Source: an uncultured Candidatus Saccharibacteria bacterium (lineage in GTDB: Bacteria; Patescibacteriota; Minisyncoccia; Phycocordibacterales; UBA5272). Taken from it: a stretch of 64,000 bases of DNA. The translations under genes were made by a program, and so were the position numbers. Within the stretch, counting starts at the first letter, position 1, and the number at the start of each line of letters is the position of its first letter. The DNA lies in assembly GCA_964369115.1 (NCBI GenBank), contig CAYJED010000001.1, positions 3,732 through 67,731 of the forward strand, read 5' to 3'. Under the pieces are notes generated by a model, which was given only the letters and a program-made list of their open reading frames with translations, had not been told where the DNA came from and ran no database searches. Positions 1-64,000 of this stretch are shown here, piece after piece.

Positions 1-144
1 ATCATTGGCCGACGCAAGGTCAAGAACGTCTCCGTCACGGTGAAGACCAGTGACTGGGTGCTCTACGACAAGGCGGGTGAGAAGGTGATTGGAAGCAAGG
101 GTGCGCGAACGGAGATGAGTATCTACATCTCGTTTGTCGTCTAA
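1..144 (+). CDS. 3' end of an unidentified CDS, partial (window edge). GC-rich relative to the surrounding sequence.
   Basis: Open frame from the window edge to TAA at 142-144. Followed by a hairpin and T-run around 160-200. Confidence 0.35.
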   Translation: MIGRRKVKNVSVTVKTSDWVLYDKAGEKVIGSKGARTEMSIYISFVV

Positions 145-363
145 CCCACAACCATCCTGACAAAGGAAGCCACCTTGGCACCTGTTAGGGTGGTTTTCTT
201 TTTCTATACTTTTACAATTTCCTCAAGACTTTTTATACACTCTTTAACATAAGGCGAGTACTTATAAAGTTCTGAAAGCCATGCTTGTGACGCACATGAA
301 CATAAAATACCCAACGTATGTAAAGAAAAACAAAAGCGCACCGTGGTGCGCTTCTTGAGTTGT

Positions 364-672
364 TTATACGTGCATGGGATGTTCTGGCGACAACGTTTTT
401 CGGAAAAGATCAGGTTGGTTTTCTTGGAGAAAGGTCACATGGGCAAGGCCGCGAGCAGTGAGGGTGTACTTCTCACCGTTCTTAGAAACGAGACCCATGT
501 GCTTCAGATCGTGAATGCAGGCAAGGACAACCGAAGAGGTGGCTGTTTTGTTGAACTGCTGAAGGAGGAGAGGAGGGACCTCTTCAAGCTTCATGCCGCC
601 ATCGTTCTGACCTTCTTTCAGAATGGCCAAGATACGCAACCTGGACTTCTTCAGCGGAGGAATTACATTCAT
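364..672 (-). CDS. Putative winged-helix DNA-binding protein
   Basis: 102-aa ORF. The LKHMGLVSKNGEKYTLTARGL segment resembles a wHTH recognition helix plus wing. The opposite-strand ORF 343..780 has a junk-like composition. Confidence 0.4.
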   Translation of the reverse strand: MNVIPPLKKSRLRILAILKEGQNDGGMKLEEVPPLLLQQFNKTATSSVVLACIHDLKHMGLVSKNGEKYTLTARGLAHVTFLQENQPDLFRKTLSPEHPMHV

Positions 673-794
673 GTTCTGGCTCCAATCTGGTACGACAACA
701 TTGTCGAGCTTTTACACTATCATGAGAGTGGTTTTATTTCAAATACAGTAACAGCACATTGCAAAAACAATGCGCTGTAATTTCGACATCAGAT

Positions 795-1103
795 CTACGC
801 TCTTAGTCGTTGATCTGGTCGTGTACTTTTGTTGAACCAGTGTGGAAATACTTCTTTTGTTTCTTTTAAAATATGAGTCCCAGCCTCAGTTACTTTCCAA
901 GCAGGAACACTTACCACTTCAAAGCTTTCAACGAATTTCTTTTCGCTAAGTCTTGTTAGTAATTCTACAGCAACATGTTCATCAACTCCTTTATTTAAAA
1001 GAACTCTAAGCTGTAAAGGGATATTTTTTATTGTGATACCTCCCGAAACACTGCTCACCGCAAGAAGAATCTTTGCTTCAGGTTCTGTTATTTGTATTTC
1101 CAT
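795..1103 (-). CDS. Hypothetical protein
   Basis: ORF starting at the internal ATG (MEIQITEPE...), which is preceded by a GGAGG RBS. Confidence 0.45.
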   Translation of the reverse strand: MEIQITEPEAKILLAVSSVSGGITIKNIPLQLRVLLNKGVDEHVAVELLTRLSEKKFVESFEVVSVPAWKVTEAGTHILKETKEVFPHWFNKSTRPDQRLRA

Positions 1104-1243
1104 GAAAGAACCTCCGTTTTCTAAAAGAGTAAAGACGCTTAAGAAGAAGTACATAGTACACAAATTTTCCTCCGTTGTAAACTTTTTTCCTTAGTCACAG
1201 GGTATGTTTTTGAGCGTGGTATACTTTTTAAATAATTACAGAT

Positions 1244-2395
1244 ATGGGACAAATAGATTCATCAATTTTTTGGATAGAGATAGATAAAATAGTGCCAAAC
1301 CCTTATCAGCCACGACGTGAGTTTGATGAGGATAGGCTTAATGAGCTTGCTGCAAGTATTCGTCAGTACGGTGTACTTCAGCCACTTGTGGTTTCAAGAA
1401 AAGAAACACATCTTGAAGACGGGGGAGTGCTCGTAGAGTACGAACTTATCGCAGGAGAAAGACGTTTGCGTGCTTCAAAGCTTGCTGGTATTCAGCAGGT
1501 ACCAGTAGTGGTGCGTACAGGAGATGATAGTAGAGCAAAGCTTGAACTTGCGATCATTGAAAACCTTCAACGTGAAGACCTTAATGCTGTTGAGCGTGCA
1601 CAATCATTTCAGAGACTTGCTGATGAGTTTAAGCTCACATGGGCGGAGGTGGGGCGTAAGATGGGGAAGAGTAGAGAGTATGTTTCAAACACAGTGCGTA
1701 TTCTCATGCTCCCTCAAGATATTCTTGATGCTCTTTCAAAAGGGAAGATAAGTGAAGGGCACACAAGACCTCTTCTTATGCTTATTGATCGTCCGGCAGA
1801 ACAGATGACACTCTTTAAAGAAATGATGGTGCGTAAAATGACAGTGCGTGAAGCAGAACAAATTGCGCGTCGTATTGCCTATGAAAAGGTTCGCAAAAAG
1901 GATCTCTTTATGACACCAGAAGTGGTGGATATGGAAGAGCGTCTCGCGGAGACACTTGGTACCCGTGTACAGATCGAGCCACGTGAGCGAGGTGGACGTA
2001 TTTCTATTGATTATTTCTCTCATGAAGAACTTCTTGCGCTTTCGCTTGCAATTCGTAAAGCTGGAGAAGAGAAAACTCATAAAGGAATGTTTGATAAGCT
2101 TCGTGAAGAAGACATGGAAACACTTCAGTCAGTTTCTCCTACACCACGGCATATTGAGCCAATTACTGAGATTACTCATCTTAATCAGGTGGAAACGGTA
2201 CACCTAGCTGACCTCTCTATTGTAGAAGCTGTACATGATGCTCCTATTGTGACAACAAGTGAAGCGATCGAACTAGATCAGATAGAAGAAGTGGCTGTGC
2301 ACGTTGCTGCTGCAGAAGATGATCGATCATTAGATGAAGTGAAACAAGATGAGCAAAATGACGATCTCTACAATGTAAGAAATTTTGCACTCTAA
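1244..2395 (+). CDS. parB: Chromosome partitioning protein ParB/Spo0J, with an acidic C-terminal extension
   Basis: ParB N-terminal box (YELIAGERRLRASKLAG) and HTH region (TWAEVGRKMGKSREYVSN). Confidence 0.9.
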   Translation: MGQIDSSIFWIEIDKIVPNPYQPRREFDEDRLNELAASIRQYGVLQPLVVSRKETHLEDGGVLVEYELIAGERRLRASKLAGIQQVPVVVRTGDDSRAKLELAIIENLQREDLNAVERAQSFQRLADEFKLTWAEVGRKMGKSREYVSNTVRILMLPQDILDALSKGKISEGHTRPLLMLIDRPAEQMTLFKEMMVRKMTVREAEQIARRIAYEKVRKKDLFMTPEVVDMEERLAETLGTRVQIEPRERGGRISIDYFSHEELLALSLAIRKAGEEKTHKGMFDKLREEDMETLQSVSPTPRHIEPITEITHLNQVETVHLADLSIVEAVHDAPIVTTSEAIELDQIEEVAVHVAAAEDDRSLDEVKQDEQNDDLYNVRNFAL

Positions 2396-2440
2396 AACTG
2401 AAGAGAAATATAAAAACAAGACCATGTCGGTCTTGTTTTT

Positions 2441-3919
2441 TTATCGAGTAAGGAGCTTATCAAGTGCGCTACCGTGTTCTTTGATATAAGCTTTTATTTT
2501 ACGTTTTGCAAGCGTTGTTTTTGCCATGTCTATCCATTTACGTTTTGGAGAAGATGATTCTTTTACTTCAATCTCTACTACATCACGACTGTTAAGCTTG
2601 GTGTCAAGTGGCACCATCTTTCCATTCACTTTCGCGCTTGCAACATGGTCACCAATATCTGAGTGAACAGCATAAGCAAAGTCGATGGTTGTGGACCCTT
2701 CTGGAAGATCAATAACATCACCTTTTGGTGTCATCACAAACACACGGTGTTCAAAAAAATCTTCCCGCAAATGTTTCATAAAATCTTTGTGCTGGTTTAT
2801 TTCTTTTTGCCATTCGAGAAGTTCTTTTGTCCAGCCAGTTTTTTTGATAATTTCCTCCTTACTTTTCCCTTTTCCAAGTTCTTTGTATGAAAGATGGCTT
2901 GCGATACCGTATTCAGCCTCTTCGTGCATATCTTTAGTTTTTATTTGAATCTCAAGCGTATTTCCGTCTCCAGAAAAAATGGTGGTGTGAAGTGATCTGT
3001 AGCCGTTTGGCTTTGGAACAGCAACATAATCCTTGAAACGCCCTGGAACAGGTCTGTAGAGGCCGTGGATGACCCCTAGAGCTTGGTAACAGTCATTTAC
3101 AGCAGGAACGATGATACGAAGGGCAACAACATCGTGCACCTTAGATTCATCCATTTTGTAACGGTTGAGCTTTTGGTAAAGAGAGTAGAGGTGTTTGATA
3201 CGATGATCAATGCGTTCAATCTCCACATCAAAAATAGAAAGCTCTTCTTTTAAGGTTTCAACCACTTTTGTAAGCTGCTCATCAGAAATAGGTCGCATAC
3301 TATCGAAGATGTGAAGCGTCTTTTTATATTGCTCTGGGTAAACATATGGAAATGCAGCATCTTCAAGCTGGGCTTTTAGGCGCCCCATTCCAAGACGGTC
3401 AGCGAGACGAGCATGAATCTCAAGTGTTTCAAGAGCGATACGTTTTTGTTTTTCGGGAGAAACATGTTCAAGTGTCTCAATATTATGAAGACGGTCACAC
3501 AATTTAATCACTACAACACGAATATCATCCGCCATCGCGATAAAAAATTTACGAAGTGATTCTACGTGACGCTCTGCTCCTGAATAGCGAAGCTTTCCAA
3601 GCTTAGTAACACCTTCTACAAGTTTGGTAATGTGTTCACCAAATGCTTCTGTCATTTCTTTTTCTGTAACAGGGGTGTCTTCGAGCACATCGTGCATAAT
3701 CCCTGCTGCGATTGTGTCTGCATCCATTTTTAATTTCGCTAAGTTTACACCTGTTGAAAAAACATGGTTGTAGTACGGTTCTCCTGATTTACGAAGCTGA
3801 CCTTCATGAGCTTTTTCTGCAAAGAGACATGCACGCTTAATGAGCTCTTTATCTTGGTCTGTGATGTCAGGAAGGAGAGCGAAAATTCTTGCTGGATTGG
3901 TGTCTGTAATAACAGTCAT
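2441..3919 (-). CDS. rel: Bifunctional (p)ppGpp synthetase/hydrolase Rel/SpoT, short form without the C-terminal ACT domain
   Basis: HD domain (HEGQLRKSGEPYYNH...HDVLEDT), synthetase domain (RFKDYVAVPKPNGYRSLHTTI) and TGS domain are all present. Confidence 0.88.
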   Translation of the reverse strand: MTVITDTNPARIFALLPDITDQDKELIKRACLFAEKAHEGQLRKSGEPYYNHVFSTGVNLAKLKMDADTIAAGIMHDVLEDTPVTEKEMTEAFGEHITKLVEGVTKLGKLRYSGAERHVESLRKFFIAMADDIRVVVIKLCDRLHNIETLEHVSPEKQKRIALETLEIHARLADRLGMGRLKAQLEDAAFPYVYPEQYKKTLHIFDSMRPISDEQLTKVVETLKEELSIFDVEIERIDHRIKHLYSLYQKLNRYKMDESKVHDVVALRIIVPAVNDCYQALGVIHGLYRPVPGRFKDYVAVPKPNGYRSLHTTIFSGDGNTLEIQIKTKDMHEEAEYGIASHLSYKELGKGKSKEEIIKKTGWTKELLEWQKEINQHKDFMKHLREDFFEHRVFVMTPKGDVIDLPEGSTTIDFAYAVHSDIGDHVASAKVNGKMVPLDTKLNSRDVVEIEVKESSSPKRKWIDMAKTTLAKRKIKAYIKEHGSALDKLLTR

Positions 3920-4010
3920 ACGCTTTACTATACAGCGAGCTTATGTTTCTTTCAAGTGGTAAAACAAACATCCCCCTTTAAAAATATAAAGAGGGAGAAG
4001 GGGGGGTGGT

Positions 4011-4418
4011 TTATTTTTGTAAAACCATGAAGAGAAAAATGGAGGAAGTAATACTTCCAAGCATATACCAGTCTTCTGTGTTGGAAATAAGTATAATGAC
4101 AGAACCTATAATAAATGGTGAGAGTGCAATGATGGTTTGCATAATAGTTTCGATTCTGTGTACATTATTATTTTTTGATGGTTTCTTACACGCAATCAAA
4201 AGTAGACTTGCAATAATGAAGAGGTAAAAACTTAGATCTATGTACATAACATAGAAAGTATTAAACTCATCACTATTTTGTGGTTTTCCAAGCAATTGAA
4301 ATGCAAGTATTCCAGCAACAAGCTGAATAAAAATAAAAAAGAAAAGTCCCGCAACTATTGAGGTCATTACTTTCAGAACGTTTTTTGTAAAGAAGGTTTC
4401 TTTGTGAGAGCTGTTCAC
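4011..4418 (-). CDS. Small multi-pass membrane protein, hypothetical
   Basis: 135-aa hydrophobic ORF with a GTG start and an AAGGAG RBS 6 nt upstream. Confidence 0.4.
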   Translation of the reverse strand: MNSSHKETFFTKNVLKVMTSIVAGLFFFIFIQLVAGILAFQLLGKPQNSDEFNTFYVMYIDLSFYLFIIASLLLIACKKPSKNNNVHRIETIMQTIIALSPFIIGSVIILISNTEDWYMLGSITSSIFLFMVLQK

Positions 4419-4508
4419 TCTGGTCTCCTTTTTTAAAGAACAAGAAATATACTCTAATGTTTTTATATGAAGTCGTCAAGAAATGAATTCTTAGTAAATT
4501 AGTATTAA

Positions 4509-6722
4509 TTATTTTTTATCTTGATTAAGTTTGTGAGGGTTGTGGTTGGGACATAGTTTATCCGAACAACGTTCTGGGATGGTTTTTGTTCCCTCTACCA
4601 TAAGTTCATCACATTTTGTACCGTCAGCTTTTACATACAGACAACGATTTCCTGTTGGACGTGTTTTAACAATATGTTTACAATCTGGGTAGTTTGAACA
4701 TGAATAGAAAATACCAAAGCGCCCCTTACGTTCCTCCATGTATCCATCTTTACACTTGTTACAATGAACTCCAGTAGAGTTTGCTTTACGAAGCTCTTCA
4801 TCCTGTTCAATGTATTTACACTTAGGATAGTTATCACATGCAATAAATTTACCGTACTTTCCTTCACGTTCCATGAGTTCACCTTTTTCACACTTTGGAC
4901 ATTTTTTATTCAGCTTCTTTGGTCCTTCCATAACACTTCCGTCAATTTTACGTGCACCAACACACTCTGGATAGCGAGAACATGAATAGAATTTACCGTT
5001 CTTTGCAAGCTTTACCACCATAGATGCCTTACAAAGTGGACAGAGAAGATCGCTCGGAGCATCGCCCATACTTGTTGCTTTTTCAAGATCGTCCTTTGCT
5101 TTTACATCTTTAATAAATGGACCGTAAAAATCACTAAGTGTTTTAAGATACGTTGCTTCACCTTCTGAGATGAGGTCAAGCTTATCTTCCATGTCTGCAG
5201 TAAAGGTGTCACTAATGTATTGACCAAAGTGATCTTCAAGGAAAGATATTACTACTTCGCCAGTATCGGTTGGGTGAAGTGCTTTATTTATTTTTTCTAC
5301 ATAGCCACGAGCTTCAATGGTGGAAAGAATTGAGGCATAGGTTGAAGGTCTTCCAATGCCTCGTTTTTCAAGCTCTTTAATGAGTCCAGCTTCTGTGTAG
5401 CGATGAGGTGGTTCTGTTTCTTTTTGTATAGCGTTCAATGCAACAAGAGAAAGTGCGTCACCTTCTTTTAAGTTAGGTAGAATTACGTCATCTCCACGAG
5501 CATCTTCATCTACTAGAAGCCATCCAGGAGAAATAAGAATAGACCCATTCACAGAAAAATCTGGAATAGATGATCCTATAATATTTGCAGTTACTTTTGT
5601 GCGCTTAATTTTTGCATCCCGCATTTGGCTTGCGACCGTTCTTTTCCAGATAAGTGAGTAGAGTTTCTTCTCATCATCTGTTGTTCCTCCATAACGAGAT
5701 GTAGCATGGGTCGGACGAATTGCTTCGTGAGCCTCTTGAGCATTTTTTGATTTTGTTTTGTACTGGCGAACAGACACCATCGCTTCACCAAACTCTTTTT
5801 TGATTACCTCTGTAATTTCTCCAATTGCCTGACCTGAAAGAGTGGTGCTATCAGTACGCATATAGGTGATAAGACCTTTTTCGTAGAGCTTTTGAGCAAT
5901 ACCCATGGTGCGAGACGGTGCAAAACCGAGCCGCGAAGATGCTGCTTGCTGAAGAGTAGAAGTAGTAAATGGTGCTTTTGGGGAACGGCTCGCTTCTGTG
6001 CTTTCAATGTTGATAACATTCCAAGAACCTTTAATACCTTCACGAACAATTCTATCTGCTTCATCTTTTACTTTTGGTTGTTCAACACATTCAAGGATGA
6101 GTGAGTATGTTTTTGATTCACTGAGTTTTCCTTCTGTTTTAAATTCTCCCGCAATAACAAAGTAGGTAACAGGAATAAATGCTCGAATTTCTCTTTCACG
6201 TTCCATAATAATGCGAAGTGCAGGGGACTGTACACGTCCAGCAGAAAGACCATAACGAACCTTTTTCCAAATTACTCCTGAAAGGTCGTACCCCACAAGA
6301 CGGTCGAGTACTCGACGAGCCTCTTGAGCCTCTTTCATTTTCATATCGATATCACGTGGGTGTTTGAGGGCTTCTTTGATAGCGCTTTCTGTAATTTCGT
6401 GAAAGGTAACACGCTTGGCATGATCAAGCTTGCAGGCTTCTTTTACGTGCCATGCAATAGCTTCTCCTTCACGGTCGGGGTCCGTTGCAAGAATCACTTC
6501 ATTAGCTTTCTTTGCGAGTGCTTTAATGTCACTTACTACCTTTTCTTTACCAGGACTCATTTCGTAATGAGGAATAAAGCCGCCTTCAATATCTACAGCC
6601 TTTTTATTACTTTTCGGAAGGTCTCTAATATGACCAACAGAGGCGCGTACTTCGTACTCGCCGTTTAGATATTTTGCTATTGTTTTTGCTTTTGAAGGGC
6701 TTTCTACAATGAGGAGTTTCAT
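4509..6722 (-). CDS. topA: DNA topoisomerase I
   Basis: TOPRIM N-terminus (LLIVESPSKAKTIAKYL), topoisomerase IA core, and C-terminal C4 zinc-ribbon repeats. Confidence 0.93.
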   Translation of the reverse strand: MKLLIVESPSKAKTIAKYLNGEYEVRASVGHIRDLPKSNKKAVDIEGGFIPHYEMSPGKEKVVSDIKALAKKANEVILATDPDREGEAIAWHVKEACKLDHAKRVTFHEITESAIKEALKHPRDIDMKMKEAQEARRVLDRLVGYDLSGVIWKKVRYGLSAGRVQSPALRIIMEREREIRAFIPVTYFVIAGEFKTEGKLSESKTYSLILECVEQPKVKDEADRIVREGIKGSWNVINIESTEASRSPKAPFTTSTLQQAASSRLGFAPSRTMGIAQKLYEKGLITYMRTDSTTLSGQAIGEITEVIKKEFGEAMVSVRQYKTKSKNAQEAHEAIRPTHATSRYGGTTDDEKKLYSLIWKRTVASQMRDAKIKRTKVTANIIGSSIPDFSVNGSILISPGWLLVDEDARGDDVILPNLKEGDALSLVALNAIQKETEPPHRYTEAGLIKELEKRGIGRPSTYASILSTIEARGYVEKINKALHPTDTGEVVISFLEDHFGQYISDTFTADMEDKLDLISEGEATYLKTLSDFYGPFIKDVKAKDDLEKATSMGDAPSDLLCPLCKASMVVKLAKNGKFYSCSRYPECVGARKIDGSVMEGPKKLNKKCPKCEKGELMEREGKYGKFIACDNYPKCKYIEQDEELRKANSTGVHCNKCKDGYMEERKGRFGIFYSCSNYPDCKHIVKTRPTGNRCLYVKADGTKCDELMVEGTKTIPERCSDKLCPNHNPHKLNQDKK

Positions 6723-6740
6723 AAATATGTTCTACCTACT

Positions 6741-7634
6741 TTACACTAAACGTCTCACTTCGCCAAGTGAATCAAAAATATACCCATCAATTTCAAGTGA
6801 AGAAAACGCAACCATAAAGTCTCCAAAAGAAAGTTTTGAAAGAGTGAAGAGTTGTTCTTTTTGTTGAGGCTCTCTTAATAAGGTGTATATAGTTTCCTCA
6901 TGTACTGTGAGGGTTCGTATTACCTTCACTTCTCCTTTATATGGAAGCCGCAGAAGATCAAAAAGATCTTCTTTTGTGGTGATGGGGGAAGCTCCATTTT
7001 TAATAAGATCATGAGTGCCGTACGTGGTTTCAGAAAAAATATCACCAGGCACCGCACCAATATTTTTACCAAGTTCAAGAGCCTGACGTGCTGTTACAAG
7101 TGTTCCTGATTTTTCTCCTGCTTCTATAACAAGGACAGCATCAGAGAGTGCTGCCATAATGCGATTTCTCTTTGGGAATGTCCAAGGTAGAGGGGAAGTG
7201 AGAGGTGTGTATTCACTTAAGAAAACCCCGTTTCGTTTAAGAATGTCTTCTCGTAAGTTGTAGTTGGTGCGAGGGTAAAGAACTTTTATATCAAGTCCGC
7301 TCCCTGGAACGACAAATGTTTTTATGCCGTGTTTAAGCGCAGCTTTATGTGCGAGGGTGTCTGTACCATAAGCAAAACCAGAAAGAATGACAACGTCTTC
7401 TCCTTTAAGAGAACTTATGAGATGTTCAATGACTCGTTTACCATACTCTGTTCCTTTGCGGGACCCAACTACCGTCAGGATACGAGGTGTTGCAAAACCA
7501 AATTCATCACAAGAAAATGAAGGAAGTTCTCCTTCAATATAGATTTCTTTAGGAATATCATGAAGAGTAAGAAGGCGCTGTAAAAGCGGGTGTGATGCAA
7601 AATCTTTTTGCTTATAGAGAGTGTAAGGTTCCAC
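6741..7634 (-). CDS. dprA: DNA processing protein DprA (Smf)
   Basis: DprA Rossmann-like core (VVGSRKGTEYG...ILSGFAYGTDTLAHKAAL...NRIMAALSDAVLVIEAGEKSG). Positioned upstream of topA, as is typical. Confidence 0.88.
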   Translation of the reverse strand: MEPYTLYKQKDFASHPLLQRLLTLHDIPKEIYIEGELPSFSCDEFGFATPRILTVVGSRKGTEYGKRVIEHLISSLKGEDVVILSGFAYGTDTLAHKAALKHGIKTFVVPGSGLDIKVLYPRTNYNLREDILKRNGVFLSEYTPLTSPLPWTFPKRNRIMAALSDAVLVIEAGEKSGTLVTARQALELGKNIGAVPGDIFSETTYGTHDLIKNGASPITTKEDLFDLLRLPYKGEVKVIRTLTVHEETIYTLLREPQQKEQLFTLSKLSFGDFMVAFSSLEIDGYIFDSLGEVRRLV

Positions 7635-7709
7635 GTATATAAGTATACCTTTTTTATTTTTTCAAAAAGAAAATGCTTCACAGTTTTTAGATGTGAAGCA
7701 TTAAGGGTT

Positions 7710-8888
7710 TCAAAAGCAAATGAGTCCGCCGGGAGAGGTTTTTTCAAAGATATCCTCGTTTCTTCCTCCTTCGGCGTAGATTGTCTGACTTCTATCAACA
7801 GACCCCCAGTTGTCATACAGGTTTTCCCAGGAAGCTGTCTTTCGGAGTACTTTCCTTTCATATATTTCTCTGGAAAGAAGAGCTTTTGCTAGAAGCTTGT
7901 TTGGTGTGTAGTACCAGGCCACTGCATCTTCACGAATTTTGTAGGTGACGAGCGGGTGGACATCAGATACGTGCACAGGGGGTGTTGTCGGAAAAAAGAA
8001 GATAGGTTGACCTCTTGGTAAAAGATAACAATCACCTTGTTGTGGTGCAACTGCCGGGACCGACTGATGGATTTTTGCATATTTTAGGTATCTGACCCCA
8101 TCTATTTCATTGAAGTAAAAGGTCCTGCCTTCTCCCACTCTGAAATCTTCAGGGAAAGGAAGCCATATTTTTGCCTCATTTTGTTTTTTGTCGAGATATA
8201 CCCAAAGTGTTGCACCGTCACGTCTTGACGGTTGAATGCCGAGAGCTTCAGTAATAGGCTCAGTGACAGACGTGACTGCACCCACTACTGCACTGCTCAC
8301 GTTTTCGGCTGTAAGCCACGGCTCTTTGGGTGCGACAGCTCGCCCGAAAAGTCCTGCAACAATGAGAATACACATCAACATTCTTTCAACACGGAAGTAC
8401 TCAAAGTAACCATTCTCATCTCTGAAAGTAAATAGCCATCTGAATATTCCTCCAAGCAACTTGTCTGCATTCATTGCAAGGAAGGATCCAGTGTTAAGGC
8501 GTACCTCTCTACGTACCTCTCTGTCATCATAGTGGAAACGATTTTCTTGACGTTCGCGTCTTCCTTCACGTGAACGTTCAGGAATCTCAAGTGACCAACC
8601 AAGGTTGAGTTCATACTCCCGAAGAAACGGTAAAATATTTGGAAGAAGATAGAGACCTGATCCGTAGGTTCTTCCAGTTTTTGTCTCAAAAAAAGCAAGG
8701 TGTGCTTCTTCATGAGATCCGACTTTCCACAAGAACATCATGAGTGTGCTTATAACGGCGCCAGTCATGAGATAGTTTTCCCATGTCGTATGGATAGCAA
8801 ACCAGTGTTTATACGTTTTTAGGTAGATGAACAGGAGGGGTGTCGTCAGTAAAAATGAGGTCAAGCGACCAATCGCAAAGACTGACAT
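7710..8888 (-). CDS. Membrane-anchored hypothetical protein with an HExxH motif; possible zinc metalloprotease
   Basis: N-terminal TM helices, with HEEAH located right after a helix. No wider family recognised. Confidence 0.5.
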   Translation of the reverse strand: MSVFAIGRLTSFLLTTPLLFIYLKTYKHWFAIHTTWENYLMTGAVISTLMMFLWKVGSHEEAHLAFFETKTGRTYGSGLYLLPNILPFLREYELNLGWSLEIPERSREGRRERQENRFHYDDREVRREVRLNTGSFLAMNADKLLGGIFRWLFTFRDENGYFEYFRVERMLMCILIVAGLFGRAVAPKEPWLTAENVSSAVVGAVTSVTEPITEALGIQPSRRDGATLWVYLDKKQNEAKIWLPFPEDFRVGEGRTFYFNEIDGVRYLKYAKIHQSVPAVAPQQGDCYLLPRGQPIFFFPTTPPVHVSDVHPLVTYKIREDAVAWYYTPNKLLAKALLSREIYERKVLRKTASWENLYDNWGSVDRSQTIYAEGGRNEDIFEKTSPGGLICF

Positions 8889-8991
8889 AATGAAGTCCTT
8901 TCAAATGTGTAAGAACAATTGAGAAAAATACTGACACGTAAAGAAATAAAAAGCAACATGGACATGTTAATTATAGTGTTTTATTATAAAA

Positions 8992-9870
8992 ATGCTTATT
9001 TCTTTTCTTGATATATACTTTTTACATATGACACTACATATACTATATAAGAATAGTAAAAATCATAAGAAAAAATATCTCTTTGTTTCCTTTCTTTTTA
9101 TTATCACAGTCGTATACTTTTCTATTTCTCCAAGTAATAATGAGAACTGGACTTTGGACCAAAAAATTCTCCCAAAAGCGATAATCGTAGATAATTTGGT
9201 GACTGTAGAAAATATCAGAAACTTTACATACAGAAGTACGGCTGATTATACTCCTGCATATTACACAAAAACATTTAATGTTGACGCAATTACAAGCGTT
9301 GACTACATAGTAGAGCCATTTGGAGACTTTAGCGGAGCCGCACATACGTTTCTTTCCTTTGGCTTTGTTGATGGCTCTTATGTGAGCGTGTCAGTAGAGA
9401 TACGAAAGAAAGTCGGGCAGTCATTTTCTCCGTGGAAAGGTCTTATGCATCAGTATACTCTTATGTATGTTGTTGCAGATGAAAGGGGTGTGGTGAAGCT
9501 TCGCAGTAATTATAGAAAAGACGATGTATATATATATCCAACGCGCATTGACGGTCTTCACGCAAAAAAACTTTTTCTTAGTATGATGCAAAGAGTAAAT
9601 ACATTATATGAAGAACCTGAGTTTTATAATACTCTCTTTAATACTTGCACCACTAACATTGTTCGTCATGTGCAAGAGATATCAGATATTAATATACCAA
9701 TTAGCTATAAAGTGCTTATGCCTGGATATTCGGACAAGCTCGCATATGATTTATATCTTATAGATACGGATCTTCCATATGAAAAAATTCGTGAAACTTA
9801 CAAAATAAATGACAAGGCAGCTACATATGTCGACCATCAAGACTTTTCAAAAAAGATTCGAGAGAGATAG
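8992..9870 (+). CDS. DUF4105 (Lnb N-terminal domain)-like exported or membrane-anchored protein
   Basis: N-terminal signal-anchor. The motif string (NIRNFTY, VDYIVEPFG, AHTFLSF) matches my recollection of DUF4105, which I could not verify here. Confidence 0.5.
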   Translation: MLISFLDIYFLHMTLHILYKNSKNHKKKYLFVSFLFIITVVYFSISPSNNENWTLDQKILPKAIIVDNLVTVENIRNFTYRSTADYTPAYYTKTFNVDAITSVDYIVEPFGDFSGAAHTFLSFGFVDGSYVSVSVEIRKKVGQSFSPWKGLMHQYTLMYVVADERGVVKLRSNYRKDDVYIYPTRIDGLHAKKLFLSMMQRVNTLYEEPEFYNTLFNTCTTNIVRHVQEISDINIPISYKVLMPGYSDKLAYDLYLIDTDLPYEKIRETYKINDKAATYVDHQDFSKKIRER

Positions 9871-10115
9871 ATGTGCGGTGATGTGCACGAAACTGGAGTG
9901 GATTATTTTGTGATCACAAGTTACTAATTGCGCTAATCATAGCGTATGCGAGTTGCTCATAAGTACTCGCGACCTCGCCTTGCACATTTTAGAAAAGTTA
10001 GAAATATACACTTTTCTAAAACATTGCTGTAGTTGGCATAAAAGCACGAAACTGAAGCAGTTCAGTTTCTAAAATTAAAACTAAGCTTTCAGAACTTAGT
10101 TTTTATTTTATTTTG

Positions 10116-10188
10116 TGCCCCCAGTAGGGCTCGAACCTACGACCTGCGGATTAAGAGTCCGATGCTCTACCAGCTGAGCTATAGGGGC
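10116..10188 (-). tRNA. tRNA-Lys (anticodon CTT)
   Basis: Manual cloverleaf: acceptor GCCCCTA/TGGGGGC, anticodon loop CTCTTAA, T-arm GTAGG-TTCGAGC-CCTAC, 73 nt. CCA is not encoded. Confidence 0.85.
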
Positions 10189-10309
10189 ATATATAAATTT
10201 GACAGATAGTATTATACCATACTTACTAAAATATTTCTAGTCTCTTTATCATTTTTATGCTAGAATAGAAAAACTTTTAATTCTAAAGATTTTGAGAATT
10301 AAAACGAAT

Positions 10310-10386
10310 GACGCAGTGGCGAAGTGGCCTAACGCTGCGGTTTGCAAAACCGCCATTCGTGGGTTCGAATCCCACCTGCGTCTCCA
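10310..10386 (+). tRNA. tRNA-Cys (anticodon GCA)
   Basis: Acceptor GACGCAG/CTGCGTC, anticodon stem GCGGT/ACCGC with loop TTGCAAA, T-arm GTGGG-TTCGAAT-CCCAC. CCA is encoded. Confidence 0.85.
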
Positions 10387-10405
10387 GATATTGCAAAGCA
10401 ATATT

Positions 10406-10509
10406 GCGGGAGTATATGAACTACTTCATATACGTCGGGATTCGAATACGGGTCGGAAAATCATCTGCGACAAAGGAGCTGATTTTGTGACCGAATCCCG
10501 CCCAGGACG
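10406..10509 (+). ncRNA. Structured RNA element, copy 1. An 8-bp hairpin is followed by a 9-bp outer stem (CGGGATTCG/CGAATCCCG) that encloses a 7-bp inner hairpin (AAAATCA/TGATTTT).
   Basis: Nested perfect stems seen by eye. Homologous to the element at 10662..10752, with compensatory base changes in both stems. Confidence 0.4.
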
Positions 10510-10517
10510 TTTTTGAA

Positions 10518-10603
10518 GCCTGGGTGATGGAATGGTAGACATAAGACACTTAAAATGTCTGGCGCCAACGCGCGTGCGGGTTCGAGTCCCGCCCTGGGCA
10601 CCA
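10518..10603 (+). tRNA. tRNA-Leu (anticodon TAA)
   Basis: Acceptor GCCTGGG/CCTGGGC, anticodon loop CTTAAAA, long variable arm, T-arm GCGGG-TTCGAGT-CCCGC. CCA is encoded. Confidence 0.88.
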
Positions 10604-10606
10604 AAA

Positions 10607-10651
10607 TAATAAATACCTTTTCTGTAATCAGAATGGGTATTTATTATTTTG
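10607..10651 (+). terminator. Intrinsic terminator after tRNA-Leu
   Basis: 10-bp stem AATAAATACC/GGTATTTATT followed by ATTTTG. Confidence 0.6.
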
Positions 10652-10661
10652 CGAGCATTTA

Positions 10662-10752
10662 GCGCAAGTAAACTGCTTTACTTGCGCTGGGACTCGAATA
10701 GGGTTCGTGAAACTACTTCGAGCAAAGCGGGGTAGTTTTGTGAACGAGTCCC
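10662..10752 (+). ncRNA. Structured RNA element, copy 2, in the 5' leader of the yjdF-family gene. Candidate yjdF-class riboswitch.
   Basis: 11-bp hairpin, then outer stem GGGACTCG/CGAGTCCC enclosing inner hairpin AAACTAC/GTAGTTT. The unpaired segments (AATAGGGTTCGTG, GTGAA, loop GAGCAAAGCGG) are conserved with copy 1. Confidence 0.45.
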
Positions 10753-10813
10753 GCTCTAGACAAGCATTTGTAGTAAATAAACTACTTTACTTTGGTTATG
10801 ATAGACTTTTTAT

Positions 10814-11422
10814 ATGAATTTCTTAAAAACATATTTTCCACATTATTTACTAGCTATATATGCGATTTGGTGTATCTTTTTTAGCGTCAACCCTTACTCT
10901 CGAGATGTGTGGTACGCAGAAATGATACCTATCTTGAGTATTCTTGCTGTGCTAGTTGTTCTATATATAAAAGGTATCCGCTTTTCAAATACAGCTTACG
11001 CACTTATGAGTATTCTTTTGTTTTGGCATACATATGGAGCGTACTACACCTTCGAACGAGCACCTTTTGAGTGGTTTAATACTATGTTTGGTTTCGAAAG
11101 AAATATGTTTGATAGAGTTGGCCATTTTACCGTAGGATTTTATGCATATCCAATTTTTGAATATGTTATAAAAACAAAAAAAGTTTCTTCAAAAATGATG
11201 GCGTTTTTATTTTCAGTATTTTGTATTGCTACAGTTGCGATGGTATATGAGCTTATTGAGTGGGGGTATGCTGTTAAAGAAGGGGGAGATGCTGGATTGG
11301 CATTTCTTGGATCACAAGGAGATATTTGGGATGCTCAGAAAGATATGCTGATGGATACTCTTGGTGGTATTTTTGCTACATTGTTGGCGTGGATGACAAT
11401 TAAGAAGACAGATAAAAAATAA
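10814..11422 (+). CDS. yjdF: YjdF/DUF2238 family inner membrane protein
   Basis: Motif string AEMIP...GIRFS...RVGHF...YELIEW...FLGSQGDIWDAQKDM matches my recollection of E. coli YjdF. Multi-pass membrane protein, 202 aa. Confidence 0.72.
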   Translation: MNFLKTYFPHYLLAIYAIWCIFFSVNPYSRDVWYAEMIPILSILAVLVVLYIKGIRFSNTAYALMSILLFWHTYGAYYTFERAPFEWFNTMFGFERNMFDRVGHFTVGFYAYPIFEYVIKTKKVSSKMMAFLFSVFCIATVAMVYELIEWGYAVKEGGDAGLAFLGSQGDIWDAQKDMLMDTLGGIFATLLAWMTIKKTDKK

Positions 11423-11465
11423 ATACTATTATTGTAGTATGTAGTTCACTTTCCTTTTCTATTTC

Positions 11466-11804
11466 ATGCTACAACCTCACTTTCAATTACGAGGAACTCA
11501 TACAACAATTATTGAGCCAGCATACCTTATTATAGATGTTTTAAAAAAGGCACGAGAGCTTGGTCCAGTTAAACTTGCTCCAGGGAAAATAGAGGCTCGT
11601 GTCGGAGCAAAATCTTCTTCGGTAAAACTTAAACATATAAACAATGAATTGTATGAACTAGTTATAACTCATAATAGTGCGCGCCAAGAGTTTAAACTTT
11701 TCAGCACAGCCTCATTTAATGATTTTGAAAAATGTATTAAGAGTTCAAAAAAGCTACGCGATTGGAATATTAACTATCTCGACATGAGAGATACACATAG
11801 TTAA
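11466..11804 (+). CDS. Hypothetical protein
   Basis: 112-aa ORF with no recognisable domain. Confidence 0.4.
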   Translation: MLQPHFQLRGTHTTIIEPAYLIIDVLKKARELGPVKLAPGKIEARVGAKSSSVKLKHINNELYELVITHNSARQEFKLFSTASFNDFEKCIKSSKKLRDWNINYLDMRDTHS

Positions 11805-12481
11805 CTACCGTAGAATGCTTCAGGTGCCCTCGCTTCAAAAGAGTAACTTTTTCCATTTAGTGAAAAAGAAATTTGGGAAGCATGTAACATAATTCTCCCA
11901 TCTTTTTTTGTTGCACCATATGCAACGTCACCTACTATTGGGTGGTTAATATGAGCCATATGAGCTCGAAGCTGATGGGTGCGTCCTGTGTGTGGCGAAA
12001 GAGTAACAAGAGTTATATCTTTATATCTTTGTGTTACCACAAGTTCAGTAAGAGCAGGGAGAAGTTCTCCGCGAGGATTCTTCGGGCATGCAACATTTTT
12101 ATACTCTTTTTTGTTTCTTCCAAGTGGAGCATCGATTATTATTTTTTCTTCTTGAATAACACCTTCCACAAGAGCTACATATGTTTTTTTTATTTTGTGT
12201 GACGTAAAAAGTGAAGCAAGTTCATCGTAGGTGGTTTTATTTTTTGTGACAACAAGTACCCCTGAAGTATCTCGGTCAAGTTTATGAACAAGGCCACCTA
12301 GGTTAACCACTCTTCCGTCTTGAAGTGTTTTTTTATTTTCAAATGAAAAACACTCTGGGAAGTTTTTTTCTATTTCATCGATAAGTGTTATTTCATCTGA
12401 ATGATCAAAAGGATGCACAACGATACCGGAAGGCTTATTTATAATAATAAGATTTTTATCTGAGTGGAGAACGGTAAACAT
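11801..12481 (-). CDS. RluA-family pseudouridine synthase
   Basis: Catalytic motif HKLDRDTSGVLVV and C-terminal HTGRTHQLRAHMAHINHPIVGD. Confidence 0.85.
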   Translation of the reverse strand: MFTVLHSDKNLIIINKPSGIVVHPFDHSDEITLIDEIEKNFPECFSFENKKTLQDGRVVNLGGLVHKLDRDTSGVLVVTKNKTTYDELASLFTSHKIKKTYVALVEGVIQEEKIIIDAPLGRNKKEYKNVACPKNPRGELLPALTELVVTQRYKDITLVTLSPHTGRTHQLRAHMAHINHPIVGDVAYGATKKDGRIMLHASQISFSLNGKSYSFEARAPEAFYGS

Positions 12482-12596
12482 ATTACATGTATGCTACGGC
12501 ATAAGGTGCGCTTGTGCAACTGTACACATAAATAGATTGTTTGTTTTACGGTAAGGTCTACACTTACTGTAGAAGCTTCACTTAAAAGGGGTTGCC

Positions 12597-12962
12597 ATGA
12601 AAAAGCTCTTTTTACTCGCCGTTCTCTTTCTTTCGGGTGTCTTAAACGCTTTTGAAATCAATGAAGAGACTGTAAAGAAGATCCCTCCGAAAGCTAAGTA
12701 CCCGTGTCCGTCTTCGAGGTACGTCCTCTCATACTGTGAAGTAAAAGTGGATCCGGGTCTTGGAGAAGGGGAGCCTGTTCGTCGTAGAGATCAGATCGCT
12801 ATCGCTCGCAAACTTTGCCTCTCCTTCCCTTCTTTAGGTGAAAAGGAGTTTAGTTCTCGAGAAGCAGACGGAGACGGAATAGTTTTTGTTTGCAGGTTTA
12901 ATCGAGAAGATTTTCTGAGGTGGTGGACCAAAGAAACATATCTACTTACTCAGGGTGAGTAA
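12597..12962 (+). CDS. Small secreted hypothetical protein
   Basis: Signal peptide MKKLFLLAVLFLSGVLNAFE. Followed by a hairpin terminator at 12969-13000. Confidence 0.5.
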   Translation: MKKLFLLAVLFLSGVLNAFEINEETVKKIPPKAKYPCPSSRYVLSYCEVKVDPGLGEGEPVRRRDQIAIARKLCLSFPSLGEKEFSSREADGDGIVFVCRFNREDFLRWWTKETYLLTQGE

Positions 12963-13052
12963 AAATTTTCAACCGCTTGCATCAAGCGGTTGCTGTTTTC
13001 TTTGTGCTGTGATAGTTTGAAAGTGGATTTTTCCTTAAACAAGGAGAAGAAA

Positions 13053-13373
13053 ATGTCATCACGAAGTGAAGTGCGAACACAAATTGCTCACTTAGAAAAA
13101 GCTGGAACTACTGAATTTGATGGTCGAGAGTTTTGTTGGCTGCTCACTTCTTTTGTGGAAGCCGGACTTATTCCTTCTGATTTTGGTTACACAGAAGATT
13201 ATTTAGAGTCGCTCCACTTGCGTTTCGTCGACTCACTTTCTGATGAGGCTTTGCGAATGCATATTTTTAACATGAGTACGTTGCTCGCAAAGAAGAGTGG
13301 CACACCACCACAAGACCCTCTTTTGTGGATGATGTGGCTTCTTGATCCAGAAAGAACATTTCCACTTGAGTAA
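13053..13373 (+). CDS. Hypothetical protein
   Basis: Internal ATG with an AAGGAGA RBS 6 nt upstream. Followed by a bidirectional hairpin terminator at 13384..13414. Confidence 0.45.
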   Translation: MSSRSEVRTQIAHLEKAGTTEFDGREFCWLLTSFVEAGLIPSDFGYTEDYLESLHLRFVDSLSDEALRMHIFNMSTLLAKKSGTPPQDPLLWMMWLLDPERTFPLE

Positions 13374-13412
13374 AGTTGATGCACAACCACCCGACACAAG
13401 GGTGGTTTTGTT

Positions 13413-14036
13413 TTAAATAAAAAGTTTAGCTTGTTTATATTTTCTTTCTAAAAAAATTGTACTATTTTCGTAAGATTTTTTTAGTAAAATTATACTATCT
13501 TTTTTGCCGTAAGTGAGAACATGCCAACTCTTTTCTTTTTGTGAGTATATCCAGCCACCTTGTATCGTCGACTCTTTTTTTATTTCCGAATGTATCCATT
13601 CTAAGAACGCTTTACTTGCTGAAGCTAATCTTATACGTAGCTGAGGGTGGTTGCTTTCTCTGTGGTAAAAAATATCAATATTACCATCGCCATCAATGCA
13701 CCCTCTAAGAAAGTGAAAAAAATATTTTTTTGGAATTTTAACTTTTTGTATTGTTTTAGATTTAGCTGGAGAAATTCCAAGTTCTAATAAAAATGTATAA
13801 AAGTTTTTATCTCCTATTTGTAAAACATAATACATTTTTCCTGTATTAGAATTTCTTTCTCCAATCATACAAGTAAGAAATAGGGATGTCTTTATTTTCA
13901 GGAGCAGCTCTTCATCCTTTGATGTGATCACTATATGTCTTCCGTCTATAGAAAGATTTCCATCGGTGGCAATAATCCCAATAATATAGGCAAGTTCAGA
14001 GGACCAGACTGTTGAAACTTTTTTCTTTTGTTTCAT
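13413..14036 (-). CDS. LAGLIDADG-family homing endonuclease, free-standing
   Basis: Two LAGLIDADG-type motifs (YIIGIIATDGNL and FLRGCIDGDGNI). Not embedded in an intron or intein within this window. Confidence 0.75.
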   Translation of the reverse strand: MKQKKKVSTVWSSELAYIIGIIATDGNLSIDGRHIVITSKDEELLLKIKTSLFLTCMIGERNSNTGKMYYVLQIGDKNFYTFLLELGISPAKSKTIQKVKIPKKYFFHFLRGCIDGDGNIDIFYHRESNHPQLRIRLASASKAFLEWIHSEIKKESTIQGGWIYSQKEKSWHVLTYGKKDSIILLKKSYENSTIFLERKYKQAKLFI

Positions 14037-14121
14037 TTATTCTAGTGTAGCATACTAAGGCATATAGCATATACCAAATTAAAATATCAAAAATAGCTCA
14101 ATTAAGAGTTATTTTATAATG

Positions 14122-14203
14122 TGCCCAGGACTGGACTTGAACCAGCACGCTCGAAAGCATTAGTTCCTAAGACTAACGTGTCTACCAATTTCACCACCTG
14201 GGC
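14122..14203 (-). tRNA. tRNA-Leu (anticodon TAG)
   Basis: Acceptor GCCCAGG/CCTGGGC, anticodon loop CTTAGGA, long variable arm, T-arm GCTGG-TTCAAGT-CCAGT. Confidence 0.85.
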
Positions 14204-14353
14204 GTATATAGTTGTGTACAATTTTGAAAACTGTTTGCGAATTATAGCGTACTTTTTGCTTTTTTGCGAGCAGTGCTACAGTTTTTGGGCAAAAGAAAAA
14301 CCCCCGAAACGATTAAACGTTTGACAGGGGTTGTGCTTCATCTTGCGTGAAGC

Positions 14354-15553
14354 TTAGGCGGTTGCGGCCTTGTTGGCCGAAGCCTTGTAGGCCACCACCA
14401 GTTCGGCGAGCTCGGCACCATCGATGCCTGCGCTCTTGAGCGAGGCGATGTATTGCGGCAAGCCGGAGGTCGGTGCCTTGGGCTCGGCCGGTGCTTGCGC
14501 AGCCGGCACTTCGGTCCTGGGAGCCGTAGCAACGGTTTTCGGAGTCGGCCGATTGCCGCCACGGCCGAGGAAGCCGACATGCTGATGTTCGTGGATGCTG
14601 TGCACTTTGCGGGCGTCATGCAGACGTTTGCAGGCTGCCATCATCGCGTTCATCAGTTGCTGGCGCTCGAGTTCTTCGAGTCCGCCGCCGTTCAAGTACT
14701 TGAGAAGTTCACCGGCGGAAGCGATCATCTCACCCTGGCTCATCTTCTCTTCGTCGAAGAACTCGGGGAACTGACCTCGGCTGCACTTGAGGTAGGTGCC
14801 GTTCAGCGTCTTGGCGGCAAGCGGATGCTTGTTGCCGATGTGGCCGATGCCGACGACGATAGTCGAGTGACGGGTGTCATCGAACATGAACCCGAGCACG
14901 ATACCGTCCTCCATCGTTTTGCCGAAGCGAACCTCGACACGATTCTTGTCGCTCAGTTGCTCGAGCAACGAAACGTTGGCCGATGCGCGGCTCCAGGCGG
15001 TGGCCTCTTCACCGATGAACTTGAACTTCTCGCGTTCGCTGGAAACGAATGCCGAGAGGTTTCCGAGGTCTTCCTCGCTGAGCTGTTCCCGGATGTAGCT
15101 GATCATCAGCTGTTGCTTCTGACCAGCCTTGCCCGGGATGGTGCTCACGAAGTTGTTCTTCGCGACCTGCCAGAACATCACGAAGATGTTCTCGTTGGTG
15201 CGCACGTGAGGTGCGAACACCACCGCCGTCGAGCTGACCAAAATCAGCCGATCAGGCGCCAGGTACTCAAACTGGCTTTCGCCAGCAAAGTCCACGCGGA
15301 CACCCGTTCGGAGGGTGCCCTCGATGATCGCCTCGACCATTTCGGTCCAAGAAATCACCGGAACAGGGATGGCGAGGTTGTCGAGCTGATCGGAGATCGA
15401 TCCGCGGCTGCCGCGCCTTTCGCGACGATCCTTGGATTCTTCGGATTGACGTTGTCGTACTGCGATGAGCTTGGAAGTGCCGGGGCCGTTGGAGCCACTG
15501 TTCTTGCCAGCTTTCTTGTTGGCGCCGTTGGAAGCATTCTTGTTGGAGGCCAT
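14354..15553 (-). CDS. Hypothetical protein encoded in a high-GC island; likely of foreign origin
   Basis: About 400-aa ORF (MASNKNASNGANKK...) with protein-like composition and strong GC3 bias. The 398-aa ORF on the opposite strand looks like a GC-shadow ORF. Sharp GC transitions at about 14335 and 15610. Confidence 0.55.
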   Translation of the reverse strand: MASNKNASNGANKKAGKNSGSNGPGTSKLIAVRQRQSEESKDRRERRGSRGSISDQLDNLAIPVPVISWTEMVEAIIEGTLRTGVRVDFAGESQFEYLAPDRLILVSSTAVVFAPHVRTNENIFVMFWQVAKNNFVSTIPGKAGQKQQLMISYIREQLSEEDLGNLSAFVSSEREKFKFIGEEATAWSRASANVSLLEQLSDKNRVEVRFGKTMEDGIVLGFMFDDTRHSTIVVGIGHIGNKHPLAAKTLNGTYLKCSRGQFPEFFDEEKMSQGEMIASAGELLKYLNGGGLEELERQQLMNAMMAACKRLHDARKVHSIHEHQHVGFLGRGGNRPTPKTVATAPRTEVPAAQAPAEPKAPTSGLPQYIASLKSAGIDGAELAELVVAYKASANKAATA

Positions 15554-15781
15554 GATGTGGACCTTTCTGCGCAATGCGCTTTTTGGAAACAGAAACAGAA
15601 TGAACAAGCTTGTGTACCGGAGGTTATTTCCTCACAATCACATGTATAAGTATACACAATTTTACAGATTTGTCAAGTATTTTCTTGTAAGAAATATACA
15701 TTTTACCTTTATTTATAAGCTTTATTTGTCTATTTTTACCTTTTTACGTAGGATGGAAAGTGTTGTTCTTTATGAAATAAG

Positions 15782-16621
15782 GTGCCTACGATGAGTATGC
15801 CTGTTAATCTCTTTGTGGTACTTCACGGTGAATCGCTTGGTAATCTTGTGAATCGACAAGGTTCACAAGGTAATCCTGTCTTTCTTGAAACTCTTAAACA
15901 AACACATACTGCACATTGGCCACTTTCGAATAAAGGCCGAGAGCAAGCAGGGCTTACGGGTGTTTTTTTGAATGATTTATTTAACAGCGAGAATATCATT
16001 TTTGATCAAGCGTATGTTTCAGCTTATGCTCGAGCACTTGAAACTGCTGCTAGGCTTGAAATTGCGCGATGTGCTTGGCGTGTCGATTCGCGGATTGTTG
16101 AACGAAATTGGGGAGACTTAGACGGTCTTTCAGAAGAAGAAAGACAAGGTCGTTATAAGGATGTAATGAAGATGCGTCATACGGAGCCGTATTTTTGGAA
16201 TATTCCAAACGGTGAACCTTTTGATCGTTTTGTTGTGCGTATTCGTGACTTCGTTGATTCGTTGTACCGGGCAGGTGTGCAAAATGTGCTTGTTGTATGT
16301 CATGGTGAAGTGATGAAAGCACTTCGGGTGATACTTACTGGTATGACACCAGAAGAGTATTCTCTGATGGAGTTTTCGGATGACCCGCTTGTACGCATTC
16401 ATAACTGCCAAGTTGATCACTATACGCGTAATAATCCAAATCAAAGAGAAAAGGTAAAAACACTTTCCTGGCTTCGTGTGTATCGCCCGTCTGAAGAGCT
16501 GTACGATCACACTTCTTCGGTTGCTGTTGATTGGACACCTATCAAGCGTCGCACCTACGACAGTCACGAACTTTTCGTTATGTCAGGAGAGATGTCAAAA
16601 GATTTGAGAGATTACGTGTAA
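15782..16621 (+). CDS. Histidine phosphatase superfamily protein (phosphoglycerate mutase-like)
   Basis: N-terminal VVLHGES motif and VVCHGEVMKAL. Followed by hairpin terminator 16632..16670. Confidence 0.6.
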   Translation: MPTMSMPVNLFVVLHGESLGNLVNRQGSQGNPVFLETLKQTHTAHWPLSNKGREQAGLTGVFLNDLFNSENIIFDQAYVSAYARALETAARLEIARCAWRVDSRIVERNWGDLDGLSEEERQGRYKDVMKMRHTEPYFWNIPNGEPFDRFVVRIRDFVDSLYRAGVQNVLVVCHGEVMKALRVILTGMTPEEYSLMEFSDDPLVRIHNCQVDHYTRNNPNQREKVKTLSWLRVYRPSEELYDHTSSVAVDWTPIKRRTYDSHELFVMSGEMSKDLRDYV

Positions 16622-16675
16622 AAGAAAAACAAAAGCCGTCCCGGTAGGGACGGCTTTCTTCTTTTTTGTTTTTCT

Positions 16676-17101
16676 CTAGTTATCCTCGAGTTCACTTTCA
16701 AGCTGTTCGTTGATAGTTTCGCATACTTGCTCTTGGTTTACAGTGAGCGTTGTTTTCTTTTTATCTTCACGAAGCAGTTTTTCAACATGAAGGCGATTTT
16801 TTTCTCCGTAATCAATTTCCACTTCAAAAAATGGAATCACTTTTACCGGAAGACGCTTCATTACGTAGTGACGCATTTCACTTCGCATACGCTTTGCAAA
16901 GTTGATTGCAGCCTCCTCTTTGTTTTCTGGAAAGACACTAATAAAAATAGTGCCGTGCTTCATGTCACGAGAAATATCAGTTCGAGTAACGGTGATCATA
17001 GAAAGGCCAGAGCTTTCACGTTGAAAGAAGTCCTGCACAATACCAAGTACCTGCTGTTCTACTTTAAGTTGGCGTTCTGTTTTTGGAATATTAGCGTCCA
17101 T
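16676..17101 (-). CDS. rbfA: Ribosome-binding factor A
   Basis: RbfA KH-like core (RTERQLKVEQQVLGIV...ITVTRTDISRDMKHGTIFIS). Immediately downstream of infB. Confidence 0.85.
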   Translation of the reverse strand: MDANIPKTERQLKVEQQVLGIVQDFFQRESSGLSMITVTRTDISRDMKHGTIFISVFPENKEEAAINFAKRMRSEMRHYVMKRLPVKVIPFFEVEIDYGEKNRLHVEKLLREDKKKTTLTVNQEQVCETINEQLESELEDN

Positions 17102-17115
17102 AGTTTTTCTATTTT

Positions 17116-18645
17116 TTAGATGCGAAGTTTTTCAACAGTAATTGCTTCTACGAGATCACCTCCAACCATTTCAACTTTACCTTCAATCATGAGACCACAT
17201 TCATTACCTTCGATAACAGTCTGTGTCTTAATTTTTTGTGATTGAAGTTCTACGATGCGCCCTTTACCAAGCTCTACACCACGACGACTGATACGAACGA
17301 GAGCACCATTCTCAATACGACCAGTTTCTACACGTCCACCGATAACATGTTTATCTTTTTGTGAACTAAAGGTGCGGAGAATTTTAAGTGTCCCTAAGAT
17401 TGTTTCTTTTTCTTCAAAAGGAAGACGGTCCTCAACAACAGTATCAAACCATTCAGAAAGTTTATAGATAATATCAAATGTCTCTGGTTTGAGATTAAAG
17501 CGCTCTGCTTGATCACGAGCTTTTCCGTCCATCTTTACTGTAAAGCCGATAATCACTGTCTTTTCATCGGATGAAGCAAGCATGATATCACCTTCTGTGA
17601 TGTTTCCAACACCTTCTGCGATAATTTTAATTTTTACATCATCGGTCTCACGCTTCTTAAGCTCTTTTTTTACTGCATCAAGTGTCCCAAGTGAATCAGA
17701 TTTAATAACAACAGGAATAACAACACGAGCATTACGGTAGATACGTGGATCAAGTACTTGCTTTACTGTATTTGCTTTTGTTTCACTCTGAAGTTCCTCC
17801 ATAAGCTTTTTATCAGATGAAGAAACAAAGATTGCTCCAGATGCTGGGATACTATCAAATCCTGTTACTTTTACAGGCTGTCCTGCGTGAGCATTTTTAA
17901 TAGGGCGTCCTGCAAAGTCTTCCACGATACGGATAGGGGAAAGTGCTACACCTACCACAACAGCGCCTGCTGCCGGAAGTGTTCCATCTTTAAGGACAAG
18001 CGTTGCAGAGATGCCACGCTTAGGATCAACAAAACTTTCAAGCACAATACCAGTAGCGTCCGTGTGAAGATTTGCAGTAAGTTCGTGCATATCTACAAGA
18101 AGAAGAAGTGTTTCAAGAAGGAAATCAATTCCTGTGCCTTGCTTTGCAGAAATTTCTACACATGGAATGTCTCCACCGTACCCTTCAATGTAAATACCGT
18201 TTTCTACAAGAGAGTTTTTAGTCTTCTGAATGTCTGCGCCTGGTTTATCAATTTTGTTGATAGCAACAACGTAAGGGAGTTTACGAGCGTCGATTGTTTT
18301 CCATGCTTCTAATGTCTGGGCTTTTACTCCATCTTCTGCAGAGACTATTAAGATAGCAATATCTGCAATTTCTACACCACGTTCACGCATACTTTGGAAT
18401 GCAGCGTGCCCTGGGGTGTCGAGGAAAGTAATAGGGCGAGTAGTCCCGTCTCCGAGTTTATGAAGTACTTCGTACGCTGAAATACGCTGAGTGATACCAC
18501 CAGCTTCTCCGTCGACGACATTTGATTTTCTAATATAGTCAAGGAGTGATGACTTTCCGTGATCAACGTGGCCAAGTACTGCGATGACTGGCTGACGTGG
18601 TGATGAGGAAGTAGTACCTCCTTGTGTTGTAGGCTTTTTTGACAT
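17116..18645 (-). CDS. infB: Translation initiation factor IF-2, short form of 509 aa
   Basis: G domain (GHVDHGKSSLLD, DTPGHAAF, NKID) plus IF-2 beta-barrel domains. Confidence 0.92.
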   Translation of the reverse strand: MSKKPTTQGGTTSSSPRQPVIAVLGHVDHGKSSLLDYIRKSNVVDGEAGGITQRISAYEVLHKLGDGTTRPITFLDTPGHAAFQSMRERGVEIADIAILIVSAEDGVKAQTLEAWKTIDARKLPYVVAINKIDKPGADIQKTKNSLVENGIYIEGYGGDIPCVEISAKQGTGIDFLLETLLLLVDMHELTANLHTDATGIVLESFVDPKRGISATLVLKDGTLPAAGAVVVGVALSPIRIVEDFAGRPIKNAHAGQPVKVTGFDSIPASGAIFVSSSDKKLMEELQSETKANTVKQVLDPRIYRNARVVIPVVIKSDSLGTLDAVKKELKKRETDDVKIKIIAEGVGNITEGDIMLASSDEKTVIIGFTVKMDGKARDQAERFNLKPETFDIIYKLSEWFDTVVEDRLPFEEKETILGTLKILRTFSSQKDKHVIGGRVETGRIENGALVRISRRGVELGKGRIVELQSQKIKTQTVIEGNECGLMIEGKVEMVGGDLVEAITVEKLRI

Positions 18646-18743
18646 ATGATACCAGCAATTATACCACAGATTGTCAATAAAATAAAGACAGTAAAATAAA
18701 AAGCAAAGCTTGTACAGGGAAGTATCTCTTTGTGTCTAGCTCT

Positions 18744-19238
18744 TTATTTTTTGGCCTCTTTGTGAGCATCTTTTGCTTCTTTAAGTACTTGCTCTTCTTC
18801 TTCAGTTAATTCGTAGGTGCTTGTGTAGTTCTGTACAGGTTTTGCAAATGTATTATTTCTTTCATGGGCGTGAAGAGAAGAAATAACAGCCCCGTTTCCT
18901 TCTTCGTTAACAAGAGCTATTGAAAAACTCTGATTTGAGCCATTTTGGTCAAATGCTTTATAACGAACGGTGGAAACATTTCTAATAGCGTGAGACATTT
19001 TCTCCTGGAGAGTAAGAGCATGAGCTGAGATGAGTTCGTTACGCTCTTCGATTTTTTTAACACTTTCAATACATTTTTCTATGGTGTCTTCCAGAGATGC
19101 GCCGTTTTTCCCACGGGTAAGATGTGTTACTTTTCTATCCAAGTACACGATGTATGCAAATAAAATAACGATAACAAAAGAAAGAATAGCGATTGGGTCA
19201 GTTACTAAAGATAAGAGGGGAATTGGGCCAAATGACAT
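18744..19238 (-). CDS. DUF4446-like membrane-anchored protein
   Basis: Start set at the internal ATG (MSFGPIPL...). N-terminal TM helix followed by a coiled region. The family assignment is from memory. Confidence 0.45.
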   Translation of the reverse strand: MSFGPIPLLSLVTDPIAILSFVIVILFAYIVYLDRKVTHLTRGKNGASLEDTIEKCIESVKKIEERNELISAHALTLQEKMSHAIRNVSTVRYKAFDQNGSNQSFSIALVNEEGNGAVISSLHAHERNNTFAKPVQNYTSTYELTEEEEQVLKEAKDAHKEAKK

Positions 19239-19534
19239 GGAAGAAAGAGCGGTTATGGATATGAAAAATAAATCTTTTATATCTCCGAGTGTAGCATGTG
19301 AATGGTTACATGCTGTGAATAAAAAAGTATGTAAAATAATGCTGCAGTGCTGATCTGTGGAAGTACTTGACAAAAAATATGTATATGCTTACTAGTTATT
19401 ACCATCGTCGAAAAGTGACCAGTAACCCTGGAAGCTTTGGTCAGAAGTTTGACCACTTTGATGGCCTGTGTGGTGTGCAGCCTGCGAGGCTGCCCCATAA
19501 GTTCTTTTCATCAACCACGATCTAGGAGATCTGC

Positions 19535-19654
19535 ATGAAGCATCCGCCGAACGCCAAGAGCGCCAATCTGTACAGCCTGATCGCCATCGCTTCCGCCACG
19601 ACCTGCGCCGGCCTGGGCGCCGACAACTCGACGTCGGCCACCGCCAGCCCCTGA
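19535..19654 (+). CDS. Small GC-rich ORF with a signal-peptide-like N-terminus; possibly the 5' remnant of a foreign pseudogene
   Basis: AGGAG lies 6 nt upstream of the ATG. GC3 is near 95%. The same frame continues open past two TGA codons to 19933. Confidence 0.2.
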   Translation: MKHPPNAKSANLYSLIAIASATTCAGLGADNSTSATASP

Positions 19655-20162
19655 ACCGGCGGCCAGCCAAGGTTGATCGCGTACTGAAGATCTGATTCTT
19701 CGGTGCCCGCCGCCTGCACGCGAAAGATGTGCGCGCACGCGCGTTCGATCAGCCTCGGCAACCGCCGCAACCGCCTGCGTTTACGCTTGCAGTTTAAGCG
19801 TGACCGCAGGCGAACGCTCTTCCAGGCTCGCCTTGGCATCATCTCGATGGTGCCGTCGCCCGGAATTCCTGTGGACCTTAGAGCATCCACTCGTCTATGC
19901 CAAGAAGGAGAACCCTTCATGACCTGGTACTAGCGAAGATCTGGCCGCGCCACAGACGTTCACAACGCCTCTGGAGGGCGTCCCTCAAGGACCAGCCCTG
20001 AAGCACTGCCGGAACTCCCTCGCGGGAAGAAAGGAATACCAACGTGGCACCTTGTTAAAGCCCTTTGTGTCTGGAAAGACCAATGAGCTACAAGGCTCGT
20101 CGATAAGCACTACTAAAGCGGCTCGGTCTCTTGAGACCAGTTACTGAAGACTCGTGCCAACC

Positions 20163-20200
20163 GCCCCCAACGTCGCAAGATGTTGGGGGCTTTCATTTTT
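20163..20200 (+). terminator. Intrinsic terminator at the end of the high-GC island
   Basis: 9-bp stem GCCCCCAAC/GTTGGGGGC followed by TTTCATTTTT. Confidence 0.6.
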
Positions 20201-20268
20201 CATAGTTGCAAGAAATATAATTGTAAAAAATTCTTTTTAAGAGTAGTATTCCAGTCAGTTCTTTATAT

Positions 20269-21336
20269 ATGGAGGCTAACATGCTTGAAAATAGTTTTTT
20301 CTCGCTTGATACTGCTAAAGCTCATCAACTCATTGATGTGCTCTATCATGCGTATGTTGGTGAGAGAGGGTTTTATGCTCATCATCATCAAGCTCATGCA
20401 CCGCAGAATGTGCACGCTCCGCTTGCACCTATTCCCACCCAAGACGATCTCTTCGGTGGGCAGTTTGAGCAGGCGATGCTCCGTGCCAAGAAATCATCTG
20501 GAAGAAAGGTTTCCGTAAAAGCTCTTACAGCTGGTTCCCTTGATCACACCAGGTGGCTTTTCTTTGCAACACTTTGTGACAGGAGGCAGGTAAGCAACTG
20601 GGTGTACGCTGCACATGAACGTTTGCACTTTGAGCATCCAGAGCTCTATTCTCATCGTGTGACGCGAATGGATCCTCATGATTTTGGTGAGATGCTTGCA
20701 CGTTACAGGGTGGGATGTCCTCGTCAGTCGGCAGGGTATTGGATACGTTCCGCAACAACTCTGTTTGAAGATTTTGAAGGAGATCCAGTGCTTCCTTTTC
20801 GGGAAAGCGGACTTACGGTTGAAGGATTTATTTCATTCAAAAAGGGGTATAGGCGTGACGGAAAATTAACCGACCCGTTCCCTGGGTATGGTTCAAAAAT
20901 TGCATCGTTGTACCTCCTTTTCCTTGCGGAAATTGGGGTGATAGCGATGCCACGCGATGCTTTCCCTGTAGATGTTCATGTACAGCGGCTTTTCTTTCAA
21001 ATGGGTGCACTCACCTTACATGAAGGAAGTGTTGTCACTAATGAACAGTGTGAGAGAGAGATTCGACCACTGATCTGCTCGTATGCGAACGAGAAAGGGT
21101 ACTGCAAGGTCGCGCTCTCACATGCCTTCTGGCTTCTTGGTCGCACACTTTGCACGAACTGTGACAAGAGAAAAGGGAAAGGTGTTAATCATCTCTGTCC
21201 AGTCTTTGAAGATTGCAAAGGAACAGCCGAAACTTCTTCGTATTTCAGAAAAGGAACATGGGGACCGATTATGTTTTTGGGGAAAAACGGAATCAAGTAT
21301 GAAAGAGATGAAGACAAACAACGTGTTGGTCGTTAA
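20269..21336 (+). CDS. HhH-GPD superfamily DNA glycosylase-like protein with a C-terminal Cys cluster
   Basis: HhH (FPGYGSKIASLYLLF) followed by FPVDVHVQRLFFQMG, which resembles the endonuclease III/AlkA catalytic region. C-terminal CTNCDKRKGKGVNHLCPVFEDC. The gene is about 48% GC, above the background. Confidence 0.5.
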   Translation: MEANMLENSFFSLDTAKAHQLIDVLYHAYVGERGFYAHHHQAHAPQNVHAPLAPIPTQDDLFGGQFEQAMLRAKKSSGRKVSVKALTAGSLDHTRWLFFATLCDRRQVSNWVYAAHERLHFEHPELYSHRVTRMDPHDFGEMLARYRVGCPRQSAGYWIRSATTLFEDFEGDPVLPFRESGLTVEGFISFKKGYRRDGKLTDPFPGYGSKIASLYLLFLAEIGVIAMPRDAFPVDVHVQRLFFQMGALTLHEGSVVTNEQCEREIRPLICSYANEKGYCKVALSHAFWLLGRTLCTNCDKRKGKGVNHLCPVFEDCKGTAETSSYFRKGTWGPIMFLGKNGIKYERDEDKQRVGR

Positions 21337-21341
21337 GAAAA

Positions 21342-21379
21342 ACCTGCACGAATAGTCCGTGCAGGTTTCTTTTTTTTTG
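21342..21379 (+). terminator. Intrinsic terminator
   Basis: Stem ACCTGCACG/CGTGCAGGT followed by T9. Confidence 0.65.
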
Positions 21380-21445
21380 CAAAAAGAAACCTCGCTTATG
21401 AAGCGAGGTGTGTGGGCTTATGTGCCCACATGCTGTAACTGTGTT

Positions 21446-22519
21446 TTATTTGGTATTTTTTTGTTGAGTGCCAAGAATGATCTGAGGTGCAAGCTCTTCT
21501 ACAACCGCTTGAGCTTCCTGCACCGCTCTTGCTGCACTTCCGCTTGTTACTTTGCCTATAGCCTCGTGCCTGTGGAAGCGAACAACTCTTCGTACATGAT
21601 CTGCACCAGCAAGCACTGTTTGTTCAACGGTGTTTCCTGTTTTTCTCTTCATCCCTTCGACCACCTCTTGTATTTCAAGACTAAAGAGAGGTTGAGCACC
21701 TGATCGTGCCGCTGCAAGCGACCTGATGCGCTCAGATATAACCTTCGCTACCTCTTTTGGAGACTTGTGCTGTGCGATGAGTACGTACGCCCACTTGATA
21801 AGCTCAAGTGTTGAAAGTGGCGCACCATACTCTTCTTGCGCTTCCTGAAGGCGAGCAAGTTCGGTAAGGGTTGTGTAGGGGACTCCTCTCTTAAATTCCT
21901 TACTTGGCATCACAAGCTCTTGCACTTCAGTTGGAAGCGACATAAAGCGCACTGCTCTACGAATCGCTTCTGGAGTCTTCCCCATCTTTCGAGCAAAGGA
22001 AGCGAGACTCATTGAAGGGTCTATTTTCTTTGTTGATCTCCAGATGAGAGCAAAGCTTGCCGCTGACTCTTCTGGAGCAAGTTGCTCATGAAGGTTTTCT
22101 TGTGCTTGAAATTCAATCGCTTGAATAAACGAAAGATCAAAGCGCAGGTATGAGAGATAGCTATCGAGTCTTACTCTCTTACAAGCACGAAGCCTGCGTT
22201 CGCCTGCCACAAGGAAAAGGTAGTAAGCTTCTCCTTTTTCTGTGATCCTTACTGGGGTGAAGCTTCTTAGGAGATGCTTCGTTCCCCAGGTTTCGTTGAT
22301 GCATTCGAGGTACTGTAGAGCTTCCTCTTTGGAGAGAGCAACTACAACACCAGGGTTCATCTGTCCTTTGCTTTTGATGCTTTCCGCAAGTTCGTCCAAA
22401 CTCTCCTCTCTGAACTTTGTACGCATTTGCCTGAGAACAGTGATCGTTCTCACCGGAAGGTGAACCAGATGTGTTCCTTTCGGAGGTGCAGCCTTCTGCC
22501 TCTTAAGAGAGATTTCCAT
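21446..22519 (-). CDS. Second ParB/Srx-fold (ParB-like nuclease domain) protein
   Basis: LVAGERRLRACKRV ParB box and an HTH-like segment (SFARKMGKTPEAIRRAV). Distinct from the canonical parB at 1244. Confidence 0.65.
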   Translation of the reverse strand: MEISLKRQKAAPPKGTHLVHLPVRTITVLRQMRTKFREESLDELAESIKSKGQMNPGVVVALSKEEALQYLECINETWGTKHLLRSFTPVRITEKGEAYYLFLVAGERRLRACKRVRLDSYLSYLRFDLSFIQAIEFQAQENLHEQLAPEESAASFALIWRSTKKIDPSMSLASFARKMGKTPEAIRRAVRFMSLPTEVQELVMPSKEFKRGVPYTTLTELARLQEAQEEYGAPLSTLELIKWAYVLIAQHKSPKEVAKVISERIRSLAAARSGAQPLFSLEIQEVVEGMKRKTGNTVEQTVLAGADHVRRVVRFHRHEAIGKVTSGSAARAVQEAQAVVEELAPQIILGTQQKNTK

Positions 22520-22621
22520 GAGTATCTCCTCGTAGATTAAAGAACTGGTGATAATAGTACTCTTAAAAAAAATTTCGTCAAAATCTATCTTTTTTATGAT
22601 AGAGTATACTTACTTATAATT

Positions 22622-23914
22622 ATGTTTTCTTTTCTTCGTTTCAAAAAAAATGATCATAGAAATGGTCGTGTGTATCTTGACCATGCAGGAGCAACAGAGA
22701 TAGGAGTGCGACCGAAGGTTGCGCTCCTTAACGCGCTCTCTACCTACGGTAATCCGTCCGGTATTCACACAGAAGGTCGCTTAGCTGGGGTTCTTTTAGA
22801 TAAAGCGCGTAGCACATGTGCAACAGCCTTAAATGCACACTCATACGAAATATACTTTATGTCGTCTGGGACAGAAAGTTGTAATACCGCTATTTATGGG
22901 GTGTATGAAGGGTATATAAAAAGAAATAAAGGGAAGATTCCTCACATGATTGTGAGTGTCATTGAGCATCCTTCGATACTTGAGCCTGTGCGAGATTTAG
23001 AGAGAAGGGGAAACATTACAGTAACATATCTTCCTGTGTATGATAATGGCATCATTAAGGTGCGTGATATGGAGGAGGCTCTTACAGAAGAAACTATTTT
23101 GGTAAGCGTGATGTACGTAAACAATGAAATTGGCACTGTACAGCCGGTTAAAGAAGTTGGTCGTGTGCTTGAGTCATGGAAAAAAGATAAAGAAAGATCT
23201 CATACAGAGTACCCATACTTTCATACTGACGCTTGTCAGGCGGCTAATTACTATAATCTCGACGTAGTGCGACTTCGTGCCCACTTGATGACTGTAAATG
23301 GAGGAAAGGTGTATGGAGGAAAAGGTTCAGCACTTTTATACAAACGAGAGGGAATTATTGTAGAGCATATAGTAGAAGGTGGCGGTCAAGAAAGAACTCT
23401 TCGAAGCGGAACTGAAAATGTTCCAGCATACTACGCGTTTTCTGTTGCGCTTAATGAAGCAGTAGTGATGCGTGACAAAGAAGCAAAACGTTTACGCACC
23501 TTAAGAGACGTAACGGTAGAAGCTATACAAAAAGCAATTCCGGAAGCTGTTTTTTATGGAGCATTTGATGAGTACTGGGTACGCACTGCAGATAATAAAG
23601 ATATTTCTCATGAAAAGAAAATTCGTTTTGAGCGAAGGTCTCCAAATAATATTAATTGCCGTATCCCGGGAATAAGTAGCGAGGAGATGATTCTTAGACT
23701 TGATGCAAAAGGCTTTGCTGTCTCACATAAGTCAGCTTGCGCTTCCATGGAAACAGACGGAAGTTATGTGCTTACAGCACTCGGTGCAACAGAAATTGAG
23801 GCACGGGAAAATATTCGTATCACTATGGGAAGGTCTACCACAGAAGAGGATATGAAAAAGTTTGTTGAAGCGCTTAAGGATATTTCCGCTAAGTACACAA
23901 AGGTTAATGGTTAA
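22622..23914 (+). CDS. Cysteine desulfurase / class V aminotransferase
   Basis: Class V aminotransferase fold (VYLDHAGATE, SGTESCNTAIYG) with a PLP-lysine region. Long NifS/IscS-like protein. Confidence 0.8.
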   Translation: MFSFLRFKKNDHRNGRVYLDHAGATEIGVRPKVALLNALSTYGNPSGIHTEGRLAGVLLDKARSTCATALNAHSYEIYFMSSGTESCNTAIYGVYEGYIKRNKGKIPHMIVSVIEHPSILEPVRDLERRGNITVTYLPVYDNGIIKVRDMEEALTEETILVSVMYVNNEIGTVQPVKEVGRVLESWKKDKERSHTEYPYFHTDACQAANYYNLDVVRLRAHLMTVNGGKVYGGKGSALLYKREGIIVEHIVEGGGQERTLRSGTENVPAYYAFSVALNEAVVMRDKEAKRLRTLRDVTVEAIQKAIPEAVFYGAFDEYWVRTADNKDISHEKKIRFERRSPNNINCRIPGISSEEMILRLDAKGFAVSHKSACASMETDGSYVLTALGATEIEARENIRITMGRSTTEEDMKKFVEALKDISAKYTKVNG

Positions 23915-23935
23915 TGGTAGCTAGTTAATAGTTGA
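23903..23935. promoter_or_regulatory. ATTAAC-heptad repeat cluster, inverted orientation, overlapping the cysteine desulfurase stop codon
   Basis: GGTTAATGGTTAATGGTAGCTAGTTAATAGTTG, which is the reverse complement of the recurring YATTAAC direct repeat. Confidence 0.4.
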
Positions 23936-23967
23936 TACAATACTGAGACGCGATATACTGAATCTTA

Positions 23968-24321
23968 ATGAAGACGTTCAGAGATCTTGTTGTTTGGCAA
24001 CGTGCAATTGATTTTGCTACGTCAATCTATGAGGTTACTTCTCGTTTTCCGAGTTCTGAAATGTATGGATTAACAAATCAACTAAGAAGAGCAAGTGTTT
24101 CTGTGTCTTCAAATATTGCAGAGGGAAGTAAGCGTGGTTCTAAAAAAGAGTTCACACATTTTTTAAGAATAGCGCAAGGGTCTCTTGCTGAAATTGAAAC
24201 ACAACTTACGATAGCTAAAAATCTTAGTTTTGTCACTAGCGATAGATCTACAGAATTACTTAATGAACTAGAATCTATTACAAAGATGCTCACAAAGTTA
24301 ATTAATACGACGAAAGAATAA
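23968..24321 (+). CDS. Four-helix-bundle protein (TIGR02436 / 23S rRNA intervening-sequence protein family)
   Basis: Characteristic sequence (DLVVWQRAIDF...NIAEG...LRIAQGSLAEIETQL). Confidence 0.8.
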   Translation: MKTFRDLVVWQRAIDFATSIYEVTSRFPSSEMYGLTNQLRRASVSVSSNIAEGSKRGSKKEFTHFLRIAQGSLAEIETQLTIAKNLSFVTSDRSTELLNELESITKMLTKLINTTKE

Positions 24322-24356
24322 CTAACTATTAACCATTAACTAGCTACTATTAACTA
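24322..24356. promoter_or_regulatory. YATTAAC heptad direct-repeat cluster abutting the SOD-like gene start
   Basis: CTAACTATTAACCATTAACTAGCTACTATTAACTAC. Inverted relative to the cluster at 23903. Confidence 0.4.
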
Positions 24357-24357
24357 C

Positions 24358-24918
24358 ATGTATTCTCAAAAAGATTTTTCGCATTTACTTGGTATCGAAG
24401 GGTTAAGTGACACTCTCCTTAGTAATCATTTTACGTTGTACGCAGGATACGTCACCAACACTAATAAGCTTATTGATCTTATGAAGGAAAAGGAGGTTGG
24501 CACTCCAGAGTATGCTGAACTTCATCGAAGATTTGGTTGGGAGTGGAATGGTATGCGTCTTCATGAGCTTTATTTTAGTAATTTAGCAAAGCATGGAGTG
24601 GCGCTTAGTAATCGCGCACTTCGTCAAAAAATTGAAAGCACATGGGGCTCATATGAAAATTGGGAAAAAGAATTTAAAGGAATGGCGACCATGCGCGGTA
24701 TTGGTTGGGTGGTGCTTGGGTATGACAAGAATGACGGTAAACTCTTTAATATGTGGGTAGGGGAGCATGACGAAGGATATCTAGCTGGCACGACGCCACT
24801 TCTTGTGGTGGATGTATTTGAACATGCGTTTATGGTGGACTACGGACTTAAGCGTGCAGACTACATTGCTACTGTAATGAGTCATGTTGACTGGCATACC
24901 GTAGAAGAAAGAGTGTAA
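24358..24918 (+). CDS. Fe/Mn superoxide dismutase-family protein with a divergent N-terminal metal site
   Basis: C-terminal SOD signature region (GWVVLGYD...PLLVVDVFEHAFMVDYGLKRADYI) and the N-terminal helical hairpin. Confidence 0.65.
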   Translation: MYSQKDFSHLLGIEGLSDTLLSNHFTLYAGYVTNTNKLIDLMKEKEVGTPEYAELHRRFGWEWNGMRLHELYFSNLAKHGVALSNRALRQKIESTWGSYENWEKEFKGMATMRGIGWVVLGYDKNDGKLFNMWVGEHDEGYLAGTTPLLVVDVFEHAFMVDYGLKRADYIATVMSHVDWHTVEERV

Positions 24919-24933
24919 AAGATATACCTTTAT

Positions 24934-25299
24934 ATGTCTTATAAAGATTTTTCTTGGCTTGATTCAGTTCCGTATTCTTTTGATTTTAAAGAAGTCGGTA
25001 CATTGCGAGTAGTTATAAAAGATAGAGATGAATCTTGTAAAGAATATACTGTTCAAGATAATGTTGATTTGATTAAAGAAAGTATTGCGTCTTTGCCTGT
25101 TCATGGCGATGAGTATCTAAAGATGAATCCTGTTCAGATAACATTTGTTATTGGTTTGAAAGAAAATAATCCTATCGCTAAGATTGTCTTCTACGATAAC
25201 TTTCTTCAAGGAGAAAATACAGCCTTTTTTTCTTCAGAAGAGGTTACACATAAAGTTTTGGAATTAAAAAAGCTACTAACAGAAAGTATTAGGGAATAG
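24934..25299 (+). CDS. Hypothetical protein
   Basis: 121-aa ORF followed by a strong terminator. Confidence 0.5.
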   Translation: MSYKDFSWLDSVPYSFDFKEVGTLRVVIKDRDESCKEYTVQDNVDLIKESIASLPVHGDEYLKMNPVQITFVIGLKENNPIAKIVFYDNFLQGENTAFFSSEEVTHKVLELKKLLTESIRE

Positions 25300-25308
25300 T
25301 TAAGCATA

Positions 25309-25345
25309 AGAGCGGCGCCTACGGCGCCGCTCTTAATTTATTTTT
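25309..25345 (+). terminator. Intrinsic terminator
   Basis: GC-rich stem AGAGCGGCGCC/GGCGCCGCTCT followed by a T-run. Confidence 0.7.
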
Positions 25346-25392
25346 ACTATAAAAACAAAACCCCTTCGAAAAGGGGTTTGCGCGTTGTCACC

Positions 25393-25569
25393 TCAGAGGG
25401 TGACGAGGCTGTGTACCAATGGGTGATCCTTCACCGTTTGGAGTACGTACATGACGATCTCTTCGACCTTGAGGGTTGGATGCGTGATGTTCAGGTAGAA
25501 CACCGTGAACCCGAAAAAGACGAAGGTGATGCCGGCACTGCCAGCAATCACAGACAGAACCTTGCGCAT
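25393..25569 (-). CDS. Small membrane protein of 58 aa, hypothetical
   Basis: Internal ATG (MRKVLSVIAGSAGITFVFF...) with an AAAGGAG RBS. One TM helix. Confidence 0.4.
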   Translation of the reverse strand: MRKVLSVIAGSAGITFVFFGFTVFYLNITHPTLKVEEIVMYVLQTVKDHPLVHSLVTL

Positions 25570-25789
25570 GGAGACACTCCTTTCGCGGAAGAAAAAAGAA
25601 ATAACTACTGTATATAATATAGCATATTTAGTACACTTTGTCAAGTTGACGAAGGGGGTATTTTTTGCGAAGGTAAGTATATCCAGCTACGATTGTACAC
25701 CTGCTTATCCACCACGACTGAAACCCTGTATTCTGTTACACTGTATATGTATTTGAATTGTAGGTTGTATGGTTTTTGTTTGTATTTTG

Positions 25790-25812
25790 TAACTATTAAC
25801 CATTAACTATTG
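25790..25812. promoter_or_regulatory. YATTAAC heptad repeat 12 nt upstream of the clpB start
   Basis: TAACTATTAACCATTAACTATTG. Confidence 0.4.
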
Positions 25813-25823
25813 AACATATTTAT

Positions 25824-28532
25824 ATGCCCCCATCATTTAACAATTTCACCACAAAAGCAAAAGAGGTGATTCGTCGTGCGCATGAACTTGCGATTGAACG
25901 AGGGCAAAATCAAGTAAGTCCAGTTCATCTCATGGGAGCACTCCTTACACAAGAGGAGTCTCTTGTTCATGCTATTTTAGAAAAACTCGAAATCGACATC
26001 ATTCATCTTACTGACAGTATTATTGATGCAATTGAAGTGCCGGGCGCGTCTCAGACCATGAGTCCGTCGTATCAGATGTATCTTACTCCTGAACTTGCAA
26101 CGACACTTGAAGTGTCACTTAAAGTTGCACAGTCATTTAACGATGAGTTTGTTTCTACGGAACATCTCTTTTTGGCGCTTCTTGAATCTACTGGTCAGGT
26201 GCGTGAAATCCTTGCGCGTTTTCGTATCGATAAAGACGCGGCGTACCACACACTTGAAGAGCTTCGTGTACAGAATATTAGCGAAGCACAAGGTCCAAAG
26301 AAAAATAAAGCACTTCAAAAGTACACCCGTAACTTCACTGATCTTGCTCGTGCAGATAAGCTTGATCCAGTTATTGGGCGCGACACAGAGATTATGCGTC
26401 TTATGCAAATTCTTTCACGTCGAACAAAGAACAATCCAATTTTGATTGGAGAAGCTGGAACAGGAAAGACTGCGGTAGTAGAAGGTCTTGCTATTCGTAT
26501 GGCAAAAGGAGATGTTCCTGAGAGTTTAAAAGGAAAAGAACTTGTTTCACTTGATCTTGGAATGCTTATTGCAGGAACAAAGTTTAGAGGAGAGTTTGAG
26601 GAGCGTCTTAAAGCCATCATGAAAGAAATTGAACGCTCAGAAGGAGGTATTATTCTTTTTATTGATGAGATTCATACTATTGTTGGAGCCGGAGCAACAG
26701 AAGGGTCAGCGGACGCCGCAAACCTCCTTAAGCCCGCGCTTTCTCGTGGAGAGCTTCGTGCAATTGGTGCAACAACACTTAAAGAGTATCAGAAGCATAT
26801 AGAAAAAGATCCAGCACTCGCTCGACGTTTCCAACCGGTTTTTGTAGAAGAGCCATCTGAGGCTGACGCGCTTGCAATTTTGCGTGGACTTAAAGAAAAA
26901 TATGAACTGTTCCACGGGGTGCGTATTACCGATGATGCTCTTGTGTCTGCGGTACAACTCTCTACTCGCTATATTACTTCCCGATTCCTTCCGGATAAGG
27001 CAATTGACCTTATCGATGAAGCAGCGTCATCGCTTCGTATTGCGCTTGAAAATAAGCCGCCGGTACTTGAAGATGCGCATCGTAAAATCATGCGTCTTGA
27101 AATTGAAAAAGAGGCCCTTACTAAAGAGCTTGTTACCGAAGACGATAAAGATGATATTTCTACCACAAAGAAACGTATTGCGGTAATTGATGAAGAGATT
27201 GCGAATGTTAAAGAAAAAACTCGTGAGCTTGAACTTAAGTGGAAGAATGAAAAGAAAACTCTTTCTGAGATTGGAGAAATTAAGAAGTCACTTGAGTCGC
27301 TACGTACTGAAGCAGAAAACGCAGAGCTGCGTGCTGATTTAACTCGTGTTGCGGAAATTCGTTATGGACAAATTCCAGAACTTACACGCGAACTTAATGA
27401 GCGTATTGAGAAGCTTAAGAAGCTACAGAAGAATCGCCGTATCTTAAAGGAAGAAGTAACAGAAGAAGAGGTGGCATCTGTTGTTGCGCGATGGACAGGT
27501 ATCCCTGTTGTTCGCATGCTTGAAGAAGAAGAGCAGAAGCTTTCTCGTATGGAGGAAGAGCTTTCTAAACGAGTGATTAGTCAGCGCGATGCAATTACAA
27601 AGATTAGTGGTGCGGTGAGACGGTCTCGAGCTGGGGTAAATGATCCAGGGCGACCAATTGGGTCATTTATGTTCCTTGGTCCGACAGGTGTCGGAAAGAC
27701 AGAACTTACAAAAGCACTTGCAGAGTTTATGTTTAATGACGAGAAGGCGCTCATTAAAGTAGACATGAGTGAGTACATGGAAAAACATTCAACGTCTAAG
27801 CTTATTGGTTCACCTCCAGGATATGTCGGATACGATGAATCAGGTCAACTTACTGAAGCGGTGCGACATCGTCCATACTCAGTAATTCTCTTTGACGAAG
27901 TAGAAAAGGCTCACCCAGAAGTGTTCAACCTCCTCCTTCAGGTGCTTGATGAAGGTAGACTCACTGACAGTAAGGGGCGCATTGTAAACTTCAAAAACAC
28001 TATCATCATCATGACTTCTAATATTGGAAGTCAGTATATTCAGAAGATGGAGCAGATAGGTTTTGTGAATGTTTCTAAGGAAGGGGAGTATGTGCAGGTA
28101 AAAGATCGTGTTATGGATGCGGTAAAAGAATTCTTCAAACCAGAATTTTTGAATCGTCTTGATGAAACAATTATCTTTGATGTGCTTTCAAAAGATGAAG
28201 TAACACAGATTGTAAAACTTCAAGTAGATCTGATTGCTAAGCGTCTTATGGAAAAAGAAATTATGCTTGAAGTAAGTGATGAAGCTATTCGTCATATTGG
28301 TGAGAAGTCATATGATCCTCACTATGGAGCTCGTCCAGTAAAGCGATATCTTCAGACACATGTTTTAAATCAAATTGCTTCACTTCTTCTTTCAAAGAAG
28401 TTTGTGAAAGGTGGTATTGCTTCAGTTGGTCTTGATAAAAAAGGAGAGATAATTGTAGAAGCAAAGAAGCCTCGTAAAATTCCAAGTCCGCTTACTCGAG
28501 ATGAAATTGTGAGTGAGAAGAAGGATAAATAA
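25824..28532 (+). CDS. clpB: ATP-dependent chaperone ClpB
   Basis: Clp N-domain, two AAA+ modules (Walker A GEAGTGKT and GPTGVGKT) and the middle coiled-coil domain. 902 aa. Confidence 0.95.
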
Positions 28533-28564
28533 AATAACCAAAAGAGTAAAAACATAAAAGAAAA

Positions 28565-28593
28565 ATGACACCAACGGTGTCATTTTTCTTTTG
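28565..28593 (+). terminator. Intrinsic terminator after clpB
   Basis: Stem ATGACACC/GGTGTCAT followed by T-rich sequence. Confidence 0.7.
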
Positions 28594-28677
28594 TAAAAAG
28601 TATTTACCATAAAACAAGAAATGCCCTTTTTGTCTTGTGGACTAAAGAGCACTTTTCTGAATGTTTGCATGTTGTTC

Positions 28678-29001
28678 TTAAAAAAGAAGGTCAGCAATGT
28701 AGGGTATCACCTGCACACTCTTCTCATAGCACCACAGCACTGCTTGTGCGAAGCTGTAGAGATAGAGAAGAAGGAGGGTGAGTTTGGTGGTTGTCCTAAC
28801 TTCACGTCCTTTTAGCCTTTTGGTAGTTCTCTTCCAGGCTTGTACGGGTGTGCTTAGGGCGAATTCTGAGTAAATTCCGCGAGTGACCCTGTCTCCGAAG
28901 CTAAGGTAAAGGATCTGTCTGAGCATAAGATTTCCTCCTTGAAATGTTTCGCCAGAGAATATGTCCATATATAATTCTGCGCTTCCTACAGAAAAAGTCA
29001 A
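28678..29001 (-). CDS. Hypothetical protein (weak call)
   Basis: 107-aa ORF with no recognisable domains and overlapping ORFs on the other strand. Confidence 0.25.
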   Translation of the reverse strand: MTFSVGSAELYMDIFSGETFQGGNLMLRQILYLSFGDRVTRGIYSEFALSTPVQAWKRTTKRLKGREVRTTTKLTLLLLYLYSFAQAVLWCYEKSVQVIPYIADLLF

Positions 29002-29032
29002 TTCTTTAAAAGAGGATAACCTTTTTTGGATT

Positions 29033-29073
29033 ACCTTTAAGTATAACAGAGTACTAATCTGTTATACTTAAAG
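29033..29073. repeat. Perfect 16-bp inverted repeat (CCTTTAAGTATAACAG / CTGTTATACTTAAAGG) with a 9-nt AGTACTAAT spacer, 12 nt upstream of the nuclease-like gene
   Basis: Seen directly in the sequence. Operator-like palindrome or strong hairpin. Confidence 0.6.
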
Positions 29074-29084
29074 GTAGATAAGTT

Positions 29085-29459
29085 ATGAATACAAAAGAGA
29101 AAGGTGATATTGCTGTAGGCAGGGCTATTGGTTTCTTTATAACAAAAGGTTATGAAGTGTGTTTGCCAGTTGGTGACAAAAGAGACTATGATATGGTTGT
29201 AGAAAAAGATGGTGTACTACAAAAAGTTCAAGTGAAATTCGCCGGACTTTATTCAAAGGGAGGTGTCTGTAAAGTTGGACTAAGAATAACCGGAGGTAAT
29301 CAATCCTTTTCTTATACTAAGAAATATACTAATAATGCTTTCGATCTTTTGTTTGTTTATACAGAAAAAGGCGAGCAGTATCTTATTCCGTGGAAAGAAG
29401 TAACATCTAGGAACGAGTTGTCAATTGAGACAAAAAAGTATATACTGTATAGGCAATAA
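29085..29459 (+). CDS. PD-(D/E)XK-type nuclease-fold protein (Hjc/Vsr-like small endonuclease), putative
   Basis: GDIAVGRAIGFF...DYDMVVEKDGVLQKVQVK matches the D...(E/Q)xK arrangement of small restriction-endonuclease-like proteins. Confidence 0.45.
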   Translation: MNTKEKGDIAVGRAIGFFITKGYEVCLPVGDKRDYDMVVEKDGVLQKVQVKFAGLYSKGGVCKVGLRITGGNQSFSYTKKYTNNAFDLLFVYTEKGEQYLIPWKEVTSRNELSIETKKYILYRQ

Positions 29460-29471
29460 TTTGCTAAATAA

Positions 29472-29555
29472 GCGTAGATGGTGGAGTGGCCAATCACAAT
29501 TGACTGTAAATCAATCGCCCTTCGGGCTTCGCTGGTTCGAATCCAGCTCTACGCA
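29472..29555 (+). tRNA. tRNA-Tyr (anticodon GTA)
   Basis: Acceptor GCGTAGA/TCTACGC, anticodon loop CTGTAAA, long variable arm, T-arm GCTGG-TTCGAAT-CCAGC. CCA is not encoded. Confidence 0.88.
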
Positions 29556-29694
29556 CAACCCAGTACGAAAGGAGGCGAAAGCCTCCTTTCGTCGTTCTCC
29601 TGTAAGCTTTTTGTTTAGTTCCAACGCTCGATCTTTTTAAAAAGAGCGATCAAGATAAGGAATTTGGTGTTTCTTGGAAAAATCAAGTAATTAA

Positions 29695-29976
29695 TTATTT
29701 AACAAGTGGAAAATCAGCCATTTTTTTATTGAGTATGCTCGTTTCCTTAAAGTTGGCGAAGAAGATAAGTATCTTCAGGATAATGAACTGACAGCTCTTC
29801 GTAAAGCGATTAAAGAAAATTTAACATTTACAACCGGTGAGATTGATTCATGGGACAAAGAAGGAGAATGGACAGCGGAAGTAAAAGCATTGCTTGACTA
29901 TGTAGGTAAACACTATATTCAGGTTAAAGAAAGTGATCTTGCGAAATTTGAAGAGGAAGATTTTGATGATGAGTAA
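29695..29976 (+). pseudogene. Start-less ORF remnant, about 93 codons; probable 3' fragment of a disrupted gene
   Basis: Open frame ending at TAA 29974-29976 with no in-frame ATG, GTG or TTG start after the upstream stop at 29692. Confidence 0.35.
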
Positions 29977-30018
29977 TTGTTCTTAAATAGTTTTAACTGT
30001 GGTAATATTACAAGTACT

Positions 30019-31482
30019 ATGGCATCACTTGAAGAACTACGCGATGAGCGTTTACAAAAATTACAACAATTAGAGGAACTGGGTGAAGAGGGGTATCCGG
30101 CCCGTATCACTTTTTCAGAAAAACGCCTTGCTTCAGAAGAAGTAAAAGCGCTTCTTGATACTGAGGGCGAAAAAGAAGTGTGTGTTGTTGCTGGGCGCGT
30201 AGTAAGTAAGCGAGGGCAGGGAAAAATCTTCTTTATTGATCTTGCTGACGAGAAGGGAAAACTTCAAGCTGTGCTTAAGATAGATTCACTTGGTGAAGAA
30301 AAACTTAATGCATTTGCAAACTCAGCTGACGTAGCAGATTTTATTGCAGTACGCGGCACGCCATTTATTACTCAGCGTGGTGAAAAAAGTATTGATGTTC
30401 TTGATTGGCAGATGCTCACTAAAGCACTTCTTCCTATGCCGTCACTGTGGTATGGGCTTGAGAATCAAGAAGAAGCAATGCGAAAGCGCTATCTTGATTT
30501 TGTGCTTCACCCAGAAAAAAGAGAACTCTTTTATAAGAAGATGAAGTTCTGGCATGTGGTGCGAACTTTTTTTGTGGAACGAGGATTTCTTGAAGTTGAA
30601 ACTCCAACTATTGAAGCGACAACAGGAGGTGCTGAAGCTCGACCATTTATTACACATCACAATGACTATGAGATGGAGGTGTATATGCGTATTTGTGTAG
30701 GAGAGTTGTGGCAAAAGCGTCTCATGGCAGCAGGGTTTGAAAAGACATTTGAAATAGGTCGTGCATATCGTAATGAAGGATCAAGTCCTCACCACATTCA
30801 AGAGTTTACAAATCTTGAGTTCTACATGGCGTATGCTTCGTACAAAGAAGGTATGGATATGGTGCGTGAGTTGTATCAGAAAATCGCTAAAGAAGTTTTT
30901 TCTACAACAGTATTTACTATTAATGGCTTCACCTTTGATCTAGCAGATGAATGGAAAGTTATTGATTATACAGAAGAGATTAAACGAGTAACTGGTATTG
31001 ATATTGGAAACACTACAGAAGAAGAAGTAAAAGCTAAGCTTATAGAGCTTGGTGTAAAGTATGAAGGTGAGACTCTTGAGAGAATGTTTGACTCACTATG
31101 GAAGTATTGCCGTAAACAAATTGCTGGCCCAGCTTTTCTTGTTGGACATCCAGTGCTTGTATCTCCTCTTTCAAAGAAAGTGCACGGCACACAAGTAACT
31201 GAGCGTTTCCAGCCTATTTTTGCAGGTACAGAAGTAGGAAATGGTTTCTCTGAACTTAATGATCCCCGTGATCAGCGTGCGCGATTTCTACTTCAAGCGG
31301 AACTTATTGCAAAAGGAGATGAAGAGGCGATGATGCCAGACATGGAGTTCGTAGAAATGCTTGAGCATGGTATGCCGCCAACATGTGGATTTGGTTTTGG
31401 TGAAAGACTTTTCGCGATTCTCTCAGGTCTTCCAATTCGTGAGACGCAGCTGTTTCCGCTTGTAAAAAGAAAAGAAAATTAA
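30019..31482 (+). CDS. lysS: Lysyl-tRNA synthetase, class II
   Basis: OB anticodon-binding domain and class II motifs (FLEVETP, RAYRNEG...). Start set at MASLEELRDERL. Confidence 0.92.
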   Translation: MASLEELRDERLQKLQQLEELGEEGYPARITFSEKRLASEEVKALLDTEGEKEVCVVAGRVVSKRGQGKIFFIDLADEKGKLQAVLKIDSLGEEKLNAFANSADVADFIAVRGTPFITQRGEKSIDVLDWQMLTKALLPMPSLWYGLENQEEAMRKRYLDFVLHPEKRELFYKKMKFWHVVRTFFVERGFLEVETPTIEATTGGAEARPFITHHNDYEMEVYMRICVGELWQKRLMAAGFEKTFEIGRAYRNEGSSPHHIQEFTNLEFYMAYASYKEGMDMVRELYQKIAKEVFSTTVFTINGFTFDLADEWKVIDYTEEIKRVTGIDIGNTTEEEVKAKLIELGVKYEGETLERMFDSLWKYCRKQIAGPAFLVGHPVLVSPLSKKVHGTQVTERFQPIFAGTEVGNGFSELNDPRDQRARFLLQAELIAKGDEEAMMPDMEFVEMLEHGMPPTCGFGFGERLFAILSGLPIRETQLFPLVKRKEN

Positions 31483-31492
31483 ATACAAGAAA

Positions 31493-32779
31493 TTATCTTT
31501 CTTTAGAAAGATGTAGAAAAGGGCGACTGAAAGGGAGTCCTTTTTCGCTTAGACGTAGAAGTTCATTATATTTAGAAAGTCTGTCTGTGCGTGAAAGTGA
31601 ACCAATTTTTACTTGGCCTGCACCTGAAGCAACGGCAAAATGCACGATACTTACATCTTCAGTTTCTCCTGATCTGTGAGATATAATTGTGCGCATGTCG
31701 TGCTTGTGAGCATACTCGATTGCGTCTACCGTCTCTGAGACTGTTCCTATTTGATTTGGTTTTATGAGCACAGTGTTTGCTGCACCTTCCGTCACTCCGC
31801 GTGTAATGTGTTGCACATTTGTAGTAAAGAGATCATCCCCAACTATCTGCAATTGTTGGCCGTGTTGTTGTGTAAATGATTTCCATGAAGACCAGTCATT
31901 TTCATCAAAACCATCTTCAATCGAAAGTATCGGAAAATGTTCAATTAAATTGCTAAGAAAATTTTGCATATCTTCACTAGAAAAATGCTTCCGGTCAGCT
32001 GCAAGGTGATATTCTTCATCTTTATAGAGTTCACTTGCTGCAACGTCAATAGCAAATGCTATATCTTTTCCTGGGATAAGTTCTACTTTACGAATCGCAT
32101 CAATCAAGATAAGGAGCGCTTCTTTATTTTGTTTTGCATTTGTTATAGGAAACCCTCCTTCGTCTCCAACTCCGCTTACCCCTCGAGCATTCATTATTTC
32201 TTTTAATGTATAAAAAACACGAGCACTCATCTCAAGACTGTCTTTAAAGGATGTTTTAGAAAGAGGGACAATCATCCATTCTTGTATATCTGTTGAGTGT
32301 GGTGCATGCTTACCGCCGTTAAGCACATTAATAAGTGGGGTAGGGATAGAGGCCGGGTAAGTAAAAGAAAACTCTTCACGTAAATGTTCGTAGAGAAGTA
32401 TATTTTTCATTAAAGCACTTGCTTTTGCGAAGGCAAGTGATAGAGGAAGAAGAGCGTTTGCTCCAAAACGCGCCTTAGTATCTGTCCCATCAAGAGACAG
32501 AAGGTGATTATCAAAATCTCTCTGTGAAGAAAAATGTTTATTAAGTAATTGGTTTTTTAATGTTGTATCGATAGACTCAAGTACACACTCAACACCTTTT
32601 CCATTAAAATAAGCATCACCGTCCCTTTTTTCAAGAGCTTCTCGTGACCCTGTTGAAGCCCCAGACGGAGCGCTCGCTCTTCCTGTGTATACTTTATCAA
32701 TTGTAAGATCAACTTCGACGGTAGGTATGCCGCGAGAGTCTAGTATCATTCGAGAAACAATGCTAGTAATTATTGTCAT
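31493..32779 (-). CDS. eno: Enolase
   Basis: N-terminus ILDSRGIPTVEVDL and full enolase barrel. 428 aa. Confidence 0.95.
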   Translation of the reverse strand: MTIITSIVSRMILDSRGIPTVEVDLTIDKVYTGRASAPSGASTGSREALEKRDGDAYFNGKGVECVLESIDTTLKNQLLNKHFSSQRDFDNHLLSLDGTDTKARFGANALLPLSLAFAKASALMKNILLYEHLREEFSFTYPASIPTPLINVLNGGKHAPHSTDIQEWMIVPLSKTSFKDSLEMSARVFYTLKEIMNARGVSGVGDEGGFPITNAKQNKEALLILIDAIRKVELIPGKDIAFAIDVAASELYKDEEYHLAADRKHFSSEDMQNFLSNLIEHFPILSIEDGFDENDWSSWKSFTQQHGQQLQIVGDDLFTTNVQHITRGVTEGAANTVLIKPNQIGTVSETVDAIEYAHKHDMRTIISHRSGETEDVSIVHFAVASGAGQVKIGSLSRTDRLSKYNELLRLSEKGLPFSRPFLHLSKER

Positions 32780-32851
32780 ATGTGTGGTTGTGTTTTAAGT
32801 ATACACGACAACGAAGTTATTTTACGTGATATACTTATTCATGATTGCTAT

Positions 32852-34504
32852 ATGAAATGTTATTGCTACGAAACTCAAGATATCGAAAAAAATTTTTTTG
32901 AACAACATAAAAATGACGTCGATTTCATATATAAAGAACATCCACTTAATGAAGATTCTGTTACAGAAGATGCTGAGATAGTAACTGTTTTTGTTAATAG
33001 TAAAGTTACTAAAGAGGTTTTGGATAAAATGCCAAAGCTTACTTTTATAGCTACACGCTCGACAGGATTTAATCATATAGATATTGAAGAAGCAGAAAGA
33101 CGAGATATTACAGTCGTCTCTGTCCCCGCGTATGGAGAGCACACCGTCGCTGAGTATGCCTTCGGGTCACTTCTTTCGCTAACAAGAAAAATTCCTGAGG
33201 CTGTAAAAATGACAAGGGAAAATATATGTATTCCTCCAGAGCTTGTAAGAGGGGTTGATCTTTGTGGTAAGACAATAGGTATTATCGGTGCCGGAAGAAT
33301 AGGAAAAAAAATGATTGCCATGGCAAAAGGTTTTTCTATGAATGTTGTTGTGTATGATGAATATAAAGATCAAGATTCTGCGGCGGCTCTTGGCTATGTG
33401 TATACATCTTTTGATGATCTTTTGATTCAGTCCGATGTTATTTCTATTCACATGCCACTTACGGACCTAACTCATCATATGTTAAATAAAGAGGCCTTCT
33501 TAAAGATGAAAAAAGATGTGTATATTATTAATACTGCACGGGGTGAGCTTATCGATACTGCTGCGCTTATTGATGCTTTGGTTCAAAATAAAATTAAAGG
33601 CTGCGCACTTGATGTTTGTGAAGGGGAAGAGCTTCTTATTAAAAAATGCAGCCCTGAGTTTTTGGCGTCACTACAGAGCAGGACACTTCTTAAGGAGTCG
33701 GCTCATTTGCAGATTTTAAAATCAATGCCAAATGTACTCTTAAGCCCCCATATTGCTTACGACACAGAAGAGGCTCTTATAAGAATATGTTCAACAACTA
33801 TAGAGTCAGTGTGTGCATATATTAACCACGAAGAAATTAAGAACAAAGTGTCTTCACAACCTTCTAAGTTTGGAAAACTTGTTATCGTTCGTCACACAGA
33901 ATCTGAATGGAATAAAGAGGGTAAATGGACAGGTTCACGAAATGTCCACCTTTCTATGAAAGGCTTTGAAGACGCAAGATTGCTCGGGCTTGCTTTAGAG
34001 GGTATACATATTGATCATGCGTTTGCCTCAGAGCAAGTGCGCACCATGGAGACATTATCGTCAATGTTGGGCACTATGCGGCAACCGACGGTTCCAATAA
34101 CGCGAGATAGCGCACTAAATGAACGAGACTACGGTGAATATACTGGTAAAAATAAGCATGACATGAAAGTTATTCTTGGTGACGAACAGTTTGAGAAAGT
34201 TAGACGTGGGTACGATGTTGCGATTCCTCACGGAGAAACACTAAAAATGGTGTATGAACGGGTTTCCTCTTACTTTGTTTCTAATATTTTGCCACGACTA
34301 GAAAAAGGACAGACTGTGCTTATTGTTTCTCATGGTAACGCCCTTCGTGCTCTTATGAAATATATTGAAAAACTTTCCGATGAACAAATTGAACACACTG
34401 AAATGATGTTTGGTGGAGCTCTGGTGTATACCTTGTCAAAAGATGGAGGGGTTGTTCATAAAGAATTACGAGAAACACCTTCTCGCTCGTACGATTATGT
34501 TTAA
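32852..34504 (+). CDS. Fusion protein: N-terminal D-isomer-specific 2-hydroxyacid dehydrogenase, C-terminal 2,3-BPG-dependent phosphoglycerate mutase
   Basis: NAD-binding GIIGAGRIGKKMI with a 2-HADH catalytic domain, then LVIVRHTESEWNKEGKWTGSRNV (GpmA RHGE signature) and SHGNALRAL. Start set at the internal ATG, because the ORF at 32780 would abut the eno start. Confidence 0.8.
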   Translation: MKCYCYETQDIEKNFFEQHKNDVDFIYKEHPLNEDSVTEDAEIVTVFVNSKVTKEVLDKMPKLTFIATRSTGFNHIDIEEAERRDITVVSVPAYGEHTVAEYAFGSLLSLTRKIPEAVKMTRENICIPPELVRGVDLCGKTIGIIGAGRIGKKMIAMAKGFSMNVVVYDEYKDQDSAAALGYVYTSFDDLLIQSDVISIHMPLTDLTHHMLNKEAFLKMKKDVYIINTARGELIDTAALIDALVQNKIKGCALDVCEGEELLIKKCSPEFLASLQSRTLLKESAHLQILKSMPNVLLSPHIAYDTEEALIRICSTTIESVCAYINHEEIKNKVSSQPSKFGKLVIVRHTESEWNKEGKWTGSRNVHLSMKGFEDARLLGLALEGIHIDHAFASEQVRTMETLSSMLGTMRQPTVPITRDSALNERDYGEYTGKNKHDMKVILGDEQFEKVRRGYDVAIPHGETLKMVYERVSSYFVSNILPRLEKGQTVLIVSHGNALRALMKYIEKLSDEQIEHTEMMFGGALVYTLSKDGGVVHKELRETPSRSYDYV

Positions 34505-35570
34505 TGTTTATTATGGTTCACCAAAAATTATCGCAACACTTGGTCCTTCAAGCGACACAGTGCCTGTACTAGATGAAATGCTTAAAGCGGGGATGTTTTT
34601 AGCAAGGTGCAACTTTAGTCATGGTTCATATGCTGAGCACGCGAAGCGTTTAAATAACCTTACCTCAGTTCAAAAAAATAATGGCCACAAAATATTTAGT
34701 TTTGCTGATCTCTGTGGACCAAAAGTGAGAACGGTTGTAAAAGAAGGTGAGCTCATTTTAGAAGAAGGAGAAGTGGTTGTGATAACAGGCTCACAGGTTC
34801 CTATGGAAAATTCTATTTTATATAAAACATTTTCAGTGACCTATGCACACGTACATGAAGAGGTTAAGAATGGTGCAACTATTCTTTTAGATGATGGGAA
34901 GCTTATGCTTACGGTAATAAAAATAGAAGGTGAATATATTTACACGGAGGTAAATCGTTCTGGAGTATTACGTGACGAAAAAGGGGTTAGTATTCCTGGA
35001 GCATTTAAAAAACTCTCTGTCTTAACAGAAAAAGATAAAAAAGATATTGAGTATATTATTGCACACGCTTATGATGCGGTAGCTCTTTCTTTTGTTAAAT
35101 CAGAAGAAGATATTGCTTATTTCAAAAAATATACAGAAGAAAAATATAAGAGAAATCTCCCTGTTATTGCGAAAATTGAAACAATTGAAGCGCTTAAAAA
35201 TATTGAAGCTATTGCAAAAATTAGTGATGCTATTATGGTTGCGCGAGGAGATTTAGGTGTTGAGATAGGGGTATCACACGTTCCGTTGTGGCAGAAAAAA
35301 ATATGTGATATTGCAAAAAAATATAATAAGCCAGTCATTGTTGCAACGCAGATGCTTCAATCGATGGTACATGAAGAAACTCCAACACGAGCAGAGGTAA
35401 GTGATGTTGTTAATGCAATTTTAGATGGAGCGTCATACCTTATGCTTTCTGATGAAACAACAATAGGGGATAACCCCGTGCGCACTGTGGCGCAACTGTC
35501 AGAACTTATTCAAACATATAAAGAAAATCCAATGCAAGAAAAATTTGATGCATACATGATACATGAATAG
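34497..35570 (+). CDS. pyk: Pyruvate kinase, short form lacking the C-terminal regulatory domain
   Basis: PK barrel motifs (IIATLGPSS, MVARGDLGVEI). 8-nt overlap with the upstream gene. Confidence 0.85.
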   Translation: MFNVYYGSPKIIATLGPSSDTVPVLDEMLKAGMFLARCNFSHGSYAEHAKRLNNLTSVQKNNGHKIFSFADLCGPKVRTVVKEGELILEEGEVVVITGSQVPMENSILYKTFSVTYAHVHEEVKNGATILLDDGKLMLTVIKIEGEYIYTEVNRSGVLRDEKGVSIPGAFKKLSVLTEKDKKDIEYIIAHAYDAVALSFVKSEEDIAYFKKYTEEKYKRNLPVIAKIETIEALKNIEAIAKISDAIMVARGDLGVEIGVSHVPLWQKKICDIAKKYNKPVIVATQMLQSMVHEETPTRAEVSDVVNAILDGASYLMLSDETTIGDNPVRTVAQLSELIQTYKENPMQEKFDAYMIHE

Positions 35571-35617
35571 TTAATTAAGGTGTCGCACTACATATTAGTA
35601 TATGCTAATATGTATAT

Positions 35618-35878
35618 ATGGCACACAGTTCACAAGAAATACTATTTAAGGTGTTTGGAAATGAAGAGCGAGTGAAAATGATTTGTTGTTTAGAAAAAAA
35701 ACAATCAGTAACTAAGCTTTTGGAAAAATGTAGACTTTCACAATCAGCAGTTTCTCAGCATTTGTCAGTTTTAAAAGAGGCAAAGATTATTGATTGTGAA
35801 CGTTTAGGTAAGCAGCAGTTCTATTTTGTTGTTAATAAAAAAGCACTCAAAATAGCAAAAGACTTATTAAGGTGCTAA
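35618..35878 (+). CDS. ArsR/SmtB-family transcriptional regulator
   Basis: HTH segment (VTKLLEKCRLSQSAVSQHLSVLKEAKII). Confidence 0.75.
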   Translation: MAHSSQEILFKVFGNEERVKMICCLEKKQSVTKLLEKCRLSQSAVSQHLSVLKEAKIIDCERLGKQQFYFVVNKKALKIAKDLLRC

Positions 35879-35885
35879 ATTTTTT

Positions 35886-36305
35886 ATGAAACATATTGAT
35901 GTCCACTCATTTAAACAAGTTCTTGAAACAGAAAAAAATAATTCAACAGTTGATTTTATTAATGTTTGTACTCTTGTAGAGTATAAAGAAAAACATATTA
36001 ACGGAGTTCGAAGTGTTCCTCTTGATGAGCTTATTTCACATGTTTCTGAATTTAAAAATAAGCAAACCGTCTACATTCATTGCCGTTCTGGTAATAGAGG
36101 TAAAAAAGCAATTGAACTCCTTAATTCTTTAGGGGTAAAGGCAGAACTTGTTAATGTTGAGGGTGGTATTTTAGCTTGGGATGAAGCTGGTTTTGTAACA
36201 AAATCTATTACCACGGCGAAGTTGTCTTTGATGCGTCAAGTTATGTTAGGTGTTGGAACTATTATTATTCTTGTGTATGTGTTTGCATATTTTTTAAATC
36301 CATAG
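35886..36305 (+). CDS. Rhodanese-domain sulfurtransferase with a C-terminal TM anchor
   Basis: Active-site loop CRSGNRG and a rhodanese fold. Confidence 0.75.
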   Translation: MKHIDVHSFKQVLETEKNNSTVDFINVCTLVEYKEKHINGVRSVPLDELISHVSEFKNKQTVYIHCRSGNRGKKAIELLNSLGVKAELVNVEGGILAWDEAGFVTKSITTAKLSLMRQVMLGVGTIIILVYVFAYFLNP

Positions 36306-36433
36306 TTTATCCTTATTCCTATGCTTGTTAGTGTAGGGCTTACTATATCTACTCTTACAGGGTGATGTGGCATGACTATCTTCTTGCAAAGATAGCTTGA
36401 AATAAATAGTCCTAGAAGTAAAATAAAAAATAT

Positions 36434-36994
36434 ATGAAAAAATAACACCACTTGTAAAAGAGTTTTTTGATGGTGCAACAAATACAATTAGTTACGTTGT
36501 AACAGACCAAGAAACAAAAATGTCTGTCATTATTGACTCTGTTTTTGATTATGAGCAACATGGTGCAATATTAACAACAAAAAGCGACGACACTATTTTA
36601 TTTTACATTAAGAAAAATGAGTACATCTTACTCTATGTTCTGGAAACTCATGTTCATGCAGATCATCTTACAGCAGCTTCTTACATAAGAGAAAAAACAG
36701 GTGCGAAAATTGGAATCAGTGAAGTGGTTACTGATGTTCAAAAAATTTTTGGTGATGTATTTAGTGTGGTTGATAATTTTTAAAAAAGACGGGAGCCAGC
36801 TTGACGTCCTTCTGAAAGACAGCAACATTCTTTCTCTTTGGTTTTTTTCTATTACTATTATGCCTGTTCCAGGTCACACTCCGGCAGATCTTGCATATCA
36901 TATTAGTGATGTGCTTTTCATCGGTGACACTATCTTTATGCCGGATTATGGTTCAGCACGTTGTTATTTTTTACTGGTCTTCCATTTACTGTAG
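36434..36994 (+). pseudogene. MBL-fold metallo-hydrolase (persulfide dioxygenase-like), frameshifted and truncated
   Basis: HxHxDH motif (ETHVHADHL) and PGHTP occur in different frames. The ATG at 36434 runs into a stop after 3 codons, within an A7 tract. The 3' third of the fold is missing. Confidence 0.6.
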
Positions 36995-37234
36995 CTAAAA
37001 ATATCTCTATTGTGATGATATTCTTTAATGCAGTTATTGGAATTTTTCTTCTAATATTATTCCAATTGTTAATGGAAAAGAAAAATAATACTTTTGTTGG
37101 TTCTAAGTTCTATAATTGGTGCGGGTGTAGGGTTATTCTTAGAGAAGAAAATAAAGCTATTCTATTTAGAAAAAATTTTTGCGGTAATGATTTTGATTCT
37201 CGCTATTTTTATCTTGTGTAAAGAATTGTTGTAG
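36961..37234 (+). pseudogene. TauE/SafE-family sulfite-exporter remnant; C-terminal fragments in two frames
   Basis: Hydrophobic TM segments, with a C-terminus (...SSIIGAGVGLFLEKKIK...AVMILILAIFIL) typical of TauE/SafE. Frame switch at an A-rich tract near 37075. Confidence 0.4.
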
Positions 37235-37301
37235 GTGTGCATAAAGATACTAAAATAAATTACTTGTGGTTTGGTTATTTGGTATACTTTGAGTTATATA
37301 C

Positions 37302-38786
37302 ATGAAGATACTTAAAAATTGTATAGAAAAAATTTTCCCTTATACGCTTCAAAAAAAGTTTTTCTTTTTGTGGTATTTACTTTTTATTTTTCTTGCACTT
37401 CTTCTCATTACTTCTTTCGTTAAGGAGTACAATGAAAACAAAGCATTTTATGATAAGCATCATAATCTTTTTTCTAAAGTAAAAAATGTAGATCCTCTTA
37501 ATACTCGTGGCTTCGAAGAGCGTGTTACATTACTTAAAAAACGTCTTGAAAGTTCTGATAAAAATAATGTTCCAATCAACATAAGCTACGAAGAGTTTTT
37601 TTCTTTACCTAACGACCATTCGGTAGATTATTTTAATAAGGAAACACTTTCTCTTTCAGAGATTGTAGATTTTGATATTGAAAATAAATCACTTACAGTA
37701 AGTGGTGCAACACAAATAGCAAGCATTAACCAGTTTCTTAAAGAGTATGGTCTTGTGCTTCCGCTCGCTGTGCCGTCAAAGTATTCAACTGTGAGTGATA
37801 TTGTTAATTTTAACTTACCAAGTGATTCGCTTGATGATTCTCTTGCAATTGAAACTATTCGTTCATTTAGACTACTCACTCCTTCAGGTGAAGTGGTAAA
37901 CGTTAACCGTGCAGAAAATCCAGAACTCTTTAGTCTTGTGATAGGGGGGTATGGACTTTTTGGTATCATCATTGATGCAGAATTTGAGCTTGCATCTGAT
38001 GGTACTTTTGAAAAAAGAACATACATTTCAAAAAGAGATGATTTCCTCAACCTCTTCTTTTCTAAGATCTTTTTAAAAAACGACACTGTTTCAATGGTTG
38101 CTACACTTTATTTACATCACCCAAGAATCTCTCCTGATGTTATTTCTGTCACTTCTTGGTTTGAGCAGTCTAAAGAAGCTTTGCAAAAAAGAAATGATAA
38201 TGAGTTTTCGCTTTTATTAAAAAATCTTCGTAATGAAATCTCTTTCTTTAAAACAACTGTTCATTTTGATGAGGATATCTTCAAACAGCTTTTTTCAAGG
38301 AATGAGGTTCAGTCAGCTCTTAAGGATATTCTTTTCGAAGAAAAAAATATGTATAAAGATAGAAGGACTAATACATATACCTATTATGTGCCAGTGAGAA
38401 ACCTTAACCCATTTCTTGATTTTATTATAGAAAAAAATAATAATGGTGAGCTCTATACTCCTAAAATTACCCTCTATTTTATTAAAAGTAACAGAGAAGG
38501 GTACTTAAGTCCTTCGTCTAAAGAAGATATGTTTATGGTTACATATACTGATGAATATACGCATACTGACAGGAGAACAAAAGAGGATCGTCAAAAAGTT
38601 CAGCTTGAAGTTACTAAAAAGGTAACAGCATTCACTGGTCGCGACGCCCTTACAAATTCTTACCACGGAAGTAGAGAGGATATGTTGAAACAGTATCAAA
38701 ATATACCTGCTTTTATAAAACAGAAAAATGCACGAGATAGCTTGAGTCTTTTTACCACTGAGTGGTATACGCTATTTAATCAGTAA
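37302..38786 (+). CDS. Membrane-anchored hypothetical protein of 494 aa
   Basis: N-terminal TM. No confident domain call. Confidence 0.55.
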   Translation: MKILKNCIEKIFPYTLQKKFFFLWYLLFIFLALLLITSFVKEYNENKAFYDKHHNLFSKVKNVDPLNTRGFEERVTLLKKRLESSDKNNVPINISYEEFFSLPNDHSVDYFNKETLSLSEIVDFDIENKSLTVSGATQIASINQFLKEYGLVLPLAVPSKYSTVSDIVNFNLPSDSLDDSLAIETIRSFRLLTPSGEVVNVNRAENPELFSLVIGGYGLFGIIIDAEFELASDGTFEKRTYISKRDDFLNLFFSKIFLKNDTVSMVATLYLHHPRISPDVISVTSWFEQSKEALQKRNDNEFSLLLKNLRNEISFFKTTVHFDEDIFKQLFSRNEVQSALKDILFEEKNMYKDRRTNTYTYYVPVRNLNPFLDFIIEKNNNGELYTPKITLYFIKSNREGYLSPSSKEDMFMVTYTDEYTHTDRRTKEDRQKVQLEVTKKVTAFTGRDALTNSYHGSREDMLKQYQNIPAFIKQKNARDSLSLFTTEWYTLFNQ

Positions 38787-39016
38787 ACTGTGTACATGAA
38801 ACAGTTGATCTATTGTTTAACTTGCTAAACTTACATATAGAAATACTTTAAGGAGAGCTTCTTGTGTATGCGGTTCTGTTTGTAAAACCATTTCTCATTT
38901 ATTGGGCAATCATGTCTGTTTTTATTTCCCCATATACATTTCCTGAGAAAAATAAAAAAGAAGAATAAAGTCTACACATTTTGTGTAGGCTCTCTTTTTG
39001 CTACTATAGAGAAGTT

Positions 39017-39610
39017 ATGTATCAAATCGGTATTGATGAGGTTGGGAGGGGGCCGCTTGCTGGTCCTGTTGTTGTGTGTGCTGTTGCGCTCAAGAAAGGT
39101 AGTAACCTTCTTCATATTTTTCCTAAAGGAGTGCTTAGAGATAGTAAAAAGTTATCTTCTCTTCAGCGTAAAAAAATTATTAATGAAATAAAGCAGTATG
39201 AGATAGCTGAAGAAATAGTTGTAGGCATAGGAGAGTCATCTGCTTCATATGTTGATGAATTTGGTATTGTTCCTGCAATTACAAAAGCTATGAATGAAGC
39301 TTTTCAAAAAATACTTGAGCAGGGTGCGACTGAAATAGCGAAAGTATATCTTGATGGAGGTTTGCGTTTACCATATGACTGCCCACAAGAGACCGTTATT
39401 AGGGGTGATGAGAAAATAATCGAGATTAGCCTTGCTTCAATTATTGCAAAAGAGTATAGAGATGAGCTTATGAAGTTATACGATGTTACTTGTAATGGAT
39501 ATGGTTTTATAAACAATTCTGGTTATGGAACAAAGGCCCACATCGAAGCAATAAAGAGTAAAGGTGTATCTATGTTTCATAGACGTTCTTTTTTAAAAAA
39601 ATATATATAG
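39017..39610 (+). CDS. rnhB: Ribonuclease HII
   Basis: IGIDEVGRGPLAGPVV catalytic N-terminus. Confidence 0.88.
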   Translation: MYQIGIDEVGRGPLAGPVVVCAVALKKGSNLLHIFPKGVLRDSKKLSSLQRKKIINEIKQYEIAEEIVVGIGESSASYVDEFGIVPAITKAMNEAFQKILEQGATEIAKVYLDGGLRLPYDCPQETVIRGDEKIIEISLASIIAKEYRDELMKLYDVTCNGYGFINNSGYGTKAHIEAIKSKGVSMFHRRSFLKKYI

Positions 39611-39657
39611 AAAATGATTACTTTTTCTTTTACATAAAAGAGATATACTTTACTAAT

Positions 39658-40041
39658 ATGAGTACAATTTTTTCTAAAATCATAAATGGAGAGCTTCCTT
39701 CCTATAAAGTGTACGAAGATGAATATGTGTGTGCGTTTCTAGATATCAACCCTCTTCAAAAAGGGCATACTCTTGTAGTTCCAAAAGTAGAAGTAGATCA
39801 GCTCTTTGATCTTGATGAGGTGATGTTTGATAAGGTCATGCATAGAGTGCGATACATGGCACAAGTTTTAAAAGCAAAGCTAGGTTGTGCTCGTGTGTGT
39901 ATTTTGGTGGAAGGGTACGCTATTCCTCATGCACATGTTCACCTTGTTCCAACAAATTCACCAGATGATTTTGATAAAAAACATCTCTACAAAGCAACAG
40001 AGGAAGAGTTGATGGAAACGCATAAGCTCCTCCTTAGTTAA
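39658..40041 (+). CDS. HIT-family (histidine triad) protein
   Basis: HIT motif HAHVHLVP. Confidence 0.85.
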   Translation: MSTIFSKIINGELPSYKVYEDEYVCAFLDINPLQKGHTLVVPKVEVDQLFDLDEVMFDKVMHRVRYMAQVLKAKLGCARVCILVEGYAIPHAHVHLVPTNSPDDFDKKHLYKATEEELMETHKLLLS

Positions 40042-40047
40042 TACTTT

Positions 40048-40386
40048 ATGACTTATCTTGCCTTTAGAACTATTGCTGTACTGATTGCTAGCTATATCAC
40101 AAGCGTTGGTGTTCCTCTTGTGTTTGCACCAATCACACTTTGGACGGCATTTCTTGTTGCTTTTACTTTGGCTATTATTAATCACACTATTAAACCACTC
40201 TTTGTACTTGTTTCTATTCCAGTAACATTTGCCACGTTAGGACTGTTCTCATTTGTGATTAATGGGGTCATGATACTCCTTGCGGCAAAAGTTGTTCCTT
40301 CGTTTGGAATACCAAATCTTCTTATGGCGATTTACTTTTCGGTAGTGCTAGCGATTGTAAACTGGTTACTTCACATTTTTGAGTAA
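40048..40386 (+). CDS. DUF360/holin-like four-TM membrane protein
   Basis: Four hydrophobic helices. Pattern typical of the YvlD/DUF360 family. Confidence 0.55.
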   Translation: MTYLAFRTIAVLIASYITSVGVPLVFAPITLWTAFLVAFTLAIINHTIKPLFVLVSIPVTFATLGLFSFVINGVMILLAAKVVPSFGIPNLLMAIYFSVVLAIVNWLLHIFE

Positions 40387-40561
40387 GTTATATGAAGGTA
40401 GTAGAAACTGTTAACTTTCAATTTATTCATTATAACCAGGAAGAAAAAATTCTTTTAGATAAAAGTAAAATATATGTTGAAGATTCTTTTTAACTACATA
40501 TAAGAAGAAGGTATTTCTAATGACATAAAAGATCTCAACCTTATGGTGTATGAACTTACTC

Positions 40562-40597
40562 GCGAAGATCATTTAAGGTTGACACCTTAAATGATCT
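40562..40597. repeat. Perfect 16-bp inverted repeat GAAGATCATTTAAGGT-TGAC-ACCTTAAATGATCTTC
   Basis: Seen directly in the sequence, in the 250-nt intergenic region downstream of the DUF360 gene. Confidence 0.6.
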
Positions 40598-40636
40598 TCA
40601 AAAGAAATATTTTACTGGTAACGTCTTTAAACTTTT

Positions 40637-40873
40637 TTGGTTAACGAGATACTACAAAGTGCTGAAAATGTTTCAAAACTCTTTGGGCTTCTTGATAAAC
40701 ATAAGACCATCTTTATGCTTGTGTATAGTAGTTCTTTAGAACAAGTTATTCATGTTGCTCTCTTTTTTCATCAGAAAGAAAAATATGTAATTGTTGTTCG
40801 TGATATGTACATAGATGATTTTCTTGAAAGAAATCAGGAAGTAGAAGAGTTTAGATATATATGTCTAGCTTAA
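40637..40873 (+). CDS. Hypothetical small protein (weak call)
   Basis: 78-aa ORF. Confidence 0.3.
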   Translation: MVNEILQSAENVSKLFGLLDKHKTIFMLVYSSSLEQVIHVALFFHQKEKYVIVVRDMYIDDFLERNQEVEEFRYICLA

Positions 40874-40879
40874 TTCTTG

Positions 40880-41368
40880 TTAGCTGATTTTTTCTTTTGA
40901 TTCGTCACCATGGATTTCTTCAACATCCTCTTGAATTTCATCAAGGTCTTCTTGGATTTCTTCTACATCCTCCTGGATCTCGTCAACATCATGAGAAATT
41001 TCTTCAACATCCTCTTGAATTTCATCAATGTCTTCCTGGATTTCATGAACATCTTCTTGCATCTCTTCAACGTCATGAGAAATACCTTCCACATCTTCAG
41101 CGATTTCGTCAATTTCTTTTTCTACACTCGCGATAGCTCGAGCTTGATGGTTTACGCTCATTTGAATAAAAATAGAGAGGTAAATTGCTTCTAGGGATAC
41201 AATAGTAGTAAGTACAAGGAGTACTCTGTCGGTATTTACACCAAGTGCAATAAGCGAAAAAGCTCCTCCAAATAAAAGGGTGTGAATAAGTACTGACCAT
41301 ATAGAGCCAATTCCTCGAGTGAGAGAAAGAGCAATGGATTCTAGTTTGTTTATAGGAGAAGATACCAT
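40880..41368 (-). CDS. Membrane protein (DUF1003-like N-terminus) with a C-terminal acidic tandem-repeat tail
   Basis: Two TM helices, then repeated EIQEDVEE / ISHDVEEMQEDV units. Confidence 0.6.
   Translation of the reverse strand: MVSSPINKLESIALSLTRGIGSIWSVLIHTLLFGGAFSLIALGVNTDRVLLVLTTIVSLEAIYLSIFIQMSVNHQARAIASVEKEIDEIAEDVEGISHDVEEMQEDVHEIQEDIDEIQEDVEEISHDVDEIQEDVEEIQEDLDEIQEDVEEIHGDESKEKIS
40913..41100. repeat. In-frame tandem repeats (24-nt unit nested in a 90-nt unit) encoding the acidic tail
   Basis: ATTTCTTCAACATCCTCTTGAATTTCATCAA[G/T]GTCTTC... recurs at 40913 and 41003. Confidence 0.7.
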
Positions 41369-41390
41369 ATTTTTCTACTATACCATAAAA

Positions 41391-42539
41391 ATGCTAGACT
41401 ATTCACATATGACAGTAACCATACTTTCAGCCGTAGCTCTTTTGTTTGTCTTTATTATTGTTTTAGGAATTTGGGGAGTTTATTCATTTGTTTCATTAAA
41501 ACACTCTATGTACGATTCAACTTCAAAAACAAAAGCTATTGATATTTTTCTTTATGCTGGTATTGCGATCTCACTTGTTGCGAGCGTTACAAATGTGCTC
41601 AATGTGCTTTTCGAGGCTATAAACCGTAAGTTTATTGACGTACTTAACTACTCATACTTTATGGATACAACGGCTTCGGATGTGCGTTTTGCTATTGCGT
41701 CACTTCTTGTTATGTTTCCAGTCTACGCACTTCTCTCATGGTATGTAGGTAAAGAAATTGTAAAGTTTCCATACAAAGGAGACCTGCTTGTGCGTAAGAT
41801 CATGATTTATATTACATTGTTTATTAGTCTCTTTACACTTGCAGGAACCCTTGTCTCTGTGATTTATACCTTCTTAGGAGGGGAGCTTTCTCCACGTTTT
41901 TGGTATAAAGCGCTCGCAGTTATTCTCGTTGCAATTTCTCTTTTTGGGTATTACTTCTATTCACTTAAGCGTGATTATGCAAAAAAGAGTTTTGTTCCGC
42001 TCATTATTGCGCTTACTGCGTCACTCTTTGTTGTGGGGTCTGTTACGTGGAGTATTTCAGTTATAGGAACTCCAAAAGAAATGCGAGCAAAGCGATTTGA
42101 CAGTACTCGACTTTCTGATCTTTCACGTCTTCAGCAAGAAATTGTGAATCGTTTTCAGATGACTGATAAACTTCCAACAGAAGTTATTGAGCTTAACAAT
42201 GCTTTCCAGGGGTACACTGTTCCGTTTGACCCTATTACAAAAGTTGCTTATGAATATACGGTGATTCAGCAGCCTGTGATTAAACTTAATTACACAACCA
42301 ATAAGAAAGAAATGACTGGACAAGGAATCTTCGAGCTCTGTGCTACTTTTGAAACCGTTCGTGAGTTTAATGAACGCGGTGTTGAAATTGGCGAAGTAAA
42401 AGGTGGAGGTATGACAGATAGCCTCTATTCAGTGCAGAATTACTATTATGAAGGAGACCGTTCACCGTTTTGGAATCATGGCGCAGAGAGAACTTGTTTT
42501 AAGCGTATTATTACTCCGGATATGTACTACGGACGCTAA
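41391..42539 (+). CDS. Multi-pass membrane protein with a C-terminal soluble domain, hypothetical
   Basis: Start chosen downstream of the divergent gene. Six or more TM helices. Confidence 0.55.
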   Translation: MLDYSHMTVTILSAVALLFVFIIVLGIWGVYSFVSLKHSMYDSTSKTKAIDIFLYAGIAISLVASVTNVLNVLFEAINRKFIDVLNYSYFMDTTASDVRFAIASLLVMFPVYALLSWYVGKEIVKFPYKGDLLVRKIMIYITLFISLFTLAGTLVSVIYTFLGGELSPRFWYKALAVILVAISLFGYYFYSLKRDYAKKSFVPLIIALTASLFVVGSVTWSISVIGTPKEMRAKRFDSTRLSDLSRLQQEIVNRFQMTDKLPTEVIELNNAFQGYTVPFDPITKVAYEYTVIQQPVIKLNYTTNKKEMTGQGIFELCATFETVREFNERGVEIGEVKGGGMTDSLYSVQNYYYEGDRSPFWNHGAERTCFKRIITPDMYYGR

Positions 42540-42696
42540 TTTTAGCTTAAAATCAATTTCATCTACTTCGTTCTAAGTTATTTTTACTCCATGCGTCGTA
42601 CATCTAGGTACGCCTTAGTCGTAAAAATAACTTACGCCTCGTATCTAAAATAATTTTAAACTAAAATACGTGCTCCTGGTTTCCGTTAAAAAGAAA

Positions 42697-42735
42697 AACA
42701 GAAAAGTGTTACTTTTCTGTTTTTCTTTTTGATCT
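42697..42735 (+). promoter_or_regulatory. Terminator-like hairpin within the leuS 5' leader; possible attenuator
   Basis: Stem AAACAGAAAAG/CTTTTCTGTTT followed by TTCTTTTTG, ending 16 nt before the leuS ATG. Confidence 0.45.
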
Positions 42736-42750
42736 GGTAGTATAGAGGCT

Positions 42751-45270
42751 ATGAGAGAACCATATAATCATCGTAATATTGAAGCTAAGTGGCAAAAGTA
42801 CTGGGAAGAAAATAAGACCAATCTAACCAAAGAAGGTGGTGATAAAAAGTTCTATATTCTAGACATGTTTCCATACCCTTCAGGAGAAGGGCTTCATATT
42901 GGTCATCCAAAAGGATATATCGCAACAGATGTATATAGTCGCATGAAGAGAATGGAGGGGTATGACGTGCTTCATCCGATGGGGTTTGATGCTTTTGGCC
43001 TTCCTGCAGAGCAATACGCTCTTAAGAATAAAGTTAATCCTAATGTCTCTACTGCAAAGAATGTTGCTCGATATAAAGAACAGCTTCAAATGCTCGGCCT
43101 TAACTATGACTGGGAAAGAGAAATAAATACCACCGATCCAAAGTTTTATAAGTGGACTCAGTGGATGTGGAAGCAGATGTATAAAAAAGGTCTTGCGTAT
43201 GAAAGTTATGACCCAATTAACTGGTGTCCATCATGTAAAACAGGTCTTGCGAATGAAGATCTCGAAAATGGACTTTGCGAACGTTGCGGTAGTGTCGTAG
43301 AAAAGAAACCTCTTCGTCAGTGGACTATTCGCATCACAGATTATGCTGATCGTTTACTTCTAGATATAGATAAGCTTAACTGGGAATCTCACATTAAGGA
43401 GCTTCAACGTAATTGGATAGGTAAAAGTGAAGGATCAGAAATTGATTTTCCTCTTGTAGATTTCCCTTACGAAGATAAGCTTAAAGTGTTTACCACCCGA
43501 GCAGATACCATGTATGGAGCAACCTTTATGGCTATCTCATATGAGCTCGCAGAAGCTTGGATAGAAAAAGGCTGGACTCCACAGCAAGAAGTTTTAAAAA
43601 TGATCGAGGAGATTAGAGAAGATGCAAAAAAGCAGGACTTCTCTTTTAAAGATGTTGTTGAGAAAAAAGGTATCGCAACAGGGGTGACGGCGCGTAATCC
43701 AATAAACAATGAACTGATACCTGTATATATTGCTAACTATATCTTGGCTGGATATGGAACTGGTGCCATTATGGCAGTTCCTGCTCATGATGAGCGAGAC
43801 TATGACTTTGCTAAGAAATATAATCTCTCAATTCTTTGTGTAGTTGATCCAACTAAAGTTTTTGAAAGCACTCTTAAAGAAAAATTTCCATCATCAAATT
43901 TAGATGAAAAAATGCTCTTAGCTTTAGATGATCTTAAAAATGGAAAAGGTATTTATACTGGTGACGGTATTTTGATTGGCTCTGATATATTTAATGGTCT
44001 TACAAGCAAAGAAGTAAAAGTAAAGATTACAGAAAAAGTTGGAGGAAAACTTACAAGTACATACAAGCTTAAGGATTGGGTGTTTGCGCGTCAGCGTTAT
44101 TGGGGTGAGCCGTTCCCAATTGTCTTTGATGAAAACCACGTGTCATACGCGGTTGCTGATAGTGAGCTTCCTGTTGCACTTCCAATGGTAGAAGAGTATG
44201 AGCCGACAGGGACAGGGGAGTCTCCACTTGCAAATATTAAAGACTGGGTGGAAGTATATGGTCACATTAACGGAGAGGGAGAATTTGAGTCACTTCCAAA
44301 AGATGACCCTCGTGCAAAAGTATTTAAACGAGAAACCAACACCATGCCACAGTGGGCTGGTTCTTCATGGTATTATCTCCGTTATATTGATCCACGCAAT
44401 GACATTACTTTTGCAGACGCTCTTAAAGAAAAAAAATGGTCGCCGGTAGACTTTTATGTTGGAGGAGCAGAACATGCAACGAGACATCTTATCTATGCTC
44501 GTTTTTGGCATAAAGTTCTCTTTGATCTTGGTCTTGTGAGTTATGATGAGCCGTTCACAAAACTACAGACAGTGGGACTCATCATGGCAGAAGATGGTCG
44601 CAAGATGAGTAAGCGATGGGGGAATATCGTTAACCCAGATGACGTTGTTGCTGAGTATGGTGCGGATACGCTTCGTCTCTACGAAATGTTTATGGGGCCA
44701 TTTGATCAGTCTGTTGCTTGGAGTACAAGTAGTATGTCTGGAGTGAGGCGTTTTGTGGAGCGTTTTTACAAACTGTACGACAAGGTGACGGATGTTTACG
44801 AAGATGATGAAGAAACTGTTCGTGAACTTCATAAAACAATCAAGAAAACAACTGAAGATATTCTTGAATTTAAGTTTAATACTGCGATCGCGCAGATGAT
44901 GATACTTCTTAATCTTCTTGAGAAAAAAGAAAAGGTTAGCAAGGAGACGTATTCACTTTTTGTCGCTCTTCTTGCCCCATTTGCTCCACATCTAGGGGAA
45001 GAGTTACACGCTCTTTTGGGTGCTACATCTTCTGTATGTGATGCTTCGTGGCCACAGTATGACGAGAAAAAGCTTATCACCACAACAGTGACTGTTGCGG
45101 TTCAGATTGGAGGCAAAATGCGAGGAACCATTGAAATACAAAGAGATTTGGAAGATTCTGAGGTGATTACTTTAGTTAAGGCTGCTGAAATGTATACAAA
45201 ATATGTCGGAGCACAAGAGCCTAAAAAGGTTATTGTAGTTAAAAATAAAATCATAAATATCGTTATTTGA
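42751..45270 (+). CDS. leuS: Leucyl-tRNA synthetase
   Basis: HIGH motif (PYPSGEGLHIGH), KMSKR motif, editing domain. 839 aa. Confidence 0.95.
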   Translation: MREPYNHRNIEAKWQKYWEENKTNLTKEGGDKKFYILDMFPYPSGEGLHIGHPKGYIATDVYSRMKRMEGYDVLHPMGFDAFGLPAEQYALKNKVNPNVSTAKNVARYKEQLQMLGLNYDWEREINTTDPKFYKWTQWMWKQMYKKGLAYESYDPINWCPSCKTGLANEDLENGLCERCGSVVEKKPLRQWTIRITDYADRLLLDIDKLNWESHIKELQRNWIGKSEGSEIDFPLVDFPYEDKLKVFTTRADTMYGATFMAISYELAEAWIEKGWTPQQEVLKMIEEIREDAKKQDFSFKDVVEKKGIATGVTARNPINNELIPVYIANYILAGYGTGAIMAVPAHDERDYDFAKKYNLSILCVVDPTKVFESTLKEKFPSSNLDEKMLLALDDLKNGKGIYTGDGILIGSDIFNGLTSKEVKVKITEKVGGKLTSTYKLKDWVFARQRYWGEPFPIVFDENHVSYAVADSELPVALPMVEEYEPTGTGESPLANIKDWVEVYGHINGEGEFESLPKDDPRAKVFKRETNTMPQWAGSSWYYLRYIDPRNDITFADALKEKKWSPVDFYVGGAEHATRHLIYARFWHKVLFDLGLVSYDEPFTKLQTVGLIMAEDGRKMSKRWGNIVNPDDVVAEYGADTLRLYEMFMGPFDQSVAWSTSSMSGVRRFVERFYKLYDKVTDVYEDDEETVRELHKTIKKTTEDILEFKFNTAIAQMMILLNLLEKKEKVSKETYSLFVALLAPFAPHLGEELHALLGATSSVCDASWPQYDEKKLITTTVTVAVQIGGKMRGTIEIQRDLEDSEVITLVKAAEMYTKYVGAQEPKKVIVVKNKIINIVI

Positions 45271-45334
45271 CGTTTTTGGCAAGTTCTGGTAGAATGAGTA
45301 AAATTTATTAACACATCAATTCCTTTAGTCATGT

Positions 45335-46363
45335 ATGTCTGGTATTACTTTTAAACCTAAAGCTGTGTCAAAAAAGCTTTTGACGACGCTCAATCCGCGA
45401 ACACGAGAGATCGTGGTAAATCGCTATGGTCTTGAAAAAGAGGCGCGTATGACCCTTGAGGCAATCGGGAAGACATATGACATCACTCGTGAACGTGTAC
45501 GACAGATTGAGAACTTTGCTCTTGCTACAATCAAGAAGTCAAAAGAGTACAAAGAGCATCTTTTTGTATTTGAAGAACTTAAGAAGATTGTTCATGAGCT
45601 TGGTGCTGTTGTAGGTGAAGATCACCTCATGCGTCATATTTCAAAGGATCCAATTGTTCAGAATCATATCAACCTTTACCTAGCTCTTGGTGAAGATTTC
45701 AAGAAGCATAAAGAAGATGATCATTTTCATCCTCATTTCACTATCGATGATAAGAAAGCAGAACATGTTCGTGATGCGCTTGTAAAGCTCTATTCATCAA
45801 TTGATGAAGAAGACCTTGTGAAGGAAGAAGAAATCTTTAATCGTTTTATGGGTCATTTAACTGATGTTGTAGGTGAATATAAGGAGAATAAAGAAATTAT
45901 TTACCGCTACCTCTCACTCTCTAAAGTAATCGGTAAGAATCAGTTAAGTGAATGGGGGCGTACATCATCTCCTCATGTTAAGGCTCGTGGTATTAAAGAT
46001 TATGCATACCTCATTATGCGTCGTGCAAATCGCCCAATGCACTTTAAAGAAGTTGCAGAAGAGATTAATAAAACTTTTGGTAAGCGTGCTCATGTGGCCA
46101 CATGTCACAATGAGCTCATCAAAGATTCTCGCTTTGTACTCGTTGGTCGTGGTATGTACGGTCTTAAAGACTGGGGACATACTGGTGGAGTAGTTCGTGA
46201 TGTGATTGTTGAAGTACTTAAAGAAGCGGGTCGACCTCTTCCAAAAGATGAAATCATTAAGCGTGTACTTGATAAGCGCATGGTAAAACCAAACACTGTT
46301 TTAGTAAATCTTCAAAACAGTAAACATTTTAAGAAGTCAGGCGGAGATTACGCTCTTGCGTAA
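45335..46363 (+). CDS. DNA-binding protein with an N-terminal sigma-70 region-4-like HTH and a C-terminal HARE-HTH (RpoE/delta-like) domain
   Basis: The N-terminal segment (REIVVNRYGL...TLEAIGKTYDITRERVRQIE) is region 4-like. The C-terminal segment (IKDYAYLIMRRANRPMHFKEVAEEI...RFVLVGRGMYGLKDW) is HARE-HTH-like. Confidence 0.55.
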   Translation: MSGITFKPKAVSKKLLTTLNPRTREIVVNRYGLEKEARMTLEAIGKTYDITRERVRQIENFALATIKKSKEYKEHLFVFEELKKIVHELGAVVGEDHLMRHISKDPIVQNHINLYLALGEDFKKHKEDDHFHPHFTIDDKKAEHVRDALVKLYSSIDEEDLVKEEEIFNRFMGHLTDVVGEYKENKEIIYRYLSLSKVIGKNQLSEWGRTSSPHVKARGIKDYAYLIMRRANRPMHFKEVAEEINKTFGKRAHVATCHNELIKDSRFVLVGRGMYGLKDWGHTGGVVRDVIVEVLKEAGRPLPKDEIIKRVLDKRMVKPNTVLVNLQNSKHFKKSGGDYALA

Positions 46364-46418
46364 ATTCTAAAAGAAAAGCAGTCCACAGAGACTGCTTTTC
46401 TTTTACCTTTCCACCGAA

Positions 46419-47996
46419 GTGGTGTATGTTTACGTGATATACTTTTTCTATATGCAATTTCTTATCGACATTGCCCTCTCACTTCTTTACTTTGTCTTCT
46501 TCCTTCTTTTTTGTTCATGGACATGGAGGTTTTGGATGATGTATGTGCAGCAAAAAGGGTTAAATAGTATTAATTGGATAATGCTTGAGATTAAACTTCC
46601 TCGTGAGATCAACAAGTCTCCGCTAGCAACCGAAATGATGCTTTCAACCCTACTTCAAGGAGGGGGTGTAGGTGATAAGATGTCAAAGTTTTTTAAGGGT
46701 AACCTCCCTATCTATTCTTCGCTTGAAATTGCGTCTCTTGAAGGGTCTGTGCATTTTTATATTCGCATTCAAAAAAAGTTTCGAAGTCTTGTGGAAGCAA
46801 ACCTTTATGCTCAGTATCCGGGTATAGAAATTGTTGAAGCGGATGATTATACATCTCAGATTCATTATCACCACCTTTCAAAAGATGTTTCTATTTGGGG
46901 TATTGGCTATAGAACATCAGCTTCCTGGAAACCAACTGATCCTTCTACAGGTAAACCTTATCCTACCAGTGATCCAAAAAAAGATTACGAGATGAAAGCT
47001 GACTATCTTCCTATTAAAACGTATGTTGACTATGAGCTTGATAAGAACCCAAAAGAAGAATTTAAGATAGATCCACTTGCTCCACTTCTTGAAATAATGG
47101 GTGCTATGAAAAAAGGAGAGTACCTTTGGTATCAAATTCTTGTACAAGATGAAAGTGTTTATAATGGTAAAAAGATGCCAAAGTTTTATGTAAATACTAA
47201 AACCCATGACCATATCAGTCTTAAAGATATGGCTGATGCTCGTAAAAAACAAATCAGAACATCTGGGTATATTAAGCATGGTGATCAAGTGTTTGATGAC
47301 TGGGGGTATGAAAAGAAACGAAAAGTTCAAACAGGTGTTGATGCGGATGGAAAGCCTGTATTTGAAGAGATTGACTTAACGTATAATATTGCCGCTGACA
47401 AGGATGGTGAGCGTTTAGTAAAGGCTACTCCTAAAAAAGAAACGGAGCTTATCCCAGAAGAAAAGGCAGAACTTGAAGCTATTAATAAAAAGCTTTCAAA
47501 GCCAATTGCTCTTTGTGTTATGCGAGCTATATATGTAAGTAAAAAAGAAAACTTTAACCCTAATCGTATTCAGGAGACGCTTGCGCTCACCAAGCCTTTT
47601 ACTGGATTTAACTCCTTTGCTCCATCGCCTACAAACCCATATTCTTTCCCATGGGAAAACCTCGGGGAAAAAAGATCTTCTTGGCGTGGTGAAGAAATGT
47701 TTGAAGCATATGTTGAACGTGAAGGATTCTTCCCACATATCCCTCCTCGTGAGAGTCATGATAGTTGGGAACATATGTTTTTCTGGACAAGTACCATGAA
47801 GCAGCGAAAGCTTTTCCGTATGATATATGAGGCGATTTTTCATCCGTTTGATCACCCTTTAGCAGAAGAAGCTTTTGCGCTAAACCTTGAAGAGTTGGCG
47901 ACACTCTGGCATCTTCCTGGGGCAACCGTGACCACTCCTACGCTTCAACGTATTGATAGTGCAAAAGGTGTTGCACCATCAAATCTTCCAATTTAA
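46419..47996 (+). CDS. Hypothetical protein of 525 aa with an N-terminal TM
   Basis: Long ORF with no recognised domain. Confidence 0.55.
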   Translation: MVYVYVIYFFYMQFLIDIALSLLYFVFFLLFCSWTWRFWMMYVQQKGLNSINWIMLEIKLPREINKSPLATEMMLSTLLQGGGVGDKMSKFFKGNLPIYSSLEIASLEGSVHFYIRIQKKFRSLVEANLYAQYPGIEIVEADDYTSQIHYHHLSKDVSIWGIGYRTSASWKPTDPSTGKPYPTSDPKKDYEMKADYLPIKTYVDYELDKNPKEEFKIDPLAPLLEIMGAMKKGEYLWYQILVQDESVYNGKKMPKFYVNTKTHDHISLKDMADARKKQIRTSGYIKHGDQVFDDWGYEKKRKVQTGVDADGKPVFEEIDLTYNIAADKDGERLVKATPKKETELIPEEKAELEAINKKLSKPIALCVMRAIYVSKKENFNPNRIQETLALTKPFTGFNSFAPSPTNPYSFPWENLGEKRSSWRGEEMFEAYVEREGFFPHIPPRESHDSWEHMFFWTSTMKQRKLFRMIYEAIFHPFDHPLAEEAFALNLEELATLWHLPGATVTTPTLQRIDSAKGVAPSNLPI

Positions 47997-48043
47997 TCAA
48001 GTCCACTTTGTAGAATTAAAAATGATATACTGGGAACGTTATT

Positions 48044-48937
48044 ATGCAGAAAAATCTTGGAATAGTTGCCATCATATTTACCCTCTGTATCTCTGGATAT
48101 TCTCTTCTTAAAGGAACTGAAGCCCCTAAAGACTTTCCAAAGGGAAAAACTTTTTTTGTTAACGAAGGGGAGAGTTTACTTAGTATTAGTAAAAGATTAG
48201 AAGAAGAAGGTTTTATTCATTCGCCGCTTCTTTTTAGAATGTGGATCTCTTTTTTGGAAAAAGATAAACATATTAAGCTTGGTGGATATATTTTTAATGA
48301 ACCACAAACACTTTTTGGTGTAGCGCACTCATTTGTAGAAGGACGTCCTGCACGACCTCTTCTTTCTGTCACTGTTCCAGAAGGAAGTACAACGCTTGAA
48401 ATCTTATCTGGTATTACAAAAATTCTACCGAATATTGATAGAGAGCGTTTTATGGAGCAAGTACTTGCAAACTCTCTTGAAGGTAAGTTATTCCCTTCCA
48501 CATATTTTGTGCTCCCATCATACAAAGAAGAAGATGTTATTAGTTTGATGGCAAAAACATTTACAAAAAAAGTTGAGCCTATTGTAGAAGAAAGTAATTT
48601 ACCTAAACCCCTTACAACACTTGATGAGGTTGTTGTTCTTGCTTCAATTCTCGAAGGGGAAGCAAATACCGAAAAGGATATGAAAATTGTCGCAGGGATA
48701 CTTCTCTTTCGTATGAATATTGGTATGCCTTTACAGGTGGATGTTGCAATGGAAACCTATAAAACAAAAGGACTTCCTAAGGAGCCTATTAATAACCCAG
48801 GGCTCACTGCAATTAAAGCTGTTCTTAATCCAATACAAACAGACTACCTCTACTACATTACAGGTAATGACGGTAGCATGTACTACTCAAAGACATATAC
48901 TGAACATAAAAGAAATATTCAAAAGTATCTTAAATAG
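48044..48937 (+). CDS. mltG: Endolytic murein transglycosylase MltG (YceG-like)
   Basis: N-terminal TM and YceG-like domain. Confidence 0.75.
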   Translation: MQKNLGIVAIIFTLCISGYSLLKGTEAPKDFPKGKTFFVNEGESLLSISKRLEEEGFIHSPLLFRMWISFLEKDKHIKLGGYIFNEPQTLFGVAHSFVEGRPARPLLSVTVPEGSTTLEILSGITKILPNIDRERFMEQVLANSLEGKLFPSTYFVLPSYKEEDVISLMAKTFTKKVEPIVEESNLPKPLTTLDEVVVLASILEGEANTEKDMKIVAGILLFRMNIGMPLQVDVAMETYKTKGLPKEPINNPGLTAIKAVLNPIQTDYLYYITGNDGSMYYSKTYTEHKRNIQKYLK

Positions 48938-49042
48938 CAAGTAATTAGTTATTAATAATGTGTAATTAGTAAGAATGCAGATGTCGTGATATTCTACAAT
49001 CCTATACCTAATTACTAATAACCAATTACTAATTACTCTCAC

Positions 49043-49594
49043 ATGAAAGTCCATAATCTTGCCTTTATCGATACCGAAACAACAGGAACAGATCCAAAGC
49101 TTCATGAAATTATTGAGCTTGCGGTTATTATTGCACGACAAGTAGAACGACCAGGAAGGGGGCCAAAAATTGAGATTGTTGAAGAGTGTGAGTGGAAAAT
49201 AAAAATGGTGCACCCAGAACTTGCGGAAGAGCAAGCGCTTCGTGTTAACGGCTACAATGAAGTAGATTGGATGTTTGCAGTAGATCGTAAAAAAGCGATG
49301 GAAGAATTTGCAAAGAAGACACAAAGTTGTACGTTTGTTTCGCATAACCTTACATTTGATTACCAATTCATCATGAAGGCTTTTGAAGAAACAGGGGTAG
49401 AAAATCGTATGCACTATGCAAAGATAGATACTATCTCCCTTGCCTTTGCTCGTCTGTATGATGCTCCACAAGCAGATAAGTTTTCTCTTCGTGCGCTCTG
49501 TGAACTACTTAAGATAGAAAACAGTAAAGCTCACACTGCGCTTGCAGATACAAGAGCGCTTGTGGAGGTGTACAAAAAACTAATGGGGGCATAA
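49043..49594 (+). CDS. DEDDh 3'-5' exonuclease (DnaQ/epsilon-like)
   Basis: Exo I motif FIDTETTGTDP and Exo III H...D motif (HTALADTRAL). Confidence 0.8.
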   Translation: MKVHNLAFIDTETTGTDPKLHEIIELAVIIARQVERPGRGPKIEIVEECEWKIKMVHPELAEEQALRVNGYNEVDWMFAVDRKKAMEEFAKKTQSCTFVSHNLTFDYQFIMKAFEETGVENRMHYAKIDTISLAFARLYDAPQADKFSLRALCELLKIENSKAHTALADTRALVEVYKKLMGA

Positions 49595-49858
49595 TCACCA
49601 TTACACAACATATCGAAAAAGACGAAAAACTTGCCTGCTGGCAAGTTTTCTCATTCTTGCGCCGTCGCACTGCGAAGAGCTTTTTCTTGTATGTTATGTA
49701 ATAATGATGTAAAAGAAGGAAGAAGGAATACATAGGCAAGGCCTATGTATTTTGAAAGTGTGAAATATGTTGTAAAAAGGATTTTTAATCTATTTTTTTG
49801 ACATATTTATTTATGTGTGGTAGTTTTTTTATGTTCCTGTTCTTTGTAGGAGAATTTC

Positions 49859-50434
49859 ATGTCGAACATTATTACAGCCGATGGTCCTTATTTAGGTGAA
49901 GATCATTTTGGTTACTTTGAAATCATGCTCACACAGTTGCGTGAAAACTATCCAACGCATGTGCTCTCTGTAGTGCTTGCACCTTTTTTGCTTAACCACG
50001 AAGTTGGTTCAGAAGAGGCAGGTCAACAAATGTCGCAACTAATACAGTTTTATTCCAATCGATTTGACTGCGGTGTGGATGATGTCACAAGGCATCTTAT
50101 CCCCATTATTCGCCAGGCATGTGAAGATGTAGAAACTATCAAAAGGCTTGTTGATGAGCTTAACCAGATGAATCCAGGTCATTCGCTTCTTGCCTCTCTT
50201 TTGCCTTTCATTAACGAAAATGAAAATGATGGTAAGCAAAACGAAGAAAAGAGACTGCTCTCCTTTGCGGTCATGCAAGAAGGCCTTGTTGAACGTTACC
50301 TGTGGAATAGTTCAAATCTTGATCCGGAAGAAGGACAGACAAAAATTTCGGCAGGATTGATCGATGATTTAGAAAAAGCGGTGAATGCCTGTGAGGCTAA
50401 AGAAAGACTTGCTGTGCCGGCCTCATTTGCTTAA
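49859..50434 (+). CDS. Hypothetical protein
   Basis: 191-aa ORF. Confidence 0.5.
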   Translation: MSNIITADGPYLGEDHFGYFEIMLTQLRENYPTHVLSVVLAPFLLNHEVGSEEAGQQMSQLIQFYSNRFDCGVDDVTRHLIPIIRQACEDVETIKRLVDELNQMNPGHSLLASLLPFINENENDGKQNEEKRLLSFAVMQEGLVERYLWNSSNLDPEEGQTKISAGLIDDLEKAVNACEAKERLAVPASFA

Positions 50435-50550
50435 TAAGAATAATAAAAGTTACACACCTGTGCAAAGTTTATGCACAGGTGTTTTCTCTTTTTCAAAATA
50501 AATATATTTTGAAATAAAAAAGATGGTACGATTGTAATAAGAATAAAGTC

Positions 50551-51147
50551 ATGACATCTGCTGCTGCACAAAACGAACCTATTTCTGATGAAACTCTCGC
50601 AGAGCGTGTTATCAAAGGAGATAAAGATGCTTTTGGGGGGCTCATTGATCGTTATGAAGAAAAACTCACGCGATACGTGAAGAGATTTACACAAGAAAAG
50701 GATGATATCGATGATCTTGTTCAGGTTATTTTTATAAAAGCATATACACATTTAAATGCATTTGACACAACTCGCTCTTTTAATAGCTGGGTGTACCGTA
50801 TAGCACATAACGAAAGTGTGAACCATTTAAAGCGTAAAGGAAATCAGAAAATCTCTTTTATTGATTTTGATACCATGCTTCCACATCCTTTTGCAAAAGA
50901 AACATCCGATGATATTGCTTTTAAAAAAGAGATACAGGCAATGCTTGAGCCTCACTTGGCTAAACTGTCACCTAAGTATCGAGAAGTGCTTATTCTCTAC
51001 TACTATGATGATCTTTCGTATCAAGAAATTGGAGACGTACTCTCTATACCCACTTCCACAGTTGGTATACGCATACGAAGGGGGAAAGAGTTTCTTAAAA
51101 AGAATTTAGGAGAAAACATAACACTACAGGACTATAGTACACAGTAA
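50551..51147 (+). CDS. ECF-type RNA polymerase sigma factor
   Basis: Region 2 (YRIAHNESVNHLKR) and region 4 (EVLILYYYDDLSYQEIGDVLSIPTSTVGIRIRRG). Confidence 0.85.
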   Translation: MTSAAAQNEPISDETLAERVIKGDKDAFGGLIDRYEEKLTRYVKRFTQEKDDIDDLVQVIFIKAYTHLNAFDTTRSFNSWVYRIAHNESVNHLKRKGNQKISFIDFDTMLPHPFAKETSDDIAFKKEIQAMLEPHLAKLSPKYREVLILYYYDDLSYQEIGDVLSIPTSTVGIRIRRGKEFLKKNLGENITLQDYSTQ

Positions 51148-51152
51148 TTATC

Positions 51153-51917
51153 ATGACATCATTAAAAAATACAATTCTTGAATCAGTAAAGAAAAATGAA
51201 ATTGGCATGATTCCAAAATGGAAAATCATTCTCTACTCATCACTTGGAATCGTTTCTGTGGTGTTTGTGTTTTTGTTGTCAGTATTTTTGGGTAGCCTCT
51301 TTCTTTTTATTCTTTCTCGGCACGGTTTTATGGATCTTCCATTTTTTGTCTTTCTCTCTACCGTTCATACTCTTTCTGTTCTCCCTATTCTTCTCCTCCT
51401 CCTTACTCTTTTACTTATTATTTTGATTGAACTTATCGCAAAACGGTATGAGTTTGCTCGTAAGCGTCCACTGGTCATTTCTCTTATGGTGATAGCAAGT
51501 TTGTCGCTTCTTGTGAGCTATGCTGTTATGGCTACACCGCTTCATGAACGTATTCGTGAGCATCTTCATAAAAGTGGAAATAAAAAACTGATGCATATGT
51601 ACGATAGGCCTGCTCCATTTAAGAAGATGAAAGATGGAAGAGATGCACTTCGTGGAAAAGTGGTGGCAGTATCTTCAACTTCAACAACTCTTAAAACGTT
51701 TGACGGAAGTATTATTACGGCATATTTTGCTAACGGAGTAGGAACAAGTAGTTTGCTTGTAATTGATAATGATATTGTTATTTTTGGTAATCGCAATGAA
51801 GAAGGTTTTATGATGTACGATGTGCGTACACCTAAGCGTCCACCTTTCGGGGAAACAAGAGAGTTTCTTTTTGATAAGAAAGATGGAATGAGGGAGTTTG
51901 AAAGTATTGAAAGATAA
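51153..51917 (+). CDS. Membrane protein immediately downstream of the ECF sigma; putative anti-sigma factor
   Basis: Called on gene context. Three to four TM helices. No conserved anti-sigma domain recognised. Confidence 0.4.
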   Translation: MTSLKNTILESVKKNEIGMIPKWKIILYSSLGIVSVVFVFLLSVFLGSLFLFILSRHGFMDLPFFVFLSTVHTLSVLPILLLLLTLLLIILIELIAKRYEFARKRPLVISLMVIASLSLLVSYAVMATPLHERIREHLHKSGNKKLMHMYDRPAPFKKMKDGRDALRGKVVAVSSTSTTLKTFDGSIITAYFANGVGTSSLLVIDNDIVIFGNRNEEGFMMYDVRTPKRPPFGETREFLFDKKDGMREFESIER

Positions 51918-52039
51918 AAAGGGTTCGTGAAGTGAAATAAAATGTGTAATCAAGATGTAGTAATAAGTGAAGGAGGAGATGAAAGACGCGCGAACATTCT
52001 CCTCCTTCTTTGATTAAACTTTGAACATTTGAAACACAC

Positions 52040-52474
52040 ATGAAAAAAACACTCACAAAACTAGGCGCTGTAAGCGCTCTCACTCTAGGAGCTCTCGGTA
52101 TTGTCTCAGCTTCGGCAATGGGATTTCCAGGAATGAATAATCTTTCAACAGACGAACTTGCATCTCGACAGACAGAACTATTTACAAAACAGGCAACTCT
52201 CATCGGAGTAAGCACTGAAGAAGTAAAGAACGCTTGGGCGGAAGGGAAGGATTTCCTTACTCTTGCTAAAGAAAAAGGTCTCACCGAAACACAGCTCAAA
52301 GAAAAAATGAAAGCAGAGCGTACTGCACAGATGAAAGCACAGATGTCGGCGCTTGTAAGTAAGGGTGTTATCACTCAAGCTCAAGCTGACAAAAGAATTG
52401 CTACTATGGAAGCAAAAGCTTCAGCTAAAAAAGAAGGGCGTGGCGGCAAAGGGATGAAAGGATTTTCATTCTAA
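52040..52474 (+). CDS. Secreted helical protein, hypothetical
   Basis: Signal peptide MKKTLTKLGAVSALTLGALGIVSASA. Confidence 0.5.
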   Translation: MKKTLTKLGAVSALTLGALGIVSASAMGFPGMNNLSTDELASRQTELFTKQATLIGVSTEEVKNAWAEGKDFLTLAKEKGLTETQLKEKMKAERTAQMKAQMSALVSKGVITQAQADKRIATMEAKASAKKEGRGGKGMKGFSF

Positions 52475-52600
52475 CTTCACAAAGAGCTTACAATGCTCAT
52501 CTCCTAAAGACGGATACAAACATACTATATTTCTGCAGCAAAAAAGAATGCCACAAGCATTCTTTTTTGTTTTTACAGATTTCTTATGTATAATCAAAAA

Positions 52601-54499
52601 ATGTCACAAATACTTACTGTAAATCAAATTCGTACAAAATTCTTGCGCTACATGGAGGGGAAAGGTCACGTTGTCGTTCCTTCGGCTTCGCTTGTACCAG
52701 AAAATGACCCAACAACACTTTTTACCGGAAGTGGTATGCAGCCAATGCTTCCGTATCTTCTTGGACAGTCTCATCCACTTGGTCGCCGTATTGCAGACTC
52801 TCAGAAGTCGTTCCGTTCAGGGGACATTGAAGAGGTGGGCGATAATCGTCATACTACTTTTTTTGAAATGCTCGGTAATTGGTCTTTTGGTGATTACTTT
52901 AAGGAAGAAGAAATTACATGGATGTGGACATTTTTGATTGATGACCTTGGACTTGATCCACAACATTTTTATGTAACGTGTTTTTCCGGTAACGATGCAC
53001 TTAATGTTCCTCGTGATACATTCTCAGCAGAGCTTTGGCAGAAGCTGTTTAAAGAGAAAGGCGTTGATGCGCTTATCTCAAATACCCCAGAAGCAGGCAT
53101 GAAAGCTGGCGAGAGAATCTTTTATTATAATGAAAAGAAAAACTGGTGGTCACGCTCTGGGGTGCCACAGAATATGCCAGAAGGAGAGCCGGGAGGACCA
53201 GACTCTGAAATGTTTTATGACTTTGATCCGGCTGGTGAAAAGAAAATGCATGAAGGAAGTGCATGGGCACATGAACCTTGTCACGTAAACTGCGATTGCG
53301 GTCGTTTCCTTGAAATTGGAAATAATGTGTTTATGCAGTACAAGAAGGTGAACGGAGGATTTGAGGAACTTCCTCAAATGAACGTAGACCATGGGTCTGG
53401 GCTTGAGCGTTACGCTGCCGCTCTTCGTAATGATCCTGATGTATTTAATATTGATGTATTTGATACGCCAAAGAAAACTATTGAAGGTCTTTGTGGTGTC
53501 TCATATAAAGATGCCGACGAGAAAGGGGTGTACGGCTATCGTGTAGTGCTTGACCACATTCGCTCAACAACATTTCTTATAGGAGATGGAGTCCTTCCAG
53601 GAAACAAAGATCAAATGTACTTTGTGCGCCGTCTTGTGCGTCGTGCGGTACGCTTTGCACGTAACTTAGGAGTAACTTCTAACTTTACTGCAACGGTTGC
53701 AGGGTCATTTATTGATACGTACGGAGAAGAGTATAAAAATCTTATCGAGAAAAAGGAGATGATTATGTTTGAACTTGATAAAGAAGAGTCAAAATTCAGA
53801 AAAACGCTTGAGAACGGTATTAAGCAATTTGATAAAGTTGCAAAAGGGTCTATTTCAGGATCTGATGCATTTGATCTTCTTCAGACATATGGATTTCCTG
53901 TTGAACTTACACAAGAGCTTGCAAAAGAGCGTGGTATTGAAGTTGATATAGAAGAATTTGAAAAGCTTAAGAAAGAGCATGCTGACCAGTCTCGCACAGC
54001 TTCCGCCGGTAAGTTTAAGGGAGGGCTTGGAGGAGATGGAGAAATGGAAGTGAGGTTCCACACGGCTACACACATGCTTCATCAAGCGCTTCGTGAAGTC
54101 CTTGGCGAAACTGTTGAACAGAAGGGGTCAAATATTACACCGGAGCGTCTTCGCTTTGACTTTGCATTTGATCGTAAGATGACAGATGAAGAAAAGGGTC
54201 AGGTAGAAAATATTATTAACGCACGCATTAAAGAAGCTCTTCCTGTTATTCGTGAAGAAGTGTCTATGGATGAGGCACATACCCGTGGAGCAATTGGACT
54301 TTTTGGTGATAAATACGGTGATATGGTAAGTATTTATCGTATCGGTGAAGGGAAGAGTCGTGGAGATCAAAATCTTTTTTCAATGGAATTTTGTGGTGGG
54401 CCTCATGTAGAAAATACAAGTGTGCTTGGAACATTCTCCATTCAAAAAGAAGAGGCAGTATCTGCTGGTGTGCGTCGCATTAAAGCAGTATTACATTAA
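52601..54499 (+). CDS. alaS: Alanyl-tRNA synthetase, short form lacking the C-Ala domain
   Basis: Catalytic core (FFEMLGNWSFGDYFK) and editing-domain HxxxH (HTATHMLHQAL). Confidence 0.9.
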   Translation: MSQILTVNQIRTKFLRYMEGKGHVVVPSASLVPENDPTTLFTGSGMQPMLPYLLGQSHPLGRRIADSQKSFRSGDIEEVGDNRHTTFFEMLGNWSFGDYFKEEEITWMWTFLIDDLGLDPQHFYVTCFSGNDALNVPRDTFSAELWQKLFKEKGVDALISNTPEAGMKAGERIFYYNEKKNWWSRSGVPQNMPEGEPGGPDSEMFYDFDPAGEKKMHEGSAWAHEPCHVNCDCGRFLEIGNNVFMQYKKVNGGFEELPQMNVDHGSGLERYAAALRNDPDVFNIDVFDTPKKTIEGLCGVSYKDADEKGVYGYRVVLDHIRSTTFLIGDGVLPGNKDQMYFVRRLVRRAVRFARNLGVTSNFTATVAGSFIDTYGEEYKNLIEKKEMIMFELDKEESKFRKTLENGIKQFDKVAKGSISGSDAFDLLQTYGFPVELTQELAKERGIEVDIEEFEKLKKEHADQSRTASAGKFKGGLGGDGEMEVRFHTATHMLHQALREVLGETVEQKGSNITPERLRFDFAFDRKMTDEEKGQVENIINARIKEALPVIREEVSMDEAHTRGAIGLFGDKYGDMVSIYRIGEGKSRGDQNLFSMEFCGGPHVENTSVLGTFSIQKEEAVSAGVRRIKAVLH

Positions 54500-54523
54500 G
54501 CTTGTATAAAAGGTTGTAGCAAA

Positions 54524-54556
54524 AAAAGAGACCCCAACTAAGGGTCTCTTTTTGTT
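54524..54556 (+). terminator. Intrinsic terminator after alaS
   Basis: Stem AAAGAGACCC/GGGTCTCTTT followed by TTTG. Confidence 0.7.
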
Positions 54557-54562
54557 GTGTCC

Positions 54563-54588
54563 ACTATTAACTATTAACCATTAACTAT
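54563..54588. promoter_or_regulatory. YATTAAC heptad triple repeat upstream of the hypothetical gene at 54603
   Basis: CACTATTAACTATTAACCATTAACTAT. Confidence 0.4.
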
Positions 54589-54602
54589 ATACTGTGTACA
54601 TA

Positions 54603-54995
54603 ATGGAACAGCCAAAAAATTTTCTCTCAATTGCTGTCGGTGACACCTCTACGCTCATCAACTATCTTGTTGATGGACATATTCTTGTTTCTCATCTTCA
54701 TCCAATCGGATACAAACACATCGAAGCAGAAGGAATGAATGTTATTGCTCGCTCTAAACTTATTGATGGTGTGATGTATACACTTGAATTTGTGTCACTT
54801 CACGACAGAATACCAACTGACTTCAGACTTATTGCACCAAGGTATGCAACATGGATAGGTGAGACACTTGAAAGCGCCTCTTATTCACAGTTCTTTACAG
54901 ATGGCGTACCTATCAGTGTTACACTAGAGGGTGTTAAGGACGTTCCTCTCTCATATGCAAGACATTCGCAAACCATACACTCGTTCAAGGTCTAA
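54603..54995 (+). CDS. Hypothetical protein
   Basis: 131-aa ORF directly downstream of the heptad-repeat motif. Confidence 0.5.
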   Translation: MEQPKNFLSIAVGDTSTLINYLVDGHILVSHLHPIGYKHIEAEGMNVIARSKLIDGVMYTLEFVSLHDRIPTDFRLIAPRYATWIGETLESASYSQFFTDGVPISVTLEGVKDVPLSYARHSQTIHSFKV

Positions 54996-55119
54996 TGGCG
55001 ATCTCCAATCGCGCGTGGAGGATTTTGAGTCGCGTCACTATAAAGGTGACGACTACTACAAGGATAACCAGGAACCTGTTCAAATTCCTCTTCGTAAACC
55101 TCGCCGAGATTTGCGTGAC

Positions 55120-56355
55120 ATGGATATGTATCCTCGTCGCAGAAAAACAGATGATGAGCAAGATGATGAGTTGGAAGAATTTTATGATGAAGGTCCAAGA
55201 ACTCCTCCTCGATCAAAACCTCGCAAAAAGATCTCTCTTAAAAACGCTATCTCAATAGCTGTTGTAGTTTTTCTTTCTGTAGGAGCTTTTACCTATACAT
55301 ACGTTTTTAATAGTGCAAAAATAATTATTACACCAAAATATAAAGATGTTTCTGGGGTAAGTAAGACGTACTCTTTTTCTCCTTCATCTGATGCTTCTGC
55401 TATCCCGTACGAACTTCATACACTTTCTGTTGCAAAAGAAAAAACACTAACTAAATCAGAAACTAAAAAAGTAGAAGCAAAAGCAAGTGGTAAAATCACT
55501 GTATATAACAATTTTGATAGCAACCCTCAGCGCCTCATCAGAAACACTCGTTTTGAGTCTCCGGCTGGTAAGATTTATCGTATTAATCAATCAATTGAGG
55601 TTCCAGGCAAAAAAGGTGACACTCCTGGAAGTATCGAGGTGACGGTGTATGCTGATAATGTTGGTGCGGACTATAATCTTGATTCAGGTAATTTTAGTAT
55701 TCCAGGATTTAAGGGTACGGAACGTGAAAAAGCTTTTTATGGAACGGTAAAAACAAAAATAGAAGGAGGTGCTTCTGGAACAGTTAACTCGGTTTCTGTT
55801 GTCGATATCAATGCAGCAAAAGACTCTCTCGCGCTTTTACTTGCTAAAGAAATTAAAGAAGAAGCAACAAAGGTGGAAAAAGAAGGCAGAACACCACTTC
55901 TCGGGGCACTCCAAATTATCTATGAAGACAATGAAGAAGAGCTTCTTCGTGGAGAAGGCGATGTTTACAAGGTGACAGCAAAAGGATATCTTCCACTCGC
56001 TTCTACGCCAGCTCTTGCCGAAGCTCTTGCTCGCGATATTTCTGACTATGATGGTCATTCTGTGTATATTGGTGTTAAGGATGCTCTTAGGTATACAAAA
56101 AAGGATACCGATACTGTTACAGGCACCGGAACAGTCGCACTTCTCGTTGAAGGGGATGTAAGAATTGTATGGAAAAGTAATGTGGAAAATTTAAAAGATC
56201 TAGTGCTTGGTAAAGACAGAGATGATTTTAAACCTCTTATGAAAACAGTAGACTCTGTAGATAGTGCTGAGGTTCGTTTTTCACCGTTGTGGCTCTCTTC
56301 TTTCCCTAAAGAGTCATCAAAAATTACTGTAGAAGAAAAAAACCTTAAAGAATAA
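55120..56355 (+). CDS. Membrane-anchored hypothetical protein. Start uncertain; an upstream in-frame extension overlaps the previous gene.
   Basis: Basic, disordered N-terminus, then one TM (ISIAVVVFLSVGAFTYTYVF) and a large extracytoplasmic domain. Confidence 0.5.
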   Translation: MDMYPRRRKTDDEQDDELEEFYDEGPRTPPRSKPRKKISLKNAISIAVVVFLSVGAFTYTYVFNSAKIIITPKYKDVSGVSKTYSFSPSSDASAIPYELHTLSVAKEKTLTKSETKKVEAKASGKITVYNNFDSNPQRLIRNTRFESPAGKIYRINQSIEVPGKKGDTPGSIEVTVYADNVGADYNLDSGNFSIPGFKGTEREKAFYGTVKTKIEGGASGTVNSVSVVDINAAKDSLALLLAKEIKEEATKVEKEGRTPLLGALQIIYEDNEEELLRGEGDVYKVTAKGYLPLASTPALAEALARDISDYDGHSVYIGVKDALRYTKKDTDTVTGTGTVALLVEGDVRIVWKSNVENLKDLVLGKDRDDFKPLMKTVDSVDSAEVRFSPLWLSSFPKESSKITVEEKNLKE

Positions 56356-56413
56356 TCTTTGAGTATTGTAAATACTAGAATACTCTGCTACACTGTAGAC
56401 TCTTACGTAAACT

Positions 56414-56632
56414 ATGGATGAAAACGAAATAGATATTGAAACAGTAGAAGGGCGCGTCATTGAGGCGCTTCCAAGTACACTCTTTCGCGTAGAAACAAGT
56501 GATAAGAAGGTTCTTATTTCGTATCTCGGAGGTCGTATGCGAGTGCACAAAATTAAAGTGCTCGTTGGCGACAAAGTAATGGTTCAAGTGGATCCTTACG
56601 GAGGAAAAGGAAGAATCATCAAGCGTCTCTAA
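56414..56632 (+). CDS. infA: Translation initiation factor IF-1
   Basis: S1-like fold (GRVIEALPSTLFRVETSDKKVLISYLGGRMR). Confidence 0.9.
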   Translation: MDENEIDIETVEGRVIEALPSTLFRVETSDKKVLISYLGGRMRVHKIKVLVGDKVMVQVDPYGGKGRIIKRL

Positions 56633-56704
56633 AACAAAAGTGACCAAAAAGTAACTACATCATTCTTTTTAGCTTAGTTTTCCTAAGTTAAAAGAATGCT
56701 GAAG

Positions 56705-56733
56705 TTGCAATTTTTATTAACATATAGTATAAT
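56705..56733 (+). promoter_or_regulatory. Sigma-70-like promoter (TTGCAA-17-TATAAT) for the rpmJ / r-protein operon
   Basis: Hexamers seen in the sequence with 17-nt spacing, 17 nt upstream of the rpmJ ATG. Confidence 0.5.
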
Positions 56734-56749
56734 GTAACCCACATTTCTC

Positions 56750-56863
56750 ATGAAAGTTCGATCATCAGTAAAAACAATTTGTTCAAAATGCCAAATGCTT
56801 AAACGAGGTGGTGTTCTTCGTGTTATTTGTGAGAACCCTAAACATAAGCAAGCTCAAGGATAA
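56750..56863 (+). CDS. rpmJ: 50S ribosomal protein L36
   Basis: 37-aa [40 protein letters not shown]. This ORF is absent from the supplied track because it is short. Confidence 0.9.
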
Positions 56864-56908
56864 TCTCCTTGTCTTACTAATTTAAAGTAACTATTCATTT
56901 TTTATCGT

Positions 56909-57289
56909 ATGCGTATCTCAGGTATTACACTCCCAGAAAACAAACGACTTGAAATTGCACTCACTGCAGTATACGGTGTTGGTCGTCCTCGCGCTAAAAT
57001 GATCATTGAAAAACTTGGTCTAGAGATGGGGATGCGTACCACCGAACTTACTCCTGATCAGGAAAATCTCATTCGTCGTGAAATTGAGCTTTTTAAAACA
57101 GAAGGAGATTTGAAGCGTGAAGTTCAGCAAAACATCAAGCGTCTTAAGGATATCAAAGCGTACAGAGGTGTTCGTCACATCAAGCGCCTTCCTGCTCGTG
57201 GACAGAGAACAAAAACTAACAGCCGTACCGTACGTGGAAACGTTCGTCGTACTATGGGAAGCGGACGCCGCAAGACTGAAAAGACATAA
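56909..57289 (+). CDS. rpsM: 30S ribosomal protein S13
   Basis: MRISGITLPENKRLEIALTAVYGVG... Confidence 0.93.
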   Translation: MRISGITLPENKRLEIALTAVYGVGRPRAKMIIEKLGLEMGMRTTELTPDQENLIRREIELFKTEGDLKREVQQNIKRLKDIKAYRGVRHIKRLPARGQRTKTNSRTVRGNVRRTMGSGRRKTEKT

Positions 57290-57326
57290 AAATAAAGTCT
57301 AAAGTAATAATTTATATACAAACATT

Positions 57327-57761
57327 ATGGGAAAGAAACGAATCGTAAAAAAGAATAGTTCAGGAGTTGATAGCGCACTTAAGGCGCGATCACTTGCTCG
57401 AGCAATCAAGAAGAAACTTGTTGATGGAACACTCTTTGTTGAGTCTTCTTACAACAACACTCGTCTTTCGCTTGCTGATAAAAGCGGTAACGTTATTGCT
57501 TGGTCATCATCCGGAGCTCTTGGATTTAAGGGTGCAAAGAAAGGAACTCCTTTTGCTGCTTCTAAAATCGGTGAACTTATCGGTGAAAAAGCTGAGCAGT
57601 TCGGTATCAAGGAAGTTAACGTTGTTGTTAAGGGTGTAGGGTCTGGTCGTGAGTCAGCGATCCGTGGCTTTTCAACTTTTGGGGTAGAAATTTCTTCAAT
57701 TATTGACAAGACTCCTGTTCCTCACAATGGTCCGAAGCCTCCAAAGCCTCGCCATATTTAA
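57327..57761 (+). CDS. rpsK: 30S ribosomal protein S11
   Basis: Core region NNTRLSLADKSGNVIAWSSSG. Confidence 0.93.
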   Translation: MGKKRIVKKNSSGVDSALKARSLARAIKKKLVDGTLFVESSYNNTRLSLADKSGNVIAWSSSGALGFKGAKKGTPFAASKIGELIGEKAEQFGIKEVNVVVKGVGSGRESAIRGFSTFGVEISSIIDKTPVPHNGPKPPKPRHI

Positions 57762-57784
57762 TTATTTAATCTTTAGTATAGTTT

Positions 57785-58405
57785 ATGAGTAGAATTACAT
57801 GTAAAACCTGCCGCCGACTTGGAGAGTCACTCTGTGGACGCGAAAAATGTGCGTTCAAGAAGCGACCTTACGCTCCAGGAAAGCTCGACAGTGAACGTAA
57901 GCACCGTTCAAGTGTTTCTGAATACGGTGAACAGCTTCGTGCAAAGCAGAAGATGCGTCATACTTACGGACTTATGGAGAAGCAATTCGCTATGTACGTA
58001 AAGCGTGCAACAGCTGCACACGAAACAGGTGAAGGATCTATTGCTCCATCTCTTAAGCTTGCTCGTCAGCTTGAATCACGTCTCGATAACATTGTGTATC
58101 GTGCAGGTTTTGCAACTACTCGTGCGCTTGCTCGCCAGATGGTGTCTCATGGACACATTGTGGTAAACAATCGTCGTATTAACATTGCTTCACATCAGGT
58201 AAAGATTGGTGACGTTATTGCTATCCGTGAGGGTAGTAAGTCAACAAAGCTCTTTACTAATCTTGAAGAAAAGTTAACAGCGCTTGCACCAAGTTATGTG
58301 CTTACTCTTGATCCTAAGCATTTTTCTGCAACAGTAAAAGCTGAGGTTCGTGAAGTTGAGCCAATGTTCGATACCCAAAAAGTTCTCGAATACTACTCAC
58401 GTTAG
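57785..58405 (+). CDS. rpsD: 30S ribosomal protein S4
   Basis: N-terminal Cys-rich region and S4 domain. Confidence 0.93.
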   Translation: MSRITCKTCRRLGESLCGREKCAFKKRPYAPGKLDSERKHRSSVSEYGEQLRAKQKMRHTYGLMEKQFAMYVKRATAAHETGEGSIAPSLKLARQLESRLDNIVYRAGFATTRALARQMVSHGHIVVNNRRINIASHQVKIGDVIAIREGSKSTKLFTNLEEKLTALAPSYVLTLDPKHFSATVKAEVREVEPMFDTQKVLEYYSR

Positions 58406-58569
58406 TAACTTCTTTGAACCTGTTATATCTACAACAGGTTTATTGTAGTACCACATACTTGCGTACTTTGCAATTTTAGGTTAGAATATAATAACTTTAA
58501 TTAGTACAGTGCGAGGTGCGTCTTTAGTTAACTTTCTATTAAATTTAAGGATTACTATTTATTTGTCTT

Positions 58570-59535
58570 ATGTCTTCACATTCTATCATTTTGCCATCAA
58601 AGCCAAGAATTGTTAAAGAAGATGCTGTATCAGGTGTGTATGAAATTGACGGACTCTATCCAGGGTACGGCCACACGCTTGGTAACTCACTTCGTCGTAT
58701 TATTCTTTCATCTATTCCTGGAGCTTCAATTACAGCGCTTTCTATTGATGGTGTTAAGCATGAATTTTCAGCGATTGACGGAATTAAGGAAGATGTAATT
58801 GCAATTATTCTTAACCTTAAAAAAACTCGTTTCAAGCTCCACGGTGATGATGCTCAGAAGGCAACACTTCACATTAAAGGGGCAAAGACTGTTACTGCAA
58901 AAGACATTACACTTCCAACTCAGCTTGAAGTAATGAACGCTGACCAATATATCTGCGAATCTACAGCAAAAGATGTTGATATCGCAATTGAGATCACTGT
59001 TGAAAAAGGTCTTGGATATGTTCCTCGTGAAGTTCTTCAGAAGGAGAAGGCTGATATTGGTACTATTTTCCTCGATGCGTCATTTACACCAATTCGTCGC
59101 GCAAGTTACGAAGTGGAAAACATGCGTGTTGGCGATCGTACAGATCATAACCGACTAAGAGTTACTATCGAAACTGATGGTACTATCACTCCACATGAAG
59201 CTCTTGAAAGTTCAATTCACACTATGATTACTCAACTCCAATCAATTGTTGGATTCCGTGAGCAGGTGATTGATTTTCCAAAAGATCATGCATCTATGCC
59301 AGTTGAAGCAATTTCAGTTGAGGAAGACATAAGTGATGCAAGTAAAGTTCGTGTAGAAGACCTCGGTCTTTCTACTCGCACAGAAAATGCTCTTGTTTCT
59401 GCATCTGTTCGCACTGCAGGAGGTCTTACTCGTAAGACTGAAGAGGACCTTCTTTCTCTCGATGGTCTTGGAGAAAAGGGGGTAACAGAAATTAAAAAAG
59501 CATTAGGAGATTTAGGGCTCACCCTTAAAGCGTAA
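58570..59535 (+). CDS. rpoA: DNA-directed RNA polymerase subunit alpha
   Basis: N-terminal dimerisation domain and alpha-CTD (LGLSTRTENAL). Confidence 0.93.
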   Translation: MSSHSIILPSKPRIVKEDAVSGVYEIDGLYPGYGHTLGNSLRRIILSSIPGASITALSIDGVKHEFSAIDGIKEDVIAIILNLKKTRFKLHGDDAQKATLHIKGAKTVTAKDITLPTQLEVMNADQYICESTAKDVDIAIEITVEKGLGYVPREVLQKEKADIGTIFLDASFTPIRRASYEVENMRVGDRTDHNRLRVTIETDGTITPHEALESSIHTMITQLQSIVGFREQVIDFPKDHASMPVEAISVEEDISDASKVRVEDLGLSTRTENALVSASVRTAGGLTRKTEEDLLSLDGLGEKGVTEIKKALGDLGLTLKA

Positions 59536-59587
59536 TACGCCAAAAGAGAGTACCTTTCGTTCTAGATTTAGTTAATAATTACGACGT

Positions 59588-59941
59588 ATGAAACATCATA
59601 AAGCATTCAGAAAATTCGGTAGAGAAAAGAATCAGCGCAAGGCATTTGTGCGTGGTCTTATAATCAACCTTATCCGCCATGGAAAAATTGAAACAACACT
59701 TGCTCGAGCAAAGGAAATTCGTCCTTTTGTAGAGAAGCTTGTTACTCTTTCTAAGGAAGATACAGTAGCTCGTCGTCGTCTTGTGATGTCTCGTCTTCTT
59801 AATCAGGAATATGAGGTAAAGAAACTCTTTGCTGAGTACGCTCCTAAGTTTAAGGATGTTAACGGTGGATACACTCGTATTCTTAAGCTTCCTACACGTC
59901 TTTCTGACGGCGCTCTAAAAGCTGTTATCGAATTTGTTTAA
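59588..59941 (+). CDS. rplQ: 50S ribosomal protein L17
   Basis: RKFGREKNQRKAF... Confidence 0.9.
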   Translation: MKHHKAFRKFGREKNQRKAFVRGLIINLIRHGKIETTLARAKEIRPFVEKLVTLSKEDTVARRRLVMSRLLNQEYEVKKLFAEYAPKFKDVNGGYTRILKLPTRLSDGALKAVIEFV

Positions 59942-59954
59942 TATTTTTACTACT

Positions 59955-60299
59955 ATGAATCACACAATTGACGCAACAGGAAAGGCATTAGGACGTTTAG
60001 CAAGTGAAGTTGCTGCTCTCCTTAATGCAAAAAATAGTGTTAACTTCGTTAAGAATCGCGTAGCAGATGTAACTGTTACTGTGGTTAACGCAAGTAAACT
60101 TAAAGTTACAGGAAACAAGATGAACGAAAGTGTTCATAAGTCATACTCTGGATATCCAGGAGGTCTTAAAGAAATGCCTCTTAAGTATGTTGTTGCCAAG
60201 AAAGGGTACGCTGAGCTCATCACTCACGCAGTAAACGGAATGCTCCCAAAGAATCGTCTTCAGGATATTCGTATTAAGAATCTCATCATCAAAGATTAA
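59955..60299 (+). CDS. rplM: 50S ribosomal protein L13
   Basis: Start set at MNHTIDATGKALGRLAS. Confidence 0.9.
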   Translation: MNHTIDATGKALGRLASEVAALLNAKNSVNFVKNRVADVTVTVVNASKLKVTGNKMNESVHKSYSGYPGGLKEMPLKYVVAKKGYAELITHAVNGMLPKNRLQDIRIKNLIIKD

Positions 60300-60304
60300 T
60301 TATT

Positions 60305-60712
60305 ATGTCAGTAGAAACTAAGAATCGCTATATAGAAGCCGTTGGTCGCCGCAAGACTGCTGTTGCTCGTGTACGTATTACACCAGGAACAAAGTCATCT
60401 TTTGTTATTAATGATAAAGATGTTAAAGAATACTTTACAACATCTGATCTTCAGTCTATTGCACAGGAAGCACTTTCAAAGTCAGAGATTAGTGAGAAGT
60501 TTACTGTTACTGTTAAGGTAATGGGAGGTGGTATCCACGCTCAGGCTGAAGCTGTTCGTCACGGACTTTCTCGTACTCTTGTGGAGCGCGATGAACAGGT
60601 GAAGAACACTCTTAAGAAGCTTGGCTTCCTTAAGCGTGACTCACGTCAAGTTGAACGTAAGAAGTTCGGACTTAAGAAGGCTCGTAAAGCTCCTACTTGG
60701 TCAAAGCGCTAG
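60305..60712 (+). CDS. rpsI: 30S ribosomal protein S9
   Basis: C-terminus KKARKAPTWSKR. Confidence 0.93.
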   Translation: MSVETKNRYIEAVGRRKTAVARVRITPGTKSSFVINDKDVKEYFTTSDLQSIAQEALSKSEISEKFTVTVKVMGGGIHAQAEAVRHGLSRTLVERDEQVKNTLKKLGFLKRDSRQVERKKFGLKKARKAPTWSKR

Positions 60713-60737
60713 CAAAATTGTTTCATCTACTTTATCG

Positions 60738-60800
60738 AAACCCCGTTTTTGTTAGTCGTCGTACGTCTATGTACGACTTCTTCCAAAAACGGGGTTTCTT
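60738..60800 (+). terminator. Long hairpin after rpsI; a second hairpin with T-run lies at 60857-60886
   Basis: GAAACCCCGTTTTT...AAAAACGGGGTTTC extended stem. Confidence 0.5.
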
Positions 60801-60946
60801 CGTGTATCTAAAGCAATTTTATAGCGCTCTAAAGCATTAACCTGTATGCAATAAACAAAACCGCACAACTATGCGGTTTTGTTGTGTCTAACAAGTAAGT
60901 TGTTGTGTGAGTAGTAAGTGATATACTTTGCATATTATATATAGAT

Positions 60947-62452
60947 ATGTTTTCTAAAAAAGCTATTATAGGATTTTTTGTTCTTCTCACTTCTTTTTCG
61001 TTAGCAAGCGCAAACTCCACATCGACATGTGTGACCTTTACTCAGAATCTTGGTTTTGGATCAAAACATAGTGAAATTGCTTTACTTCAAAAATTCCTTG
61101 TAGATAGCGGCTATAGTTCTGTACGACTTAATGGTGCTTTTGACTGGAGAACAGAATCTGCGGTAAAGAAATTCCAGAAAAATAATAATGTGTTTCCGTC
61201 TGGTTTTTTTGGGCCTATGACGAGAGCGAAGATGAAGGAGGTGGGTTGTAAAGATATAAATAAAACTTTGAGTTCAATAACAGGGGTGGCAAGTTCTTCG
61301 CCGTCAGATAAGACAAAAATAACTGAAGGCGATGTTACGAAAAAGTCTGCACCAAAACCAACGTTGTCAGTTTATGCCAACCCTTCGATTATTGAACCGA
61401 AGACTCCAGAGATGAACATTTTTAATACTTCAACAATTAGATGGAAGTCATCAAATACAAAAGAATGCTCTGTGGCTGTTTTAGGGCAAGGTTTTTCTAG
61501 AGTTACCCCAACGCAAAAGTGGAAATCAAATGATGAACAAGGGGTGTATGTAGACGCTTCACTTTTGACAGCAAAAGTTACTTGTATTGGTCAAAATGAC
61601 GAGAAGATTTCAAAAGAAGTGTATGTACGAATTAAATCAAAGGAGGAGCCTTATTCAAGCGCTAAACAAAATGAACCAGGGGTTAAGCGTTTTGAGCTGT
61701 ACATGAGTAGGCATTTAGCAATTATTTCTTATCTTACAAGAGATGAGGCAATTGCACATTGCAAATTAACTCTTCAGAATAATCCAAAAAAATCAGTTGA
61801 GTGTATGTGGGGTGAAGAAAAAGTATTTGGGGTTTTTGGCGAAGAAGACCTTAAGTTTTTCAAAGATGGCGGAGTAGATCAAGAAACTATCAAAGGGTTT
61901 ATTTTATCTGGCACAAAGACAGATTCAGCTATTAGTATGGGTAAAAATGATAATGTAGTAAAAGAAACAACCCCTAGTGTATCGATAAAGGATGCTTCAT
62001 TGCAAGGTGTCAAAAAATACACATTAGATGACCTAAGAAAACACATAGCGAACTCTGCTTCTTATGGCCCTGACATTCCTTTCACTATTCAAGATAGCTC
62101 AGATTCCTCTTTTGCTAATAATTCAGAATATAAAATTTCTGATACAGATTATTTAGTAAAAGTTTATAAACCTGGTTCTTCTTATGAAGGTTATTCAATT
62201 TCTTTTTTTATTCTAAACTCTGAAAAAAAGCTGGAGATGGAATTGCTTAATGCTGCTTGTGATCCTGGTGTTAGTTTTATTGTTGATAATTATAATGCTG
62301 ACAGTTATAAATTTGATATGGGTAGAGTAGATATTTGTAAAAACAGTCCGAACTCTAATGTTAAAAATACATTTTCTAGCCATGCATCCAAAGAAGCGAT
62401 CAGAGCACTACTTTCTTCTAGAACACAGGTTGGCAGCGGTAAAATAACGTAA
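60947..62452 (+). CDS. Secreted protein with an N-terminal peptidoglycan-binding-like domain
   Basis: Signal peptide, followed by a PG_binding_1-like segment (IALLQKFLVDSGY...ESAVKKFQKNNNV). Confidence 0.55.
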   Translation: MFSKKAIIGFFVLLTSFSLASANSTSTCVTFTQNLGFGSKHSEIALLQKFLVDSGYSSVRLNGAFDWRTESAVKKFQKNNNVFPSGFFGPMTRAKMKEVGCKDINKTLSSITGVASSSPSDKTKITEGDVTKKSAPKPTLSVYANPSIIEPKTPEMNIFNTSTIRWKSSNTKECSVAVLGQGFSRVTPTQKWKSNDEQGVYVDASLLTAKVTCIGQNDEKISKEVYVRIKSKEEPYSSAKQNEPGVKRFELYMSRHLAIISYLTRDEAIAHCKLTLQNNPKKSVECMWGEEKVFGVFGEEDLKFFKDGGVDQETIKGFILSGTKTDSAISMGKNDNVVKETTPSVSIKDASLQGVKKYTLDDLRKHIANSASYGPDIPFTIQDSSDSSFANNSEYKISDTDYLVKVYKPGSSYEGYSISFFILNSEKKLEMELLNAACDPGVSFIVDNYNADSYKFDMGRVDICKNSPNSNVKNTFSSHASKEAIRALLSSRTQVGSGKIT

Positions 62453-62484
62453 TACTTGACGTTGCGATTAATGATGTAGATGTT

Positions 62485-62883
62485 GTGTCTAATAATAAAA
62501 GAATGGTTTTGCGAAAAAAGATCACTTTTAACGTTGATGAAAAAAGTGCTAAACGTAATCTTGAGCGTGGTGCCGGCATAGAAACTATTCTTCAGGCGTT
62601 AAAACAGTACGCTGTTGATCACAAAGGTGACCTTCCTGCAGGTATCTCGGCAGCACCTGTCGAGATCTGCTCATCTTCTGTTGCTAGAACTTCATGTAGA
62701 GGGCTTGCTGATCTTTCTGTAATTACTCGTGACGGTCAGTATATCGGAGCAATTCCTAGCGAGCCATTAAAAACTAAGGCTAATGGAGCAGGGTATTTGG
62801 TCTCACGTGACGACGTTACAAAACGCTTGACTGTAAGTGCGCAGTTCCCTGAAGAAGGTTTTACGATCTCTAAAACGCGTTAA
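62485..62883 (+). CDS. Hypothetical protein
   Basis: 132-aa ORF followed by a hairpin terminator at about 62892-62925. Confidence 0.45.
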   Translation: MSNNKRMVLRKKITFNVDEKSAKRNLERGAGIETILQALKQYAVDHKGDLPAGISAAPVEICSSSVARTSCRGLADLSVITRDGQYIGAIPSEPLKTKANGAGYLVSRDDVTKRLTVSAQFPEEGFTISKTR

Positions 62884-63018
62884 AGGTAAGAAACAAAACA
62901 TTGTAGTAGTGGGGTTTTGTTTACAACACTAAAGCACTTTTGTAAATAAGATAAAATAATATAAAATAAATGTTTCTATTGAAAAGGCGACTCTAAATAA
63001 ACTGCAAGTAAATTTTTC

Positions 63019-63047
63019 TTGACTTTTTTTGTGCGTACCTGTATAAA
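63019..63047 (+). promoter_or_regulatory. Sigma-70-like promoter (TTGACT-17-TATAAA) upstream of grpE
   Basis: Hexamers with 17-nt spacing seen in the sequence. Confidence 0.5.
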
Positions 63048-63139
63048 AATAAGGTACTGTAATGATTGATTTTCTGCTATGATTGTATGACCGTATTCCT
63101 GTGATTATTATTGATTATTGAAAACACCTAAGAATATTT

Positions 63140-63739
63140 ATGAACGATACTAATGAAGACCCTATTCTAGATGTTAATGAACCTATTAATGAAGAAAGAG
63201 ACGATATTTCTTTCGAAGAAGTAAATGAAGATGGTGAGGTGAATGCTCGTGATACCATCAAAAAATTACGAGAAAAAATTAAAACGCTTGAAGCTGAAAA
63301 GCAAGAATATCTTGATCTCTCTCAGCGTACTCGAGCAGATTATGTTAACTACAAAAAAGAAGTAGAAGCAAATCGCGTAGCAGATAGAAAATTTGCTACA
63401 AAACGCTTTATTGAATCACTTCTCCCAGTACTTGATGCATATGATATGGCACAAGCAAATAAAGAAGCTTGGGAAAAAGTTGATGCAAATTGGCGTATGG
63501 GTATTGAGTATATCTTTACTCAATTTAAAACTATTTTAGAAGGAGAAGGGGTAACACAATTTGGAAAAATTGGTGATACATTTGATCCACTTCTTTACGA
63601 GAGTATGGAGCATGTGAAAGTAGAAAATGAATCTGAAAACGACAAGATAGTTCGTGTACTCCAAAACGGCTACAAGATTCACGACACTATACTTCGTCCA
63701 GCTCGAGTGTATACAGGGCATTTTGAAAACAATAAGTAA
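63140..63739 (+). CDS. grpE: Nucleotide exchange factor GrpE
   Basis: Coiled-coil region followed by the GrpE C-terminal domain (RADYVNYKKEVE...LPVLDAYDMA...FDP). Confidence 0.88.
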   Translation: MNDTNEDPILDVNEPINEERDDISFEEVNEDGEVNARDTIKKLREKIKTLEAEKQEYLDLSQRTRADYVNYKKEVEANRVADRKFATKRFIESLLPVLDAYDMAQANKEAWEKVDANWRMGIEYIFTQFKTILEGEGVTQFGKIGDTFDPLLYESMEHVKVENESENDKIVRVLQNGYKIHDTILRPARVYTGHFENNK

Positions 63740-63758
63740 ACGTTTTGTATTTACTAGC

Positions 63759-63784
63759 AACTATTAACCATTAACTATTAACTG
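63759..63784. promoter_or_regulatory. YATTAAC heptad triple repeat between grpE and dnaK
   Basis: AACTATTAACCATTAACTATTAACTG, ending 10 nt before the dnaK ATG. Confidence 0.4.
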
Positions 63785-63785
63785 A

Positions 63786-64000
<215 letters not shown>

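Follow-up and report, generated by a model that had tools for sequence, protein, structure and literature searches.

We found that the window (the whole 64,000-nt stretch of DNA analyzed here) contains two homologous folded elements, copy 1 (10406-10502) and copy 2 (10658-10755), which are apparently members of a previously uncatalogued family of ~100-nt structured RNA modules located in the 3′ trailers of tRNA genes. The family has ~100 relatives in Patescibacteria contigs, nearly all immediately downstream of a tRNA gene and in the same orientation, and its hosts belong to a clade of ultra-small Patescibacteria (Parcubacteria/Paceibacteria-like). Selection acts on the tRNA strand to maintain the element as a folded single strand, and its occurrence is linked to tRNA genes. 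Our best reading, to which we give slightly less than an even chance, is that it represents a cis-acting tRNA-trailer RNA able to capture or release the 3′ third of its tRNA. We found no described counterpart to an architecture in which each copy mirrors the 3′ third of the preceding tRNA in both antisense and sense. Rfam searches of the window, of eight "orphan" loci, and of representative family-1 and family-2 units returned only tRNAs, one rRNA start, and spurious miRNA-like matches to long hairpins, and we found no earlier description of the core sequence or of CPR tRNA-linked RNAs of this sort in literature text.

Two folded elements flanking tRNA-Leu

The first-pass annotation had proposed that two homologous structured elements flank tRNA-Leu, and both were present where it had placed them. 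A covariance model (R1) built on 62 relatives scored each copy at 91.0 bits (E of 6e-19 for copy 1 and 5.9e-19 for copy 2), and the pattern GAATASGGKTCG-N25-55-GTGAMCRA occurred exactly twice in the 64 kb window and never in 100 shuffles. Each copy folds into a 5′ hairpin followed by a long arm, with energies of −40.4 kcal/mol (z −3.8) for copy 1 and −47.2 kcal/mol (z −5.6) for copy 2 that were equaled by none of 200 shuffles; the minus strands of both copies gave weaker folds. The copies align with 75% column identity and share the stems and conserved single-stranded blocks listed earlier. The compensatory substitutions between them are genuine as well. Even so, neither copy arose by recent duplication of the other; they represent two different subtypes, each of which recurs nearly unchanged in other genomes.

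Copy 1 is partnered with tRNA-Cys(GCA) (10310-10386, plus strand; Rfam tRNA, 62 bits) and copy 2 with tRNA-Leu(TAA) (10518-10603, plus strand; 51.9 bits); both genes named in the annotation were recovered by ARAGORN and Rfam, and a native fold is predicted for both tRNAs. Copy 1 lies on the plus strand within the 131-nt spacer between the two tRNAs, where there is no strong terminator. The sequence 3′ of tRNA-Cys contains a short hairpin (ATATTGC-AAA-GCAATAT, 10388-10404, plus strand), which is a "short class" spacer without the long palindrome seen elsewhere; a mini-hairpin with a U run occupies the equivalent place in other tRNA-Cys, tRNA-Arg(tcg), and tRNA-Thr loci. Copy 1 then begins with GCGGGAG (10406-10412), a leftover of the closing or anti-acceptor strand, followed by hairpin A (10412-10433, loop CUAC). 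Its helix P1 pairs 10436-10444 with 10492-10500 and is followed by a bulge (10445-10450) and by the conserved GGUCG (10451-10455), which pairs with GUGACC (10487-10492). The subtype is marked by GAAUACGGGUCGG with tip UCUGCGACAAAGGAGC. The tail, CCCAGGACG, lies at 10501-10509 on the plus strand. The P1 3′ strand and tail read CGAATCCC followed by GCCCAGGAC, with the first 8 nt identical to positions 56-63 of tRNA-Cys and the remainder resembling the acceptor 3′ strand of tRNA-Leu(taa), GCCCTGGGCA. In locus L213, elements of the copy 1 subtype follow tRNA-Leu(taa).

Between tRNA-Leu and copy 2, the sequence and a whole-region fold revealed an A-rich/U-rich palindrome that includes a G-UAAU-C capped hairpin (10604-10650, plus strand). 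Copy 2, which lies on the plus strand and is supported by the model, its fold, and a tail comparison, has hairpin A at 10662-10687 (loop CUGC), P1 pairing 10689-10696 with 10745-10752, the bulge AAUAGGG at 10697-10703, GUGAAC at 10740-10745, and a subtype tip of CUUCGAGCAAAGCGGGG. Its tail, GCTCTAGACA (10753-10762), repeats the acceptor 3′ strand of tRNA-Leu in a decayed form. The anti-acceptor segment described below is mostly lost in both window copies, while P1, the core, and hairpin A are still intact. The annotation had also suggested that the pair could be terminal repeats of an inserted tRNA-Leu module; this does not fit the arrangement, in which each copy belongs with its upstream tRNA.

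The sole further match of model R1 in the window was a solo 5′-hairpin remnant on the minus strand, located at 10034-10075 (21.6 bits, E 0.004). This truncated third copy lies 3′ of tRNA-Lys(CTT) (10115-10188, minus strand; ARAGORN; Rfam tRNA, 70.9 bits) and its terminator hairpin, and it retains only hairpin A (GAAACUGAA-CUGC-UUCAGUUUC) and GUG. A full element is present at the orthologous tRNA-Lys(ctt) in L008 and L009.

Layout and conservation of the family

Among the 91 matches with enough upstream DNA, 65 lay 20-58 nt past a tRNA on the same strand, nine were in tandem behind another element, six more had a tRNA within 400 nt, and 11 were found behind tRNA-3′-like remnants. Several relatives are sited between two tRNAs. 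At least 25 isoacceptor types are represented among the partner tRNAs, and 72 of the 109 tRNAs in family loci carry an element.

A complete unit starts with the tRNA and an A-rich/U-rich terminator-like palindrome, which is prolonged by a segment perfectly antisense to the acceptor 3′ strand. Next come hairpin A, which has 9 bp and a CUGC loop, and the trinucleotide CGU; the T-stem 3′ strand and T-loop are then repeated in antisense. After these, a variable arm separates the conserved GAAUAGGGGUCG from the conserved GUGACC, and the unit closes with a sense copy of tRNA positions 56-65. This sense tail is identical to the local tRNA from position 56 over either 7-15 nt or 19-40 nt; it runs through position 76 and beyond in about one-third of copies, and about two-thirds of copies are without its acceptor part. 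The anti-acceptor segment forms a more stable duplex with its own tRNA than with other tRNAs (−13.8 versus −7.9), and it was significant at 38 of 72 element-bearing tRNAs versus six of 37 others. It is missing in about half of the copies, both window copies included. Since copies of the acceptor strand, whether antisense or sense, are so often missing, no pairing scheme is universal except P1, P2, and hairpin A.

Evidence for selection on the fold came from covariation. RNAalifold on 62 members predicted 27 pairs, 20 of them with compensatory changes. With 95 members, in an alignment that was itself fitted to the covariance model, 95.3% of cells pair (73.5% in shuffles), changes on both sides were seen in 22 of 27 pairs, and the covariation score was 0.606 versus 0.202 when shuffled, a value reached by none of 500 shuffles and compared with at most 0.09 in slid controls. 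The claim in the first-pass annotation that these are selected RNA structures is thus borne out. In the consensus derived from 62 to 95 members, a single hairpin precedes a single long arm (P1-bulge-P2-P3), and a G.U pair in P2 is invariant (95/95 members).

The identity of the wobble pairs also bears on which strand is selected. Post-tRNA palindromes contained 1550 Watson-Crick pairs, 56 G.U pairs, and three C.A single mismatches; pairing of the acceptor 3′ strand gave 534, 38, and 4, respectively; and P1 had 36 G.U versus 21 A.C. In the 57 related units that were folded, the wobble pairs of the post-tRNA hairpins were biased toward the tRNA strand. For the anti-acceptor region we used fold-based counts, as an ungapped mismatch count is confounded by register. 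The large excess of G.U over C.A indicates an RNA on the tRNA strand. The structure is symmetrical and could be read from the minus strand, but the weaker folds of that strand and the asymmetry between G.U and C.A speak against it.

Palindromes equivalent to 10604-10650 averaged 28 bp in those 57 units. They combine a G+C-containing hairpin with a U run 3′ of it on the transcribed strand and are predicted to be intrinsic terminators; the window palindrome itself was not returned by a simple terminator consensus scan. A terminator-like hairpin and U run between most tRNAs and the element means that most transcripts may end before the element. A terminator right after the element is not a general feature, as it was found in 14 of 61 cases versus five of 61 controls. 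When 65 full tRNA-to-tail transcripts were folded, the native acceptor stem was predicted to be kept in only four, and the acceptor 3′ strand paired downstream in 45 and the T-stem 3′ strand in 42, in MFE predictions that leave out tRNA tertiary structure, co-transcriptional folding, and processing kinetics.

A proposed trailer RNA and competing explanations

If the element is a cis-acting trailer RNA, it would be co-transcribed with its tRNA, whether because the polymerase reads through the palindrome or because the element, as with copy 1, lies in an inter-tRNA spacer. Transcription is plausible because copy 1 sits in a spacer with no strong terminator and several relatives sit between two tRNAs. 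Acting in cis on its own tRNA precursor, the antisense half would capture the tRNA 3′ third so that the acceptor stem and T arm unfold, and the sense tail would compete for the anti-T strand through helix P1. The invariant bulge and P2 core beside P1 would be the likely docking site, for a protein or a ligand, that sets the balance. In this way the element could process tRNAs, control their quality, or regulate their output; read-through precursors, for instance, might be inactivated or be cut at the long duplex. Of the roles that the first-pass annotation had offered for copy 1, a processing or stability element of the tRNA transcript comes closest to the evidence. In a stronger version, which we consider quite unlikely, most tRNA genes would carry a built-in "anti-tRNA" switch whose antisense strand unfolds the acceptor and T arms unless a sensor core locks it onto the decoy. 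Were the core bound by a common protein or metabolite, one signal would set the supply of many tRNAs post-transcriptionally.

The main alternative, which we regard as somewhat unlikely, is that the elements are selfish, non-autonomous repeats that colonize tRNA 3′ flanks and that spread and are reshuffled by recombination or gene conversion between copies. The tRNA-matching segments, being inverted and direct repeats within 200 bp, would then be overwritten from the neighboring tRNA, and the conserved core would serve a putative propagation mechanism and not a host function. Much in the family resembles such repeats. It is multi-copy (at least five matches on one 775-kb contig and three in L119); its discrete subtypes are near-identical across genomes and freely recombined with hairpin-A types and tRNA identities; and tandem pairs, solo hairpin A, 3′ fragments (UUUGUGACC plus the P1 3′ strand), and chimeras, such as L187 versus L215, all occur. 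Copy 1 in the window is itself a chimera, combining the T part of tRNA-Cys with a tRNA-Leu-like acceptor part, two elements in L107 face each other with no tRNA, and a second family has the same front half as this one. Discrete subtypes, free combination, and tandem, truncated, and chimeric copies look more like recombining repeats than like a housekeeping RNA and count against a trailer RNA, as does the fact that genomes differ in the subtype found at a given tRNA.

The order of the parts argues against a selfish repeat. Segments taken from the local tRNA alternate with conserved ones (anti-acceptor, hairpin A, anti-T, core, T copy), an order that a single insertion cannot give, and the variable ends with a conserved interior are the opposite of a transposon; a MITE or transposon as such, for which conserved terminal inverted repeats plus a short duplication of the target site would be expected, was rejected on outer segments that vary per tRNA around a conserved interior. 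The elements have no associated transposase or integrase, and searches of 2.9 million viral contigs, PLSDB, and INPHARED found no copies: all 16 matches in a core-pattern scan of the viral contigs were chance occurrences in coding DNA without P1 or hairpin A, and blastn against plasmids and phages matched only the tRNA-Leu part. The excess of G.U over C.A reflects selection on the RNA strand beyond DNA homogenization, and full-scoring cores are kept in copies with decayed tails. It is also a possibility that the antisense and sense pair is a rewritable guide by which a protein-less repeat homes to tRNA genes.

Returning to a trailer RNA that acts on its own tRNA, a different RNA-level explanation, which we judge to be very unlikely, is a stand-alone tRNA-mimic small RNA that would be cut out by RNase P and RNase Z and would punctuate the transcript or act as a decoy. 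In such a mimic, the anti-acceptor segment would pair with the tail as an acceptor-like stem, with P1 taking the place of the T stem and hairpin A that of the remaining tRNA. The antisense strand is broken exactly at the acceptor/T-stem junction, like the 5′ strands of a real tRNA, and in copy 2 the GAGC 5′ of hairpin A pairs with the GCUC of the tail and not with the tRNA. Nine of 50 units have an intact anti-acceptor segment and a full tail, with pairing of −12.8 to −27.6 kcal/mol; P1 is found in every copy, and these nine are the only units in which a strong closing stem is possible. However, about two-thirds of copies have no acceptor part in the tail and nonetheless have intact cores, the anti-acceptor segment favors the real tRNA (mean −13.8) over the tail (−8.1) as its pairing partner, and ARAGORN and the Rfam tRNA model called only the five true tRNAs and never the elements.

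We consider it highly improbable that the elements are scars of integrase-mediated insertion, with the tail representing a displaced tRNA 3′ end (attR) and the element the leftover of an island or phage. The direct repeat of the tRNA 3′ end does begin in the T-loop, and it reaches the trailer and terminator in some loci (40 nt in L130 and L149; 32 nt in L144). The T-loop is a classic crossover sublocation for tRNA-targeting integrases, as Williams reportedly described in 2002. Yet merely ~150 nt separate the repeats, with no integrase or cargo; one conserved core is found at 25 different tRNAs; antisense tRNA copies are unnecessary for an attP; the repeat ends near position 65 in most copies, where the acceptor strand is not next; and the elements are absent from viral, phage, and plasmid collections.

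Finally, we see next to no chance that copy 2 is a yjdF-class (or other) riboswitch controlling the gene that follows it, with copy 1 a decayed duplicate, and membership of the elements in the yjdF class, as proposed in the first-pass annotation, is refuted. The gene itself was correctly named: 10814-11422 (plus strand) encodes a DUF2238 membrane protein (Pfam PF09997, E 1.5e-45), which is a neighbor outside the element, and no second Pfam match was seen at E ≤ 0.01, so DUF2992 was unmatched. DUF2238 is the family of Escherichia coli YjdF. Copy 2 ends 58 nt ahead of the start codon, and L020 and L027 also have an element directly upstream of a DUF2238 gene; this adjacency arises because the gene order tRNA-Leu(taa)-DUF2238 is conserved in one sub-clade. 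In a survey of 80 DUF2238 loci from 80 species genomes, where the annotation would have the element recur at the orthologues of relatives, 76 were without it. The four that had it are the closest Patescibacteria ones, where it lies beside tRNA genes; in L008 the clearest copy is on the other strand from the DUF2238 gene and ~1 kb upstream of it, and in L027 it is ~900 nt downstream of that gene. Copy 1 scores the same as copy 2, the genes downstream of 53 elements are diverse and form no functionally coherent set, and many elements precede tRNAs or nothing; what the element tracks is tRNA genes. Neither RF01764 nor any riboswitch family matched at the gathering score in the 64 kb window or at E ≤ 10 in 10200-10900 with permissive filters. 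The yjdF riboswitch is tied to Bacillus subtilis yjdF, a DUF2992 gene, in Firmicutes and folds as a four-stem junction (PMC4793209), and the association with DUF2238 that had been taken as its hallmark is therefore misplaced, since the motif belongs with DUF2992 (PMC4793209). The link was a confusion of names, as the riboswitch gene is DUF2992, the neighbor here is DUF2238, and only the gene name is common to both. Matching by gene name may misguide riboswitch calls.

Implications and comparison with known systems

Patescibacteria make up a large share of bacterial diversity, and few of their non-coding RNAs have been described; if our reading is correct, the elements would be a new structured RNA class that is abundant in them. 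The architecture suggests either RNA-only control or proof-reading of tRNA production, which would sit in genomes that have lost many protein factors, or a new tRNA-seeking repeat. The elements account for the repetitive look of tRNA flanks in these genomes and can seed rearrangements, as in the L187/L215 chimera.

REP/BIME, Correia, and RUP are intergenic repeat families with a fixed sequence at every site. Like them, the present family is multi-copy and hairpin-forming, lies after genes near terminators, occurs as fragments and in tandem, and mediates rearrangements; unlike them, it rewrites ~20 nt to mirror the neighboring tRNA and is confined to tRNA 3′ flanks. Plant mitochondrial t-elements and mascRNA (the MALAT1 3′ end) are partial tRNA look-alikes that lie within longer transcripts and borrow tRNA-processing enzymes. 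Intact copies of the element can likewise stack an acceptor-like stem on the T-stem-like P1. However, t-elements and mascRNA keep a T-loop and an acceptor stem and carry no antisense copy of a neighboring tRNA, whereas the element has a large conserved arm in place of the T-loop, is missing the acceptor 3′ strand in most copies, and mimics the tRNA directly upstream. With att sites in tRNA genes it shares the direct repeat of the tRNA 3′ end from the T-loop, but its repeats, ~150 nt apart, enclose a conserved structured core and antisense copies, with no recombinase.

The yjdF riboswitch (RF01764), a cis-acting bacterial RNA that binds azaaromatic compounds and turns on translation, also has a tRNA connection, and it shares a gene name with the gene neighboring the element here. 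Its aptamer is reportedly homologous to tRNA-Lys and folded like a tRNA (PMC9142559). The riboswitch is a four-stem junction with conserved junction nucleotides that lies upstream of DUF2992 genes, whereas the element is a hairpin with a long bulged arm that lies 3′ of tRNA genes and has no fixed downstream gene. In having two short guide-like segments around a hairpin, the element resembles the tigRNAs of TIGR-Tas and IS110 bridge RNAs. The spacers of tigRNAs are 9 nt long, lie in arrays of 36-nt units next to a Nop-domain gene, and base-pair to opposite strands of the DNA, and such split-guide RNA systems are found in parasitic bacteria (PMC12045711). Unlike in tigRNAs, both segments of the element are antisense to one strand of the adjacent tRNA, and its units are ~100 nt; this unit size and strand logic led us to reject a TIGR or bridge-RNA reading, and no Tas gene was noticed beside the elements. 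A group I intron origin was rejected as well: the introns in PMC13011429 sit at anticodon-loop position 35/36, the element is too small, and there was no Intron_gpI match. By inspection, the tips (CUGACGAG...GAGGAAG) look hammerhead-like but were rejected as hammerheads, having motif-flanking strands that pair together and A14 replaced, and the bulge was rejected as a K-turn, having no tandem G.A pairs past it.

The proposed trailer RNA has a formal likeness to the alternative pairing of attenuators or T-boxes (1:2 versus 2:3), since the middle antisense strand can pair with either the tRNA 3′ third or the sense tail and a conserved domain lies beside the deciding helix, a putative switch that we infer from sequence and MFE folding only. 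The element is not a T-box leader, as it has no T-box sequence, specifier, or Rfam match and its position 3′ of tRNA genes is wrong for one. Unlike attenuators and T-boxes, which lie in mRNA leaders, the element follows a tRNA gene, and it is the tRNA itself that would be regulated.

The elements of the window and the yjdF question

The first-pass annotation had called two homologous structured RNAs in the window and had proposed the second, which precedes a DUF2238 gene, as a candidate yjdF-class riboswitch. The pair itself is borne out: copy 1 (10406–10502, plus strand), which follows tRNA-Cys (10310–10386), and copy 2 (10658–10755, plus strand), which follows tRNA-Leu(taa) (10518–10603), align with 75% identity and have the stems and conserved blocks originally described. 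Both fold better than shuffled sequences (z-scores of −3.8 and −5.6, respectively) and better than their own reverse complements, and the core pattern common to both occurs twice in the 64-kb window and in 0 of 100 shuffles. The yjdF-riboswitch assignment is refuted. The gene downstream of copy 2 (10814–11422) does belong to DUF2238 (PF09997, E 1.5e-45), the family of Escherichia coli YjdF, an unrelated protein whose name matches that of the riboswitch-linked gene by coincidence. At gathering score, Rfam 15 returned five tRNAs and nothing else over the whole window; at E ≤ 10 with permissive filters, it returned no riboswitch family over 10200–10900, the additional matches being spurious and falling on an AU-rich hairpin. 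The yjdF riboswitch is a four-stem junction ahead of Bacillus subtilis yjdF, a DUF2992 gene (PMC4793209), whereas the gene adjoining copy 2 is DUF2238.

The element instead tracks tRNA genes. We scanned 80 DUF2238 loci from 80 species genomes with a covariance model of the element, and only four held it, all from the closest Patescibacteria (loci L008, L009, L020, and L027) and in every case beside tRNA genes. It had no fixed place with respect to the DUF2238 gene: in L008, the clearest copy lay on the opposite strand, ∼1 kb upstream, and in L027, it lay ∼900 nt downstream. ORFs 3′ of 53 elements were diverse and, among the matches listed, only two metagenomic loci had DUF2238 as the next gene, so its adjacency in the window reflects the conserved tRNA-Leu(taa)–DUF2238 gene order of one subclade. 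We are highly confident that this is a family of tRNA-linked structured elements with no relation to DUF2238.

In the four loci, the element directly follows a tRNA gene and its hairpin, and the 3′ tail of the element is a repeat of the tRNA 3′ end (Lys in L008 and L009, Leu-taa in L020, and Leu-tag in L027). Scanning metagenomes for the core pattern gave, among the matches listed, loci L103–L219, with the P1 helix of the long arm and the 5′ hairpin intact in at least ∼76 matches. Searching with R1, a covariance model built from 62 members, gave at least 99 matches at a cut-off of 50 bits, at least 91 of which have ≥160 nt of upstream DNA. Among the matches listed, 65 of these 91 lie behind a same-strand tRNA gene and start 20 to 58 nt from it, 9 stand in tandem behind another element, 6 are within 400 nt of a tRNA, and the 11 “orphans” are still preceded by a tRNA-3′-like remnant and a palindrome. 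At least 25 isoacceptors have the element, which is carried by 72 of the 109 tRNAs of the loci among the matches listed; it was absent from all five tRNA-Met(cat) genes in the loci examined.

In L217 (2002–2103 and 2295–2447), an element with a tRNA-Asp-type tail had no detected upstream tRNA and lies ∼190 nt ahead of the start of a 23S rRNA gene; Patescibacteria tRNA-Asp genes can be missed in detection owing to group I introns (PMC13011429). The window tRNA-Leu(tag) (14121–14203, minus strand) is without the element, and its L020 ortholog has an element-like match. A free-standing LAGLIDADG-type ORF (13413–14036, minus strand) lies 85 nt downstream of this tRNA, so classed from a weak precomputed Pfam LAGLIDADG_3 match on its orthologues in related contigs L001–L004. 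The segment at 14001–16000 has a G+C of 0.50 (∼0.38 elsewhere) and two very long overlapping ORFs on opposite strands (14354–15607, minus; 14453–15649, plus).

Anatomy, covariation, and strand

Read on the tRNA strand, a full unit begins with the tRNA and continues with an A-rich/U-rich palindrome about a G+C hairpin (28 bp on average), whose outer extension is a perfect complement of the acceptor 3′ strand, discriminator base, and trailer (CCCTGGGCACAAATAC...GTATTTGTGCCCAGGG in L103). There follow RAG and hairpin A, the 5′ hairpin (9 bp, CUGC loop, strongly covarying stems); CGU and a complement of the T-stem 3′ strand and T-loop, where the GAA of a conserved GAAUAG complements U54-U55-C56 of the tRNA; the invariant block GAAUAGGGGUCG; a variable arm, whose tip falls into at least six recurrent types; invariant GUGACC; and a sense copy of the tRNA beginning at C56, which pairs with the anti-T strand to form P1. 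The direct repeat of the tRNA is bimodal, either 7 to 15 nt (T-loop and T-stem only) or 19 to 40 nt, the latter class spanning the acceptor strand and at times reaching a second terminator. Pairing of the anti-acceptor strand is stronger with its own tRNA (−13.8 kcal/mol) than with other tRNAs (−7.9) or with the tail (−8.1). This strand belongs to the element and not to tRNA terminators generally: among the matches listed, it accompanies 38 of the 72 tRNAs that have an element and 6 of the 37 that have none; most of those six carry a second, related family.

G-UAAU-C or G-UACU-C caps recur in tRNA terminator hairpin loops (10619–10634 in the window) and at variable-arm tips (element subtypes 4 and 5, many loci). 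Short-class spacers have a AAGCGAAGCG mini-hairpin (GCGAAGC type) and a U run in place of the long palindrome (L164, L213, L212, L197, and L105, after tRNA-Cys, tRNA-Arg-tcg, and tRNA-Thr); the analogue in the window tRNA-Cys spacer is TTGCAAAGCAA.

The second family (L153 ∼700–900, L166, L194 ∼8500–8750, L119, L126, and L132) has the same front half, from the palindrome and anti-acceptor strand through the hairpin and CGU to the anti-T strand. It differs in having another, longer core (AACGAAAAACCGGUCUACGAA-hairpin-UUUUGUCG...GGGGUCG), and the loci inspected showed no sense tail. At L107 (770–965), an element like this one on the minus strand faces a first-family element on the plus strand across a palindrome, with no tRNA; the left arm runs T-loop/T-stem, hairpin, acceptor 3′ strand. 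Inverted contiguous copies of the tRNA 3′ half also lie beyond the terminator in L145, L008 (∼2260–2340), L161, L119, and L170, and by eye L145 has, downstream of tRNA-Lys-ttt, what looks like a complete tRNA-Lys(UUU)-like copy in convergent orientation to the real gene.

Copy 1 is of the GAAUACGGGUCGG subtype, found also behind tRNA-Leu(taa) in L213, with the same core in L150. Because its P1 3′ strand is identical to tRNA-Cys positions 56 to 63 and the acceptor strand of tRNA-Leu(taa) is resembled by the 9 nt that follow, it is a chimera, consistent with relocation and then partial conversion to the local tRNA. It sits in the 131-nt tRNA-Cys/tRNA-Leu spacer, preceded only by a weak mini-hairpin, and is almost certainly cotranscribed with both tRNAs. 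Copy 2, behind tRNA-Leu(taa), is of the UUCGAGCAAAGCG subtype, and its tail is an acceptor-strand copy with three mismatches. Neither copy retains the anti-acceptor complement (duplex energies of −4.6 and −4.0); in the predicted folds, both tRNAs keep the native acceptor stem and only tRNA-Leu the native T stem. A truncated third copy (10034–10075, minus strand), matched by R1 and also picked up as terminator-like by a simple scan, follows tRNA-Lys(ctt) (10115–10188, minus strand) and its terminator. It is a solo hairpin A plus GUG (GAAACUGAA-CUGC-UUCAGUUUC-GUG); in L008 and L009, the ortholog of this tRNA carries the element in full.

That the RNA structure is under selection, as first proposed, is supported by covariation. 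RNAalifold predicted 27 pairs from 62 members, with compensatory changes in 20. In a 95-member alignment, whose pairing and covariation figures reflect its being fitted to the model, 95.3% of cells pair (73.5% after column shuffling), 22 of 27 pairs have double changes, and the covariation score is 0.606 (0.202 for shuffles, with 0 of 500 reaching 0.606), falling to ≤0.09 when partners are slid by 1 to 3 columns. P2 (GGUCG/UGACC), a second helix of the long arm, is invariant, with a G·U pair in 95 of 95 members. Palindromes hold 56 G·U wobbles versus 3 C·A single mismatches, and pairing with the acceptor 3′ strand 38 versus 4. Because G is twice as frequent as C in the strand antisense to the acceptor, neutral decay is expected to favor C·A. 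The asymmetry indicates that pairing, including that of anti-acceptor and acceptor 3′ strands, is selected in RNA read in the tRNA direction, and by implication at least some transcripts would pass through the “terminator.”

Selfish repeat or trailer RNA

The main rival is a selfish, recombining repeat family. Tip and hairpin-A subtypes are discrete, near-identical across unrelated samples, and freely recombined; one tRNA has different subtypes among genomes (four at tRNA-Asp); tandem pairs are frequent, as are 3′ fragments and chimeras; and the L107 elements stand face to face with no tRNA. L187 (535–633) and L215 (1743–1841) are identical over 130 nt upstream and the 5′ two-thirds of the element and diverge at their 3′ ends after GUGACCGA, which looks like recombination between two element copies within the conserved core. 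The L215 3′ end is of tRNA-Trp type and has lost pairing with its own P1 5′ strand. Against a simple mobile element, however, the wobble asymmetry shows selection at the RNA level, the interior is conserved and the ends variable, no recombinase accompanies the element, and nothing similar to it was found in IMG/VR, INPHARED, or PLSDB. In addition, tRNA-derived and conserved segments alternate, a layout beyond any single insertion. The two views are not exclusive: a functional trailer RNA family whose spread and reshuffling came about through recombination among its copies would show every one of these features.

As to how such a trailer RNA might act, we folded 65 complete transcripts, from tRNA through tail. 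The native acceptor stem is predicted to be kept in only 4; the 3′ strand of the acceptor is predicted to be captured by the downstream antisense strand in 45 transcripts, and that of the T stem in 42. Because hairpin A breaks the antisense strand exactly at the acceptor/T-stem junction, as in the 5′ strands of real tRNA, this strand and the 3′ third of the tRNA would form a tRNA-like minihelix that shuts out the tRNA's own body. The sense tail would be an equivalent partner for the anti-T strand, via P1, the helix next to which the invariant bulge and P2 core lie. The most economical reading would be a three-segment competition in cis among tRNA, antisense, and tail, its bias set by whatever binds the core. 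Read-through precursors might be inactivated or cleaved at the long duplex; alternatively, the amount of emerging mature tRNA might be tuned. The evidence reaches as far as an RNA that is structured, lies on the tRNA strand, and matches its tRNA, and all further steps we infer; that the 3′ third of the tRNA is captured and released in cis is a tentative proposal, to which we give slightly less than even weight.

Comparison with described RNAs

The taxonomic range of the element is based on four named MAGs and unlabeled metagenome contigs. Because no Rfam 15 family matches it, and the full text of open-access papers and preprints held nothing relevant on the core sequence or on tRNA-linked RNAs of Patescibacteria/CPR, we consider the family to be undescribed, with no described counterpart to its architecture. 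Nearest in the literature are the group I introns of Patescibacteria tRNAs (PMC13011429), which lie in the anticodon loop and are a different thing from the element.

Follow-up and report, generated by a model that had tools for sequence, protein, structure and literature searches.

The question raised by this locus is why one gene of an AT-rich genome should show a codon usage resembling that of high-GC bacteria, and whether such a composition is the mark of a recent transfer. An earlier note on this DNA had described a sharply bounded high-GC island holding a single gene, and had proposed acquisition from a high-GC donor or, possibly, an assembly chimera. The island itself was confirmed, but neither proposed origin was.

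The GC-rich coding sequence

The window, i.e. the whole 64-kb stretch of DNA analysed here, has a mean GC content of 0.393. When scanned by 200-nt windows, GC ranged over 0.24-0.39 before position 14300, 0.55-0.655 over 14300-15599 and 0.30-0.40 after 15600, in line with the sharp borders first described. The step, from about 0.35 to 0.55-0.65, coincides exactly with one minus-strand coding sequence (CDS, 14354-15556; ATG start, N-terminus MASNKNAS), which encodes an orphan protein of 400 aa, hereafter family A. Its GC3 was indeed high, as had been claimed (0.75, versus about 0.29 in the host); among the 61 ORFs of at least 100 aa in the window, just two others had a GC3 above 0.5. GC1, GC2 and GC3, computed on the 417-aa ORF that begins at an upstream TTG start, were 0.59, 0.43 and 0.75, the first two positions and the Ala/Gly content being likewise raised. 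Third positions were occupied by C (0.46), G (0.30), T (0.14) and A (0.11), and the codons used (GCC, GGC, CTC, ATC, AAG) are like those of high-GC bacteria. At the start and stop codons GC drops to the host level, the predicted promoter, leader and terminator being AT-rich and host-like. GC-richness is here a property of the coding sequence and of the gene family, not of an imported segment of DNA. A second GC block at 19450-20170 had neither an Rfam match at E≤1 nor nucleotide similarity in relatives.

Sharp composition boundaries would also be expected if a high-GC contig had been joined into an AT-rich genome during assembly. This explanation retains virtually no probability, because ten assemblies, obtained independently in four sequencing projects and including a 21-kb contig, all carry the same gene with the same flanks (96-99.9% identity) and both junctions, and the same architecture recurs in other species.

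A mirrored ORF of 398 aa lies on the plus strand (14453-15649), in the codon-aligned antisense frame. Were it a second gene, the need to keep it open could force GC-rich codons on the sense strand, and of 11 gene copies examined, from 10 lineages, 6 had the aligned frame open throughout. Yet what keeps it open is solely the absence of TTA, CTA and TCA codons from the sense gene (0 of each), and in the other copies it is likewise open just where these are absent. The frame was broken in L049 (166 codons), L055 (107) and L056 (265), which identifies the ORF as a shadow and not a gene, as previously supposed; it was shortened in L011 and L054. The antisense product is, in addition, of low complexity and rich in Arg, Ala and Gly, and dual coding of this locus appears extremely improbable.

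An orphan family in a variable slot

The 400-aa protein had no match in Pfam, PHROGs, NCBIfam, PADLOC or PDB, hence no known family, defence system or fold, and the initial impression of a protein without recognisable family therefore stands for curated libraries. It does not stand beyond them. Word-indexed protein searches, with the single sequence or a profile, returned only the gene itself, and an exhaustive HMMER search of 1.84 billion representative proteins revealed an uncharacterised family of 18 relatives (24-44% identity). A search of metagenome and viral contigs with the family sub-alignment found nothing, and there was no homologue in 50,697 phage records, 72,556 plasmid records or IMG/VR. 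Wherever context was readable (7 of 7 lineages), members were located in the same slot downstream of infB-rbfA, between rbfA and rluA, of related AT-rich CPR genomes. The family is confined to one clade of Patescibacteria (CPR). Its genes have a GC of 0.51-0.63 and a GC3 of 0.58-0.81, against 0.2-0.4 for host GC3, with the exception of the L055 member (GC3 just 0.40), and in every member with readable context save one, the GC excess forms an island that covers the CDS alone. It had been suggested that relatives carrying the gene at native GC would argue against recent transfer; what was found is a third outcome, as relatives do carry the gene, but at the same non-native GC. The protein is cytoplasmic. 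Its predicted structure (AF2 model, pLDDT 81.5) begins with a disordered, basic tail at the N-terminus, continues into an alpha/beta core and ends in a small helical hairpin at the C-terminus. No structural relative of the core was detectable, and this newly defined family thus offers a confident predicted fold without known relative.

These data bear directly on the proposal of a one-off recent transfer into this genome from a high-GC bacterium. Codon usage and the adjoining tRNA gene are what such an event would leave, but in diverged CPR relatives the homologues at the syntenic position match it in GC-richness, nearly without exception, and no homologue in a non-CPR context was found among the 1.84 billion representatives, nor any homologue in the phage and plasmid records. 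A donor segment is further contradicted by the GC excess ending at the start and stop codons, and by a promoter, leader and terminator that are native in type and common to other slot genes. Att sites were searched for as well: a 25-mer and a 17-mer of the tRNA-Leu 3' end (up to 3 mismatches) matched only the tRNA gene itself and tRNA-Leu(TAA), so that the expected direct repeat is missing from the window, and no flanking direct repeats were found around the island there. We consider this origin highly improbable.

The slot is bordered by rbfA (16676-17101, minus strand; Pfam RBFA in the precomputed context, tblastn in all relatives) and by a rluA-type pseudouridine synthase gene (11801-12481, minus strand; PseudoU_synth_2 in the context tables, tblastn). 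Its core resident is tRNA-Leu(TAG) (14121-14203, minus strand; ARAGORN and Rfam), correctly recognised as a neighbour of the island, which has its own TATAAT box and is present in the slot of most relatives. The rbfA-rluA interval ranges from 220 bp in L020, where the slot is otherwise empty, through 4.2 kb in the window to 7.7 kb in L045, and of 31 genus-level relatives only 3 had a homologue of the orphan gene within reach. This makes the gene an accessory one, located in a gain-and-loss hotspot beside tRNA-Leu, in agreement with the hotspot surmised from the tRNA. Co-transfer of the tRNA with the cassette, as we call the gene with its own signals, was considered and rejected, since tRNA-Leu alleles do not group by cassette presence.

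The slot of the window has further residents. A histidine-phosphatase gene (15782-16621, plus strand; GC 0.43; Pfam His_Phos_1, 1e-24), divergent from the cassette, is semi-conserved: it also adjoins rbfA in L025 and L031 and is partly deleted in L008-L010. Two small orphan ORFs of 121 and 127 aa fill the tRNA-to-rluA side (12597-13373, plus strand), without family matches or homologues at the relatives' loci. Alone between the tRNA and an orphan ORF lies a LAGLIDADG endonuclease gene (13413-14036, minus strand; 207 aa, GC 0.30), supported by Pfam LAGLIDADG_3 (PF14528, E=8e-13, two stretches) and by phrog_4645 endonuclease (E=4e-29), while a PF00961 match at residues 111-201 fell below cutoff. 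It is free-standing, as had been noted, because no Rfam intron reached the gathering score anywhere in the window; the ORF lies in neither a group I intron nor an intein. Identical among same-species assemblies and without tblastn match in the 31 relatives, it is a separate selfish insert in the same slot.

Across relatives, GC-rich blocks directly follow rbfA in many genomes, and the GC-rich orphan genes that occupy the slot belong to at least three unrelated families, with GC3 reaching 0.90 in L043. Profile-profile comparison gave no significant match among families A, B and C, and a common origin of their protein bodies is therefore not claimed. Between adjacent GC-rich slot genes, the DNA returns to host GC. 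Large serine recombinases occur in the slots of L049 and L051 only, accompanied there by Phage_VG64 and DUF5681 proteins; mobile genes of the slots, the recombinase included, are AT-rich (GC 0.31-0.38). Related genomes have the slot either empty or taken up by GC-rich orphan genes that are interchangeable and share one design. The patchy distribution and the mobile-element genes of some slots both fit horizontal movement.

The slot resembles flexible genomic islands and tRNA hotspots by its fixed position between conserved genes, the empty site in a relative, the varying content, the presence of selfish genes (LAGLIDADG here, serine recombinase elsewhere) and the atypical composition. It differs from them in that no integrase or recombinase gene was found between rbfA and rluA in the window, nor an att repeat, and in that the deviant composition is limited to single CDSs, is above that of the host and not below it, and recurs in every genome with the gene.

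Transcription signals and transcript structure

Consensus and fold predictions delineate the signals of the cassette. A sigma-70-type promoter, TTGACA-N16-TATACT with gtg before the -10 box (15649-15676, minus strand), matched the consensus at 11 of 12 positions. Sites scoring at least 11/12 were only two in the whole window, and none of the 58 host genes of the window had one within 200 nt upstream. This promoter recurs in relatives, upstream of the L028 gene as well as of slot genes belonging to families A, B and C. The pattern TTGAC[AT]-N13-15-[GA]TGTATA[AC]T occurred 23 times in 530 kb, both strands considered, and 23 of 23 occurrences lay directly downstream of rbfA, the readable ones facing GC-elevated CDSs. 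Beyond this clade the pattern has no specificity, with more than 120 matches in IMG/VR.

The predicted 5' leader of about 90 nt (15557-15642, minus strand; single-sequence folds and an alignment of 11 leaders) comprises a 5' hairpin GAGGAAATAACCTCC, the motif TTCATT and a GC hairpin GCGCATTGCGC adjoining the Shine-Dalgarno sequence AGAAAGG. In the 11 aligned leaders, hairpins were found at equivalent positions with differing stem sequences; RNAalifold predicted no pairs on the MAFFT alignment, because the latter is not a structural one. Directly 3' of the stop codon, a hairpin with a GCAA loop was predicted, GCTTCACGCAAGATGAAGC (14335-14353, minus strand), the core of which, CACGCAACGTG, follows nearly all family members, again with differing stems. 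It is followed by a predicted intrinsic terminator (14291-14330, minus strand), a stem-loop CCCCTGTCAAACGTTTAATCGTTTCGGGGG then TTTTTCTTTT, which a simple terminator scan missed because of an internal bulge. Its 24-nt core is identical after the family members of L011 (46% protein identity) and L053 (28%), and variants lie 3' of other GC-rich genes in L024, L049 and L178. One design is common to slot genes of at least three families: promoter TTGACA-N16-gtgTATAMT, hairpin-bearing leader of about 70-110 nt, K/R/G-rich N-terminus, GCAA-loop hairpin, then intrinsic terminator. On these predictions, the island is one complete autonomous transcription unit.

Autonomous units of promoter, gene and terminator with a deviant base composition, inserted between other genes, are known as morons in lambdoid phages. 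The cassette is likewise a single gene with a predicted sigma-70 promoter and factor-independent terminator of its own, sharply unlike its neighbours in composition, and present or absent between relatives. Unlike morons, it is not part of a recognisable prophage, as no PHROG structural or replication match was found around it, its neighbours being rbfA and the histidine-phosphatase, tRNA and LAGLIDADG genes; moreover, one design is here common to several unrelated genes at one chromosomal site.

Expression of the cassette gene is probably very high, as predicted from the design of its promoter and leader. Highly expressed bacterial mRNAs, such as those of ompA and S-layer genes, are stabilised by 5' stem-loops and 3' hairpins. 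The cassette resembles them in its long leader, 5'-proximal hairpin, hairpin adjoining the Shine-Dalgarno sequence, and strong promoter and terminator, all predicted here. It differs in that the coding sequences of these known mRNAs are not compositionally foreign.

The coding part of the predicted transcript is itself strongly structured. Compared with dinucleotide-preserving synonymous shuffles, the minimum free energy of the window CDS indicated excess structure (z=-4.85). Values were -4.9, -2.4, -4.5 and -6.5 in family A, and -4.2, -5.8, -5.8 and -2.5 in families B and C; typical host genes gave -1.4 to -2.2, four other GC-rich genes +1.0 to -2.6, and two moderately GC-elevated host genes -3.9 and -2.5. 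The first 150 nt were, by contrast with the whole, less structured than their shuffles (z=+3.1). The folding excess could partly stem from uneven composition within the gene.

Maintenance of the GC-rich composition

The cassette gene is coding and fast-evolving, as indicated by a dN/dS of 0.41-0.46. Its composition is nevertheless stable: dS of the host IF2 gene reaches 1.26 between the window and L011, while cassette GC3 stays at 0.75 and 0.58. GC-richness is retained even among members with saturated synonymous sites, and it accompanies an mRNA structure above that of synonymous recoding. Ordinary translational selection in this bacterium does not yield such codon usage, since ribosomal-protein genes have a host-like GC3 (0.24-0.34); they show a C/G shift in two-fold codon boxes only, in the same direction as the cassette and far weaker. 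To our knowledge, the GC3 of 0.8-0.9 of some slot genes exceeds any expression-linked bias described.

From these observations, the explanation that we tentatively favour, at somewhat below even confidence, is that the cassette is autonomous and probably expressed at a very high level, selection on the transcript keeping its CDS GC-rich. Selection on the mRNA of a very strongly expressed gene would keep G/C-ending codons in an AT-rich genome; the features selected may be a 5' end left open so that initiation is easy, extensive pairing along the body and ends shielded so that the mRNA lives long, high expression and mRNA stabilisation both being presumed. Recombination through the conserved flanks would let related genomes acquire, lose or exchange alleles. 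Against this explanation stand the raised GC1, GC2 and Ala/Gly content, which is what is expected from long residence under GC pressure, the host-like GC3 of ribosomal-protein genes, the low GC3 of the L055 member and the patchy distribution.

The main rival is appreciably less probable, although a real contender. It supposes an unsampled GC-rich pool, for instance viruses, plasmids or other elements that belong to these CPR bacteria or to their hosts, which would repeatedly deliver cassettes into the rbfA/tRNA-Leu slot, the copies being too recent to have lost their GC. Such a pool would account for the occurrence in 3 of 31 relatives and the empty site of L020, for the serine recombinase and accompanying Phage_VG64 and DUF5681 proteins of L049 and L051, for the shift of GC1, GC2 and amino-acid usage, for the extreme GC3 of L043, and for identical flanks around very different CDSs; IF2 identity is, in line with it, flat (79-86%), while cassette identity ranges over 25-55%. 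However, in the lineages with readable flanks all family members were located in the CPR slot, and there was no match in the phage records, the plasmid records or IMG/VR; the recombinase and mobile genes of the slots are AT-rich, the DNA between GC-rich genes is at host GC and promoters are of host type, unlike a transferred GC-rich segment, and att repeats are lacking.

GC-biased gene conversion, or a mutational bias linked to recombination at the hotspot, might also have made slot genes GC-rich. The slot and its surroundings do recombine, as indicated by strain-to-strain mosaicism at 16000-18750 and 12500-13000 and by a breakpoint inside the 5' end of the gene in L008-L010. The GC excess nevertheless keeps to the borders of the CDS and spares the LAGLIDADG gene (0.30), the recombinase (0.31-0.38), the histidine-phosphatase gene (0.43) and intergenic DNA, and the recombined rbfA/infB tract is not GC-rich. 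Known effects of biased gene conversion in bacteria amount to a few percent of GC3, which also counts against this process, and we judge it unlikely.

A bolder reading would be that slot genes constitute a previously unrecognised cassette system of this Patescibacteria clade, in which swappable GC-rich orphan bodies are carried on a constant chassis for expression, made up of a consensus promoter, a structured leader, a basic N-terminal tail, a GCAA hairpin and a terminator conserved in sequence. The basic-tailed proteins might then recognise the conserved RNA hairpins, for autoregulation or for packaging of their own structured mRNA in the manner of capsid or coat proteins, so that composition would serve RNA structure and not codons. 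We regard this as a long shot.

Deviant GC is routinely taken as a mark of recent horizontal transfer. Here it is a stable, heritable property of particular genes, which persists across synonymous turnover, is confined to the CDS and goes with a single promoter/leader/terminator design. Should it be maintained by selection on the transcript, nature would offer here an unusually strong example of selection at the mRNA level prevailing over the mutation bias of a genome, which would call for caution in composition-based transfer calls in CPR genomes. Judging from the predicted signals, the rbfA/tRNA-Leu/rluA locus is probably where these uncultured ultra-small bacteria keep their most strongly transcribed accessory genes, which makes slot genes obvious targets for metatranscriptomics, proteomics and structural work. 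The closest precedent in composition is that of the lgr ("large G+C-rich") genes of Protochlamydia amoebophila, 5.6-kb recent paralogues with leucine-rich repeats scattered on one chromosome (PMC2216083). Both are orphan, lineage-restricted, much GC-richer than an AT-rich host and without whole-length homologues elsewhere, but slot genes are about 1.2 kb long, lack leucine-rich repeats, occupy one syntenic slot across many genomes and have regulatory flanks in common.

Other causes of the codon bias and signs of recent selection were also considered. Avoidance of toxin or restriction sites was dropped, ACA and other 3-4-mers not being depleted beyond stop-codon-like words. Strain differences, counted without polarisation, comprised 19 GC-to-AT and 18 AT-to-GC changes. 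The window and L003 are nearly identical in the cassette; considered as a sweep, this was instead found to represent the clonal frame, the divergent rbfA/infB region corresponding to recombined tracts.

The GC-rich gene and its orphan family

The GC island, described in the earlier note as sharply bounded, was confirmed and its edges match a single coding sequence. In 200-nt windows, GC content was 0.24-0.39 before 14300, 0.55-0.655 over 14300-15599 and 0.30-0.40 past 15600, with a mean of 0.393 for the 64-kb window, and the island was coextensive with a GC-rich orphan CDS on the minus strand (14354-15556; ATG start, 400 aa, MASNKNAS...). Measured on the 417-aa ORF starting at an upstream TTG, GC1/2/3 was 0.59/0.43/0.75, compared with a GC3 of 0.19-0.42 in host genes, a range that includes rpoA and the ribosomal-protein genes S13, S11, S4, L17 and S9 (0.24-0.34). 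C-ending codons ranked first and G-ending codons second (C3 0.46, G3 0.30), and ACA, CCA, TCA, ATA and AGA were missing; the ribosomal-protein genes displayed the same C/G codon shift, but in two-fold codon boxes only. Judging from its promoter and leader, the gene is probably very highly expressed. The mirrored 398-aa ORF on the plus strand occupies the codon-aligned antisense frame, which is open solely because the sense gene contains no TTA, CTA or TCA codon. Since this frame is interrupted in the homologues of three related contigs (L049, L055 and L056), the ORF is a shadow, as had been proposed.

The absence of a recognisable family, also noted earlier, held for curated libraries, with a best E of 0.14 in Pfam and no match in PHROGs, NCBIfam or PADLOC; PDB sequences gave E values of at least 0.37, and tblastn against phage and plasmid records found no match. 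It did not hold when 1.84 billion representatives were searched exhaustively with HMMER: 19 matches emerged, one of them spurious (a repetitive eukaryotic protein), leaving 18 relatives. These were 24-44% identical to the query, save a 144-aa fragment from the query's own cluster, and were mostly about 350-470 aa long. Common to the members of this family, hereafter family A, are a K/R/G-rich N-terminal tail, a GH(V/I)GxK..L motif, a C-terminal 'L..I.SLR.AG....E....AY' helical hairpin and a terminal [KST]A. The AlphaFold2 model built from the family alignment (mean pLDDT 81.5, core above 90) predicted two beta-sheet/helix modules separated by a helical hairpin, together with a disordered linker and a C-terminal hairpin, and Foldseek found no significant structural relative of it in PDB or BFVD. 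A dN/dS of 0.41-0.46, versus 0.10-0.12 for IF2 and RbfA, marks the gene as real and coding but fast-evolving.

A hypervariable slot and its cassettes

Four sequencing projects yielded ten contigs, assembled independently and one of them 21 kb long, that encode the protein or variants more than 90% identical to it, with nucleotide identities of 96-99.9% and the same neighbours throughout (infB, rbfA, histidine phosphatase, the gene, tRNA-Leu and LAGLIDADG). This recurrence rules out the assembly chimera envisaged in the earlier note. Its other proposal, recent transfer from a high-GC donor, also failed. All family-A members with readable flanks, namely the homologues P0005 (L011-L013), P0007 (L049), P0009 (L045/L051), P0011 (L056), P0016 (L053) and P0018 (L054) and the L017 and L021 copies, occupy the interval between rbfA and the rluA-type pseudouridine synthase gene, and in all of them the GC island is confined to the CDS (gene GC 0.51-0.63, GC3 0.58-0.81, versus a host GC3 of 0.2-0.4). 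Intergenic DNA falls back to host GC, even between two neighbouring GC-rich genes; the member on the short contig L055 was only mildly elevated (GC3 0.40). Synonymous sites in the host genomes of the window and L011 have diverged almost to saturation (IF2 dS 1.26), yet the two copies retain a GC3 of 0.75 and 0.58, so that one recent high-GC import cannot account for the pattern. The compositional anomaly is thus a property of the gene family. As origins of the island, gBGC, dual coding, one-off HGT and chimerism are each unlikely or refuted.

The hotspot suspected beside the tRNA was, by contrast, borne out. An IF2 search gave 31 relatives at 73-86% identity; each is a Patescibacteria/CPR MAG carrying the label Paceibacterota, Parcubacteria or 'Saccharibacteria'. 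Among them the rbfA-rluA interval ranged from 220 bp (L020, containing tRNA-Leu(TAG) alone) to 7.7 kb (L045), the window having 4.2 kb; this slot is therefore a gain-and-loss hotspot. The tRNA-Leu(TAG) (14121-14203) and the free-standing LAGLIDADG gene (13413-14036) were located beside the island as described. The former is a core resident of the slot. Its alleles are independent of the presence of the cassette gene, and the window's allele is nearest to that of the empty-slot genome L020. The LAGLIDADG gene and two small ORFs beside it had no counterpart among the 31 relatives. The suggested search for att sites found neither a repeat of the tRNA-Leu 3' end nor direct repeats flanking the island. 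In five lineages that carry the cassette (the window, L017, L021, L045 and L054), tRNA-Leu has the opposite orientation with respect to infB from that in L020. The slots of L049 and L051 contain genes for large serine recombinases (13091-14797 and 11395-13032, respectively; 545-547 aa, GC 0.31-0.38), the 3' end of the L049 gene overlapping tRNA-Leu(TAG); inversion or integration at this tRNA may be involved.

Many relatives carry one or two GC-rich blocks immediately 3' of rbfA, whose genes make up at least three families plus singletons. Family B, a 348-448-aa partner with an internal duplication marked by '(A/S)P(Q/E)GHPM', always lies beside family A, divergently or in tandem (L017, L021, L045, L054 and L056); it is missing from the window, where the histidine phosphatase gene takes its position. 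Family C (L015, L029, L030, L039 and L043) reaches a GC3 of 0.90. Profile-profile comparison of the three families detected no significant similarity. They share a promoter, CTTGAC(A/T)-N16-gtgTATA(A/C)T (10-12 of 12 consensus positions), a 70-110-nt leader with a 5' hairpin, a TTCATTT-type motif and a GC hairpin adjoining the Shine-Dalgarno sequence, and a 3' end in which the stop codon is followed by a hairpin with the core CACGCAACGTG (GCAA loop) and an intrinsic terminator, the hairpins being predicted from single-sequence folds and visibly differing stems at equal positions. All 23 occurrences of the promoter pattern in 530 kb of non-redundant CPR sequence (both strands) were in the slot; outside this clade, it is a generic strong promoter. 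Sites matching at least 11 of 12 positions occurred within 200 nt of none of the window's 58 host genes, and twice in the whole 64 kb. A 24-nt terminator core, GTCAAACGTT[T/A]AATCGTTTC[G/A]GGG, is identical 3' of family-A genes in three species whose proteins are only 28-46% identical. Its variants lie at L049 19366-19389, after a 282-aa gene with a GC3 of 0.82; at L178 3353-3376, after a 696-aa Band_7/SPFH gene whose surroundings are AT-rich and lack rbfA; and at L024 13048-13071, after the first slot gene (318 aa, GC 0.46). As variants follow unrelated GC-rich genes, the terminator may be portable or specifically recognised. The cassette is an autonomous unit with a consensus promoter, located in a hypervariable slot, and its GC-rich composition is confined to the CDS and common to the family. 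More than a routine island, the finding is a class of GC-rich orphan cassettes that spans the lineage and shares one expression chassis.

Strain comparison pointed to recombination around the gene. The window and L003, two strains of one species, show only 0-1 differences per 250 nt outside discrete tracts of 6-10% divergence (12500-13000, 16000-18750, 19750-20250, 21000-21250 and 24500-25500), within which the histidine phosphatase gene, rbfA and infB fall; this pattern is a recombination mosaic. In L008-L010, replacement or deletion has affected the 5' 200 nt of the cassette together with its promoter region and the greater part of the histidine phosphatase gene. Recombination tracts thus adjoin the gene, with one breakpoint within its 5' end.

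Transcript folding and the proposed maintenance of GC-richness

Compared with dinucleotide-preserving synonymous shuffles, the cassette gene carries an excess of predicted mRNA structure. Four family-A CDSs gave z values of -4.85, -2.43, -4.53 and -6.54 (-4.4 to -7.4 under plain codon shuffles) and families B and C gave -4.2, -5.8, -5.8 and -2.5, versus -1.4 to -2.2 for four typical host genes and +1.0 to -2.6 for four other GC-rich genes of the same genomes. In the window's gene, predicted structure was below that of the shuffles in the first 150 nt (z=+3.1) and far above it in 150-nt windows starting at nt 150-400 (to nt 550; z down to -5.4). Uneven composition within the gene may account for part of the folding excess. 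No k-mer avoidance was found as a cause of the composition.

We propose that selection on the transcript would hold the CDS GC-rich against the AT bias of the host, acting on an open initiation region, a base-paired body and protected ends, while the conserved flanks would permit gain, loss and allele exchange through recombination. The main rival explanation is an unsampled pool of GC-rich cassettes delivering them repeatedly to the slot, which would fit their patchy distribution, the extreme GC3 values, the raised GC1/GC2 and Ala/Gly content and the recombinases present in some slots. However, mobile genes in these same slots are AT-rich, the regulatory DNA is of host type, and no extra-chromosomal or non-CPR copy was found.

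Other GC-elevated features

Two genes of about 355 aa in the window, with a moderately elevated GC of 0.46-0.47, also displayed excess folding in the dinucleotide-preserving shuffle (20269-21336, plus strand, z=-3.9; 21446-22519, minus strand, z=-2.5); one has no family and the other a weak ParB_N match. Isolated GC-rich genes outside the slot in relatives (L036 7925-8581, L026 1601-2410 and L035 7682-8338) encode signal-peptide proteins and, in contrast to slot genes, lack excess folding; one of them has a GC3 of 0.97 in a host of GC ~0.45. A second sharply bounded GC block (19450-20170, GC 0.52-0.69), between a DUF4446-like gene and a 355-aa gene, contains as its sole ORF a doubtful Arg-rich 132-aa frame (19522-19920, minus strand). 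The block matched nothing in Rfam at E<=1, and relatives showed no similarity to it at the nucleotide level. Their syntenic position is GC-elevated too, for example L051 5403-5807 (GC 0.615, without a codon-like GC pattern), and the block could represent a structured RNA or a further small gene that evolves fast. A third unit, in miniature but of similar style, lies at 25393-25644 (minus strand) and comprises the window's only other promoter matching at least 11 of 12 positions (TTGACA-17-TATATT, 25644-25616), a 58-aa membrane-type ORF (25569-25393; GC 0.51-0.53 versus 0.31-0.36 in the flanks) and a hairpin terminator. Finally, a 117-aa gene (23968-24321, plus strand) is near-identical to an L003 gene with precomputed matches to PF05635 (23S_rRNA_IVP) and PF22296 (bAvd), a family of four-helix bundles to which the accessory protein of diversity-generating retroelements belongs.

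Follow-up and report, generated by a model that had tools for sequence, protein, structure and literature searches.

A GC-rich intergenic island in a Candidatus Saccharibacteria genome: a possible remnant of a gene for a small exported protein

The 64-kb stretch of DNA analysed here (the window) is part of a Candidatus Saccharibacteria genome and raises the question of what a block of GC-rich sequence without a convincing gene represents in an AT-rich background. The background of the window has 38.7 ± 5.2% GC with a maximum of 54%, and more than 55% GC is reached at just two places, 14263-15602 and 19409-20191 (all in 200-nt windows). An earlier note on the second place had proposed a decayed pseudogene from a high-GC donor, with a structured RNA as the alternative. 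We tentatively read the island as what erosion has left of a gene that evolved fast and encoded a small exported protein, and we weigh below the evidence that supports this reading, the observations that speak against it, and the competing explanations.

Position, composition and genuineness of the island

The island stands out from its AT-rich surroundings as the earlier note had described, with a peak of 69% GC at 19575-19774 in a 200-nt window. The figure of about 68% GC that the note had assigned to 19390-20200 holds for the core (66-69%; 66.5% at 19600-19799) but not for that whole interval, which has 57.6%; the segment 19535-19933 has 62.4%. The note had placed about 800 nt of GC-rich sequence between the two neighbouring genes; the intergenic region extends from 19239 to 20280, counted from the start of the neighbouring DUF4446 gene at ATG 19238. 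We set the start of this gene at ATG 19238 because only that product, of 164 aa, is recorded in public assemblies (16 contigs), while the longer TTG-start product is absent. The gene lies on the minus strand (18744-19238), is divergent from the island, matches Pfam PF14584 with E = 2e-38, as its earlier label implied, and heads the row DUF4446-infB-rbfA.

On the other side, the plus strand encodes a 351-aa protein (20281-21336), whose product from ATG 20281 is on record. It belongs to no Pfam family, and its similarity to endonuclease III is weak (E = 0.66), so the HhH-GPD label given to it previously is not confirmed. Both this gene and a ParB_N-like gene at 21446-22519 are missing at this position in relatives, where a class-V aminotransferase gene directly adjoins it. 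The gene downstream of the unit hence varies by lineage (the 351-aa gene here, the class-V aminotransferase in the related loci L015 and L019), and it has its own -10 box. No processing, export or receptor genes adjoin the unit.

The island is a genuine part of this genome. We found it in at least 13 independent metagenome contigs and therefore rejected an assembly chimera or artefact; copies that are 96-100% identical occur in assemblies from JGI, NCBI, ENA and Logan that cover many samples. Among the samples carrying this organism are those behind SRR26856460, SRR28520272, ERR4405440 and JGI 3300056850. In a 91%-related lineage, two assemblies made independently both break at 19404. The product of a 75-aa antisense ORF, identical in 17 contigs, also counts in support of genuineness. 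Compared with the rest of the window, the island has no match except a 41-nt internal inverted match. A diversity-generating retroelement target or template was considered and rejected, as there is no repeat partner in the window and no reverse-transcriptase domain in the neighbouring ORFs; a bAvd-like ORF at 23968-24321 is the sole family associated with such elements that we saw. Between the 417-aa ORF of the first GC-rich place and the GC-rich ORFs that L014 and L015 have at the analogous place, no similarity was detectable.

A native-type gene start followed by an interrupted frame

The island reads as a single plus-strand unit composed of a promoter, a hairpin-containing leader, an AGGAG sequence with an ATG, a 39-codon ORF, a GC-rich tail and a terminator. 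The promoter (19367-19395, plus strand) has a -35 box TTGACA at 19367-19372 and a -10 box at 19389-19393, which in the window strain has been altered from TATACT to T-TACT by a 1-nt deletion; promoter prediction on the window strain did not call this damaged version. The sister strains L001, L008, L026 and L023 carry TTGACA, a spacing of 16 nt and TG-n-TATACT, with 11 of 12 matches plus the TG, and the promoters of L015 and L019 are of the same type. This near-consensus sigma-70 promoter, damaged in this strain, would start an RNA near 19400. The 5' leader (19400-19523, plus strand, about 125 nt, 48% GC) has three or four predicted hairpins, among them one at 19477-19493, and contains the box GTTCTTTTCATCAAC at 19501-19515. 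The box TTCATCAAC is common to the window and L015, and its counterpart in L019 is TTCATTCAAC.

The earlier note had pointed to an AGGAG ribosome-binding site ahead of the ATG at 19535, and inspection of the sequence agrees: the Shine-Dalgarno sequence lies at 19524-19528 on the plus strand, six nt ahead of the ATG. It is kept in L015 and L019 with a spacing of 6-8 nt. The arrangement TTCTTT...GGAG...ATG was found nine times at gene starts of this genome against 0.8 expected. We accordingly rejected the GTTCTTT motif of the 5' untranslated region as evidence of shared descent between the island and the intact genes at this position, this being a general feature of gene starts in the genome.

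The ATG opens a 39-codon ORF that ends with a TGA stop (19535-19654, plus strand). Its product, MKHPPNAKSANLYSLIAIASATTCAGLGADNSTSATASP, has a signal-peptide-like beginning followed by a Ser/Thr/Ala-rich stretch. The ORF shows significant 3-periodicity (p = 1.5e-4), and its GC3, estimated before at about 95%, was measured as 92% (36 of 39 codons), compared with 22-42% in 56 other ORFs. By its sequence, K2 and K8 would provide the charge of an n-region, an A-S-A motif is present, and a lipobox-like ATTC is atypical. The 11-residue hydrophobicity maximum is 1.85 for the window peptide and 2.0 for that of L026, in which in-frame insertions of 3 and 9 nt lengthen the product to 43 aa and extend the hydrophobic core; the signal peptides of the intact genes at this position in relatives reach 2.4-2.6. 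Ribosomes would load at AGGAG and translate the 39 codons into the signal-peptide-like peptide, leaving the remaining approximately 510 nt as an untranslated GC-rich tail.

Past the first TGA the frame continues from 19655 to 19933 on the plus strand. The two in-frame TGAs noted before, at 19652 and 19685 (19685-19687), are there, and the frame is indeed open to 19933, where it ends with TAG (19931-19933). Periodicity is marginal in 19652-19801 (p = 0.047) and absent in 19802-19933, and therefore the open frame there lacks a coding signal. The read-through product is Arg-rich and matches no family. The continued frame is most likely untranslated, and it is possibly what is left of a longer ORF after decay. 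Pfam matched none of the ORFs on the two strands, in line with the claim that the region holds no convincing gene. Antisense ORFs of 132 and 75 aa were rejected as genes, since they lack start signals and a family match and occupy the shadow frame of the sense periodicity; a 238-nt deletion in the strain L025 also affects them, and their substitutions show no third-position bias. Gene callers put spurious antisense ORFs of 75-82 aa into the island.

The GC-rich tail of about 510 nt between the ORF and the terminator contains many predicted hairpins, of which the strongest local one (19772-19812, plus strand, 17 pairs in the minimum-free-energy fold) is one of many. Its distal part, 19934-20162 on the plus strand, has about 55% GC, gives no frame signal and varies between strains. 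The unit ends in the plus-strand intrinsic terminator that had been reported at 20163-20200: a terminator-like site at 20163-20190 with a T tract was recovered, with a 12-bp stem containing 8 G-C pairs, a GCAA loop and the T tract TTTCATTTTT. The terminator of L001 is the same except for one stem change from G-U to A-U.

Variation in sister strains and at the same position in relatives

The sister strains differ within the unit. A four-strain alignment shows a 238-nt deletion in L025 (19515-19752), between ATCAACC and ATCAGCC, which takes away the Shine-Dalgarno sequence, the ATG, the entire short ORF and the GC core. L025 has a second deletion of 26 nt at 20094-20119 in the tail. Other tail indels between strains are of 1 and 2 nt and thus not multiples of 3. 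The divergence of the locus is densest at 19800-20000 (14 differences per 200 nt), and substitutions in the read-through frame hit all codon positions, with a 2-nt indel at 19921. This variation, together with the 1-nt loss in the -10 box of the window strain, shows relaxed constraint, as expected of a pseudogene. When set against a single-sequence fold, the tail substitutions keep 5 predicted pairs and break 4. The leader of L025 differs from that of the window by 7 substitutions; of the five located in predicted pairs, every one keeps the pairing, one of them by a double-sided change (G19480-C19490 to A-U, the sole such pair), in a comparison that rests on four near-identical strains.

In lineages with DUF4446 proteins that are just 59-70% identical, the position is occupied by units that agree in promoter, ribosome-binding region and first codons. 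The presence of homologous units in such diverged lineages argues that the GC-richness is old and maintained, rather than the result of a fresh import. The lineages of the window, L015 and L019 all keep the promoter with 11 of 12 matches plus TG, the Shine-Dalgarno sequence, the ATG and a terminator, and none has a long ORF. Their sequence in common is confined to the promoter, the ribosome-binding region and the opening codons (M-x-x-P-P); the bodies of the three have no alignable conserved sequence or structure. The ORFs comprise 39 codons in the window, 39 in L015 and 13 in L019. Window and L015 both have a TGA at codon 40, with the second TGA at a different position, and their gapless alignment past the start beats codon-shuffled controls in identity (p = 0.024) and in longest identical run (p = 0.003). 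The L015 peptide is not hydrophobic. L019 shows no codon periodicity, yet its promoter, Shine-Dalgarno sequence and terminator are kept. The leader of L029 is unrelated to that of L019 despite a DUF4446 protein that is 81% identical.

Other relatives hold intact genes at this position, encoding 151 aa in L017, 129 aa in L022, 131 aa in L027 and 238 aa in L014. Judged by their sequences, the products have signal-peptide-like N-termini and are probably small secreted orphan proteins. Those of L017, L022, L027 and P0123 share a C-terminal motif and form an orphan family with four matches among 1.84 billion representative proteins; homologues of the relatives' intact genes occur only in related metagenome bins. 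When six-frame translations were searched with a profile of the relatives' genes, the best match had E = 0.77 and covered the signal-peptide part only, and protein database searches found no intact homologue of the interrupted frame. What links the island to the intact genes of relatives is the position and a resemblance at the ORF start. A scan of a genome collection for DUF4446 added two loci; metagenome scans with the DUF4446 protein profile and with the start-region DNA pattern yielded nothing, nor did the latter in viral contigs. Both the island position and a second one beyond rbfA are GC-enriched in several lineages with genomes of 36-47% GC. At the island position the GC-enriched sequence turns over fast.

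What the island may be

The unit has a disrupted frame after a genuine gene start, with a Shine-Dalgarno sequence and ATG, 39 periodic codons, TGAs and then fading periodicity. As we see it, it occupies a variable gene position immediately upstream of DUF4446-infB-rbfA. Most likely it is the 5' end left over from a gene such as those found here in relatives, and this species would be losing that remnant. Because no intact homologue was found, the term pseudogene is based on anatomy and population variation: the earlier claim of a decayed pseudogene stands as regards the gene start, the fading periodicity and the relaxed constraint, and falls short as regards homology to an intact gene. The island resembles an orphan secreted-protein pseudogene in its native-type start, in-frame stops and fading periodicity, in its indels that are not multiples of 3, unconstrained substitutions and presence or absence between strains, and in that relatives hold intact exported-protein genes at the same position. 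It differs from such a pseudogene in that it lacks homology to an intact parent, conserves promoter, Shine-Dalgarno sequence, first codons and terminator, and has a GC-richness that has not been worn down to the AT-rich composition of the genome.

Several observations speak against a remnant. Promoter, Shine-Dalgarno sequence, start codons and terminator are kept in three lineages without a long ORF, and this counts against it because old pseudogenes should have lost such signals. Window and L015 share the stop at codon 40, and their alignment exceeds the shuffled controls. GC-richness is maintained in these lineages despite the AT-rich background, and all five paired substitutions of the L025 leader keep the pair, including the double-sided one. 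The hydrophobic stretch of the peptide could also be a by-product of GC-rich codons.

A working small-ORF gene is an explanation that we regard as rather unlikely though the least so of the alternatives. The unit would encode a Sec-exported pre-peptide of 39-43 aa, with the GC-rich hairpins as a stabilising 3' untranslated region; cleavage after A-S-A or the lipobox-like ATTC would possibly give a peptide of 16-18 residues, perhaps released as happens with precursors of bacteriocins or Phr-type pheromones. The strong native-type ribosome-binding region and the significant codon periodicity favour such a gene, as do the in-frame ORF indels (3 and 9 nt) with the longer hydrophobic core in L026, the identical sequence in 17 contigs, and the start region kept in L015 and L019, with 39 codons in both the window and L015. 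But the peptide is unconserved past about nine residues, L015 has no hydrophobic core and L019 only 13 codons, one natural strain lacks the ORF altogether, the window strain has a promoter lesion, and genes for processing, export or reception do not adjoin. Precursors of the Phr, PapR and SHP type (about 40 aa) are likewise matched by the ORF in length (39-43 aa), in the N-terminal signal-like segment and in the short polar C-terminus, and they differ from it in the absence here of an adjoining receptor or regulator gene, in the unconserved peptide and in the atypical 510-nt tail.

A functional RNA is another possibility. One feature of dual-function RNAs, a short ORF embedded in a unit that has a promoter and terminator of its own, was found here. 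RNAIII with hld in Staphylococcus, SgrS/SgrT and SR1/SR1P of Bacillus are dual-function RNAs with an embedded small ORF. The island would be like them in its own strong promoter, terminator, length of several hundred nt and hairpins, and in its short 5' ORF and poor primary conservation between species; it would be unlike them in its covariation, which amounts to one pair, and in its lack of demonstrated conserved hairpins or target-binding motifs. OLE, GOLLD, ROOL, HEARO and raiA are large structured non-coding RNAs that show up in AT-rich genomes as intergenic regions rich in GC. The island shares with these a long GC-rich intergenic sequence bounded by promoter and terminator and a strongly negative folding z, and departs from them in having no covariance-model match, an unconserved body, and a ribosome-binding site with a periodic ORF.

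The earlier note could match the region to no RNase P, tmRNA or SRP signature, and the searches support that it is not a known structured RNA, with nothing in Rfam at gathering or permissive thresholds for the window or its relatives. Rfam on the full window returned just 5 tRNAs, all outside the island; at E ≤ 10 on 19250-20300 the best hits scored 13-17 bits where the thresholds are 39-50; and ten related loci, searched at E ≤ 1, had nothing in the homologous elements. ARAGORN likewise called 5 tRNAs, all of them outside the island, and did not detect a tmRNA. Nothing relevant came from a literature search on Saccharibacteria for RNAs rich in GC or for small secreted proteins with high expression.

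An RNA could figure here in two forms. In the first, which we consider unlikely, the island would be a local, possibly decaying copy of an undescribed family of GC-rich, hairpin-dense RNAs of 400-800 nt with a very strong promoter, whose sole conserved coding feature would be a ribosome-binding site and a mini-ORF starting M-[K/H]-[H/D]-P-P. Such an RNA might, for example, read out proline or EF-P-dependent elongation, at a fixed but fast-evolving position beside the infB operon, with selection keeping the GC-richness. The second, a little less likely in our estimate, is an undescribed family of strongly transcribed GC-rich, hairpin-rich Saccharibacteria RNAs in which the functional part would be either the RNA itself or translation, as a process, of a mini-ORF with the start M-x-x-P-P, perhaps as a dual-function or regulatory RNA like RNAIII or SgrS, or as a proline- or EF-P-sensitive leader.

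In favour of such a family, the promoter, the TTCATCAAC box (TTCATTCAAC in L019), the Shine-Dalgarno sequence and ATG-N4-AY-CCN-CCG are common to three deep lineages, which share nothing else there, and all three are GC-rich within AT-rich genomes. The L025 leader keeps all pairs though the ORF is deleted, and L019 retains promoter, Shine-Dalgarno sequence and terminator without periodicity. The folding-energy z against local shuffles is -5.5 for the window, -5.9 for L015 and -8.9 for L019, compared with -0.02 and -1.6 for intact genes at the same position. We nevertheless rejected the folding z as evidence for a non-coding RNA, as coding controls of the window (the 417-aa ORF and the 351-aa gene) are equally negative, with -4.6 and -4.7 to -5.8. 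The lack of an Rfam match and of a body conserved between lineages, together with the unrelated leader of L029, also tells against an RNA family; tail substitutions break about as many predicted pairs (4) as they keep (5), and the sORF region of the window has genuine codon periodicity. A role as a cis-acting leader is unlikely because the gene downstream varies by lineage and is served by a promoter of its own. A leader-peptide attenuator was rejected on the same ground, given the -10 box of that lineage-variable gene and a terminator that lies 510 nt past the stop.

We consider it improbable that the island is a recent import from a high-GC organism, such as an actinobacterial host of the episymbiont, comprising the start of a lipoprotein gene without function in the recipient. 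The foreign composition would fit (GC3 of 92% versus 22-42%, and a TGA stop where TAA accounts for 43 of 58), and to our eye, a judgement made by reading and not the output of a tool, the peptide looks like the beginning of a lipoprotein such as a high-GC organism would encode. Against this, homologous units occupy the same position in long-diverged lineages, promoter and ribosome-binding region are of the kind native to the recipient, and the intact genes of relatives have homologues only in related metagenome bins. The high-GC donor postulated before was not found in phage and plasmid collections: the island had no match there at the DNA or protein level, and tblastn of the intact L017 gene against plasmids gave no match.

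Recoding of TGA, as selenocysteine or as a sense codon, into a full 132-aa protein from 19535 to 19933 is hardly credible: the frame is open but for the two TGAs and L015 also has a TGA at codon 40, but the other ORFs are intact under code 11 with TGA used as a stop (all 58 long ORFs are intact, with TGA ending 3 and TAA 43), periodicity is absent past 19802, the 2-nt indel at 19921 and all-position substitutions fall in the frame, the Arg-rich product has no family, the second TGA is placed differently in L015, and no tRNA-Sec occurs in the 64-kb window, so that both in-frame TGAs are, from the sequence, most likely ordinary stops.

A near-perfect promoter, ribosome-binding site and M-x-x-P-P ahead of unrelated sequence in three lineages are contrary to neutral decay, and the GC enrichment at two positions calls for an explanation, be it GC-biased conversion driven by recombination, repeated imports from a GC-rich host or selection on an RNA. 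If the island is indeed the remnant of a gene for a small exported protein, it would be an ordinary case of an orphan gene that erodes at a variable site in the reduced genome of an episymbiont, and mainly a warning for annotation.

The island and its neighbourhood

The window is AT-rich, with a background GC content of 38.7 ± 5.2% and a maximum of 54% in 200-nt windows, and over its whole length only two places exceed 55% in such windows: 14263-15602 and 19409-20191. The second of these, the island at 19390-20200, peaks at 69% at 19575-19774; the earlier figure of about 68% GC thus holds for its core, but not for the full interval, which has 57.6%. The DUF4446 gene on one side is real (Pfam E=2e-38), although we place its start at 19238 rather than at 19373 because only the 164-aa version of its product is on record elsewhere. 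Its relatives among species-representative genomes are in Candidatus Saccharibacteria bins. The gene on the other side starts at 20281 and had been labelled HhH-GPD, a label that we did not confirm: its 351-aa product has no Pfam family and resembles endonuclease III only weakly (E=0.66).

The flanking proteins were found, exact, on JGI, NCBI, ENA and Logan contigs from many samples, and the island in these contigs is 96-100% identical. Gene calls within it include a spurious 75-aa antisense ORF, identical on 17 contigs. Because island, flanks and this ORF recur in independent assemblies, an assembly chimera is ruled out. Public gene calls include hypothetical proteins of 75, 79 or 82 aa antisense to the island in the related contigs L001-L012 and L026 (equivalent to 19511-19738 and 19522-19770, minus strand), which are shadow-frame ORFs of GC-rich sequence and as such probably annotation artefacts.

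The first GC island (14354-15607, minus strand) holds an intact 417-aa ORF with a GC3 of 0.75 (genome 0.22-0.42) and an 11/12 promoter at 15676-15649; searches of Pfam and NCBIfam gave no match to it. At the analogous place beyond rbfA, the related loci L014 and L015 carry ORFs of 444-448 aa that are GC-rich (63%) but not detectably similar to the 417-aa ORF, and this place looks like a second position with GC-rich, fast-evolving sequence. A free-standing 207-aa ORF resembling LAGLIDADG homing endonucleases (13413-14036, minus strand; PF14528, E=8e-13) adjoins tRNA-Leu (14121-14203), directly upstream of the first GC island.

Anatomy of the unit

The island is a single plus-strand unit. In sister strains its promoter reads TTGACA, 16 nt, TG-n-TATACT, with 11 of 12 matches and an extended -10 element; in the window strain a 1-nt deletion has turned TATACT into T-TACT, and a promoter scan no longer calls it. 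Three or four hairpins are predicted in the leader of ~125 nt. The AGGAG of the earlier note (at 19524-19528) and its ATG (at 19535) were confirmed, and the whole region, TTCTTTT...AGGAG...ATG, follows this genome's usual gene-start pattern. In the window, TTCTTT, 5-35 nt, GGAG, 4-10 nt, ATG was observed 9 times against 0.8 expected (examples are 974-1003, 20259-20283, 22517-22544 and 25567-25600), and translation starts in this organism seem generally to have a U-rich element 5' of the Shine-Dalgarno sequence.

The short ORF of 39 codons encodes MKHPPNAKSANLYSLIAIASATTCAGLGADNSTSATASP. Its codon-like periodicity is strong (GC by codon position 0.49/0.64/0.92, p=1.5e-4), becomes marginal in the 150 nt 3' of it (p=0.047), and was not found in 19802-19933, the remaining tail or the leader. 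The in-frame TGA codons at 19652 and 19685 were confirmed, as were the frame open from there up to TAG 19931-19933 and the terminator, a 12-bp hairpin at 20163-20190 followed by a T tract. Among the genome's other ORFs, GC3 is 0.22-0.42 and the stop codons are TAA (43), TAG (12) and TGA (3). By this standard the composition of the short ORF is foreign and TGA an uncommon but normal stop; there is no support for a recoded product of 132 aa.

The island matched nothing in Rfam, either at gathering thresholds or at E<=10, and ten related loci gave no Rfam match at E<=1. No tmRNA was found with ARAGORN, and phage and plasmid collections held nothing similar. Predicted folding of the island RNA is strong (z=-5.9 against global and -5.5 against local shuffles; ordinary genes 0.1 to -1.1), but it is not decisive because the antisense strand folds as well and two coding regions of the window score alike (-4.6 and -4.7 to -5.8). 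By membership tests the island belongs to no Rfam family and is not a tmRNA, a leader-peptide attenuator or a retroelement target. Outwardly it is built like a dual-function RNA, in which any conserved structure would be putative.

The locus in sister strains and distant relatives

Four versions of the island were aligned. In the close relative L026, two in-frame insertions of 3 and 9 nt lie within the short ORF, so that the peptide reaches 43 aa and its hydrophobic core is extended. In L025, a 238-nt deletion (19515-19752, between ATCAACC and ATCAGCC) has removed the Shine-Dalgarno sequence, the ATG, the GC core and the entire short ORF; what is retained is the promoter, the leader, the terminator and the tail, the last of these short of 26 nt. 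Strains differ in the tail by indels of 1 and 2 nt and by substitutions at all codon positions, and with 14 differences the interval 19800-20000 diverges more than any other 200 nt of the locus. Judged against a single-sequence fold, paired substitutions in the tail preserve the pair five times and break it four times; a score of 8/8 appeared only with a fold fitted to both sequences. The L025 leader has seven substitutions, of which five fall in predicted pairs and all five preserve the pair, and G19480-C19490 has changed on both sides to A-U; with four near-identical strains compared, this is suggestive only. Judging from these alignments, the short ORF is dispensable in nature, the window-strain promoter is damaged and the tail evolves without visible constraint.

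Relatives have the order class-V aminotransferase, variable position, DUF4446-infB-rbfA; the window lineage additionally has the 351-aa gene and a ParB_N-like gene between island and aminotransferase gene. These two genes (20281-22519; the second of 357 aa) are missing there in six related lineages and have a GC3 of 0.40-0.42, slightly above most window genes; for the 351-aa gene the folding z, at -4.6, is unusually negative. According to precomputed Pfam hits, a 117-aa ORF at 23968-24321 is a member of the 23S rRNA intervening-sequence / bAvd four-helix-bundle family, and L022 likewise has such an ORF beside its aminotransferase gene. Neither a reverse transcriptase nor a repeat pair was seen near 23968-24321. 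The motif GTGTAGCATGT upstream of DUF4446 is conserved in the window (19288-19303), L016, L017 and L022, and on the DUF4446 strand reads as an extended -10 box. TGGTAGAGT is conserved a few nt 5' of the aminotransferase ATG in L015, L016, L017 and L019, a placement suggesting that leaders there may be very short or absent.

The variable position is empty in L016. In L014 it holds an AT-rich gene whose 238-aa product has a signal peptide, and in L017, L022 and L027 it holds GC-enriched genes that encode secreted proteins (151, 129 and 131 aa, respectively). A C-terminal motif, G-x-[IV]-I-A-G-A, is common to these three and the related protein P0123, and the four form an orphan family, with four matches in 1.84 billion representative proteins. 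In L029 a strong promoter and a GC-rich leader unrelated to the others precede the contig end.

L015 and L019 have GC-rich units like the window's. All three share the 11/12 promoter with TG, AGGAG 6-8 nt from the ATG, a terminator and ATG-N4-AY-CCN-CCG (encoding MKHPP, MKDPP and MHDPP); a box TTCATCAAC is common to window and L015, with TTCATTCAAC in L019. The remainder is unrelated or barely related. The ORFs have 39, 39 and 13 codons, each ending in TGA. That of L015 has a GC3 of ~95%, yet its peptide is not hydrophobic, and L019 has no periodicity at all. Compared gapless from the ATG, window and L015 lie slightly above codon-shuffled controls, both in identity (p=0.024) and in longest identical run (p=0.003). 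A lineage with a 91%-identical DUF4446 is represented by two independent assemblies, contigs L023 1-154 (JGI) and L024 1-154 (ENA), which correspond to 19239-19404 and stop at one base, 8 nt past the predicted RNA start (GTTATTAC). Such a shared break hints at heterogeneity among strains or at falling coverage right where the GC-rich unit starts.

Gene remnant, small peptide or RNA

We lean, at somewhat less than even confidence, towards a pseudogene or remnant, an orphan gene eroding at a variable position. This reading fits the window's species well because a genuine gene start is followed by stops, fading periodicity and an unconstrained tail, and because of the promoter lesion, the natural ORF deletion and the exported-protein genes found at this position elsewhere. 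Of three marks of a pseudogene, two are seen here, a reading frame that is disrupted and constraint that is relaxed; the third, homology with an intact parent, was not found. When a profile of the relatives' genes at this position was run against six-frame translations, the best E was 0.77, limited to the signal-peptide part, and a six-frame database query of the island was saturated. Against a remnant, three deep lineages retain perfect expression signals and five codons with nothing long encoded behind them, and the island's GC-richness has not decayed.

For lack of a homologous intact gene, and given these retained signals and the undecayed GC, two further readings stay alive: a working small exported peptide, which we consider unlikely, and a family of RNAs or translation-sensing mini-ORFs, to which we give a little less credence still. 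A fresh import from a high-GC donor agrees with the composition but is improbable, since the position is old and shared and the expression signals are of native type. TGA recoding is, like an assembly artefact, effectively excluded. An undescribed Saccharibacteria family of small-ORF RNAs, for which we see a small but real chance, would be the more interesting outcome.
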